DNA of 64,000 nucleotides, from NCBI GenBank assembly GCA_951406725.2, contig OX597814.1, forward strand, positions 2,232,001 to 2,296,000, read 5' to 3'. Every line of letters starts with the position of its first letter. Positions within the stretch are counted from its first letter, which is position 1. The translations under genes were made by a program, and so were the position numbers. The DNA comes from Octopus vulgaris (taxonomy: Eukaryota). A model generated the notes under the pieces. It was not told the DNA's origin, made no database searches, and was given only the letters and a program-made list of their open reading frames with translations. Below, in pieces: positions 1-64,000 of the stretch.

Positions 1-248
1 CTCCTTGTAACACCAAAGATGAACTGAAGGCAAGGATCATGGTAGCATTCACCAACTTAAACAAGGAAACCATCCAGATGAGTTACAGGAGATTCCGAAG
101 GCATCTGGAGGCCGTGGTTGAAACCAATAGCGATTTTATTGAATAAATTTGTTCTTTAGTATTTCAAAATATTTTAAATGTAATTTTTTGTAAATATATC
201 TGTTAAAATGAGATGTCAGGGTTATTTTCATTACTCACCACACACTGT
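1..248 (+). mobile_element. 3' end of a Tc1/mariner-superfamily (maT/DD37D-like) DNA transposon
   Basis: Frame 3..146 reads PCNTKDELKARIMVAFTNLNKETIQMSYRRFRRHLEAVVETNSDFIE*, a typical maT transposase C-terminus; related fragments at 30.8-31.7 kb and 46.7-47.3 kb. Confidence 0.75.
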
Positions 249-319
249 GTTTAGCGTTTATCAAACAAGATTCTTGAGACCTTGTGTCATCCTAACTTTT
301 CAGCCCACTACTACAACTA

Positions 320-784
320 AGTACGTACGTGTGTATGTATGTATGTATGTATGTAAGTATGTATGTATGTATGTATGTATGTATGTATGTATGTATGTAT
401 GTATGTATGTATGTATGTATGTATGTATGTATGTATGAATGCATGTGTATAAATGTATGTGTATGTATGTATGTATGTATGTATGTATGCACGTACGTAC
501 GTACGTATGTATGTATGTATGTATGTATGTATGTATGTATGTACGTACGTACGTACGTACGTACGTATGTATGTATGTATGTATGTATGTATGTACGTAC
601 GTACGTACGTACGTATGTATGTATGTATGTATGTACGTACGTACGTACGTATGTATGTATGTATGTATGTATGTATAAATGTATGTATGTATGTATGTAT
701 GTATGTATGTACGTACGTACGTACGTATGTATGTATGTATGTATGTATGTATGTATGTATGTATGTATGTATGTATGTATGTAT
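320..784. repeat. (TATG)n microsatellite with interspersed (TACG)n blocks
   Basis: Directly visible; source of the MYVC/HTYI pseudo-ORFs. Confidence 0.97.
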
Positions 785-1182
785 GGGCGGAGGAACTCTT
801 GAGAGTCAACAGCCATCCAATAAATGCCTTAAGGCTGTATCATGCGCGGGGACATAGAAATAATTGGACTGAATACCCGATCGCGCGGTTAAACCATTGG
901 GAGGGAAGGACTTCTAGCCTTTGTTAGGGCATCCTTCTAGTAGAAGGTAACTCAGGTAACTGGGATAACTCCGACATAAAACCTGCGGCTCAGTGGTTAC
1001 CGATGATGTTGACTTGTTCTTCTTTTCGGATTATGGCTGTTGTTGCTTAGTGAGTGGGATTGACTCAGTGCACAGCCTTTCCTCACTTTAAAAAAAAAAT
1101 CTTCTTGCACAGGCATTGCACGATAACAACATTGATTAAGCTACGTGCAATGGCCATACTCGATAACGAGGGGGCAGCTACC
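785..1182 (+). mobile_element. Non-autonomous RTE-related retroelement embedded in (ATGT)n
   Basis: Last 36 nt match the RTE 3' end at 41016-41051 (25/36 ungapped) and both are followed by ATGT repeats; internal GGCATCCTTCTAGTAGAAGGTAACTC resembles RTE 5'UTRs; no ORF. Confidence 0.6.
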
Positions 1183-1269
1183 ATGTATGTATGCATGTAT
1201 GTATGTATGTATGTATGTATGTATGTATGTATGTATGTATGTATGTATGTATGTATGTATGTATAAATG

Positions 1270-1422
1270 AAGCAGAAAATGGAGAAAATTCTTGATCAAC
1301 AAGCAAATTAACTATCATCGATTATTATTTTTTAATACAGAACTTAAGTTTTGTATTTAAAAAGATTTAACCGATGGCAGTTAATTTTTTGGTTGATCAA
1401 AAGTTTTCTCCATTTTCTGCTT
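1270..1422. repeat. ~150-bp imperfect palindrome (fold-back)
   Basis: AAGCAGAAAATGGAGAAAA...AACTT|AAGTT...TTTTCTCCATTTTCTGCTT, centre at 1345/1346, no spacer. Confidence 0.9.
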
Positions 1423-2249
1423 ATATAAACTTGATTCCGGATAAATTGTTGTTTATTCTGTTACTACCTGTATCCTATGAGCACAGTGTGCTTGCATACC
1501 CATGCCCGGGGTTGAAATAGGTCATTTATACCGGTTGAAAGAACGTATATTCTTATACCTTATACGGTTATTCCAACCGCAAACTCTACTAACCTTATGT
1601 GTGTGTGTGTGTGTATGTGTGTGCGTGTGTGTGTGTATCTTGTTCTTACGCTCTCACCCTTTCCTTTCTCTGGAAATCCATTACAGATGTAAGGATCTTC
1701 CGGGGTACTCAGCCACATGTATGTATGTATGTAGGTATGAACGTATGTATGTACGTATGCATGTATGTATGCATGCATGCATGCATGTATGTATGAATGC
1801 TTGTATGTATGTATGTATGTATGTATGTAAGTATGTATGCATGTATGTATTCCTGTGTGTATATATGCATGCATGTATGTATGTTTATATGCATGTACGC
1901 ATGCATGTATGCATGTATGTATGCATCTATGTATGAATACATGTATGTATGTATGTATGCATGTAAGTATATATGTATGTATGTATGTATATATGCATGT
2001 ATGTATATGTGCATGCAAGTATGCATGTATGTATGTATGTGTGTGTGTGTGTATGTATGCATTTATGTAATTATATGAGTAAGGGAGTCGCGTGGCAATG
2101 GTGTGTGTGATGGCCGACGCCTGATTGCTTGTGTCGATGCCAGCCTAACCTCGTTTACCGCCATTGTGGTCAGAAGTTGTAACGACGGCAACAAGGTGAA
2201 GAACAACGACAACAGTATTACCAACAACTGTTACCATTCCTCTCCGTTA

Positions 2250-2602
2250 CAGCAACAACAACAGCAACAGCAACAACAATGCTACTTGCGCAATCACAAC
2301 AAACGATCACCACGACAACACAATTCTTTGTAACAATAAGCACAACTATTCCCATCCGTACAAGCACAGAAATCACACTCTCCCCCACCACCACAACCAC
2401 TACCACCACCACCACCACCAACATAAACGCCACCACTACCACCACCACCACCACCACCATAAACGCCACCACTACCACGACGATGATGACGGCAACGACC
2501 ACAACCACAACAACCACTGCCATCACCGCCACCACCACCATCACCATCACCATCACCACCACCATCACCACCACCACCAACACCACCAACACCACCAACA
2601 AT

Positions 2603-2634
<32 letters not shown>

Positions 2635-2905
2635 CAATACCATCAACAACAACAACAACAATACCAAACCACCAACACATCACCACCACCACCACCACCA
2701 CCATCACCACCACCAGCAACAACAACAATACCACCACCACCACCACCACCATCACGCCCAACATCACCACCAACACCACCAACAATACCACCACCACCAC
2801 CACAATCCCCACCATCCCCACCACCACCACCACCACCACCACCACCACCAATACCACCACCATCACTACCACCACCATCATCACCATCACCACCACCACC
2901 ACCAC
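2250..2905. repeat. Compound (AAC/ACC/ATC)n microsatellite
   Basis: Directly visible. Confidence 0.95.
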
Positions 2906-3491
2906 CTACCTTACCGCAAGCGGTATTTCCTCGCCGTGCAGCTGTTGTCTCCATGCATGAGGCTAAAATCCACACCCAAATCGACACCCCGCCATATATG
3001 ACCTCACCCCCTCTGTATCTATTTCGACATCACCCCCTCTAAAATATTTCATCAGCCGCACCAATACGCCTGATCGATGAAACATCTCACTTTGATTGAA
3101 AACATCCAATTCTTCTCTCTTCCCCTTTCAACACTCCTCCCCTTCACCTCTTCATGCTGTGACCCCCTATATTTGTATTCTCTCTCCCTAATGTCATTCA
3201 ATACTTTAGATTGTGTCAGCTGTCCCTCGCCCCCTCCCACACCACCACCACCTAGAAGAATCCACCCGTTTTACTCCAATTGCTATGAGATTTCAATAAA
3301 CAACAAACACCCTCTCCACCCACCCACCTACCCCTTACACATTCAAATACTGCGTTAGTTCAACTTTTATTCTGATTTCTTCCCCCCCCCACCATCACCA
3401 CCGCCGCTGCTGCTTCTGTACCGCTACTATTACTACTATCGATGTGTTGCTCCAGCTGGTGCTGCGGCTGATACTATTGATGATGATGATG

Positions 3492-3528
<37 letters not shown>

Positions 3529-3530
<2 letters not shown>

Positions 3531-4083
3531 GCCCTGATGCAGTACCAGGCAGTGGCTCTCATGGCTTCTGTTCTTAACTAATTGGAAGTGTTATCATGTA
3601 CATGTTTTGTCTTGGTATAAAAGATGGGCTACAGCAAATATTCTGCTCAATACCACAGATTTGCTTGTCAGTTGTTTGACCATAACTAGTTGAGCATGTC
3701 CCTTAGTGGCTGACGATATGTGCATCTCTGATCACGGGCAGAAGTAGTGGGGGAGCATCATAGCCATGTGTTGAGAGGGATTCTTTGGGGTCTGAATAGT
3801 TCACCTCTGGAAACATGGGTGTTTCGTTCAACATCCTTAAACAACCCTTATTCAGGGACCTTTTGAGCGGGATGGGTTACTCAACCATAAGAAAATTCTA
3901 ACTGGGCCCCACCTGCAAGGTCATGCGCTGTTTATCTTGATATGAGATCACCATGTCGTGCACATATGGTTGTGATGCATGTGCCTCGTGTACCCTTATC
4001 AGACGGGTAGTCATGATGGATAAACTGGACTTCGTAGATTTTACCCCAGTGTCACTTTGATGGCATGCTCTGCTCGCTCACTC
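3529..4083 (+). mobile_element. ~555-bp non-coding interspersed element ('element D') embedded in (AAT)n, copy 1
   Basis: Near-identical reverse-complement copies at 18365, 25040 and 56067; (AAT)n on both sides. Confidence 0.9.
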
Positions 4084-4503
<420 letters not shown>

Positions 4504-4665
4504 CCTTTCTAATATAGGCACAAGGCCTGAAGTTCTTTTCGGAGGGGATAAGTCACTTACATCGATACTAGTGGTTCACTGGTATTTAATTTTTCGACCC
4601 CGAAAATATGAAAGACGAAATCAACGTCAGCGAAATTTGAACTCAGAACGTAAAGACGGACGAAC
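4504..4665 (-). mobile_element. SINE A, short-tail variant (tRNA-derived, Meta-type core)
   Basis: Reverse complement has B-box GAGTTCAAAT, a degenerate TTTCAT..TTTCGGGGTCGA core and tail TTCAGGCCTTGTGCC. Confidence 0.8.
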
Positions 4666-4679
4666 TCGAATCGTAAAGA

Positions 4680-5570
4680 TGGAGTCTCCTTGTCCCCATT
4701 AATGTTCATCTTATGTTTGTTGCCCCTCAATTTAGTATTAAGGAAGACAAAGACAGTTATAAAATAGTAAGGGAAAAATTACCATTTGCTCTACATGGAT
4801 GATCTGAAGCTTTTTAGTAAGAATGAAAAAGAGATAGATCCTTTAATACAGAATATAAGAGACTTCAGCAAATATATAGGCATGTAATTTGGCATAAATA
4901 AGGGTGCAATATTAGTTATGAGAAGGGGACAGGTAGTCAACAGTGAAGGCATCCAGTTATCCGATGGCCAGATATTAAAATCATTGAAGGGAGGAGAGAG
5001 TTAGAAAGGAGGAAAGGAGTATTAGAATCTGACAGAGTATTAACAACAGAAATGAAAACGAAAATTGAGAAGGGTGAGGAAGCTAATGAAGTCAAAGCTA
5101 ACTGCTCTGAATCTAGTGAAGTTTATAAATACTCGGGCAGTATCATTAGTTAGATACTCAGCAGCTTTTGTAGAATGGACAAAAACTGAATTAGCAAAGC
5201 TAGACAGAAGAACTAAGGAGGAATTCAACATGAATGAAGAATTCCACCAAAGGACAGGAGTAGCAAGAGTATACCTACCTAGAAAGTAAGGTGGAAGATG
5301 GCTAATATGAGTAGAAAACTGGTTAGGAGTAGCTTGAGTAGATACGGACTCCTATGCAGGTAATATGAAGGAAGTTTATTAAGAGCTGCAAGATATAGGA
5401 AAACCGAAAAACGAAACTAAGTTAAAAACCAGGCAAAAGCACAAAAGTTATCTGACTGATATGAGAAGGCTTTACATGATAGATTTCAAAGGATAGTCGC
5501 AGCAAACAGTAATGGTGAGAATGGTTATGGTTGCAGAAAAGAAGGCTGAAAAGGGATAAGTCGACTATAT
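4680..5570 (+). pseudogene. Degenerate R4/Dong-clade non-LTR retrotransposon, RT fragment
   Basis: SLSPLMFILCL, HLLYMDDLKLFSKNEKE, RVRKLMKSKL..NLVKFINTRAVSLVRYS, VARVYLPRK*GGR; contains stops and frameshifts. Confidence 0.85.
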
Positions 5571-6329
5571 CACCCACACCCCAGAAAATGAAAGGCAAAA
5601 TGGACCTAAGGAGCATTTGAACTTAGAATGTAAAGCCGGAATAAGTGCTGTTGAGCATTTTGTCCGGTGTGCTAAGGATTCTGCAATCTCCCACCGTAAT
5701 GGTTTCTAATATTGGCACAACTTTGAGGGGAGGGTTTAGCAGATGCCATCGGCGCAACTGCTTCACTGGTGCATTGATTTATGGACTCTGCTGGATGAAA
5801 GCGAAGGTTAAGCTGTGAGGGATTTGACAGCAGATCATTAACAGAAGACATTTCACTGTCACGCTTGAATGATTCCACCTGCTCGTTACACTAATAAGAA
5901 TAACTTGTACTATCATAATCCTTGCTATTACCATTAGAACTTTTCAAATTTCGGCACAAAGCCAGCAAATATGAGGTGTGAGGAAGTCGATTACATCGAC
6001 CCCAGTGTTCAAAAGGCGCTTATTTTTATCGACCGAAAAGGTTAGAAGGCAAAGTCGATCAATCGAGATACCTAGAATTCCCGTGTAAGTGACCGAGTAT
6101 TCCACAGACGCGTATAGCCTTAACCTAACTCCTTTGGCTCTATCTCTTAAATCACAACTATAATACACCCGACTTATCTCTCTATGTAGCTTGTCTCTAC
6201 CAAGTTTCAGTTATTCGAGATTACAGGAAATGCTATTTGGCCAACAGGCTAGGCCATGATATCCAACCTGGTACTTCATGGATGCGAAGCAATTTTGTAC
6301 CTATAAAGAAAATACAATACGAAGTTACA

Positions 6330-8624
6330 AAAAATGGTAAGATATACCTTTATTGATGAAAGGAATGGAAGTAAATTAAAAGAATTTAATATCAATAAAA
6401 GAAAGTAAGACATTCTGAAAGACTAATGACTAAAGACTAAACAAATCCTGTCAGTCTTAATATGAAGGTTATGACACTTCGTAAAATGTAATTCTTTCAG
6501 GTATTCGAATAAAACACGAAAACATTCAGCAAAGAAATATAACACTGAACGTCTTATCATTGTGAATATAATTCCAAGAAAGCAGGATTGAATTTTGAGG
6601 TAGAAAAGTTTGAATAGAACAAAAGTAAGTAGAATGGTTTAGAAGAGAAAACAGCAAGGACAATGATCCATTACTAACGAGGAACTCATCAATAATCGAA
6701 TCGTTTGGTTTGAAGAAATACTCGATATTTTATCCATGGGGTGTGTGGTGGCAGCACCCACTGATCTAACAAGTATATTAAAACCGACAGCTGTCTGGAT
6801 ACAGAAAGGGAAAAAAAAACGCATCAATCCCTGCCACACTGATTCCGCAACGTTATAGGTTGATAATATGATTGCAAACAGAGTAAGGCGGATTTACAGA
6901 CTGGTTATTCACCTGGAGAGCAATGACATATGAGAGACTGAAAAGATAGAAGGAAGAAAGATATGACCGCAAAGAGTAGCTAATGGTGAATCGAGATGTA
7001 ATGGAGGACAGCAATAAAGGAAAACACAGCTTTGCGTAATCTGTATTGATCACCGAAAACATTCGACAATAAACACATTCTTGGATAATATTTGGAAAAC
7101 ACTATATAAATAAACAGACCCCAAACTAGCAAAATTCATGACCCATGCCGTGTCACAAAAGGAATCAACGTCGCCATTACAAGCTAGGCAAAGATAAAAC
7201 TCGCCTTCTACATATCAGAAGATAAATCTGTCAAAGAGGCGCATTATCCCGTTTACTGTGTTGCCTAGTCTTAGTTCCATTAAAGAATCTGTTGAAGGAA
7301 CCCGCCAAGAAATACTGGTGCTTGGGATAAACTATATCCTTTGTAGGAATTACATGAAAACTGGTTAATATTTTTCAAATAATATCCTGATGGGAAAAAC
7401 CTACTAAAAATCGGTTTTAAATTTAATCCTAAAAAGATTCAAAATTAGTGTGAAATAAAATATGTGCACCAAATCTACATTAAGAAGAGGGAAATTAATG
7501 AAAACTGGGGATATCAATTTAGATAGAGACACTGCAATCAGAGAATTAGACCAGAGCCAGAATATATAAACACTTTGGAATAAATGGAAGTGATAAAATA
7601 TAACGCAGAGAAATTAAAGAGAAAATTACGAGAGAGAAGCACAAAAGAATCAAGTTAATATGGAAAGCTTAACTCAATGCTAGGAATATGATAGAATATG
7701 ATATAAATAACCATCACAGATATAAACTACAGCTTTGACGTAATAAAATAGAAGTTAACGGAACGAACTGAATCAGAAAAATAAGGCAACTGCTGAAAGC
7801 ATTTTGAATTTTCCAGCGCAAAAGTGATACAGCTCCTAACTATATACTGTATTAACGAATGTATAGTGCTATTGTCTTTGATATCGTTACTAATTATTTA
7901 TTAACGTGATTTCTATACTTCGAACGTTTTCTTGCATTGTGTGGATTACCTAATTAATCTGTATTTAATTAAAATTCTTGGAGTCTATTTCTAATGAATG
8001 CAATAATCGGCGCATCATCTGTACGCCCCGTGATTAAGTTAATGTCGCTTTTGGAGTTGCGTGGTTTTTATCTGCTTGTTTATGGTCAGCACTACTTTAA
8101 CTGCTTCACGGTTTACGGTTGCCGTTTGGACTTTTGTAGTGTGGTCACCTCAAGATACCCTGAGACAGCTGACCTCTGAAGATTTGGACTCGTTGTTTTC
8201 AGCTAATAAAAAGTGGTTGAAGCTCTTGGTTATAAAAAATTTTTAGCCCTTTCTATCTGGCGCTAGCACCTTAATTCAACGTGTTAAACAAAACTGGACA
8301 CGGATACAAATACTATGGTAGAACAATCGACAACGTTTTCTATATGGACGATCTCAAATTATACGCTGTAGGTAATAAACAACTACAAAACACTGCTAAA
8401 GACAGTACAAGGATTAATTGAAAAACTATTATAAAATATTCTGTTGTGTCTGGGGAGAGTCATTTTCTTTTTGTGCCTTATAATGTAACACACATTTCCA
8501 CTTATTTCTTATTTTTATTTCCCTAAAATTTTCGTTGCGTCTTGCAATCTTTTTCAATAGTTTTGACTCTGTTCGTTATTTACACTGCGTTTCCTTTTGT
8601 TTGTTTGAGCGCATGTGTGTGGGT

Positions 8625-8669
<45 letters not shown>

Positions 8670-9185
8670 CATGTTTGCATGTGTATGTATGTATATATGT
8701 GTTTGTATGCATATGTATATATAGGTTGCAAAGATAATCTTATAAAGGACAAAAGAATTCATCCAAAACAGCTAAACAGCCATGAACCTAACAATTACTT
8801 TTCCGTCATCAAAGAATCGAGTATTTAAAAAGAAAAAGATTTTGATGTAACAAAAAAGCTGTGAGCAGAAATGAGAAACAACGAAAGAATCTAATGAAAA
8901 TCTAAATAATAAAATGTAGGCTGGTTTTCAAAATGTCATATTTACAAGAAGAGAAGAAAAAGCTCATGGGAAGCCACAATCTCACAATACTCAACGAAGT
9001 AGAAGTGGATCGAGAAAGACCTCACCATTGTTTGAGGAACTGAAAACCTGGGATACTTTCAATGCAGCACAAAATAAAACTTTTCCCACAAAAACGATAA
9101 AAACAAATCTGCGTAAATTATGTGATGAAACTGAAAACATACAAAGAATCAATAACGATATTTTTGCCCTATCTTAGTGAAAAAG
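6330..9185 (+). pseudogene. Highly decayed R4/Dong-type LINE fragments with later insertions
   Basis: A-rich decayed coding sequence; FYMDDLKLYA-like motif at ~8337-8367; interrupted by unrelated DNA at ~7840-8240 and ~8440-8720. Confidence 0.55.
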
Positions 9186-9187
9186 GA

Positions 9188-9632
<445 letters not shown>

Positions 9633-9933
9633 TTTACATATATGCATATATACCTATACATAGATACACATAAATACACACACACACACACACAGACATA
9701 CAGACACACACTTTGTATACATACACAGGTGTTCTCCTATCTATTACATGAGAGATTATCATTTCATCACAATACGAAGCAAGATTATAAATATGAAATT
9801 GAAATTAAAGAATCATAAGGAAAAAGATTCCAAATGAATTCACCTATTTAATTTTTGTTTGCTTAATGTTTCCATTATGACTGAAATATTTCATATTTCC
9901 ATTCCTTTGGGTTTCACGTTCCCGATTTTTCAG

Positions 9934-9960
9934 GCGGGAAGCCGTTGACTGCACAAATCG
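9934..9960 (+). CDS. Candidate 27-nt microexon of an unknown host gene
   Basis: cccgatttttcag|GCGGGAAGCCGTTGACTGCACAAATCG|gtaagt; length 3n; two open phases (GKPLTAQI or REAVDCTN). Confidence 0.35.
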
Positions 9961-10119
9961 GTAAGTAGTAATGATGGATATTAAAAATTGCACGATCGTT
10001 GTGTGTAGAGGTTGATTGTTAGTCTTACGTTCTGGGTCGGATTCTTCAGTCACTGTACTTGACCTTCCTCCGAATGAAATTTTACAAAGAACGTACCAAC
10101 ATTTCAGTGCGACCAATTA

Positions 10120-10484
10120 TGGAAGCACTCCGTCGGTTACGACGACGAGGGTTCCGGTTGATCCGAATCAACGGAACAGCCTGCTCGTGAATTTAACGTG
10201 TAAGTGGCTGAGCACTCCACAGACACGTGTATCCTTAACGTAGTTCTCGGGGATATTCAGTGTGACACAGAGAGTGACAAGGCCGGCCCTTTGAAATACA
10301 GGTACAACAGAAACAGGAAGTAAGAGTGAGAGAAAGTTGTGGTGAAAGAGTACAGCAGGGATCACCACCATCCCCTGCCGGAGCTTCGTGGAGCTTTAGG
10401 TGTTTTCGCTCAGTAAACACTCACAACGCCCGGTCTGGGAATCGAAACCGCGATCCTATGACCGCGAGTCCGCTGCCCTAACCA
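10120..10484 (-). mobile_element. SINE B (tRNA-Arg-like head), slightly 5'-truncated, 15-bp TSD
   Basis: TSD CAGTGCGACCAATTA at 10105-10119 and 10485-10499; B-box GTTTCGATTCC; further copies at 36.3, 58.3 and 59.1 kb. Confidence 0.92.
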
Positions 10485-10865
10485 CAGTGCGACCAATTAA
10501 ATTGCCGATTAATATATTCTACCAATCCCCGATATTTGTCCAAGAGTAGAAATGAATTTCATTAAAGCTACAAAAAGATTGTAACAGAAACATTTAACGT
10601 TTGGAGAAAAAATCTGTCAGAAATAGTAGCTAAACCTCCCCCATTTCACACTAACTGTACGACTAGCAGGAAAACACAGTGGATAATGTAGTCCTAGATG
10701 TACCAGGGATATTTTTAAAGGTTGTCTACTTGTGATTGAATTGCCGTTTATCATTTTCTGGACAAAGATTGATGTCGGCTAAAAAGGACATGAAAATATG
10801 GTTGTATAGAATAAAATGGACAGGAGGGAAATAAAGCATGTATACAATACGTAGAAAGAAATACC

Positions 10866-11048
10866 TACTTCTTTACTGCCCACAAGGGGCTACATATGGA
10901 GGGGACAAACAAGGACAGACAAACGGATTAAGTCGATTATATCGACCCCAGTGCATAACTGGTACTTATTTAATCGATCCCGAAAGGATAAAAGGCAAAT
11001 TCGACCTCGGCAGAATTTGAACTCAGAATGCAGCGGCGGGCGAATTAC
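10866..11048 (-). mobile_element. Headless unit-length monomer of SINE A with 16-bp TSD
   Basis: TSD CGTAGAAAGAAATACC at 10850-10865 and 11049-11064; insert equals one concatemer unit. Confidence 0.88.
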
Positions 11049-11339
11049 CGTAGAAAGAAATACCGCGGCCCACGATTATTTGGTGACATCTTATATCAAG
11101 AGTAAGTGGGATTACTGGAGCAAAAGTGATGGTGTACAAGGTATATTTAGAGTAATGGGTTTGTCCTAGGCTTTTACAATTGCCCATGTGTTGTAGGTTT
11201 GATCGATTATACAGGATCTAAAGCCGTACAACCATCGATTTGTATCTTATACACCCACTCGTCATTCTGTACGGTTTGTATTTCAGATTTTATGTAGAAA
11301 AAAAAATATGCAACTCTGACCAGGCACTTCATTCCTCCA

Positions 11340-11378
11340 TCTATCTCTCTTTTCTCTTTCTTTCTCTCTTCCTTTCTC

Positions 11379-11426
<48 letters not shown>

Positions 11427-11569
11427 TCCGTCTTCCTTCTTTTCTTCCTTTCTTCCTTCCTTCCATCCTTCCTTCCTTCCTTCTTTTCTTTCTTTCATTT
11501 TTTCTTTCCTTCCGTCTTTCTTTCTGTCTTTCTTTCTTTCTTTCCCTTTGTCTTTCTTTCTTCCTTTTT

Positions 11570-11603
<34 letters not shown>

Positions 11604-12052
11604 TTTCTTTCTTTCTTTCTTTCTTTCTTTTTTTCTCTCTTTCACCTCATTCTCTCTAGCTATCTCTCTCTCGCTCTCTCTTGATTGTGTTATAAAACTG
11701 TTAACAATAACAACAACAGTGCCAATAGCAACAACAATGATAACGATAACAACAACAACAACAGAACCAAGTGCTCCGACGACATCATCAATATCATCTG
11801 CAACATCAGGTCTCTTTTCCCTTTCTAACCCGCGGAAACTCCACCGATTCCCTCAACATAACACCGGCAATGTTGTAATATTTAATTATTTTAATAATTA
11901 TTACACATATTACACTCTTTAACATATATCATTAAAGATTATTATTATTATCATTAATATTATCATTATTATTATTATTATTATCATTATTATCATTATT
12001 ATTATTATCATCATTATTATTATTATCATCATCATCATTATTATCATCATCA

Positions 12053-12104
<52 letters not shown>

Positions 12105-12133
12105 TATTATTATTATTATTATTATTATTATCA

Positions 12134-12179
<46 letters not shown>

Positions 12180-12181
12180 CA

Positions 12182-12221
<40 letters not shown>

Positions 12222-12223
12222 CA

Positions 12224-12266
<43 letters not shown>

Positions 12267-12337
12267 TATTATTATTATTATTATTGTTGTTGTTGTTGTT
12301 GTTATTATTATTATTGTTGTTGTTGTTATTGTTATTA

Positions 12338-12379
<42 letters not shown>

Positions 12380-12470
12380 GTAGTAGTAGTAGTAGTAGTA
12401 GTAGTAATAGTAGTAGTAGCAGTAGTAGCAGCAGCAGCAGAAGCAGCGAGGGCGGTGGCGGTAGTAGCAA
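11340..12470. repeat. (TTTC)n, (AAC)n and (ATT/ATC/GTT/AGT)n microsatellite block
   Basis: Directly visible. Confidence 0.95.
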
Positions 12471-14744
12471 TGGAACAGTGGAAGCAGCAGTATCCTTAAA
12501 AATATTTTTGATAATATTTTTATTGTTATCGCTAATCTTCTTATTTATTATAACAATATTTCAAAAAAACAGGGGTTAGTGGTAGGGGCTGGTGGCGTGT
12601 GTGTGTGTGGATGGTGGTGGTGGTGGTGGTGGTGATGAAGGTAAAATGAATAGAATTTCAAAAAAGATAAGAGAAAGTTAAAAGGGCATAAAAATCAACT
12701 GCAGAAACCCCTTGAAAAATCGCATTAAAAGGGGCCAAGGTGTGAAAGATAAGATAAAATAGTGACATATTTCATGTCAAAGTTTCGAGAGAAATGGTAT
12801 TTATTTACACATTAGATTCTATTAAATCTATATTTGTCTGAGGCTCTGCTGACATCTGTTTCTTTCTCCCCCACTGCCTCCATCATACACCTCACACCCG
12901 CGCAGTCACCGCCATATTCATTATCTGTCTCGGTTTAAAATGGCGTCATGCACCACTTCCGCTAAACGTGTGTATTCGTACGAAATTATCAGAATCAAAG
13001 AGGATTTTTCCATGAAAACTCTTCAAATTGAGATGTTAGCCCAGTTCCTTCATTCGTCAGAGAAAATGTATAAAATACAACGGCAACAAGAAAAATATAT
13101 GAAATATGAAACTTGTGTTGTTGTTTTTTTGTCTTTTTTTTCCATATTTTGAAATATGGGTCATTTAACACGCTGATGAAACTGGTTTTAATACAGGATA
13201 TTGGTTTTCTCCCTTAACAAACAAGTTTTCTTCCGTGGTACAAGACCACAATTGTATAGAAGAAGAACAGATGTTGTGATGTGTCATGGTTTTCTCTAAA
13301 GACTGTAACATTATAAATGAAGAGATTTGACTTCTCCGAAGAGCGACAAACGTGTAGCGACTCTTTTCACCGGAAGTTTGCTCTACGTCAGTATAGATAC
13401 TACGAAACCACCAAATGCGTCAAGACCAAAAAATTCTCTTCGCAAATAACTATGATGGACTCTCACTTTCATTTCAGTATACGAGCGTCCAGTGGTTCGA
13501 TCAAACGGATGGCCTGTTCCTTAAAATGGCTTGAGAGTGGTTGAGTATCCCGAAGACCCATATATCTTAGAATTCCAAAGTAAGAAAAGAGTGAGAGCGT
13601 ATCACGAAAGAACATTTGCATTTTCGGTACAGTCTATCCGGTTGGACCCTTACACAATTTCTATCTTCGCAAACTAACTCAGAGAGCTTGAGGCAACCCA
13701 GTGTTACAGTAAAGGTACTTGTCCAATATTCCTCGCTGTACGTCGAACCTGGAACCGCGTAGTCGCAAAACGAATTACTTAATTTGCGTCCAAAACAACT
13801 ATAATACTTAATTACTATAATATTTGATTAATGTTGCACTTAATTGTCATAATTCTTGACATTAATGCATTGGTAGGCGAATAGGAAAAATCGATTAACT
13901 GATATTTAACTGGTACTAGTTTTAAGAAAATCGATTTATGACACAGGGTCACATATTTTTTGAGGGAGACAGTCTAGCAAAAGAACCCTGTGCTCAATTG
14001 GTTCTTCTCTATATCCACCTTGGAAGGAGAAAAATTAAAACTGACTTCGGTAAAATTTGAATATCGGGCGTAAAAAGTCGTAACTGAGCAGCATCGTTCT
14101 TAGATTCTCCTAATCAAAAGAAAAAGAAAAGAGGAATTTGGGGCCGATTACAATTGATTAAATTCTTCACAATATTCAAACTTTAGTAAAAGACCAGGAA
14201 TTTGTTGGAGAAATAGGCGACTGTCATTGATTAGATATAAATGGTTCTTCTTTGGTCCATACTGGTATGATAATATCAAAGCTGGCTCCGGTAATAGAGT
14301 AAATTTTTGAGTAAGTAGACTGCGCTGAGTTTGCTATCTTGGAGCATCGAATTAGAACTAGCAACAACAAGAACAAAATAGGAATATCATCATAAACACT
14401 ATCAACAACAACAATTCAAGGTAATAAAGTGGAAGTAAATAAAATTAGAATAAAAAAATTCAGTGGAACAAAATTCAGAGTAAAACAGTTTACGAGGGTT
14501 GAAATACGCTTCTAATATTCAGGTCTGTTTAAGGCGGCGAGCTGGCAGTTCAAATGTCACCGAGATCGATATTGCTTTTCATCCTCTCGTGGTCGATAAT
14601 TGAGTACAGGGGTCGAAGTGATTGATTTACTTCCCACCCCGAATTTTCAGGCCTTGTGCCAATATTTGAATCCAGAATCTGAGTTTATTTTTCCTTAAAC
14701 TTCGTATGTGTGTATGTGTACGTAAGCGAGTATCTAAATATGTA

Positions 14745-15667
14745 TTGAGTTATCCCATAAATAATGTGGTTTTCTCAATTGCATGAACTAAAAGTCGGAA
14801 GAGGGCAAGATAAACTACCTGCATCAACTTGCTATAAAAACAGGGTAGTAATTTTACCTTGTCCTTATTCTTAGTGCAAGCTTTTAAGAGTGCAGTTCGA
14901 TTTTAGCAGTTAGTTTTCAAAGCTATAATGGAAGTGACAAAGGAGCATATTTGGCATATTTTGCTTTATGAGTTCAATAAAGGCAACAATGCAATGGAAT
15001 GTGCGAGGAATATTAATGCAGTATATGGGGATCGGACGATAAGCGTAAACCAGTGTGTGTCAACAGTGGTTCCAGAAATTCCAAGCCGGAAACTACAGCC
15101 TAGAAAACGAGCCTTGTCCTCAAAGATTTGTAGAGCTCGATGAAGACGTCCTGCAAACCTTGGTGGAACAAAATCCCATCATAACTGTTGAGGAATAGCA
15201 GAGAAGCTTGGATTTGCTCATTCAACCATTTATCGACACCTGCGCTAGAAGTAAAACGACCATCTTTGGTTTTAAGACAATGGGTGTTCTTCCATCAGGA
15301 TCATGTTCGGCCACATACAACGAGGATGACATTCCTGAGGTTGGAACAGTTTGAATGGGAAACAATGCCCCACCCACCATATTCGCCGGACATTTCCCCA
15401 TCTGATTATCATTTATTCCACAGTCTTCAAAATCATTTGGACGGAAAAAATATGAGTTCTGTAGACGAGGTCAGAACAATACTGGAGGAGTATTTTTCAT
15501 CACAGACAAGTGGATTTTGAAAGAGGGGCCTTGCAAGTCAACCAGATAGATAGAAGAGCATTGTAGTAAATGAAAGAGAGTATATTTTAGATTTAAAAAG
15601 AATTTTGACTCAATTTTGAAAAATAAAAGATGTGTAAATATACCGCATTATTTATGGGATAACCCAG
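14745..15667 (+). mobile_element. Internally deleted mariner (DD34D) transposon
   Basis: TIRs TTGAGTTATCCCATAAATAATGTGG / CCGCATTATTTATGGGATAACCCAG; HILLYEFNKGNNA N-terminus; HQDHVRPH and HPPYSPDISPSDYHLF motifs; central catalytic region missing. Confidence 0.93.
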
Positions 15668-15780
15668 TTTATATTTGGGTGTGTATGCTGTGTTTCTATG
15701 TGTGCAAAGGTATCTGTAAACATGCGTATAAGTATATACGTAAGTGTGTATGTATGTGTGTGGTGTATGTGTATATATGT

Positions 15781-16448
15781 ATCTTGGTGGATTCCTCCTT
15801 TTCGCCTTCAGCCCAGTGCGTCCATGCTGCCAACAAAGCACGCGGAATTCTGTTCTTGATTCGACGGTCATTCGGAATGCTCACAGCAGCCATATTCCTA
15901 CCACTCTATGTCACACTGGTGAGACCCATATTGGAGTATGGGATTCAAGCCTCTTCTCCTTATCTCCTCAAAGACATACAGCATCTCGAAAGAGTCCAGA
16001 AGCTGGCTACCCGCATGGTTCATGGTCTCAAAAATTTGTCCTACGAAGAAAGGCTGAGGACGCTCGACCTTTATTCTCTTGAAAAACGCCGCCGCCGTGG
16101 TGATCTCATTCTCGCCCACAACATCATAAGCGGAAAGTGTAACCTCTCGAAAGAGCTGTTCTTCACTCCTGCTCCAGAGCGTCGGCTGCGGGGTCATTCC
16201 GAAAAGCTCTACCTGCGACGATTTCATCTCAATCGAAGGAGAGGAGCTTTCTCCGTCCGGGTTGCGGATCCGTGGAACAAGCTGCCAGACGAGATGGTGA
16301 AGATGCCGACGACCGCTTTGTTCAAAGCCTCCCTGGACCTCAAGTGGCCTGAACTCTTTACATGAACACCACCCTGTACTTAACTCCATGTCCCCCTACA
16401 TGGCCTTGCTATTTGCTTTTGAGCCAAATTAACTAACTAACTAACTAA
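15781..16448 (+). mobile_element. 5'-truncated CR1-type LINE (ORF2 C-terminus, 3'UTR, (AACT)n tail)
   Basis: LYVTLVRPILEYG, LERVQKLAT, SYEERLRTLDLYSLEKRRRRGDLI, RGHSEKL, FSVRVADPWNKLP; stop at 16365; tail TAACTAACTAAC. Confidence 0.93.
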
Positions 16449-17214
16449 CATATGTGGATGTATGTGTATATATGTGTCGGGTATGTTTACACAAAACTTG
16501 AATGAAATAATGCTAGGCCCAATAAAATAGTAACACGTGCTTTCACAATCTCTCTCTCTCTCTCTCACACACACACGCACGCACACACACACACACGCAC
16601 ATGCTCATACGATTATAAAAAAAGCATGTCAAGAAAGAAGGTTTAAAAGAATACTGAAAATAGAAAGTCAGTTTATTTTAAATGGTGGCATGCAATTAAA
16701 TTTCTAGTGTTGTGTAATTAATAATTAAACTAAAGCACGAAAATTTATTGAGAGAGAGAGAGAAAGAACTAGCGAGCGAGAGAGAGAGTGAGTGAGAGAG
16801 AGAGAGAAAGAGAGAGAGAAAGAGAAAGAAAGAGAAGAAGGGAGAGAGGGAGAAACGTAAATAACTCTCGACATTGTTTTTCTGGCACCAAAATCTGAGA
16901 TATTCTTAATAATTAGTTCGATTATTTATGAAAATAATAATTAAATTGACATATATATTTCGTTGACTTTCTTTAAAATTTCTTTTTTGGTGATAAAAAT
17001 TGATCAATTCTCTCCTCACAACAGATGGAACTGGTTTGTTTTTAAAACATTTTTTGGATCATTCCGTGGCTGATTGTGTTGTTGTTGTTGTTTATGTCGT
17101 TGTTTATGGTGTTGTGAATGTTATCGTTTTTGTTGTAGTTGATGATAACGATGTGGTCACGATAATGTCATGGTTATTATTATTAACAACAAGGCTATTA
17201 TTTGGTGACGTTGG

Positions 17215-17248
<34 letters not shown>

Positions 17249-17344
17249 TCTCAGAAATGTTGCTGCTGATGTTGATGATGATGATGATGATGATGATGAA
17301 TGTTTTGTATACTGTTGTTACGTTTATAAGGATTATACCATTTG

Positions 17345-17405
<61 letters not shown>

Positions 17406-17520
17406 CATGGTTGATATTATTACTTTTCATCTTTGCAGGGTCCAAAAAATAAGTACCAGTTACGCACTGGGGTCGATGAAGTCAATTAGCCCCCTCCCTC
17501 GAAGTTTCAGGCATTTTGCC

Positions 17521-17556
<36 letters not shown>

Positions 17557-17615
17557 CATTATTATTATTATTATTACTATTATTATTATTACTATTATTA
17601 TTATTATTATTATTA

Positions 17616-17682
<67 letters not shown>

Positions 17683-17730
17683 CATTATTATTATTATTAT
17701 TACTATTATTATTATTACTATTATTATTAC

Positions 17731-17798
<68 letters not shown>

Positions 17799-17799
<1 letters not shown>

Positions 17800-18185
17800 G
17801 GCGGTGAGCTGACAGAATGGTTAGCACGCTGGACGAAATGCTTAGCGGCATTTCGTCAGTCTTTACGTTCTAAGTTCAATTTCCACCGTGGTTGAACATT
17901 GGGTTTTATGTAATCGACTAATCCCCTTCCTCCAAAATTGCTGGCCTTGTGCCAAAATTTGAAGCCATTATTGGTGGTGAGCAGGCAGAGTCGTTAGCAC
18001 ACCGGGCGAATTGCTTTCTGGTATTTCGTCTGTCTTTACGTTCTGAGTTCAAATGCCGCCAGGGTCGACTTTGCCATTCATCCTTTCGGAGTTAATAAAT
18101 TAAGTACCAGTTGCGTACTGGGGTCGATCAAATCAACTGCCCCCTACCACCAAGTTTCAGGCCTTTTGTCTATAACCGAAAGGAT
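17799..18185 (+). mobile_element. Two adjacent short-tail SINE A copies
   Basis: GGCGGTGAGCTGACAGAA head, GTTCAA B-box, core and CAGGCCTT tail, each seen twice. Confidence 0.85.
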
Positions 18186-18192
18186 TCTTCTT

Positions 18193-18251
<59 letters not shown>

Positions 18252-18283
18252 CATTATTATTATTATTATTATTATCATTATTA

Positions 18284-18339
<56 letters not shown>

Positions 18340-18364
18340 TATTATTATTATTATTATTATTATT

Positions 18365-18912
18365 GAGTGAGAGAGCAGTGCATACCATCAAAGTGACACT
18401 GGAGTAAAATCTACGAAGCCCATTATACCCATCATGACTACACGTCTGATAAGGGTACACTAGGCACATGAATCACAACAATATGTGCGCGACATGGTGA
18501 TCTCATATCAAAATAAACAGCACATGACCTTGCAGGTGGGGCCCAGTTAGAATTTTCTTCAGGTCGAGTAGCCCATCCCACTCGAAAGGTCCCTGAACAA
18601 GGGTTGTTTAAGGATGTTGAACGAACCACCCATGTTTCCAGAGGTGAATTATCCAAACCCCAAAGAATCCCTCTTAACACATGGCTATGATGCTCCCCAA
18701 CTACTTTTGCTCGTGATCAGAGATGCACATATCGTCAGCCATTGAGGGACATGCTCAACTGGTTAAGGTCAAACAACTGACAAGCAAATATGTGGTATTG
18801 AGCAGAATATTTGCTGTAGCCCATCTTTTATACCAAGACAAAACAATGTACATGATAACACTTCCAATCAGTTAAGATCAGAAGCCATGAGAGCCACTGG
18901 CTGGTACTACAT
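18365..18912 (-). mobile_element. Element D, copy 2, in (ATT)n
   Basis: Reverse complement of 3529-4083. Confidence 0.9.
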
Positions 18913-19128
18913 ATTATTATTATCATCATTATTATTATTACTATTATTATTATTATTATTATTATTATTGTTGTTGTTGTTGTTGTTATTATTATTGTTG
19001 TTGTTGTTGTTATTATTATTACTATTATTATTATTGTTATTATTATTGTTATTATTAGCAGTGTTGTTGTTGTTGGTGGTGGTGGTAGTAATGTTGAGGC
19101 TGTAGTAGTAGCAACAATAGCACTAGTA

Positions 19129-20374
19129 GTAGGTCATCAAGTATGAAATTTGTAGTCAGGTATATGGTAAACTTATCAGGTATATGACAACTGCTCATTT
19201 TGCGCCATTATTATATTTTGACAATCCTTATTTTTGGTTGGAAAGCTGACACATCTATTTCTTTATTCTGACTCATTTTGCACTTAGTAAAGTATTTATT
19301 AATCGTTATTTCCTATTTTTGTTTAGAGATGGATTAGTCGGAAATTCGTACAGATTTGAAATACGAGTTCGGAATATTACTGGAGTATTTCATTCTAATG
19401 TTATTACACAGCAGAGAGCATCAAATTGTTTTGCAAAATTTCGTTCTGGTAACTTTGACCTCACAAATGAGCAACGCGGTCGACCAGAAACAAAGGTGGA
19501 TAATGACGAACTGAAAGCCACCGTCGAATCAGATTCATCTCAAAGGGTCCGTGAATTATCGTTGTTGTTTGGTGTTAGCAAGCAACCAATATTGACTCAC
19601 CTTGTTCAAATCGGTAAAGCGAAAAAGTTGGATAAGTGGGTTCCACATGAACTCAATGAAAATCAGAAACAGCAACGTTTGGAAGCCTACGTTGTGCTAC
19701 TTTCTCATCACAAAAATTAATCATTTTTGAATTGAATTGTAACATGTGATGAGAAATGGATCCAATACGACAACCATAAACGTTCAGCCCTATAGTTGGA
19801 TAAAGACGAGCCACCAAAACACAGTCCCGAAAGCAAAATTCATCAAAAGAAGCTGATGGTGTGTGTTTGGTGTCTGGCGCAGGTGTCATTCATTATGATT
19901 TCATTAAACCTGGCTCATCAATCATGGCCGGAGTATACTGCAGCCAACTGGACCAAATGATGCAGAAATTTACAAAAAAAGAAAGCCTAGATTAGCCAAC
20001 AGATCCATTCCTATTTTATTGCAACAAAATGACATTGGTGAAACTACAGGATTTAGAGTTGGAAGATCTCCATCATCCACCATACTCACCTGATCTTGTC
20101 CCCCTGACTGCCACTTCCAGAATTTGGATAACTTTTTGATTGAAAAAAATAATAATAATAAATTCCGACGATGCTGTAAAATAGGCCTTCCAAGATTTTA
20201 TTGACTCTAAATTGCCAGGTTTTTACAGTTCCGGGCTGGACAAGCTACCGCTGAAATGGCAAAAGTGTTTGACAATGTGGTTGCATACTTTCATGAATAA
20301 AACTATTCTTTGTGTTTATAATAGATTAGCAATCTTTCCTTTCTTTTCCACAAATTTCATACTTGACGACTCAA
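19129..20374 (+). mobile_element. Full-length degenerate mariner transposon (~1.25 kb)
   Basis: TIRs GTAGGTCATCAAGTATGAAATTTG / CAAATTTCATACTTGACGACTCAA flanked by TA; FAKFRSGNFDL, WVPHEL, IVTCDEKWI, HPPYSPDL; contains stops and frameshifts. Confidence 0.95.
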
Positions 20375-20535
20375 TACTATTATTGTAGAAGTTGTAATAG
20401 TATAGCAGTAGTAGTAGTAGTAGTAGTTGTAGGAGGAGGAGGAAGAGTGGTAGTAGTAAATGCTGATGTTTCTTTATCATATTTCTTCAGGTTATTGTTG
20501 CTACGCTTTTATTGTTGCTGCAGTACAAGCAGGTC

Positions 20536-20572
<37 letters not shown>

Positions 20573-21069
20573 TGTTGTTGTTGTTGTCGTTATTGGTGGT
20601 AGTAAATGATGTTTTTAATATTGTTGATGACGTTGATGGTGAAGTTCTTACAAAAAGCGCTGATCTTGTTGACGATGGCAAAGGTTGATATTTTTTTTCG
20701 AGATGAAGAAAGATTTGCTACCTATGTTCATGTTTTATACATGCATGTATATGTATGTATATACTTACATAACCATATACATACATACTTGCATAAATGC
20801 CTACATACATGCATATATATATATATACACACATACACACACGCATATATAATTGCATGCATATTCACATACATACACACACATATCTATATATATATAT
20901 CTACATGTTTACATATATTCCTGTGTACCCTTACATATGTGTGTGTGTGTTTGTATGCTTACGTGAGTTTATGCATATATGCTTACATACACACACATGT
21001 ATATCATTAATGTGACAACATGCACATAGACACGCGTATGTGTCTCTACATGTTTATATATGCTTCCGT

Positions 21070-21126
<57 letters not shown>

Positions 21127-21241
21127 GTGTTTGACTGATGCTGTGATCTCAGGCGTTGTTATATCTCTATCCTATATCTACAATATCACCATGTATGACA
21201 TACATATCAAAACTTTTGATCCGCCTTTCTGATTCGAAACC

Positions 21242-21291
<50 letters not shown>

Positions 21292-21759
21292 GCAGCTGCA
21301 AACGACATCAACAACAGCAACAATAACAACGACAACAACGCGCAGGACAGCAACAACAACAACAACAACAGATCATTGTAGAAAAAAACTAAAATAAAAT
21401 TTAAAAAATCACTCAAAAATTTTTGTTAAAAAAACATAATTTCCGTAAAAGGAAAGGAAGGCAACACATCCGTTTGAATTGATAAGACTAGAGATGATTA
21501 CGTGCAAAACTTCACGTGCTCATTTGACGTGCACACCTTACTGTGCAATCATGGCTTGCGTCTAATGTGCAAAGTAAGCAGAGAAATTTTTATTGGAGAA
21601 TCCTTGTCAGCTGAGAGAAAGGTGTTTCGCTTCTTTGATGCTGTTAGTGATAGCAAGCTGTCAGTATTGGTTAAAGATGAGTGTAAACTGTTACAAAAAG
21701 AGAGAAAAAAGGAAAAAAGAAAAGAGAAAGGAAAAGAGAAAAGAAAAGAAAAATTACAA

Positions 21760-22920
<1,161 letters not shown>

Positions 22921-23310
22921 AAGATTTTGTGACAAACTACTTTTGTTAGACACGACTGGAGAGGCTGTGTGGTGGCGGGTGTCGGGTGAGAGAGGGATGG
23001 CTTTTGCTGTATTTGTTTTTTCTAAAAAAAAAACACAAAATATAAAAGAATAAAACAGAGAAAGTTGATTGAATCGACCTCTAGCGTTTTAATTGTATTA
23101 ATTTGTCGATATGTGAAAGGTGAAATAGGAAAGGTGACTTCTACCCCCCCACCCACCCACCCACCTGCCGTGCTCCCGTGACCCCGTCCCCGCCTCCAAA
23201 CACGCCCCAGTAAGGTTTGAAGTGAAAGCAATAAGGGAATAGCAATGTAAGTCATTCTTACCTTTTTCCCCTCCGTCGCTGCCCCCCCTCTCTCTCTTTC
23301 TCTCTCTCAT

Positions 23311-23348
<38 letters not shown>

Positions 23349-23359
23349 ATTCTCTCTCG

Positions 23360-23399
23360 ATGAGTAAAAATCAAACAAGACCCTTCTGCACAGATACAG
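23360..23399 (+). CDS. Candidate small exon ending at a perfect CAG|GTAAGT donor (ATG-initiated MSKNQTRPFCTDT|G, or 6-nt microexon 23394-23399)
   Basis: Donor at 23400-23405; upstream (TC)n tract and ctTGCacag acceptor; ATG at 23360 in an open frame. Confidence 0.35.
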
Positions 23400-23437
23400 G
23401 TAAGTTGAGTATACACCCCACCCACATATATAACTGT

Positions 23438-23581
23438 ATTCTTTTATTCTATAATTCTTTTACTAGTTTCAGTCATTTGACTGCCGCCATTCTGGAGCAC
23501 CGCCTTTAGTCAAACAAATCGCCCCCTGAACTTATTGTTTGTAAGCATAGTACTTATTCTATCAGTCACTTTGCGCCGAAC

Positions 23582-23641
<60 letters not shown>

Positions 23642-23982
23642 GTATTTCTTCCTCCACCTCACTCTCTATTTTGTATCACATCTAAACTAACTGTGACTTA
23701 ACCATCCTCTTACACCGTATCCGCTGAAGGTATATGATTAATAAATATCTTCGAAACAGCTGTAAGACCTTCTATCTATAAATGTTCTAATATCTACACA
23801 GCCTTGGTTTTTTTTTATCTCATTACGCAAAATTTCTTATACACACTCACTGACATAGAACCAACGTTGAACCTCTTATTCGCAAAATCAACGAACCTGG
23901 AACTTAACTATGGTCTGTCTATAGCATTCATTCAGCATTACCTGACACCTTTGGGTCTCAATGACACCATTACCTCTCATAA

Positions 23983-24037
<55 letters not shown>

Positions 24038-24200
24038 GGTGGCCTTCTTTCAGTTTTCGTTTATCAAATCCACTCATAAGGCTTTGGTTGGCCCGAGGTT
24101 AGATTAGACAACACTTGCCCAAGGTGCCACGCAGTGGGACTGAACCCAGAAATATGCGGTTGGGAAGCAAGCTTCTTACCACTCAGTCATGCCTGCGCCT
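23438..24200 (-). mobile_element. SINE C (tRNA head, CCTTGGGCAAGT core, internal microsatellite, CR1-like tail), interrupted by an insert
   Basis: Head reverse complement AGGCGCAGGCATGACTGAGTGG; tail GGCGGTGCTCCAG..CAGTCAAATGACTGAAAC; homologous to 28925-29344. Confidence 0.85.
23645..23984 (+). mobile_element. (TA)n-flanked element with a degenerate hammerhead fold (23717-23768)
   Basis: GTAT-ccGcTGA-AGGTATATGATTAATAAATATCTTC-GAAA-CAGCTG-TA-AGAC; nested in the microsatellite of SINE C. Confidence 0.55.
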
Positions 24201-24697
24201 ATATGCATATATAGCTCTTTCACCTTTTACCTTTAACGTTTTTCGGTCGCTAGAGTGCGGCCCTGCTGGAGCGCCACTTTGAAGAAATTTTAGTTGAATA
24301 AATCTACCCCAGTACTTTTTTTTAAGCATGACAATTATTCTATCGTTCTCTTTTGCCGAGTCGCTAGTTTATGGGAATGTAAACACACGAAGCCTGGTTA
24401 TAGATCGGTGGTGGGGTATAAACACAGACGCAAAACACACGTACACACAAACACAAATACATACACACATAGTATTACGTATTCTAGGACAGGTAACTTT
24501 AAATTATAGCTTTGCCTCGATACATAGGACAAAAATCTAAATGTTGTCAAATTTCTTTCGTTTTTAAACGAAATGATGAAATGAGATAATTTTCAAAATA
24601 GAAATATTTATTAGATTATAAAATTAAATAAAATAAATTTCTTGTTTGTATACCTCTACTCTCGACTACTCAGCCATTTATTTCCTCTCTTCTTCCT

Positions 24698-24739
<42 letters not shown>

Positions 24740-24918
24740 GTGATGCGCTATTTCTCAATGTGTATGTGTGCAGCGTTCCTTTACTCATTGCCTGCCACAA
24801 AACCTAGTATGTTCACTCATCCAGCATCTCTTTCTAACTCTGAATTTCATCCTCTCTCCATTCTCTGTTTATGAAGTAAAGCACGACTAGATAAATAGAC
24901 AATAAATCAACTACGATT

Positions 24919-25003
<85 letters not shown>

Positions 25004-25039
25004 GTTGCTGCTGCTGCTGTTATCATTATTATTATAATT

Positions 25040-25523
25040 GAGTGAAAGGGCAGTGTATGCAATCAAGGTGACTCTGGGGTAAAATATAAGAAGCCCAGTA
25101 TACCCATCATGGTGCGCAACAAGGTAATCTCATATCAAGATAAACAGCGCATGACCTTGCAGGTGGGGCTCAATTAAAAATTTCTTCGGGTGAGTATCCC
25201 ATCCCGCTCAAGAGATCCCTAAGTGAGAGTTGTTTAAGGATAACGAACGAAACACTTTTGTTTCCAGAAGCGAATTATTCAAACCCCAAAGAATTTCTCT
25301 CAACATATGTCTATGATGCTCCCCCACTACTTCTGCTCGTAATCAGAGATGCACATATCGTCAGCCACTAAGGGACGTGCTCAACTGGTTAAGGTCAAGC
25401 AACTGACAAGCAAATCTGTGGTTTTGAGCAGAATATTTCTTGCAGCTCACCTTTCATACCAAGTCAACACATGTACATGATAACATTTGTTATCAGGATC
25501 AGAAGCTTCGAGAGCCAGTGCCT
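25040..25523 (-). mobile_element. Element D, copy 3 (older, internally deleted)
   Basis: Reverse-complement similarity to 3529-4083. Confidence 0.85.
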
Positions 25524-25544
25524 TAATAATAATAATAATAATAA

Positions 25545-25772
25545 TCATTATCATTATTATCATATGAAAACTCACAGCTTATTTTGCTGGGTAAGATGGA
25601 ATGTGTCAGCTGTCCACAGCCAGCAGACTAAGGTGTCATTTGTTTACTGGTCATGCTTCAAGAACCCTGCGAAGAATTCCTGCAGTTCCAAGCAAGGCTG
25701 ATTTTTGTTGATGTTCTACCTTCACACTTGCACCGATCTTTTTCAGCCATGTTGGTAGTTGAGTGCTGATAC
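25545..25772 (-). pseudogene. 3' end of an R4/Dong-type LINE
   Basis: Reverse strand reads SALLGTAGILRRVLEA*, then a short UTR and (TAA)-like tail. Confidence 0.7.
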
Positions 25773-26404
25773 TTAAAAAAAACATTTAAATAAAAAAAAT
25801 CGAACTTACAAATTTTCCAATATGCAGGTAGTCATATTATTTATCTCTTACAATGAACTACAGTACGTTTTGATTCGCCTGCCATCATTGAAAGACGTTG
25901 AAAATACTTCTCAAATTCTATGCAATATTTTCTTTAAGTATTTCATTTTGTTCACTTTCTTTTTCGGAATCATGATTGTTATTTGAATAATCATTTATTT
26001 ATTCATATGCAAATTTTACTCGTATGCGTTTGGCGTAGACATCGATCAAGTCTTCTTTTAGCTGTCATCTGTTTAGGCTTCTAATCCTCATTTAGCCAAA
26101 CACTTACAAAGCTCAACTCAGTTCAATTAAAACGCTGGGGTAAGCAACGCATTGTAAGCCACACTATAATTTGCAAAAAAGTTATCTGCGCGCAGGATAC
26201 GCATTGCCTCTCCGATGCCTTGTTTTTTTCATTGTAGTATTTATTTCCTTTCCCTGGGGTTCTAGAGAAAGGAAATAAATATTGCAAAGGCACCTCACTC
26301 ACAGCCCAGTAAGAACTAACGTTTTTATACATTAAAACAATAAATAATAACTATGTGCAAAACTTAATCAAGTAAGAATTAAAAATGTAGAAGCGTCCCA
26401 AGTT

Positions 26405-26505
26405 GCGTTGATTGAAAGACAGATGTGTACATTATAACTGACACGATCGAATGTACACGGACGTGTTGTGATCGATAAGGTACACATCTACATTTCAATC
26501 AACGC
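26405..26505. repeat. 101-bp imperfect hairpin in unique DNA
   Basis: GCGTTGATTGAAA/TTTCAATCAACGC and AGATGTGTAC/GTACACATCT arms. Confidence 0.85.
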
Positions 26506-26706
26506 TGTTTCGTGCACTTCGATTTAATTGTTTAGTTTTTACAAAACACAACGACACAATGTCCATTATTCGAAAAATTATACATTCTTGGAATTCAGTC
26601 GTATGAACCCACACTCCAAGTATTGTAATCTAAACTCATTGACGCTAGTGAATAAAACCGTACCCTCGATGCCATTGCTCACAAATTAAGGTTTACTAAA
26701 TGCTGG

Positions 26707-27321
26707 TTTTGCTGCTGTCAGGGTTGAGCTACGTTAAGTAGGATGAAGGTCAATCTGGACATGACCTGCTCCTTTTAGAATAAACTGGTTTTATCTATTT
26801 TTTTCCGTTTTGTTTCGTTTTTCAGTTCCACTTAACGAATTATCATTGATTCTGTAAAGGCATCGAGCTGGCAGAGACGTTAGCAAGGCGGGTGGAATGC
26901 GTAGCCGTATTTCGTCTGCCGTTACGTTCTGAGTTCAAATTCCGCCGAGGTCGACTTTGACTTTCATCCTTTCGGGATCGATTAAATAAGTACCAGTTAC
27001 GCACTGGGGTCGATGTAATCGACTTAATCACTTTGTCTGTCCTTGTTTGTCCCCTCTATGTTTAGCCCCTTCTGGTTAATAAAGAAATAGGAATTATTAT
27101 TGCTTCTGTACCCGTCGTTTCTTTAAAACCGTAGAGTATGATTTTGCTGCTGTCAGGGTTGAGCTACCTTAAGTAGGATGAAGGTCAATCTGGACACGAC
27201 CTGCTCCTTTTAGAATAAACTGGTTTTATCTATTTTTGCCGTTTTGTTTCGTTTTACAGTCCCGCTTAACGAATTATCATTTCTGTACCCGTCATTTCTT
27301 TAAAATAGTAGAGTATGATTT
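26707..27321. repeat. ~180-bp tandem duplication; first copy carries a SINE A insertion
   Basis: TTTTGCTGCTGTCAGGGTTGAGCTAC...GTAGAGTATGATTT at 26707 and 27142. Confidence 0.9.
26857..27090 (+). mobile_element. SINE A, long-tail monomer with ~20-bp TSD
   Basis: TSD GAATTATCATTGATTCTGTA (26837-26856) / GAATTATTATTGCTTCTGTA (27091-27110); ends AAAGAAATAG. Confidence 0.92.
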
Positions 27322-27510
27322 AATTGCTATATCTAGCTGATAAAGCATCTACGTAGAGGCTCTTGGCATTTCAAATTTGGCACATCCTCGTGTACAAAAC
27401 GGTCTGCCGATAAGTTTGCTTTATAAATAGCTACTCAGCTATAGTTATACATGAACAGTTTCTGTCTCCGCTCCAATTCTGTTCCACTACATATTTTCTG
27501 TATCAGTAAA

Positions 27511-27571
<61 letters not shown>

Positions 27572-27922
27572 TGTTTATATGTATATGTATATTTACTCTG
27601 TATGAGTTATGTATCTATGTAATATCTGTCACGTATATATATCAAGACAAAGATAATCTTATCATATCTTGTATTAAAGCAACGGAATAATCTAGTTATC
27701 TCGAATACTTAGTATTTTAGAATGAAGCATTAATACAAGAATGCGAGAATTCTTTCTTTTTTTCTTTTTGGTCGACGTTGAAATCTTCCTGTCAATACTT
27801 ACAGAAGAAATTTATCTTTATGTCTATCTACACTTTACATATATATACATACACACACATTCACACACACGCACACACATTTGTGCACTTATCTACGCAC
27901 ATATTTATAGATATATATGTGC

Positions 27923-27984
<62 letters not shown>

Positions 27985-28093
27985 TTTTATACTTATATAT
28001 ATATATATATATAATATTTATGTTTATATACATACATATATATATATATTTATAAATATCTATGCATACATATATATAGGTTTATACATATAT

Positions 28094-28138
<45 letters not shown>

Positions 28139-28242
28139 AATATATATTTGTGTGTGTGTGTGTGTGCGTGTGTGTGTATACACTCACAAACATATATATA
28201 TCTATAACTATATCTTTATCTATATCTATATCTATATCTATC

Positions 28243-28325
<83 letters not shown>

Positions 28326-28657
28326 GTGTATATATATATGTACGCTCACAAATCATCCTCATATTTACGTTTGATATATGACTGTGAGTGTGTGTATGTA
28401 CATGTATGTATTTATGTATGTAGTTTTGGCACCGATATATATATATGTATGTATGTATACGAATATACAAATACATACGAATTGAATGTATACACCTGGG
28501 ATCAAGGAAATTTGACAATGCATTCGGAATATATATTTTCCATTAAAGAAGTGATCATTAGTATTTTTTAATTAATGTCCCACGTAAGAACGCTCTTCGA
28601 ACGATCTGTTGCGGTATTTCTGTACTGCACCGACTTTCATAAACTCCTTTGCAGATA

Positions 28658-29928
28658 TACCTGGTCTGATTAATAAGTGTCCGGGCTGTTGACATGGAAA
28701 CGAAGCTAAAGCACGCAGAATGAAGCCGGTGACAAAGATTGACCTTGAACTCTGCTGTGCATGCGCAGCAACTTTTTTTTAACTTCTAGCACACTTCCGC
28801 TCTTTAAGGCAGTGCTTGGTAGGAAGGTGTGTAGCGTGTGATCGTCGCATTGACCATGGCAGAGAAAGTTGACTAGAAAACCTGCATACGCAAATTTTGC
28901 CAATGCCTTCAAAAAGTTTTCATCGAGTGGCTGTGTGGTAAGTAGCTTGCTAACCAACCACATGGTTCCGGGTTCAGTCCCACTGCGTGGCACATTGGGC
29001 AAGTGTCTTCTACTATAGCCTCAGGCCGACCAAAGTCTTGTGAGCGGATTTGGAAGACGGAAACTGAAAGAAGCCCGTCGTATGTATGTATATATATATG
29101 TGTGTGTATGTGTGTGTGTGTTTGTGTGTGCGTATGTGTGTGAGTGTGTGTATGATGTGTGTGAGTGTGTGTCTGTGTTTATCCTCCCCCACCATCGCTT
29201 GACAACCGATGCTGGTGTGTTTAGGCCCCCGTAACTTAGCGGTCCGGCAAAAGAAACCGATAGAATAAATAATAGGCTTACAAAGAATAAGTGCTCCAGC
29301 ATGGCCGCAGTCAAATGACTGAAAAAAGTGAAAGAGTAAAAGAGTTCTAAAGACAATCCAGATCTTGTGCAGCTGAAACCCGAAGCTTTTTTGGTCAGCT
29401 GGAAGCAGTTTTGGCAGACACGCGTCTCACACCTAAATCTTTACTGATGATAGACTAAACTGAACCGTAATTAATCGGCGCATCTTCTGATAACTCATGG
29501 ATTGTAATTCGACGTTTTCCCCTCCCAGTGGCACGCACATCTGCGATGTTTTTCTCAGTCCTGGTGTCGAGTCACCAAGATCGTTCATCAATATCGACAT
29601 TTTTCGGCCATCTTGGAAACATCTGAACCACTCATACACATGTGTGTGGCTCATACACTCCTCTCCATACACTTTCTGCAACTTTGCATCAGCCTCTGAG
29701 CAGGTATCGCCATGACAACTTTCTCTGTCATCGTCAATGCGACGATCACACACTACACACGTTCCTTCCAATCACTGCTGTAAACAGCAGAAGTGAGCTA
29801 GAACGTTAAAACTTTGTGCGCATGCAAGACAGAGTTCAAAATCAACTATTACCAATCGCCTTCAAAAGCTCGTGCTTTAGCTTCGTTACAATGGCAACAG
29901 TCTGGATACTTATTGACCAGACCTCGTA
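28658..29928. mobile_element. Mariner derivative made of two inverted 5' ends, with SINE C in the middle
   Basis: Left TACCTGGTCTGATTAATAAGTGTCC...ATGGCAGAGAAAGTTG (+); right is the reverse complement of the same 5' end plus KLQKVYGEECMSHTHVYEWFRCFQDGR; TA on both flanks. Confidence 0.85.
28925..29344 (+). mobile_element. SINE C
   Basis: GTGGCTGTGTGGTAAG A-box, GGTTCAGTCCC B-box, TTGGGCAAGTGTC core, internal (TG)n, tail GTGCTCCAGCATGGCCGCAGTCAAATGACTGAAA. Confidence 0.9.
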
Positions 29929-30269
29929 TAATGAAAACATAATTGGCCAGTTTAGAAACCTGTATAAAATCAACGACGCTATTCTACACCATATAAGGTA
30001 TATAAATAAATAAGTAAATAAATAAATATTTTTAACTTCCGGTTTTATTGTTACATGTTTACAGAGAAGTGATGCATTGTCAATCAACCATTACTAAATG
30101 TCGCCATGTTTAATTTCACAGCTTGTCTGTCTGTTTGTCTGCCATATCTTCACTGCTACGACTATGGCTGTGACGTTGACTACGCCCATCACGGTAAAGT
30201 TCTGTTTTCATATTAAAAGAACGATGGTGATCGTCGTCATCGTTCTCATCATTATCATCACCGTCATCA

Positions 30270-30300
<31 letters not shown>

Positions 30301-30475
30301 TATCATCATCATCATCATCATTATCATCATCATAGTCGTCATCGTTGTCATCATCACCATGACCCCCCCACCACCACCAATCCCATTGTCCTCATCGTCG
30401 TCATTACCGTTATCATCGTTATTGGTTGTCATCATCATCTTCATCATCCGCATCATCATCATAATCGTCATCATT

Positions 30476-30509
<34 letters not shown>

Positions 30510-30589
30510 TCTTCTTCATCCTCATCATCATTATAATCCTCATCATCATCATAATCGTCATCATTATCATTATCGTCATCATCATCATT

Positions 30590-30622
<33 letters not shown>

Positions 30623-30679
30623 GTCGTCGTCATTGTCGTCGTCATCATCACCATCCTCAACATATTACTATTACCCCCC

Positions 30680-30713
<34 letters not shown>

Positions 30714-30789
30714 AATATCCTAAGCAAAATATGAATAATTTGAATGATATAAAAAAATGCTATCAACTCGATTACGTCTGTGAGATATC

Positions 30790-31745
30790 ATTTTACTCAA
30801 AGTAGACACCGTCGATCCTCCGCCTCAAGCCTCAAGACGGCTCTGGAACTTGGCGCACCCGTTCCTCACTGTGCCTCTGAGAGGATCTCCAAACAACCCC
30901 ATGATCTTGCCCTTCAGCTCAGTCATGGTGTTTCAGGCAGAGTGGTTGCTGGCTTTCCCAACTGTGCTCCACACAGTAATTCCATGGCATTAGAAACGGT
31001 GAAATTAAGAGACCGGAAATTGGATCTGGTGAAGTAGAAATCCTCCAGCAATCACTTCTGAACTTCTGACTCTTTCCGGAGCTATGGCAAGGAAATGAAA
31101 TCCTGATACTCTGTATATAACCTTCCAGCACCAAACCTCTCCAGGCACGGTTTGACCACACAGTCTCCAACAGATACACACCGCCGTCTGAATTTAGCGT
31201 GAGGCTCTGTTCAAAGATGTGGGGCGGCATGGCGTCAAACTCACGGAACACAGACCCAAGCACATCTCAATTTGGGAGAACTTGTTTCTAATGATGCGTG
31301 AGACATCGTATGGATTGTAGGCAATCCACTTGTTTTTCTAGGTGTTGCGCAAATTGGTGCTGGCAGAAGTTCTTTTCATCAGAGAAGAATTAGATCATCT
31401 TCGGGTCAGCATGATGGTTCGTTATGTTCAGGAGCTTCTTTGTCTTTGTCAAGTGGTTCTCCTTGGCTTGTGCTCTCAGAATTGGTCCCCTGTACCTGAG
31501 TAGTTTCCCATTCAGGGTCAGCTTCCAATACCCATTTCTCTCGCCGAAGCCTGGATTCCATTGCTCCGATCTTCTATCATATTGACCAGCAGTATTTAGA
31601 TGCATTCCGACCTGCGGACGCTGTCAGAACCCCTGCTGTGTCCTTCGTGTTGGCCACGGTGACCTAGTTTCAGTTGCAGCTGTCCAGCTCACGTCTTTCA
31701 ACCTTTACAGTGTTTAGAGAGCATCGAGCCGCATTCATCATGTCG
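30790..31745 (-). pseudogene. Degenerate maT (DD37D-like) transposase
   Basis: Reverse-strand fragments MMNAARCSLNTVK, FFSDEKNFCQ, AMPPHIFEQSLTLNSDG, VKPCLER; many disruptions. Confidence 0.8.
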
Positions 31746-31782
31746 CCTTTTTAATACTCGACGCTAATCATCTCGGTACAGA

Positions 31783-32005
31783 TGGCAGAATCGTTAGCAC
31801 GTCGGACGAAATGCTTATCGGTATTTCATCTGCCGTTACGTTCTGAGTTCAAATTCCGCCGAGGTCGACTTTTGCCTTTTATCCTTTCGGGGTCGATTAA
31901 ATAAGTACCAGTTACGCACTGAGGTCGATATAATCGACTTAATCCGTTTGTCTGTCCTTGTTTGACCTCTCTGTGTTTAGCCCCTTGTGGGTAGTAAAGA
32001 AATAG
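31783..32005 (+). mobile_element. SINE A, long-tail monomer
   Basis: GGCAGAATCGTTAGCAC head through GTAAAGAAATAG end. Confidence 0.9.
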
Positions 32006-32412
32006 GAAACAGGTAAATCTATTCCGCTCCTCCATGCCACTTAACTTTTTCACAACTACTATCTATAATTAAAATATTACTATTTTAAAATCTCAGAACG
32101 AGAGATAATCAGCAACAGTACTTTGGAGTAAAGATTGTTTGCCAACATAGCATGGCAGTCCTGGTTTAGGACGAATGTTGCTGTAATTTAGCCCCAGGTG
32201 ACATCATCGGCCTAGTCTTTACCATCGTCGCCACCGTCGGATGGATCATCATGATCATCATCATCAGCACTATCATCGTCGTCTTCGTCATCATCATCAA
32301 CATGATGATGATCATCATCTTCATGATGTTCATCATCTTCATTATTATCATCATGATCATCACTATCAGCGCCATCATCATTACCATCATCATCATCATC
32401 AGTAGCAATAGT

Positions 32413-32453
<41 letters not shown>

Positions 32454-32467
32454 TAGTAGTGGTGGAT

Positions 32468-32518
<51 letters not shown>

Positions 32519-33239
32519 TGAGAAGAAGAAGAAGAAGAAGAAGAAGAAGAAGAAGAAGAAAGTAGTTTATATATTTCTGCTGCTGTTGTTGATAGTGCTG
32601 ATGTTAGTGATGTTGTTGCTGCTGTTGCTGCTGCTGCTGCTGTCATTGTTGTGGCTGATGCTGCTGCTGTTCGTGCTGCTGTTGTTGTTTCGTGCAGGAG
32701 AACATTACAACACATTCAAAACTTTACGTTAATAAACAGGAGACATCTTTCGCCAAAGACAACAAAAGTCTTCCTCTCTCTCTCTCTCTCTCTCTGCCTC
32801 TCTTTTTCTGTTTTTCTCTCTCTCTTACTAACTCTCTTACTCTCGCTCTCTCTCATACCAACTCTCTCTTATTCTCTCTCTCTTACAAACTCTCTCTGTC
32901 TTTCTCTCCCTATCTCTTACTAACTCTCTCTCTCTGTCTAATTCAGTCGTTTCATTCTCATCGTCTCCTCCTCTAACACACGTATACACACACAACACAT
33001 TCACACACACACACATACTCACACACACACATTAATGTGAACAGAGGTAGGTATAAGAAAAGGATGGAGGTGGGGGGTCAGAGTTCATCACCTCGTTGCT
33101 TTCATTTTAGAATGTTTCATGTGTAAACAAAAAAAAAGTAATAATAATAACAACAATAATGTTAATAATAATAATAATAACAATAATGATAATAATAACA
33201 ATACTGATAATAATAATAATAATAATAATAGCGATACTG

Positions 33240-33313
<74 letters not shown>

Positions 33314-34179
33314 GATAATAATCCACGTAATACATACATGATGTAAAGAAAAATAGAATGAATAGTAAATATTTCGCCAAATTTGCGACCAATGACACCA
33401 TCTTGCACGGTTTATTACATTTCTGTGATGTTAGTGAATGATAAAGCAGTAATCTTGATTAAAGGCATATGGTCTATTTTACACATAGACACCCTACACA
33501 GCCTTTAACCCTTGCAATAATAATAAGGACGACCTTTTGGTATCATCTATCGACTTTCCGCTGAGGCTCATCTCTCACACGTCACCACAGCACACACAGC
33601 AGCACGGCTCTTCTATGGCGAATAACACCCTTATCATAGGCAAATATCTATCTGATCAGCGAGAGAATTGTACAAGTAGGAGATCTACAAAATCCTCACG
33701 GCTATTATCACACTAAACCTCCATTCTTTACCGTCTTAGCAGTCTTCTTTTAATCTTACCTAAGAAATGGTGGCGAACAGCACCAACCAGAACGAGGCTG
33801 CTGTTGCTACTGATGCTGATGATGATGATGACGGAGTTGTTTCTTCTTCTTCTTCTTCTTCTTCTTCCCCTTCTTCTTCTTCTCCTTCTTCTTTCTTCCC
33901 CTCCTTTTTTTCTTCTTCTTCCCCTTCTTCTTCTTCTTCTCCTTCTCCTTCCCCTTCTTCTTCCCCTTCTTCTTCTTCTTCTTCTTCTTCTTCTCCTCCC
34001 CATTCTTCTTCTTCTTCTTCTTCTTCTCCATCATCATCATTGTCACCATCATCATCATCATCATCAACTTCTACAACATTCTTTTTCTCACATACCATAC
34101 GCTCTTTCACTCTCTCATATTACTTCTTTCTCACACTTCTTTTCTCTCTCTCTCTCTCTCTTTCTCTTCACCTTGCTCA

Positions 34180-34230
<51 letters not shown>

Positions 34231-34781
34231 ACCCCTATCTTTCTACCCACCTCACACCACCTGTCTTATCTATTCCATCTACCCAACACATCATAACCAG
34301 GTAGCAAGCCATCATAATTCACCTTCGCCCTCATCGCTCTTTCTACAAAGCCATATTTTTTTTTCTTTAAGAATTTTCTCTAATTCCTTTCAGCCTCAAG
34401 TCTTGTCATTCACTTCCATATTTTCCTTAATAAGCACAAATACGGAATGTTTTCTTTTTTCACTGGACTGATTATTATTATTATTATTATTACTATTATT
34501 ATCATTATTATTATTATTATTATTATCATTATTATCATCATCATCATTGTTATTATTATTATTATTATTATTATCATTATTACTATTATTATTACTATTG
34601 ATTTGCAAGCCATGTAGTACAGCCAAACAGCATTTTCCCTTACAAGTCAAGCAATGCGCTACACTGCGTTGGTTACTTTGACCAAAGTCTCGGAACGAAA
34701 CACGCTGTGAAGAGACCACGTGAGAGTCCTGTCTTCCGAAAGGAGGCAATATTTCTTTTTTTTTTTTTTTTTTTTTTACCT

Positions 34782-35549
34782 GACACTCCGTTGGTTACGA
34801 CGACGAGGGTTTCCAGTTGATTTGATCTGATCAACGGAACAGCCTGCTCGTGAAATTAAACGTGCAAGTGGCTGAGTACGCCGCAGACCCGCGTGCCCTT
34901 AATGTAGTTCTCAGGGAGATTCAGCATGACACAGAATGTGACATGGTTGGCCTTTTCTAATACAAGTATTATAATATAAGGCGGCGAGCTGGCAGAAACG
35001 TTAGCACGCCGGGCGAAATGCATAGCCGTATTTCGTCTGCCGTTACGTTCTGAGTTCAAATTCCGCCGAGGTCGACTTTGCCTTTCATCCTTTCGAGGTC
35101 GATTAGATAAGTACCAGTTACGCATTGGGGGGTCGATGTAATCGACTTAAACCCTTTGTCTGTGCTTGTTTGTCCTCTCTATGTTTAGCCTTTTGTGGGT
35201 AATAAAGAAATAGGCATTTCGTCTGCCGTTACGTTCTGAGTTCAAATTCCGCCGAGGTCAACTTTGCCTTTCATCCTTTCAGGGTAGATTAAATAAGTAC
35301 CAGTTACGCACTAGGGTGGATTACATCGACGTAATCCTTTTGTCTGTCCTTGTTTGTCGCATCTACGTTTAGCCCCCTGTGGGCATTAAAGACATAAATA
35401 CAAGTATTACTCATTTTTGCCAGCTGAGTGCACTGGAGCACTGTGAAGGAAACTGTCTTGCTCAGTGACTCAAAGCGCCGCCGAGAATGGAACTCGTGAC
35501 ATTACAATCGTGAGCCGAATACGCTATCCATTAAGCCACGAGTCCTCAC
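34782..35549 (-). mobile_element. SINE B-related element, interrupted by a SINE A dimer
   Basis: Tail matches 10120ff; the sequence resumes after the TSD at 35397-35409. Confidence 0.75.
34979..35396 (+). mobile_element. SINE A head-to-tail dimer with 13-bp TSD
   Basis: Junction AAAGAAATAG|GCATTTCGTCTGCC at 35213/35214; TSD AATACAAGTATTA at 34959-34971 and 35397-35409. Confidence 0.92.
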
Positions 35550-35669
35550 TTTTTGTTTTCTGCACAGATGAAAGCAGTGTCCATGACATATTGTAGAGTT
35601 TCCGAGATCAGTCGGAGAGCGCGAGAATAGGATCGTCTAATCGGAAACCTGGCTGACTACGAAATACCA

Positions 35670-35901
35670 CTGAGCAGGTATCACCATGACAACTTTCTCA
35701 GTCGTGGTCAATGCTACGATCGCACGCTACACACGTTCCTTCCAAGCACTACTGTAAACAGCAGAAGTGAGCTAGAACGTTAAAACTCAGTGCGCATGCT
35801 CAGCAGAATTCCCGGTCAATTGTTGCCAAGCGGCTTCACTCTGAGTCCTTTAGCTTCGATACTATGGCGACAGTCCAGATTCTTATTGATCAGACCTCGT
35901 A
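35670..35901 (-). mobile_element. Mariner 5'-end fragment (same family as 28658-29928)
   Basis: Collinear with 29696-29928; ends TGATCAGACCTCGTA+TA. Confidence 0.85.
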
Positions 35902-36313
35902 TAAAATAAACAACGAAAAGTAAAGAAGAAATTTGTATAACATAAAAATTAATACATTTTTAAAGCAGGGCCCGTTTGATCTTTATTCAGCCACTTAAAA
36001 GTTTTAAACCTCTTAACATATAGAATAATGTGCCACGTATAACATATAGGATGAAAAATAAATAAAGAAAAAGTAAAGAACATAATTTTATTTAAGAGAA
36101 GAATACAGGTGCAAAATAATACACTTTTGCAGCGGAGTCTGTTTAATTCTTATCAATCCACTTAAAAATTGGCGTCGGGTGATGCATCCGTCACAGAAAC
36201 CAAAACAAGGCGGCCAATCGGAGAACTACTATAGCCTGCCAAATTCAAAGCTAGCTGGATTTTTGGTAATTCCGGACTTTTGGATTCTGGATAAGAGGTT
36301 CGGTACCTGTATT

Positions 36314-36691
36314 GGAAGCACTCCGTCGGTAACGATGATGAGGGTTCCGGTTGATCCGAATCAACGGAACAGCCTGCTCGTGAAATTAACGTGTAAGTGG
36401 CTGAGCACTCCACAGACACGTGCACCCTTAACGTAGTTCTCGGGGATATTCAGCGTGACACAGAGAGTGACAAGGCTGGACCCTTTGAAATACAGGTACA
36501 ACAGAAACAGGAAGTAAGAGAAAGTTGTGGTGAAAGAGTACAGCAGGGATCACCACCATCCCTGCCGGAGCCTCGTGGAGCGTTAGGTGTTTTCGCTCAA
36601 TAAACACTCACAACGCCCGGTCTGGGAATCGAAACCGCGATCCTACGACCGCGAGTCCGCTGCCCTAACCACTGGGCCATTGCGCCTCCAC
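36314..36691 (-). mobile_element. Full-length SINE B with TSD
   Basis: Head GTGGAGGCGCAATGGCCCAGTGGTTAGGGCAGCGGACTCGCGGTC (TCG anticodon-like); TSD TACCTGTATT at 36304 and 36693. Confidence 0.93.
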
Positions 36692-37908
36692 TTACCTGTA
36701 TTAGAGTCTAAATGATACGATTTTAAATAGCGAACTGGAATACATTTCGTGAAAAGACAGATAAGTTTATTGTTTGGGCAGAGGGACCATTCTCCTTATC
36801 ATGTGCTTTACTATATTTGCTCCACTGATACCTTACTACTGTGCAAAAAACTGCCACTTGGTACCTTGGGTTTCCTACTATTATAATTGGCGATCTGGCA
36901 CAAGTGACGGGCTGGCAGAATCGCTGTATGCTGGGCAAAATACTTAACGGCATTTCGTCTGTCTTTACGTTCGGAATTCAAATTCTGCCGAGGTCGACTT
37001 TACCTTTCATCCCCTAAAATTCCAGGCCTTGTGCCTAGAGAAGAAAGGGTTAGGTTATTATAATTGTTATTAAGGCAGTGAGCGGGTGGAATCGTTAGCA
37101 CACTGGGTAAAGTGCTTAGTGGCATTTCATCCGTGCTTTATGTTCTGAGTTCAAATTCAGCTGAGGCTGACTTTGATTTTTATCCTTTCATGGTTCTCAA
37201 GCGATGGGCACAAGAAGGATATCTGAATGTGCCGCAGATATTTGAGAAAATACCTCAAAAATTTTTTTAAAAGCCCATATTAAAGTTTAAGCATTTTGCA
37301 AAATGAATTCTTCATAATTCTTCACAAGTACGTTAAAAAGCTGAGCTATACTTTTCAGAATACTAGTGCGGTGACGGTGGTGGTGGTAGTAGTAGTAATA
37401 GTAGTAGTAGTAGTAGCAGCAGCAGCTATAAAACAACTGTATTGGTCTGTGATATATCTTAGTCCCTGTATGTAAATCATAGTACCATGTCATCGGTTAC
37501 CGTATGCAATTAGTGCTTGGCATCGTCTCAGACATATTTCTCCCTTAAGCACCATTCTTTCGCTGATTGCTTTGCTTTCTCTCCACCAGTATTCCATGAA
37601 CACACTTGTCCCTTGCTCTATGTGACTAGATGTGTATATTATGTACGTTAGTAAGTATGTATGCGTGCACGAGTATATATTACATACATATATATATATA
37701 TATATATAATATATGTATGTAATCTCTCTCTCTATATATATATATGTGTGTGTGTGTATGTGTGTGTGATTATAGAAAATATTAAATTTATATGAAAGTA
37801 TGTACATAAATACACAACGGATTTGTTTTTATAGAATTCCTCACACACACACGCACACACATACTTTTATTTGATAATATGTATATACATTTATGCTCTC
37901 TTTCTCTC

Positions 37909-37950
<42 letters not shown>

Positions 37951-37953
37951 GTC

Positions 37954-37999
<46 letters not shown>

Positions 38000-38032
38000 T
38001 CTCTCTCTAGTCTGTCTGGTCTCTCTCTTCTG

Positions 38033-38063
<31 letters not shown>

Positions 38064-38068
38064 TTATA

Positions 38069-38105
<37 letters not shown>

Positions 38106-38114
38106 TGTGTGTGT

Positions 38115-38151
<37 letters not shown>

Positions 38152-38290
38152 TGCGTGTACAAACATATTATAGTATATATATATATATATATATACGAAT
38201 TAGTCTGTCATGGTAATAATAATTTATTTTTTATTACCTTATTTATATGTTTTATATATATATATGTACATATATATATATATTTACATA

Positions 38291-38345
<55 letters not shown>

Positions 38346-38924
38346 ACATACATTTTTTACTTGTTTAGCCATCCGGCTATATATATATATATATATATAT
38401 ATACAAAGTTTTATATGTCTTCAGATTTTCATATTCAAAAGCAAACACACCCTCATTAAGCAGAGACAGTCAACAGATTTACCATAACGTCTGTACCATA
38501 ACCATAGCTTGATTTTCGTCTTTTCTGTAACCTTTTGAACCGTTCTTCAACACTGCGCCCCACCCTTATTCCACCCGGTGTTCTTTCTTCTCGTTCCTTC
38601 CGTTTGCCTCTGATTCTCTCCCACATCATTTACCATTTTCTCATTTCTTCTCCACACCCGCCCACCCCACTGCCCGTTCACTTATCATCACTCCACCTCC
38701 AACTATATATTCTTCATCGCCATCCTAAAAGACGTTTAAAACGGTCAGTCAACTTTCCCTGATTTTTCAAACTGCTTTTTTCACTAATTTTCGACCCCCA
38801 CCCATCACACACGTAATTTATTATACATACATTCACAATCACACGTACATATATACAAACATACACACGATGTCCTGTACCCATATAGGCATATATACAC
38901 ACACATATATATATGTACATTTAC

Positions 38925-38969
<45 letters not shown>

Positions 38970-39030
38970 GAAGAAGAAGAAGAAGAAGAAGAAGGAGAAG
39001 AAGAATATAAATAATATATATATATATATA

Positions 39031-39224
39031 TACCGGAGTAAACACATAAATGTGAAACAAGGTGGAAAAAAGCGAGTACTCAAATACCAGTGGTAGAGTA
39101 ATATGCTTTATCTAAAGCAGCAGAAAATTCAACAAAACCTGTTACTCTGACTTTCCCGTTGCCGTTGAATGGGAAAGTCAGAGTAACAGGTTTTGTTGAA
39201 TTTTCTGCTGCTTTAGATAAAGTA
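39031..39224. mobile_element. (TA)n-flanked element ending in a perfect 52-bp inverted repeat (Penelope-like inverted terminus)
   Basis: Arms 39106-39157 and 39171-39222 are exact reverse complements; 13-nt loop. Confidence 0.7.
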
Positions 39225-39231
39225 TATATAT

Positions 39232-40625
39232 AAACTAATCACCTTCCTTGAAGAAAATGACTTGCTGCCTGACACTCAACATGGTTTCCGACCAGGAAGA
39301 AGCTGCTTAACTCAGCTCCTACAACACTATGACTGGGTGTTGAAACGACTGCTCAACCATTCAAATGTGGAAGTCATATATCTCGACTTTGCAAAGGCCT
39401 TTGATAAAGTCGATCATGGAATGCTATGTCACAAACTGCGTGATCATGGCATAGTTGGAAAATTGGGAGAGTGGCTTCATGACTTTCTGAAGGATAGAAG
39501 TCAGGTGGTAGTAGCCACTTCCACTAACACGCAAATAGTGAGCGGTGTTCCGCAGGGCACTGTTTTGGGACCACTACTGTTCATAATGGCCCTCTCAGAC
39601 ATACCCTCAGCCACTCAGAGAGCCACGATCACAAGTTATGCAGATGATACAAAAGTTTCACAAGCAATACAGAACCCTGAAGACATGAAGCACCTGCAAT
39701 GTGAGCTGGACAAAATATACAAGTGGGCTGAAAAGAATAGCATGCATTTCAATGCTGAAAAGTTTCAAGCTCTATGCTATCAGCACGCAAAACTAAATGC
39801 AATACCCAATAAATACACTGGACCTGGAGGGACTGCAATCCCAGAGGCACAATCAGTGCGAGACCTGGGTATTTACATGAGTGATGATGCAACCTTTCAT
39901 GTGCATGTTGCTAAATTGGCAATGAAATCTAGGCGGCTGACCGGATGGATTCTTAGAACCTTCAGAACAAGAGACCAGGAAACCATGATGGTCCTCTGGA
40001 GGACACTTGTCCTAAGCCACTTTGACTATTGGTCTCAGCTATGGTCACCATCCAGTGTCAAGTTAATCACAGAACTTGAGGCGATCCAACGAAGCTACAC
40101 GAAAAAGATAGCCTCTGTGCAGCATATAAGCTATTCGGAAAGACTCAAGAGATTGAGACTCTATTCCTTAGAGCGTAGGCGAGAAAGATATGCCATAATA
40201 TACATCTGGAAGATCCTAGAAGGACTTGTCCCAAACTTTGGCATCGATAGTTACACAAATGCCAGAACTGGACGTCACTGCATAGTGCCAAGGACTCCAA
40301 ATTTGCCATCAAGATGTAGGACAAGATACTGTGATAGCCTGGGCTTCCGAGGCCCACGGCTCTTCAATATCCTCCCGAAGAACCTAAGAGACCTGTATGG
40401 GGTGGATGCAGATGTCTTTAAAATGAAACTGGATCTCTTCTTGTCAGGTATCCCAGATGAACCAACTTCACGGCAGGAGGTGCAGATGAGGGCAGCTGCA
40501 TCGAACTCTCTCATGCACCAAATGGCAATTGCTAAAAAGCATTCGTGAAGTAAAATCATGTAGCAACACCAAATGGCGGTGCCCCAGCATGGCCACAGCT
40601 AGTGAGCTGAAACTAGATAAATAAA
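39232..40625 (+). mobile_element. 5'-truncated CR1-group LINE with an uninterrupted RT/C-terminal ORF (39262-40548)
   Basis: QHGFRPGRSCLTQL, YLDFAKAFDKVDH, SGVPQGTVLGPLLF, YADDTK, RDLGI, YSLERRRERY, PDEP...AASNSL; (TAAA)n tail. Confidence 0.96.
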
Positions 40626-40904
40626 TAAATAATATATATATATATATGCATATATATATACGTAAATGTAGATATATCTATACGTATATATATGCATATG
40701 TGGGCAAAGGATTTTGAAACGTATACGACAAAAAATACGAAGTACGAGTACATGGTCTATGAAGTATTCTTTTGAACAACGAAAGACACAAATGGCACAC
40801 AAGAAAACAACATAAGGGACGACCCTTCATCAGTTATTGGCTGGTTTTCTAGTCTCGTATTTCGAGCATTTAACAACAATATAATCTTTCGATTAAGAGT
40901 ATAT

Positions 40905-41051
40905 TATTGTTTGCAGTCGTATATGTTTCTCAACAGCAGGGCTCATTAGCCACCAACGGAGCCACAAATGCAAAATATAATTTAGTCCAAGAGCGCACAA
41001 TGTTCATGATGGTCAGCAATGGTCTTCCTCGATCACAACTGGACGGCCATC
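40905..41051 (+). mobile_element. 3' end of an RTE-clade LINE
   Basis: VCSRICFSTAGLISHQRSHK C-terminal zinc-finger remnant, short 3'UTR, (ATGT)n tail. Confidence 0.7.
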
Positions 41052-41111
41052 ATGTATGTATGTATGTATGTGTGTATGTATGTATGTATGTGTATGCATG
41101 CATGTATGTAA

Positions 41112-41142
<31 letters not shown>

Positions 41143-41399
41143 TGAACATACGTACATCCATACAAGCGCGCGAGGGAGGAACGAAGTAGAAAATGCGGTA
41201 AAGGGACAGGAATGACTGACTTCAAATGCTTATTTATATCTCAATCAAATTCTCTGTATATCCACCCATTTACCAATTGTATAGAATTCACTCCCCGAGA
41301 TGTACCCTCCACCACCAGCTACGGGTACACCATAACCCTTACCAACACCGTTACTAATACCAACACAGCCAACTTACCGCCGCCACCGTTGTTATGCCC

Positions 41400-42210
41400 A
41401 ACATCATCACCATCGACATCATCATCATTATCATCATCACCGTCGTCGTCGTCATCATAGTCAACATCATCGTCACCATCATCACCATTACCATCATCAT
41501 CATCATCGTCTAAATCACCATCGTCATCACTATCATAACCGTCATCATCATCATCACAATCGATATCGTCATCATCACCATCGTGAACATCCTCCTCCTG
41601 ATAAGACTATCACTCCTCCTTCTCCTCCTCCTCCTCCCCCTCCTCTTCCTTCTCTTCCTCTTCTTCTGCTTCCTCCTCTTCTTCTTCCTCCTCCCCTTCT
41701 TCCTCCCCTTCTTCCTTCTTTTCTTTTTCCTTCTCTTCCTCCTCCACCTCCTCCCCTCCTTCACTTCCACCTCCTCCACTTCCTCTTCCTCCTCCACCTC
41801 CTCTTACACTTCCTTTTCCCTCTTCTTCCTCCTCCTCCCCTCCTCTTACTCCTCTTACTCCTCCTTCCCCTCCACTCCCCTTCTCCTCCTCCTCCCCTCC
41901 TCCCTTCATCCTCCTCCTCCTCGACCTCCTCTTCCTCCTCGTCGTCGTCGTCATCATTATCATCATTATCACCATCACTATCACCATCATCGTCATCATC
42001 ATCATCATCTTTATCATCATCATCATCATCATAATCATCAACATCATCATCTTTATCATCTTTATCATCATTATCACCATCACTATCATCATCATCGTCA
42101 CCAACATCCTCCTCTGCTACTAATATTATTCTTCCTCTCCTCCTCCTCCCCTCCGCTTTCTCATCATCATAATCGTCATCATCATCATCATCATCATCAT
42201 CAACATGACC
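41400..42210. repeat. (ATC)n and (CCT/CTT)n microsatellite block
   Basis: Directly visible. Confidence 0.93.
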
Positions 42211-42643
42211 ACCAGCATCTACCTCCTCCAACACCAGCAACACCGCTCCAACCCCCATCATTAACCTACTGGCGATCGCTATACATTACCCTGTCCTCTT
42301 CCCACCCCGACTGTCATCAACCCTGCTCCAGTTCTGCCGTCACCCGAAGCCGACGAAAACTCCAGCTCACACCTTCTAAGCTGAATATCAAAGGCGGGTG
42401 GATGTTAAGTTCTGTTACGGAGATTTTGAGGTAGAATGGCCGCCAGCTGGAAGTGAACGGGTGGGTGGGTGAGTGGGAGGGGGTATTCAAGTAGGGTTAT
42501 AGCAAGGGGATTAAAGACAAAGAAAAGGATGGATACACACACATACAGACACACACAGCGCACATGCTCATATACGCATATGGTATATGTATGTATATGT
42601 ATATATTTATATATATGCATATATATATGTATGCACATATACA

Positions 42644-42687
<44 letters not shown>

Positions 42688-43529
42688 CATACATACATAT
42701 ACATATATATATATATATTATAAAATATTATTATTAATATCAGAAAATAAATATTAGAAAATTCTTCAGAAAGATATATACGTATGTAAAATAATTGTTA
42801 TATTAAAATAAAAATATATATAAATATATGGAAATATGTAATAAGTATAAATATATAATAATAAATATGACATTTTAAAAGTTTCGAATGAAGTTTTTAA
42901 AACATCTTACCATCGTTTCGCAGAAGTCCTGTCCCTATAATGGTATCCTATATTGATAAGCATTTATAGACAACTCTTCTGCTCTTCAGAGATATAAAAT
43001 GTGAAATTTGTATAATTTAACGAATCGTAGTTTTTAAAAATATGAAGTAATATGGCAAAATGGTGTCTGTTTGAAATATCAAATAAAAATTTTATAATTA
43101 CTGCTTTTGATTTTGGTAAGTACAGTTTAGTATGAGAATCTTGAAATTCATATATTCCTCCTTGGTAACTCTTCGGTAGTAATCCATAATAATTATGTAT
43201 AAAATCCATTATATTGTCCTGTATTCCAAATATTGTTCATAGACTTAAATAATATAAAATAAAATTATTTGTGAAATTATAAAATTATTAATTGGTCAAA
43301 GTATTTCTTTTATATTTTTATATGTATAATTGGAAGATTACAATTAAAGTTTTAAATTTTTAATTTTAATGCAATTATAACTGTCCATTTGTTATAGATT
43401 AGAGGTACACGGGTTCTAATTCCAAGAATAACTATTCAATATTTATATAATGTATAATTTACGTCATGTAAATATGCGTATAGTCAATTAATTCTAATTA
43501 ATTTATCTATCTGTCTATTTATAAGTATC

Positions 43530-44495
43530 ACCTTATATTTTGATATCACAAAACGAGCATTTTCGACACTTTCTTTTTTATTTTAATCAAGGTTCTAAGG
43601 CTCGCGACATTTTTGTTGTGCATGAAGAGCCATAGCTGAAAGAACCGCTCGTGGTTGATTTTGAAATGTAAATTTTGACCGCAAAGTGGCTCCACGTTCT
43701 GGCCGTCCAGTTGAGTTCGATAAAGAACGATTAAACCAACTTTTGCACGAAAATTCTCATGAAACGACAAGGGAATGCTCCGACTGCTATAGAGAAGCAT
43801 CTCCACTCAATGGGAAAGGTTCAGAAGTATGGAGCATGGGCTCCGCATGCTTTAAGTGACAACAACAAAAATCAATAAGCCAAAATCTCCGCTGGTTTGC
43901 TTGTACGTCACCGCTCAACTCATGGACACAAGCAACGATTTCTTTACCGAATCGTTGCTGGCAACGAAAAATGGTGCTTGTACATCAATATGAAGCAGCG
44001 TAAGGAATGGCTTAGCCCCGTTAAACAAGCGACACCGCGCGTGAAACAAGATCTTCATCCGCGTAAAACGATGTTGTGTGTATGGTAGGACTGGGAAGGG
44101 ATTATCTATTACGAATTGCTTGAACGGAACCAAACGGTCAACGCGGAACTCTATGTTCAATAGATGGAACGACTCAACGCGACTATTCAAGAGAAAAGAC
44201 CTAATCGGCAGCATAGAGTTCTTCTGTTGCAAGGCAACGCCCGCCCTCATACCGCCAATATGACCAAGGAAGCCATTCAAACATATGGCTGGGAAGTGCT
44301 GCTACACACGCCGTACTCTCCTGATTTGGCACCAACGGATTTCCACCTCTCTCGATCTCTTTCAAATGCTAAGAAGTTGGGAAGAAGTTGTAAACAACAC
44401 GGGTGAATACATTATTGATTAAGTGGTTGTTATTTTTAATTAAACCTTTTAAAGAATTTAAATTTAAAAAACGGCGGGAACTTAGTTACGAAACC

Positions 44496-44498
<3 letters not shown>
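43530..44498 (+). mobile_element. Degenerate mariner transposon (left TIR not seen)
   Basis: WAPHAL, RIVAGNEKWCLYIN, LHPRKTMLCVW, LQGNARPH, HTPYSPDLAPTDFHL; right end AACTTAGTTACGAAACCATTA+TA. Confidence 0.9.
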
Positions 44499-44537
<39 letters not shown>

Positions 44538-44615
44538 CATATATCAATAGACGTCAAAAGACACTATTACCACCATAAATTGAACCCTCTCGATGACGGG
44601 TGTTTCTGGAACTAA

Positions 44616-44767
<152 letters not shown>

Positions 44768-44976
44768 AGTAGAAATGCTAAGAAAATTTTTTTGGCTGCT
44801 ATTTCTACTAAGTTCAGTATGTGGCAAAGTAATTTATTTTACTAAGCCCTAATTATATAATGTAATATTTTGAATTCGCCTTAAATGGTCCTTTTACATA
44901 CTGAACACTTGGTGAAATTGATTAATTAATTAATTTTACCCTCAATTGTTGATATATATATATATATATATATATA

Positions 44977-45175
44977 GTGACCTCGTGAATACCGCTGGCG
45001 ATTTTTTTTCCTCTGTCTTCCCTTCTCGGGATCTTTCCTTCTCCTATGTTTCCGACGAAGAGCTCCGCTCGAAACGTTAAACCCTCCTTCTTTCCTTCTT
45101 TCCTGAGCGTCCAATAATACTTTATTTGTTCCACGTCCTCCGTTGCTGTGTTTTTTTGTGTTTTCTTGTTTGGAT

Positions 45176-45180
<5 letters not shown>
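44977..45180 (+). mobile_element. (TA)n-flanked element with a minimal hammerhead fold (45048-45082)
   Basis: GTTT-CcGACGA-A-GAGC-TCC-GCTC-GAAA-CG-TT-AAAC. Confidence 0.65.
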
Positions 45181-45236
<56 letters not shown>

Positions 45237-45868
45237 TTATATATACACACATATGTGTGTGCGTGTATGTTTGTATAATTACGGATATGGACACAAATTG
45301 ACACACAGACACAAATATATTTATAAGAGTATGTGGATCCGTAGAGAAACAGATCGATGGATACATATATAAGTAGAGATATACAGATATATTTAAGCAT
45401 ATTTATTTAAACATACAACGCAAACACACACACACACGTATGTCTATATACATATATATATATGTATGTATGAAGATATATACGTGCATACGCGCAAACA
45501 CGCACACACACATATACATATATATATGCGTGTGTGTGTGTGTACACTCTGTGTCATAAGAGAATAAGAGCTCTTATCAATATTTACACTCTACTTCAGT
45601 ATTGAGTGCTTCTTTGCATTTTGTTTGTAAAATGGTGCGTGGAAGAGAGAAAGGTGAAAGTCTTTTGTTGACGGAGTAATTGAAGAGGCGGGGAAAGTTC
45701 AGTTGACATAGAAGAGAAATATATTAAAAGGGAAAGGTGACAAAGTGAAGAGGAGGGGGAGACACCTAGAGGTATGTAAGGGCTAGGGTGGGGAGGGCGA
45801 GGGCGGCGGGAGTGATAGAGGGAGCAGGGACTATGTACGGAAGGAAAGGTGTGAGTGAAGTAGAGGAG

Positions 45869-45899
<31 letters not shown>

Positions 45900-46261
45900 A
45901 GTGAGGTAGAGGAGGTATATGTGTGTGTGTGTGTGTGTGTTTAGACGGAGGTGAGGTAATTGCGGAGGCGGAGAAATGTGACACAGGAGCAGATTTAAAA
46001 AGAAAAGCTGACGGCGAGAGAAGGAGACGTAACGAGTTAAAGATTTGGGAGAAATGAGGTGAGAGAGAGAGAGAGAGAGGGGGGAGAATGTAGAGAGGAA
46101 GGGGAGAGAGAGAACGAAAGTGTGAGATAGGGAAAAGAAAAAAAGGAGGATGAGCGACGCGGAGGGGAACGGAACGGTAAAAACAGAGGAACCGAACAAT
46201 AGCTAACGTTGGCTTCGTGCTTGGATGTGTATAAACATATATATATATATATATAAACATA

Positions 46262-46355
<94 letters not shown>

Positions 46356-46709
46356 TGTGTGTGTGTCTGTGTCTGTGTGTGCGTTAATCCGGATGGTTTT
46401 ATATTTACAGATATTTATTAGTATGTTACGTTTTATATATATATATATATATGAAAAATCTGAAGATTCAGGAAAAAATTATATTACCTACACATAAGAG
46501 GGATGACCACTGAGTGGACATCCATTATGATAGAGGTAGACCCCATATGGTCTGACCACTAAGAAAAGATTGTTCTCAAGAAAATTCATCAAACGCCAGA
46601 ACGTATACATGTACTCTTTACCTATATATATATATGTATATTATATATATATATATATATACATACACGTGTGTGTGTGTATGTATGTATATATACATAC
46701 ATACACGTG

Positions 46710-47330
46710 GTCCTTACTGTATCGCTGGGAAGGTCTTCGGATACTTCCATGATCTTAGCTCCCAGCTCACTTTAGTATTGCAAGCAGAGCAGTTGGTATC
46801 TCTCTCAACCACGACCCTAACATTAGTAACCCTTGGAATCACAATAGGGGCCATTAGGAGTCTAGAAATTGCGGCTGGGGAATTCGGGAGAACCGACAAC
46901 AGCTTCTGACTCCTTCTGACGGAGGGTATGGACAAGAGCTGAATCCTTCTGCCATACATATGTCCTTCTAGCAGCAATCCATTCTAGCCAGGGTTTCATC
47001 ACAGTCTCCAACGGCTTCACAAAGCCGTCTGAATTGTTCAACGGTGTGGGGATGAACTCTGGTGCACGGACGCAGTGTCCTTTCTTGCTGACCACGGCTT
47101 CGCAGTCCTCATTTGCAGCTGTTGCATGTCCAGTCTGACATCCTTTACACTGCTCACAAAGCATTGACCAGCAGTCATGCAGATGGCATTTTGATGCCCG
47201 GCGTGAATCCTCATCATACAGGCAACTCTTTTCTAATGCACAGATGTCTTCCAGTCCTCCACTTCAGCTGACTTTTTCTCAACTACATCCTTAATGTCTT
47301 ATGCTCTCCAACGCCGTTGACTGTGCATCG
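46710..47330 (-). pseudogene. Internally deleted maT transposase relic
   Basis: DCEAVVSKKGHCVRAPEF joined to NSDGFVKPLETVMKPWLEWIAARRTYVWQKDSA. Confidence 0.8.
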
Positions 47331-47899
47331 AAGCCAAGCGCCAGTAATTTTTAAAATTCAGGTACTTATTCCATCAGTGCCGTTTGCCGAACCACTGGGT
47401 TACGGAGACGTAAACAAACACAACCGATCGTCAGACGGTGGCGGAGGTACAAACACAACACACACACACACACACACGTCAACATATATATGTATATAAT
47501 TGACTTCCTCACAGTTTCCGTTAACAAAATTCACACACTAGGCATTAATCAGTCCGAGACACTTTCCAAATAAACCGTACACTTAGGTTGAACCCGGAAC
47601 CACGGGGCTGCAATGCGAGGTTCTTAACCACAGAGCCATACTGTTGAGATAACGATATTTCCTGCGTTGAAGAAGGTAAAATTTGAAACAAGGACAGAAG
47701 GCATCGAAGCAAACGCTGTAAGGATTGCATTGTGTTTATTAAACACACACACACACACACACACACACATAAATTCACATACATACACTGAGAATCACAG
47801 ATAATATACACACATATACATACACACACGCGCCTTTGCACGTGAATGCGTATGTACATGTGTGAATGTGAATGTATGTGTGTATTTATATATGGGAAT

Positions 47900-48643
47900 A
47901 GAGAGAGACAGAGAGAGAGAGGATGAGAGGGAGAGAGAGGATGAGAGGGAGAGAGAGAGAGGGGACGAGAGATAGTGGAGTGAGTGAGAGAGAGAGGATG
48001 AGAGAGAGAGAGGATGAGAGAGAGAGAGAGGATGAGAGAGAGAGAGGATGAGAGAGAGAGAGGATGAGAGAGAGAGAGAGGATGAGAGAGAGAGAGAGAG
48101 GATGAGAGGGAGAGAGAGGATGAGAGAGAGAGAGAGGATGAGAGGGAGAGAGAGAGAGGGGACGAGAGATAGTGGAGTGAGTGAGAGAGAGAGGATGAGA
48201 GAGAGAGAGGATGAGAGAGAGAGAGAGGATGAGAGAGAGAGAGGATGAGAGGGAGAGAGAGGATGAGAGGGAGAGAGAGAGGATGAGAGAGAGAGAGAGG
48301 ATGAGAGGGAGAGAGAGAGAGGGGACGAGAGATAGTGGAGTGAGTGAGAGAGAGAGAGAGTGATGAGAGAGAGAGAGAGGATGAGAGAGAGAGAGGATGA
48401 GAGGGAGAGAGAGGATGAGAGGGAGAGAGAGAGGATGAGAGAGAGAGAGAGGATGAGAGGGAGAGAGAGAGAGGGGACGAGAGATAGTGGAGTGAGTGAG
48501 AGAGAGAGGATGAGAGAGAGAGAGGATGAGAGGGAGAGAGAGAGGATGAGAGAGAGAGAGGATGAGAGAGAGAGAGGATGAGAGAGAGAGAGAGGATGAG
48601 AGGGAGAGAGAGAGAGGGGACGAGAGATGGTGGAGTGAGTGAG
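47900..48643. repeat. (GA)n/GAGGAT minisatellite with a higher-order unit
   Basis: GGGGACGAGAGAT(A/G)GTGGAGTGAGT recurs 5 times. Confidence 0.95.
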
Positions 48644-48961
48644 GTTGGTGGCTAAGGTGTATTAAGTTGCATTTCTGTCTCTAAAAGTGTTAGTAAAGTA
48701 TAGTTTCAATTAGCATATATTAATTGCTTCTTGTATTTTAATGAGTGACAAATGTTAATTAATCCAGATAGCTATCGCTGTATCGTTTGTCTCCTTCTTC
48801 GGCTGAAAATCTCACAACTGGCTGCCGTAATTGATTACAGTTTCAATATCATGTTTAGTCTCAAGAGAATCTAAGGAATGTGGACGAATTCCATTGCACG
48901 CTTTGGCCAGAGAACCACTAACAAGTTGGCGACGACGGTTCTCATTGCAAGTTCACTTATA

Positions 48962-49190
48962 CAATACTCCCTCGCCATATCGCGGTTCACCTATCGCGGT
49001 TTATTATTTAAGCTTATGTCGATTCCTCTGTGGTGTTGTTTTGCTTTTGTAATAAAATAAATATATACAAATTATAAGAATAATAAAAAAAAAATGTACA
49101 GTACTATTTCTATTTCGCGGATCTTCTCCTCTCGCGGGAGTGAGGTTGGGGCGTTGGAACGTGTCACCCGCGATAGTCGAGGGATAACTG
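48962..49190. mobile_element. Tigger/pogo-type MITE
   Basis: TA-flanked; TIR CAATACTCCCTCGCCATATCGCGG vs CCCGCGATAGTCGAGGGATAACTG. Confidence 0.75.
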
Positions 49191-49229
49191 TACTCAGCTT
49201 GTATGATTTTGTTTTTTTATTTAAAATTC

Positions 49230-49845
49230 TTTATTTATTTCTTGACTGCTCACTAGGGGCTCAACATTAAAGAGGACAAACAAGGACAGAAAAAGGGATC
49301 ACGTCGATTACATCTACTCCAGTGCGTAACTGATACTTATTTAATCGACCCGGAAAGGATGAAAGGCAACGTCGATTTCGACGGAATTTGAACTCAGAAC
49401 GTAACGGTAGCTGAAATACCGCTAAGTATTTCGCCCGGCGTGCTACCGATTCTGCCAAAATAATCTTTTCTACTCTAGGCACAAAGCCTGAAATTTTTGG
49501 GGAAGGGGAAAGGCAGTGACATCGACCCCAGTACTTAACTGGTATTTAATTCATAAACCCCGAAAGGATGAAAGGCAAGTTGACCTCGACAGAATTTGAA
49601 CTCGTACAAAATACTTATTTCTTTACTACCCACAAGGGGCTAAACACAGATAGGACAAACAAGGACAGACAAACGGATTAAGTCGATTATATTGATCCCA
49701 GTGTGTAACTGGTACTTAATTTATCGACCCCGAAAGATTGAAAGGCAAAGTCGACCTCGGCGGAATTTGAACTCAAAACGTAACGGCGGACGAAATACCG
49801 CTAAGCATTTCACTCGGCGTGCTAACGTTTCTGCCAGCACGCCGC
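49230..49845 (-). mobile_element. Cluster of three SINE A units
   Basis: Long-tail unit, short-tail unit, long-tail unit; AAATAC|TTATTTC junction at 49614/49615. Confidence 0.88.
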
Positions 49846-50022
49846 TCTTTTCAAATTCGTAATTGAGACACGTATATAAGAGATGTGTGTTCAAATGTTA
49901 TTTGTTCGTAAAACACATATCGCTGATTTTGTGAAGGATATCATAAGTTTCCTTAAAAAGTATAGACATCTATTTTTCATTGAATCCAACTATTAATATT
50001 TAAAGAGAATATATGAATAATG

Positions 50023-50184
50023 GGCGCTGGTGTAGCGGTGTAGTAAGAAGCTTGCTTTCCACCTACGTGGTTCCCGGTTAAGTCCCACTGCGTGGCACTT
50101 CGGTCAAGTGTCTGCTACTATAACCTCGAGCCGACTAAATCCTCGTGAGTGGGTTAGGTAGATAGAAACTGAAAGAAGCCTATC

Positions 50185-50276
<92 letters not shown>

Positions 50277-50745
50277 ATAATATTTTTTATAAGCAAACCC
50301 GAAATGCTTTGCGAGTTACGGAGAGAAAGCTACTATGGAAGGCTCGTAGTATAATTACTGTACAGTAGCTACTATACAGTTATTATACTATGAGCCTTCC
50401 ATTGTAGCTTTCTCTCAGTAACCTGCAAAGCCTTCCGGGTTTGTTTATAAAAATATTATTTATGTCGTATCAAGATTATTTATGCCAATCAGATTCGCAA
50501 GGAGCCGTGTAAGCGTTGATTTGTGAGTTCGATTCAGCCTGAGGTTAGCTCATAATTTTTCGGTCATTTGTTTATATTTAAAAACTGTCGCTTTAAATCG
50601 GAGAATAAATATCATTATGATATATTATATAGAGTTATTGTATGTGTGTGTGCGTGTGTGTCTTTGAGTCTGCTCTCCTCCGCCGCTTGACAACCGGTAT
50701 TGGTTTGTTTACATCTCCGTAACTTAGCGGTTCGGCAAAAGCATA
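50023..50745 (+). mobile_element. SINE C interrupted by a palindromic insert in its (TA)n
   Basis: Head at 50023-50185; body resumes at ~50660 with CCGCTTGACAACCGG. Confidence 0.85.
50277..50459. repeat. ~183-bp spacerless imperfect palindrome
   Basis: Centre GTAG|CTAC at 50368/50369; arms ATAATATTTTTTATAAGCAAACCCG / CGGGTTTGTTTATAAAAATATTAT. Confidence 0.92.
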
Positions 50746-51970
50746 AAAATGATATGAAAAGAATAATTCCTTCATTTTACCGTGCAAATTTTAATGAGAG
50801 AAAAAAGTTAGTTATCAACCTCAGTACTTGATAAATCCCGAAAAACGCAGGGGCAAAGGTCGGTCGCGGCAGTATTCGAAACCAGAACATACTGGAAGAC
50901 AATGAATATCGTAGGACATTTTCCTTACCAGATGCTCGAACTCTCATGCCAGCGCTCTGCTTTGCACGAGTTCTTAATAGTATTGGTTTCAAATTTTGGC
51001 ACAATGCCAGCAATTTCAGTGGGAGAGGGAAGTTGATTACAACGACCAGTACTTCACTTGTATTTTATTTTATCAGCCCCCAAAAAGATGAATGTTAAAG
51101 TTGACTTCGGTAGAATTTCAGGTAAAAAGAGTCTGTAGATATACTGCTAAGCATTTTCTCCGACACGCCAATGATTCAGCAAGCTATCTGCTTTGTAATT
51201 TAATCATAACAATGGTACGAGACAAAGCAGTGAGCTTGGCAAAAACGTTAGCACGCCGGCGAAAATGCTTTACATTCTGAGTTCAAATTCTGCCGAGGTC
51301 GACTTTGCCTTTCATCCTTTCGGGGTCGATAAGTTAAGTACCAGTTGCGTACTGGGGTCGATCTAATCGACTGGCTTCCTCCCCATTTCGGGTCTTGTGC
51401 TCAGTGTAGAAAAGATAATGATGGTACCAGACATAAATAGAAGACCAGCTATTTTGAGGGGAGGGGTCTAGTCCAGTTGTTTTCAACCGGGATCCATGTG
51501 ACCGTTATAAAATTTATAGCTTATACTTTTATAACACAAAATATTTTTCTTTATTTAGTTCCAAATAATATTTATAAAAATACAGTAAGGTTCCCCAGTT
51601 CGAACTTGCATCAAGCATCTTCAGGCTAATAATAACATCGCAGTTTCACTTATCACTACTCAGAGCTCCCCCTCCGTAATTTACGTAGGGTCTGCAATGT
51701 AGCAGCCAAATGAAAGAAGGTACTCTCTCTTGACATGCCGTTAGATTAACTGGAAATCGAGGAGGCGACCACCGAACGATGGACATTTATGGTCTTAAAA
51801 GCAGTTGGCAAAACAGAGGATAGAAGTCACACCAGACGGCGTCTAGCTTAGAATTGGTGTGATCGGAGATTGATTCAATGCAGACAATCAAGTGACTATG
51901 AATTATGTTACTAGTCTCACCTAGAAATGTGTGCCTGGAGGAAGATCCCTGAGACAAAGATGTAACTGTT

Positions 51971-52390
51971 ATATTTATTTCTTTATTGCCCACAGGGGGC
52001 TAAACATAGAGGGGACAAAGAAGGCCAGACAATGGGATTAAGTCGATTACATCGACTCCAGTGTGTAACTGGTACTTATTTAATCGACCCCGAAAGGATG
52101 AAAGGCAAAGTTAACCTCGGTGGAATTTGAACTCAGAACCTAGCGGCAGACGAAATACCTATTTCTTTACTACCCACAAGGGGTTAAACACAGAGGGAAC
52201 AAACAAGGACAGACAAACGGATTGAGTCGGTTATATCGACCCCAGTGCGTAACTGGTACTTATTTAATCGACCCCGAAAGAATGAAAGGCAAAGTTGAAC
52301 TTGGCGGAATTTGGACTCACAACGTAACCGCAGACGAAATACCGCTAAGCATTTCACCCAGCGTACTAACGTTTCTACCATCTCGCCGCC
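51971..52390 (-). mobile_element. SINE A head-to-tail dimer
   Basis: GACGAAATAC|CTATTTCTTT junction at 52158/52159; ACTGTTATATT repeated on both flanks. Confidence 0.92.
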
Positions 52391-52578
52391 CTTTTCTGGC
52401 CTGTATTTATTTCTTTATTGCCGCCTTTGCTACTGTTATATTATTCCTCCCTGACCGTTGTCTTCTGCCTCGAATCACATGTAACCGTATTGCGCCATCT
52501 TTTCTCTTTTTTTCTTTTTATCAGAAACATCTTCCCTCTGTTGCTCCCCTCCTCTCTCTCTTCCTATGTCTGACTGTC

Positions 52579-52612
<34 letters not shown>

Positions 52613-53409
52613 GGTACAATATAAAGCGTAACTGGACAACAAACCAATCAACAACCAACCAACTAACCGACGGACCAACCAACCACTCACACACCTAACC
52701 AACCAACCAACCAACCAACCGACCAACCAACAAACCAACCAGTTGAGCACTGGGGTCGATGTAATCAAATTAGCCTCCCCCCCCCCCCAATTACTTGCCT
52801 TGTACCAATATTTGTAAGCTATCATAATATTCCTCCTGCAAGTTGTTATTTACACAAATTACGTTTTGAGCTACGCTGTAAGGCGTCCGCTTGGAAGCGA
52901 TTCTGTAACCAGCGCTCCTGTTATTTGTTATGTAAGCCATAGTCTCCTAAGCTATTTTGCATGCCTTACTGCTATGGGAACTCACACCTTTTCAACGGTT
53001 TATCCGACCTTGAACCCCGAGGTTAGATTAAATATTTAAAATACCATCGGGTGGAAAACGGGGTAGGTTTGCTTATTTTGTCAAGAAATATAAACAATAC
53101 AACATACAGTATCATCCTTCTCTACCCTGCCACCTTGACACCCAGTCACCCTTAATGTTTGACAGCAGGTAGATCATCTTTGATAGAAATACTGGCATTA
53201 TTAGCTGGTATTTTTGTATTCATCACAGTTTGATGTGAAGGAGGAGAGGGATGAAGTGAGAGGGGGAGAATGAATAAAGAGGGGGAAGGAAGTGTTGTCA
53301 TGGTCTTATCAGATAGACTTAGACTACAGGGGTAACGCTAGGGGATGTGGGAAGAGTTTGAAAAAAACTGGGTGTGGCATCGAAAACTGATAAGAACAGA
53401 CAAAATAGA

Positions 53410-53860
53410 AACACAGACGCACAGACAGAGGAACTAACAGACAGACGGACAGACAGAAGAACTGACAGACAGACGGACAGACAGACAGACAGACAGATGA
53501 ACGGACAGACAGACGGACAGACAGACAGACAGACAGAGGAACTAACAGACAGACGGACAGACAGAAGAACTGACAGACAGACGGACAGACAGAGGAACTA
53601 ACAGACAGACGGACAGACAGACATGCGGACAGACGGACAGACAGAAGAACTGACAGACAGACGGACAGACAGAGGATCTAACAGACAGACGGACAGACAG
53701 ACATGCAGACAGACGAACAGACAGAGGAACGGACAGACATACGGACAGACAGAGGATAGACAGACAGAGGAACTGACAGACATACAGACAGACGGACAGA
53801 CAGACGGACAGACATACAGACAGACGGACAGACAGAAGACAGACAGACAGACAGACGGAC
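53410..53860. repeat. (GACA/GACG)n-derived minisatellite
   Basis: Recurrent GAGGAACTAACAGACAGACGGACAGAC units. Confidence 0.93.
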
Positions 53861-55254
53861 GGGCGGAGAGAAAGGCAAGTTATATGGATCCGAGTTAGGA
53901 AGAAGCGACGAGGATTTGAGAGGAAGAACTGAAGAATGTTGGAACCGTTTCTCAGAGGAACGGACATCATGCATGTTGTTGTTGTTATTGATGTTGATGT
54001 TGTTGTTGCCATTGTCGTTAGTTCCTTCTAGATTTTCTTTTATTTTCTCGTGACTATCGCTATTTATTCTTTTCGTGTCCCCCCCTCTCTCTCTCTCTTC
54101 TTTCTCTCTCTTACACACAAATACACACGTACACTCATGTGCACATATACATACACACACACACACATACACATTCACACATACACACACTCACATACAT
54201 AAACACACATACACGCATACATGCACATATACACATACACATACGCACATAAATTACACACACACGCATACACACATGGACATACACACATACACACATA
54301 GATACATAAACATACACACATAGATACATACACATACACATACGCGCATGCATATACTCACATACATGTACATATACACACATGCATACACACATATACA
54401 CATACAGATACACACATATACACATACACACAAACGTACATACACACACATACACGTACATATATACATACACACACATACACACATACAGATACACACA
54501 TATACACGTACACACATGCACACATTCATATATACACATATACACATACACATACATACACACATACACACATACATACACATACATATACATACACATA
54601 GACACATACACATACACACATACATGTACACATGCAAACACACACATACATACACACACACCCCCCTCCCGCTCTGTTTTTATTTTCTTCTGAATATTGT
54701 TGACCAATCTGTTGTTATTGTTGTAACTGTTTGTTGTTGTTGTTCTTGCTGATGTTGTTTTTCCCTCCATTTTGACGTGCCTGGTTGGTTGGCAGGTATT
54801 TTGTTGTTTTTTTTTTTTGCATTTTATCTTGTTTGCTTTTTGTTTTTTTTCTTTAAAAAACATTAATTTATTGTTGTTGTTTTACATATTTTGTTGATGT
54901 TGTTGTTGTTTACTAATTTAACTGTTTTAACCTTCTCCGGTAGAGCCCCTCGCTTCCCCCATCCCCTTAGCCATGCCATTAACCCTGTTATTAGCCCTAA
55001 TCTTATCTTGACGATCAGCAATGTTAATCCTTAAGACGATAAAGCTAACTTGAAACAACGCAAGTTGCAATGAATAAATGAACGGGGAGGAGTGGGAGGG
55101 GGAGAGAGGAATGACGTTTTGAGGGAGAGAGAAGGAGAGAGAGGTGGGGAGAGGAAGAGAGGAAGAAAGGAAGAGAGCTACAGAGTGAGAGGAAGATGCG
55201 ACGAAACAAAGATGAAAAAGAGAAATGTGGATGATGAAGATGATGATGATGATA

Positions 55255-55335
<81 letters not shown>

Positions 55336-55379
55336 TAGTAATAATAATAATAATAAAAATGATAATAATAATAATAATA

Positions 55380-55420
<41 letters not shown>

Positions 55421-55492
55421 GTAATAATAATAATAATAATAATAATGATAGTAGTAATAATAATAATAATAATAATATAATAATAATAATAC

Positions 55493-55538
<46 letters not shown>

Positions 55539-55594
55539 GTAATAATAATAATAATAGTAATAATAATAATGATGATAATAATAATAATATTAAT

Positions 55595-55629
<35 letters not shown>

Positions 55630-55999
55630 TAATAATAATAATGATAATAATATGTCGTGAAGCTATTGATGATGATGATGATGATGATGATTTGTTTAAT
55701 TGGCTACAAGGGCCCAAGATGTTTGGAAAGCGTACAGAGGCGAATGGTAATAAGAATGTCTTGTAATTTAAAAGAACAAGAAAAAAAAGAGGAGCACGAG
55801 GAAGAGTGGAGGAGGAGGAGGAGGATCTTTTCAAAGAATATTTCAGAATGGCACAAAAATAAAAAAAAAAATAAATAACTGGATAAAATATAAAAATAAA
55901 GGGAATGAAAATTCAAGATAAAAATAAGAATGAAAGAAAAATGAAATAAAGAAAACAAAACACAAGAATAGTTTATATTGTTATTTCTTTCCCACAATA

Positions 56000-56066
<67 letters not shown>

Positions 56067-56624
56067 GAATGAGAGAGTAGTGCATGCCATCAAAGTGACA
56101 CTGGGGTAAAATATACGAAGCCCAGTATACCCATCATGACAACCCGTCTAATAAGAGTACACCAGGCACATGCATCACAACCATATGTGCGCGACATGGT
56201 GATCTCATGTAGAGATTAACAACGCATGACCTTGCAGGTGGGGGCCCAGTTAGAATTTTCTTCAGATCGAGTAGCCCATCCCGCTCAAAAGGTCCCTGAA
56301 TAAGGATTGTTTAATGATGTTGAACAAACCTCCCATGTTTCCAAAGGTGAATTATTCAAAACCCCAAAGAATTCCTCTCAACACATGGTTATGATGCTCC
56401 CCCACTACTTCTGGTCGTGGTCAGAGATGCACATATCGTCAGCCACTAAGGGACATGCTCAACTGGTTAAGGTCAAACAACTGACAAGCAAATCTGTGGT
56501 ATTGAGCAGAATATTTGCTGTAGCCCATCTTTTATACCAAGACTAAACAATGTACATGATAACAGTTCCAATCAGTTAAGATCAGGAGCCACGAGAGCCA
56601 CTGCCTGGTACTGCATCAGGGCAT
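56067..56624 (-). mobile_element. Element D, copy 4 (full length), in (ATT)n
   Basis: Reverse complement of 3529-4083 including the GCCCTGATGCAG start. Confidence 0.92.
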
Positions 56625-56646
56625 TTATTATTATTATTATTATTAT

Positions 56647-57345
56647 AGACGTCGCACAGTATACAATATCGTGAGGTTGTTGATTGAAGATATTGTATAT
56701 ACCGGGGGTTTGCACTGTTTGTCAAGTCGCAACAAGGACCTCAGACAGACAGTACCTTACGCAATATGTGTGCTGTTCCAAATAATGCTGTCTTTTGCAA
56801 TACACCTAGATTGTAGGGCATTTCTAAGTTTTTCAGATGTTTCTTCAGATTGGGTGGTATTGAACTCATTGCTCCGATAACAATAAGAATAACTTTTATG
56901 TTCGACTGTCGTAGCTGCCACATCTCAGCAATCTCAATTCTCAGGTTTCCATATTTATCAACCTTTTTCTCTTTCCTTCATAATGTGTTGATCTCCTGAC
57001 ACTACTTCGTCGACTATTAGGCACCATTGTTTGTCCTTCCGAAAGGTTACTATATCCGGCCTTTGTCTGTCTGGAAATCAAAGTCCCAGAGGATTTTTGC
57101 CTTCCACTTTTCGTCCATTATCTTTTCCGCTGTTGATACCAAGCTACCCATAGTAGCCAGTAGAGATTTAGGGCTAATTTGTCGTGTCAACGCTTGTACT
57201 CTTTCTGCGCAAGGCTTTCACGAGCACTAACAATGTGAGTCACACTTTCGACCCTCTTCCCACACATTCTACAAAGGTCCGATGCTCTTGTGTGGTATAT
57301 ATTCTTTTTCACTGAGTTGGTAGTCAATGCCTGGTCCTTGGCCGC
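56647..57345 (-). pseudogene. 3' end of an R4/Dong-type LINE (CCHC finger and restriction-like endonuclease)
   Basis: AAKDQALTTN, CRMCGKRVESVTHIVSA, LWDFDFQTDK, LQKTALFGTAHILRKVLSV*, (TAA)n tail. Confidence 0.88.
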
Positions 57346-57359
57346 GCGATGATTAGGCT

Positions 57360-58110
57360 TACAAAGAACATGTATGATAATCGACATAGCATGACCCGGT
57401 GACAACAGGATCAATGTGAAAGAAGAAGAAAAAATAAACGAAACGACACAGAAATAAAAGTTAATCGCCCAGACATAATAGTCAAGGATTGAGGAAAAAC
57501 ACCTGCTTTCTGATAGACATTGCAGTCCCTTCTGATCAAAATATTCTCAAAAAAGAAGTGGAGAAATCATCGAAGTACAAAGACATCGAAACTGAAGTAT
57601 TCATCATGATGTGAGGCATGAAGGTGAAAACAATATCAGTAATAACTGGAGCACTAGGTGTGATAAAAAAAAGAAACAATTCTACAAAAATGTAGAAACA
57701 CCAGTCACACTTTATATAGCAAATATCCAATAAAATAAAGAACCACCAGCAGGTTAAATACCCAACGCACGACAGACACTACACGTTATATAAACACTAA
57801 AGAGGAAGCAGAAAATACAATCTCCTAAAATTTGAAATAGGAAGAATTTGGAGCATGCGAACCATAATGGTGGTGCCTGTAATAATTGGTGCGTTGGGAA
57901 CAGTAAGGCAAGATATGGACAAATGGCTGAACGAGATTGGAATAGAATACCCGATAGAGCTCTTGCAGAGAGTTTGCCTCTTAAGGACAACAAGGATTAT
58001 CAAGAGAGTCCTAAGCACTTGAAAGACTGCTGAAAACTTGAGGATACATAAGGTTACAGGTAGTAACCTGCTACCCACATAATACCTACCAGGAATAACA
58101 CAAAACCTGA
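57360..58110 (+). pseudogene. Two further R4/Dong-type 3' fragments
   Basis: NRPDIIVKD, FLIDIAVPSDQN, EKSSKYKD, VVPVIIGALGTV, LLQRVCLLRTTRIIKRVLST*. Confidence 0.82.
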
Positions 58111-58349
58111 AACATATCAAAATAAAAAAATAATCCTTTTTACTATAAGTACAAGACCTGAAATTTGATGGGAGGGCGCTAGGCGATCCCATCAACCCTA
58201 ACGCTCAACTAGTACTTATTTAATCGACCCCGAAACAAAGTCTACCGCGGTGGAATTTGACGAACGAAATGCCGCTAAGCACTTCGCTCGGCGTACCAAC
58301 GATTCTGCCAGCTCACTGCCTTAGCTTGCAAGGATATTACTCACAGAGT

Positions 58350-58729
58350 GGCACTCCGTCGGTTGCGACGACGAGGGTTCTAGATGGTCCGATCAATGAA
58401 ACAGCCTGCTCGGAAATTAACGTGTAAGTGGCTGAGCACTCCACAGACACGTGTACCCTTAACGTAGTTCTCAGGGAAATTCAGCATGACAAAGAGTATG
58501 ACAAGGCTGGCCCCTTTGAAATGCAGGTACATCAGAATGAGGAAGAAAGAGTGAGTGAAAGTTGTGGTGAAAGAGTACAGCAGGGTTTGCCAATACCCCT
58601 TGCCGGACCCTCTTGGAGGTTTAGGTGTTTTCATTCAATAAATACTCACCACGCCCGTTCTGGGAATCGAAACCATGATCCTATGACCGCGACTCCGTTG
58701 CACTAACCACTGGGCCATTTCACCTCCAC
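58350..58729 (-). mobile_element. SINE B
   Basis: Collinear with 36314-36691. Confidence 0.9.
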
Positions 58730-58991
58730 GTTCACAAAGTAGTACACGTGACATAATAGAGCAAGGAACTGCTTACATAACAGCTTAAAGCAGTAACGCT
58801 CATATAATTACATAGGAGAGTTTTGCGCAGAAGGTGGTTCACATAGAAAACTGAGGAAACGATTTATATAAGAACTGCTCGCAGATGACTTTACGGGAAG
58901 ACCGCTTACGTAACAGCTCACACTTCCCGTAAGAGTTCATAGCAGTACTGCTTAAATCACAGCTTATATAATATCTCATATATATGGCATG

Positions 58992-59064
<73 letters not shown>

Positions 59065-59108
59065 CATTACTGCTGCTGTTTTCGAAACTGCTTCTCTTAG
59101 TTATACGT

Positions 59109-59490
59109 GGCACCCCGTCGGTTACGACGACGAGGGTTCTAGTTGATCCGATCAACGGAACAGTCTGCTTGTAAAATTAACTTGTAAGCGGCTGAGCACT
59201 CCACAGACACATTGTGTACCCTTAACGTAGTTCTCAGGGAGCTTCAGCGTGACACAGAGTGTGACAAGGCTCGCCCTATGAAATACAGATACAACAGAAA
59301 CAGGAAGAAGGAGTGAGAGAAAGTTGTGGTGAAAGAATACAGCAGGGTTCGTCACCACCCGCTGCCGGAGCCTCGTAGAGTTTTAGGCATTTTGGATCAA
59401 TAAACACTCTCACGCCCGATCTGGGAATCGAAACCGCGATCCTACGACCGCGAGTCCGCTGCCATAACCACTGGGCCATTGCGCCTCCAC
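59109..59490 (-). mobile_element. SINE B
   Basis: Collinear with 36314-36691. Confidence 0.9.
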
Positions 59491-60020
59491 TATATATATA
59501 CATACACATACACACACACACACACACACTCACACGCACACACACACACACATACACACACACACATATATATATATGTATAAAACATATTTTGATAGGG
59601 GCTGCAATCGTCCGGACACTGATTAATGACTTACATATATACATACATACATACACACACACACACAATATATACATACATACATACATACACACACACA
59701 CATACATACATACATACATACATACATACATACATACATACATACATACATACATACATACATACATACATACATACCCACACACACACACATATATATA
59801 CATACATACATACACACACACACATACATACATACATACATACATACATACATAATACATTCATACATACATACATTCATACATACGTACGTACATACAT
59901 TCATACATGCATACATACATACATATATACATACATACATACATGCATGCATGCATACATACATACATACATTTATATATGCATACAAACATGTGTGTTG
60001 TGTGTGTGTGAGAGAGAGAA

Positions 60021-60100
<80 letters not shown>

Positions 60101-60434
60101 ACTATCTGTATACCAGAGCGACAAGCTTTCGACCAGAAGCCAGTTCAGTCAATCCCAACAATAACAGAAATAACAAGAGAAACAACAACATTTCCCAGCA
60201 CCAAAATAACTTCAAACGCCTTATATCCAGTCCGTGCTTATCCTGGCCTGTTAACGGTTGGACGTAATTCAATGGAGAGATCCATCAAATGACAACGGAT
60301 ATTGAATAAAGCGGAGAAAGAAAAAACCACGTTAAGTCTGTTTTATTAAAAAATCAACGTCCGATGATAGCAAGGAAAGAAGACGGATGGACAAACGATC
60401 GGCGGCAAACAACACAGGCAGTACACACATACAT

Positions 60435-60658
<224 letters not shown>

Positions 60659-60848
60659 ATATAGATATGTATGTATGTATAGATATGCATCATATGTGTG
60701 TGCGTGACATGTTACATGTAGAAAGGACAGCTAATATTGCACGTCACAACTGACAGTGTAGACATTTCATATGAAGAGACTGGAGTAAATGATGAGAATT
60801 ATATAGGCCGAGTATTCCATTGAAATTCTTCACACACCACTCTTGTCC

Positions 60849-60908
<60 letters not shown>

Positions 60909-61067
60909 GTCTGTCTGGCTGTCTGTCTGTGTGTCTGTCTGTCTGAGACAGGAATGCGGCACTACATAGCTTGAAGACGAATTTAATGAATAAGCACATG
61001 AGATATGCATGTGTGTGCGTGTGAGTTTATAGGTGTATGTATGCGTGTGTGAGTGTGTGTGCGTGTT

Positions 61068-61105
<38 letters not shown>

Positions 61106-61642
61106 GGTATCAACCTCTAACCTATTGGCTCTTTAGGTTAGGGCTTCATTGGGTTCTGAGCCGTTACAGCGACAGATAGTTCAAGATTCTTCTTGGAAAA
61201 GGCGCAAATCTCTTCTACTCTAGACACAGCGACCGAAATTTTGGGGTACGCAACTGCTGCTTAATTTACCGACCCCGAAAGGATGAAAGGTAGAGTCGAC
61301 CTCGGACGAATTTGAACTCAGAACGTAAAGACTTGCCCAATTCAGGATCACAACATATAAGTATACTGCGACATAATTTCTTTTCCTCAACAGGCCCTGC
61401 CCTGTTTAACATTGTCCCGAAATAGATCAAAGAGGAAAAGGATCCCATCAACTTTAAACGGAATTTGGGCAGATTTCTTCAAGGAATACCAGATAAGCCA
61501 CCCATACCTGGTTACAACTCACTGCTTGAATGAACCATAAACAAAACTTGGCTTTAAAAAGGATTTAGATAATCCTTTGATGCGGTGCTATTAAGTTAGA
61601 TATGGCCTGGACCAATCTTTGGCCGAAACATATCTAAGTTTA

Positions 61643-62220
61643 GTCGAAATACCTATTTCTTTATTGCACACAAGGGGCTAAACACAGAGAGAACAAACAA
61701 GGACAGACACACGGATTAAGTCGATTCCATCGACCCCAGTGCGTGACTGGTACTTAATTTATCGACCGCGGAAGGATGGAAGGCAAAGTCGACCTCGGCG
61801 GAATTTGAACTCAGAACATAAAGACAGATGATAATACCAGTTTCTTTACTACCCACAAGTGCCTAAACACAGAGAGGACAAACAATGCCAGACAAACGGA
61901 TTAAGTCAATTACATCGACCCCGAAAGGATGAAAGGCAAAGTCGACCTAGGTGGAAATTGAACTCAGAACGTAACGGCAGACGAAATACCTATTTCTTTA
62001 CTACCCACAAAGGGCTAAACACAGATAGGACAAACAAGGCCAGACAAACGGATAGAGTCAATTACATCGACCCCAGTGCGTAACTAGTACTTATTTAATC
62101 GACCCCGAAAGGATGAAAGGCAAAGTCGGCCTCGGCGGAATTTGAACTCAAAACGTAACGGCAGACGAAATACGGCAACGCTATTCGCCCGGCGTGCTAA
62201 CGTTTCTGCCAGCTCGCCGC
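61643..62220 (-). mobile_element. SINE A trimer plus the start of a fourth unit
   Basis: Junctions at 61652/3, 61837/8 and 61989/90; a single 5' head at ~62172-62220. Confidence 0.93.
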
Positions 62221-62802
62221 AAATCTGTCACAGGCGCAGATCTGCCACAGGGGTCACTCCCGCGCTGCCGCCGGTCTTCGTTTCCACCTAAGAACACAAT
62301 ACACCGCTCAGTTTAAGAATCAAATCTATGAACAAGCCATGGTAGGCTCAACACCCTAACAACAGGCCACGCTCTTTTACCTCTCTCTCTCTCTCTGTCT
62401 CTCTGTCTAAACGCGTCTATTTCATGTTGGCATTTATTAAACTCTTTTAAAATTTTATTTGCGTCTCCAGTCATTCCTCGCCCTCATCGTCCTTCCCACC
62501 ATCATCCTGTACAAGACATTATATTTCAAGTAGTTAACCTTTCGATTCTTCAACCACCTTCATTACACACACACACGCGCGCACCCCTCCTACCTCTCCC
62601 CACTCATTCTCTCATAATTTCAAATCACTTCTCTTCTCGTCTCACCTTCATTAATTCTTTCTTCTTTTAATCATTGTTCGCCCTCGTTTGATCCTTGCTA
62701 TTCTCACACGCATCCTACATGCCCAGACACACAAATACACCCGCGCACATACACGCCTATTAACGAACATGCGTCTATCCAAGCACTCATCCATATATAT
62801 AC

Positions 62803-62862
<60 letters not shown>

Positions 62863-63202
62863 GTATGTATATATATGTGTGTACATAGATATATATATGT
62901 ATGTATATATATATAGATATATATGTATATATACATGTATATATACATATATATAATATGTATATGTATATATATACATGTATACATATATACATATATA
63001 TATATGCATATATATATCTACACATATATGTATACATATATATATATATTTATATATATATATATATTTACATATATATATAAGTATATATATATGTATA
63101 TATACATAAATATATATATATACATGTACATATATACATATACATACACATATATATATATAGACACGCACACACACACACATATTTATATATATATGTG
63201 TG

Positions 63203-63236
<34 letters not shown>

Positions 63237-63411
63237 TGTATGTATGTATGTATGTATGTATGTGTGTGATTGTAAAATACACAGACGCACAGATTACGAA
63301 ACAAAACTTCGAACGTCACAACAGCAACAGCAACAACAACGACAACAACAGAAGACATTGAAGCAGCGTCAACTTGTTTAATTCTCTTCGACCATTGCTA
63401 AATCTTCTCAC

Positions 63412-63421
63412 CTTCCGCCAT
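63412..63421 (-). CDS. Candidate first coding exon (M-A-E-G, phase-1 donor) of a minus-strand gene
   Basis: Reverse strand caagATGGCGGAAG|gtgaga: good Kozak context, YY1-type AAGATGGCGG, strong donor. Confidence 0.4.
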
Positions 63422-64000
63422 CTTGTACTTCTGTCTGCTTCTTGTGGCAGCCGTTTCGGATAGAGAGAGAGGGGGGGAGAGGGGGAGGGAGGGAATAGAA
63501 GGAAGGAAGGAAGTGATGGGGTGTAGAATGGGTGGGGGGGGAAGGAGTGTATTCGAAGGGCGAAAGGTGTGAAAATTCAAATGGATCTGTTCGTGGATAT
63601 AATAGCGTTTAACACCTGAAGTAGATGGCAGAGAGTTACAGCAGTAGAGGGAGAAATAGTAAGAGACAGTGGAGGAGGGGAGTGAATAAGGAAGAAGCAA
63701 AAGAAGAAAAAGGAGGAGAAGGAGGAGGGGGGAAGAAGGAGGGTGAAGGGTAAGCAAAGTGGTTTGATGTAGAAAGTTATGTTTGATCTTTACGAAGCAG
63801 TGATATTACTTAATTCTATTCTCATTAGCTAATTCTCTCAAGTATGGAGTAAGAGAGTTTTACTTACGGCAGCTTGACACGGTCGTATTTCGATGTTGTT
63901 GTTGTTGTTGTATGTGTATGTGTGTGTGTGTGTGTGTGTGTGTACTTGTGAGCATGTTTGTATGTATATGTTTGTGTGCCTTCTCTATGCGGGTTGTGTT

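Follow-up and report, generated by a model that had tools for sequence, protein, structure and literature searches.

Internal priming of L1 and Alu was reportedly described by Srikanta in 2009, and the tRNA-derived octopus SINEs OK, OR1 and OR2 are said to go back to work by Ohshima and Okada in 1994. In internal priming, pairing of the nicked target takes place within the L1 or Alu RNA (PMC4859970). The other target strand comes into play in twin priming (PMC2912911) and in the so-called double TPRT, where annealing of the cDNA to the 5' target ends synthesis (PMC4245944); 5' inversions are few in elements mobilised in trans (PMC2912911). SINE multimers have been described for Dip and B2, those of Dip being composed of full-length units, and it is treated as an open question whether B2 dimers stem from insertion into older copies or from multimeric templates (PMC8466645). 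The SINE-derived satellites of squamates (sSats) are long, homogenised and subtelomeric, with a longer terminal unit that reaches the SINE end (PMC10702118), and non-LTR retrozymes are short tandem units of low GC content, which require a hammerhead and are proposed to spread by small circular RNAs (PMC7229834). Active octopus SINE families are mostly unclassified, and a structure like that of the family treated here (family A) is not described in the part of the paper covered (PMC13282606). The SINE comparison also took in parts of PMC4758252, PMC5804259, PMC4824008 and PMC3531059. By title and opening of the abstract, no paper on family A concatemers came up in the openly accessible literature, and the mechanism literature, covered to the same depth, gave no paper on family A. 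Two short family motifs compared with one MetaSINE supplement gave no relevant match.

The copy analysed here is a headless SINE unit inside an exact TSD, located in a window of 64 kb (the whole stretch of DNA that was analysed). As in the internal priming of L1 and Alu, the target would have paired inside the RNA and given a 3'-truncated copy; unlike there, the pairing word is the mixed-sequence junction of a multimer, not an A-run, and the product resembles a complete unit. As in twin priming and double TPRT, the second target strand would have paired with RNA or cDNA and ended first-strand synthesis, whereas the copy has no inverted segment and the pairing site is a repeated palindromic junction. 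Tandem SINE units are common to Dip, B2 and family A, the inner units of the latter being headless, unlike those of Dip. The four arrays of the window, each consisting of a head and headless units, recall the tandem partial units and single longer terminal unit of the sSats; unlike these, they are dispersed, limited to 2–3 units, ordered by type and, within the window only, unhomogenised (0.129 vs 0.128, see below). The retrozyme model comes closest to the idea of a circular template, and its tandem units of a few hundred bases are matched by the 184-nt period of family A. However, neither a hammerhead nor another Rfam ribozyme was found in the family A arrays, and they have a putatively tRNA-like head with A and B boxes.

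Materials and methods

Seven family A insertions were compared, namely four arrays (at 35k, 49k, 52k and 62k), two insertions of a head with one unit (27k and 32k) and the focal copy. Contigs of four runs were aligned to the head, the first unit and 27 nt of the second unit of the 35k array (positions 34955–35240). Runs X1, X13 and X15 belong to organisms A, E and F, respectively, and X12 is an RNA run by guess only. Contig counts are lower bounds, and contig depth is no copy number. A and B box motifs were located by sequence patterns. The probability of the match to the inverse tail was obtained by fixing the first 8 letters of the TSD and drawing random continuations (100,000 and 200,000 draws). 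Duplex energies, which were calculated with RNA-RNA parameters and mixed several helices, were excluded from the evidence.

Results

The focal copy and its TSD

The exact unit-length monomer described in the initial annotation was confirmed at both ends, as a 183-nt insert flanked by two exact copies of a 16-nt TSD (Table 1). The TSD sequence is CGTAGAAAGAAATACC; the identity of the two copies ends with the 16-mer at both sides, and there is no third occurrence in the 64-kb window. The insert aligns end to end with the family units at 84–89% identity (lower for a unit with a 32-nt deletion) and differs from the window majority at 18 of 183 positions. Its 5' end corresponds to unit position 1, the first letters carrying one substitution (GTAATTCG in place of GTATTTCG), and the insert is collinear from there on, with no inverted 5' segment. 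At unit position 171 it has a C, the letter of the last-unit type. The start at the junction nucleotide, as claimed earlier, is the same as in five tail-to-unit junctions and one array end (6/6 in the window). The description of the copy as promoter-less holds for the A box, which is missing together with the head, and fails for the B box, which is intact. We take the family to be a putative octopus SINE.

On the 3' side, the tail AAAGAAGTA is followed by GGTATTTC, the same 8 letters that a next unit would supply, so the TSD does continue across the junction as had been proposed. At any one site, this 8-mer is expected with a probability of 1.9e-5. The word is the likely priming site. A perfect TSD around a unit 10% off the majority has a chance of 0.03–0.07 if all change took place after insertion, and the combination fits the copying of an already diverged downstream unit. 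Another SINE, tRNA-like, on the minus strand and from a different family, occupies positions 10105–10499 at a distance of 350 nt from the focal copy and has an exact 15-nt TSD (10105–10119 and 10485–10499).

Table 1. Features of the focal insertion and of the family A insertions compared (positions in the window)
Feature	Position	Strand	Remark
Headless SINE unit (focal copy)	10866..11048	-	183 nt, unit position 1 to tail end
5' copy of the 16-nt TSD	11049..11064	-	identical to the 3' copy
3' copy of the 16-nt TSD	10850..10865	-	identical to the 5' copy
Intact B box of the focal copy	11013..11024	-	
8-nt word GGTATTTC	10858..10865	-	junction G and start of next unit
TSD part matching the reverse complement of the inner-unit tail	11050..11062	-	also 10851–10863
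10-nt target match GCGGTATTTC to the family head/unit boundary	11057..11066	-	
Head and one unit ending AAATAG	26857..27090	+	20-nt TSD with 2 mismatches
Clipped head and one unit ending AAATAG	31780..32005	+	
Array, head+unit+unit	34978..35396	+	within a 13-nt TSD
Array, head + A unit + B-type unit + clipped head + A unit	49236..49846	-	one TSD
Array, head+unit+unit	51976..52394	-	
Array, head and three units	61646..62220	-	ending with a further GGTATTTCG

Family A and its arrays

In family A, a 50-nt head, in which an A-box motif lies, is followed by a 183-nt unit; the latter contains the B box, a central portion and, as its tail, a sequence ending AAAGAAATA. In tandem, the units have a period of 184 nt. 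The family heads show both A and B box motifs, as opposed to the B box only in the focal copy. In terms of the SINE definition, the family is short, interspersed and present in at least 100 copies (28 BLAST rows of relatives in the 64-kb window; at least 404,223 contigs of X1), with an internal Pol III promoter and a variable TSD. SINEBase defines a tRNA-derived SINE by an identity of 60% or more to a tRNA across 60 nt; as indirect indicators of tRNA likeness, ARAGORN found 0 tRNA genes and Rfam no tRNA match. A 22-nt family motif had 0 loci in metagenome and viral contigs, and its single match in a bacterial genome (n = 1), with no SINE around it, was dismissed as chance.

All four arrays begin with a head, and three of the four lie within a TSD. 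TSDs were located for five of the seven insertions, those other than the focal one being 11–20 nt long; for the insertion at 31780–32005 a TSD was looked for and none was found. That of the 49k array has 16 nt with 3 mismatches, and the junction between its A unit and B-type unit is the same as the others. All five tail-to-unit junctions, as well as the end of the 62k array, fall on one nucleotide and read tail, purine, GTATTT. Two types of 3' end occur. In the terminal type (35k, 49k and 52k), AAATA is followed by a TSD starting AAT(A) in 3/3 cases, and this sharing of AAT(A) between the tail and the TSD start points to pairing of tail and target as a habit of the family. In the junction type (27k, 32k, 62k and the focal copy), the insertion runs 1 to 9 letters into the junction GGTATTTCGTCTG. 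The extra G after the tail at 26.9k is missing from the 5' TSD copy and so came from the template.

Unit position 171 is C in 4/4 last A units and in 0/5 inner units (Fisher p = 0.008). The third unit of the 62k array has a junction on either side together with C at 171, and would be the kind of template from which the focal copy was made. The distance between units is the same within arrays (0.129, 6 pairs) as between arrays (0.128, 30 pairs). Last units are mutually more divergent than first units, 0.146 vs 0.099, a difference reached by 5 of 70 permutations and thus non-significant.

Several further observations concern the make-up of these elements. Copies of a B family (at 4500, 17798, 18180 and others) share with family A the head as well as the initial 120 nt of the unit, end in a different tail, often next to long (TTA)n tracts, and form several B-B tandems; the array at 49236–49846 joins two related families in one concatemer within one TSD. 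The 35k array (34880–35480) appears, by eye, to lie inside a copy of the SINE family found at 10.1–10.5k. The tails GGCAGTAAAG and GGCAATAAAG (34978–35400 and 10866–10885) resemble the A-box region of the head, GGCAGAAACG, and the A-box-like tail is located about 40 nt upstream of the B box of the next unit; for inner units, such a tail might serve in place of an A box. In the 52k array, the 5' TSD is separated from the head by a scrap (52392–52442) in which the opening letters of a head are joined to the final 17 nt of a last-unit tail; it looks like a template jump during 5' joining. An open frame of 443 aa at 39217–40548 contains a reverse transcriptase domain (PF00078, E 6e-24) and is likely a LINE fragment; no BLAST match of the family tail was found near it.

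Junctions in contigs

Junctions of the tail with GGTATTTC occur in large numbers in this lineage, and organism F has few of them. Contig depth across the junction, relative to that over the tail, amounted to about 0.73 in X1, 0.59 in X12, 0.20 in X13 and 0.006 in X15. At least 1,427 contigs of X1 have a loose end before the unit start, the consensus of which is the tail (agreement 0.55, median length 16), whereas AT-rich letters and medians of 251–255 characterise the loose parts found at the true 5' end. Because of the median length of 16 nt, headless copies with unique flanks account for less than half of the X1 loose ends at the unit start. The X15 consensus at this position is a head variant, and for X13 the unit start is absent among the top six rows listed. 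The sharp peak of headless 5' ends, which the initial annotation expected, is consequently absent as a majority signal in the contigs, while a minor peak may exist. Within the window, six headless starts have non-SINE flanks; only the focal copy starts at position 1, the other five being scattered over positions 5, 16, 45, 56 and 86.

In organism F, the tails rejoin at 34978 and 34994–34995 instead of the unit start, so that the re-entry points differ between lineages. At least 27 of its contigs link the tail to 35043 via unlisted letters, perhaps the same junction followed by a variant unit. A large peak of loose ends at 35043 was set aside as an artefact of subfamily mismatch, its consensus being the head plus a variant unit start.

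Reading of the template past the tail into GGTATTTC is supported by three more insertions, at 26.9k, 31.8k and 61.6k, which end inside the junction. With head+unit+unit loci being abundant, the multimeric half of the proposed "circular or multimeric" template stands and the circular half is unsupported: a multimeric template is already the common case, and no circle is needed. The exclusion of a linear Pol III transcript is likewise unsupported, since linear multimers started at the head would give the same read-through. No T run of 4 or more shared by the family was found within the arrays, and linear read-through multimers are therefore to be expected. TATTT was a moderate Pol III terminator in mammalian tests, ending 42–50% of transcripts (PMC8466645), and being present at the junction it could even stop a linear transcript there.

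Target matches at both ends

Aligned with the reverse complement of the inner-unit tail, the TSD agrees in 13 of 14 columns (P about 0.004 once the first 8 letters are set; 0.4% of the random continuations scored as well). The fit depends on the type of tail, with scores of 11 for the inner type, 9 for the last-unit type and 7 for the tail of the focal copy itself, as expected if the overhang paired with a preceding inner unit. The junction is a palindrome, GAAATA-GG-TATTTC, which is the reason why the TSD matches the inverse tail too; unit start and tail have a 6-nt inverted repeat in common, and the two target matches are for this reason not fully independent. The last G of the 5' TSD copy makes a 1-nt microhomology with a junction template and one of 2 nt (CG) with a head template. 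Neither a junction word at the start nor a match to the inverse tail is seen in any other TSD found in the window. The 10-mer GCGGTATTTC is present twice more (2920 and 28611) outside recognisable family copies, with about 0.1 expected by composition. A decayed SINE fragment as the target was also considered and rejected, the flanks giving no support (20 alignments, lowest P 0.066).

Discussion

The focal copy probably, although by no means certainly, arose by LINE-type target-primed reverse transcription of an inner unit within a linear head+unit+unit RNA, the junction word likely fixing both of its ends on a target in which this word is present too. Transcription by Pol III would begin in a multimer locus, at its A-box head, and pass through the units. 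The nicked target strand ending GAAATACC would pair with GGUAUUUC just after a tail and prime synthesis there, that is, by internal priming, while the freed 16-nt overhang of the top strand would pair with the tail of the previous unit in the same RNA; alternatively, the end of the cDNA might be captured by the same 8-nt word on the overhang. Synthesis would halt at the previous junction, after exactly one unit, and the ends would be joined via a 1-nt overlap. Such an overlap follows from the pairing at the tail, which leaves the junction G free, so that the cDNA ends one base past the unit start. The last G of the overhang is mismatched to the inner-type tail, which would block its extension, and hence no inversion would be made. 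Arrays would grow when the same priming takes place on a nicked older SINE copy, adding units upstream and keeping the junction fixed. Growth by homology priming fits the ordered unit types and the A-to-B junction; inheritance from a multimer master would explain the order of types just as well. The focal copy would work like internal priming combined with an aborted twin priming on a linear multimer, and is neither a retrozyme nor a 5'-inverted copy. It shares with twin priming a top strand complementary to an internal RNA site (the 13/14 match to the inner-unit tail) and departs from it in that no 5' segment is inverted. The scarcity of 5' inversions in trans-mobilised elements weakens the proposed pairing of the overhang, and the evidence base for fixation of both ends is one event, chosen for its odd look.

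A circular unit would offer the same two pairings as a linear multimer, and the exact unit length, together with the single junction nucleotide in 6/6 cases, agrees with a unit that was cut from the RNA at a hairpin loop before GUAUUUC, perhaps circularised and copied once round, the arrays then being formed by rolling or by template jumps. The unit start coincides with the 3' edge of the loop in a 12-bp hairpin of the head (z about -2.1) and lies beside a loop in the junction palindrome as well. The scrap of tail and head 5' of the 52k array suggests template jumps, and in the run guessed to be RNA at least 608 tail-type loose ends at the unit start stand against 131+136 at the head flank, a ratio that linear transcripts predict likewise. 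Nevertheless, we regard this origin as very unlikely. Copying round one circle should give like units in one array, whereas units are as distant within arrays as between them (0.129 and 0.128), unit types follow a fixed order and the 49k array mixes two families. Moreover, all four arrays start with a head, with 0 circularly permuted insertions among the 28 BLAST rows; the stability of the junction hairpin does not exceed that of shuffled sequences (z -0.4 and +0.2); and organism F has the junction only rarely (a depth of 0.006 relative to the tail), its tails re-entering at 34978 and 34994–34995. A ribozyme was found neither by Rfam (none at gathering thresholds in the window, none relevant at E up to 10 in two arrays) nor as a core motif on either strand of the seven elements. 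The version that dispenses with it, in which the SINE RNA is cut in an anticodon-like loop and at the palindromic junction, and the 184-nt unit is ligated to a circle and retrotransposed by a LINE, is highly improbable in our estimate. If junction words recombined to release a one-unit circle of DNA, and a staggered break captured it, the exact unit length would be accounted for, and arrays with repeated junction words do exist; yet the clean 16-nt TSD, within the family size range of 11–20 nt, points to the retrotransposition machinery, and a circle recombining with the 8-nt word would leave a duplication of 8 rather than 16 nt, which renders this reading extremely improbable.

The simplest account combines plain internal priming at the 3' side, or an RNA of head, unit and junction ended at TATTT, with ordinary 5' truncation at the head/unit boundary, the match to the inverse tail being due to chance. 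The 5' end can also be explained by the 2-nt CG overlap with a head template of the GCTTAGCG type, the position of the unit start at the loop edge of the 12-bp head hairpin suits a halt there, the other five headless starts are scattered, and in the mammalian tests TATTT ended 42–50% of transcripts (PMC8466645). This account has to assume two coincidences, the exact boundary (about 1%, estimated from a 230-nt element) and the 13/14 match (0.4%), and an identical TATTT stands at the start of the first unit; we consider it rather unlikely. More doubtful still is a monomer RNA ending at the tail, with GGTATTTC supplied by the target only and insertions steered to GC^GGTATTTC sites, either by pairing of the tail to top strands containing TATTTC or by endonuclease preference, which would also make the array junctions. 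The cut position GC^GG is the one required to form the junction in an old head, the 10-nt and 13/14 target matches speak for it, and last units do tend to greater divergence. However, AAT or GAATT is the start of all four other TSDs found, and they lack such a word; the focal end is of the junction type, whereas the terminal type reads AAATA and then AAT(A); the non-target G after the tail at 26.9k argues that the template entered the junction; and the 5' end of the focal copy is left unexplained. Taken over all of these, the multimeric template is a sound conclusion, and a circle is unnecessary and disfavoured.

Each step of the preferred reading, priming and end fixation on a linear multimeric RNA, is already known, and it is the substrate that is unusual; new here is the additional match between the TSD and the reverse-complemented family tail. 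The relevance is chiefly for specialists on retroposons; a circular intermediate would be of wider import but is weakly supported. A practical warning is that 3'-truncated copies of multimers may pass for complete monomers. If the preferred reading is true, the focal copy records, in a natural setting, how the two strands of a target paired with a single multimeric SINE RNA, and it suggests how dispersed arrays of a head and headless units may spread a fixed junction without duplication at the DNA level. This bears on the origin of SINE multimers as raised for B2 dimers (PMC8466645), and family A makes the question testable by genome assembly.
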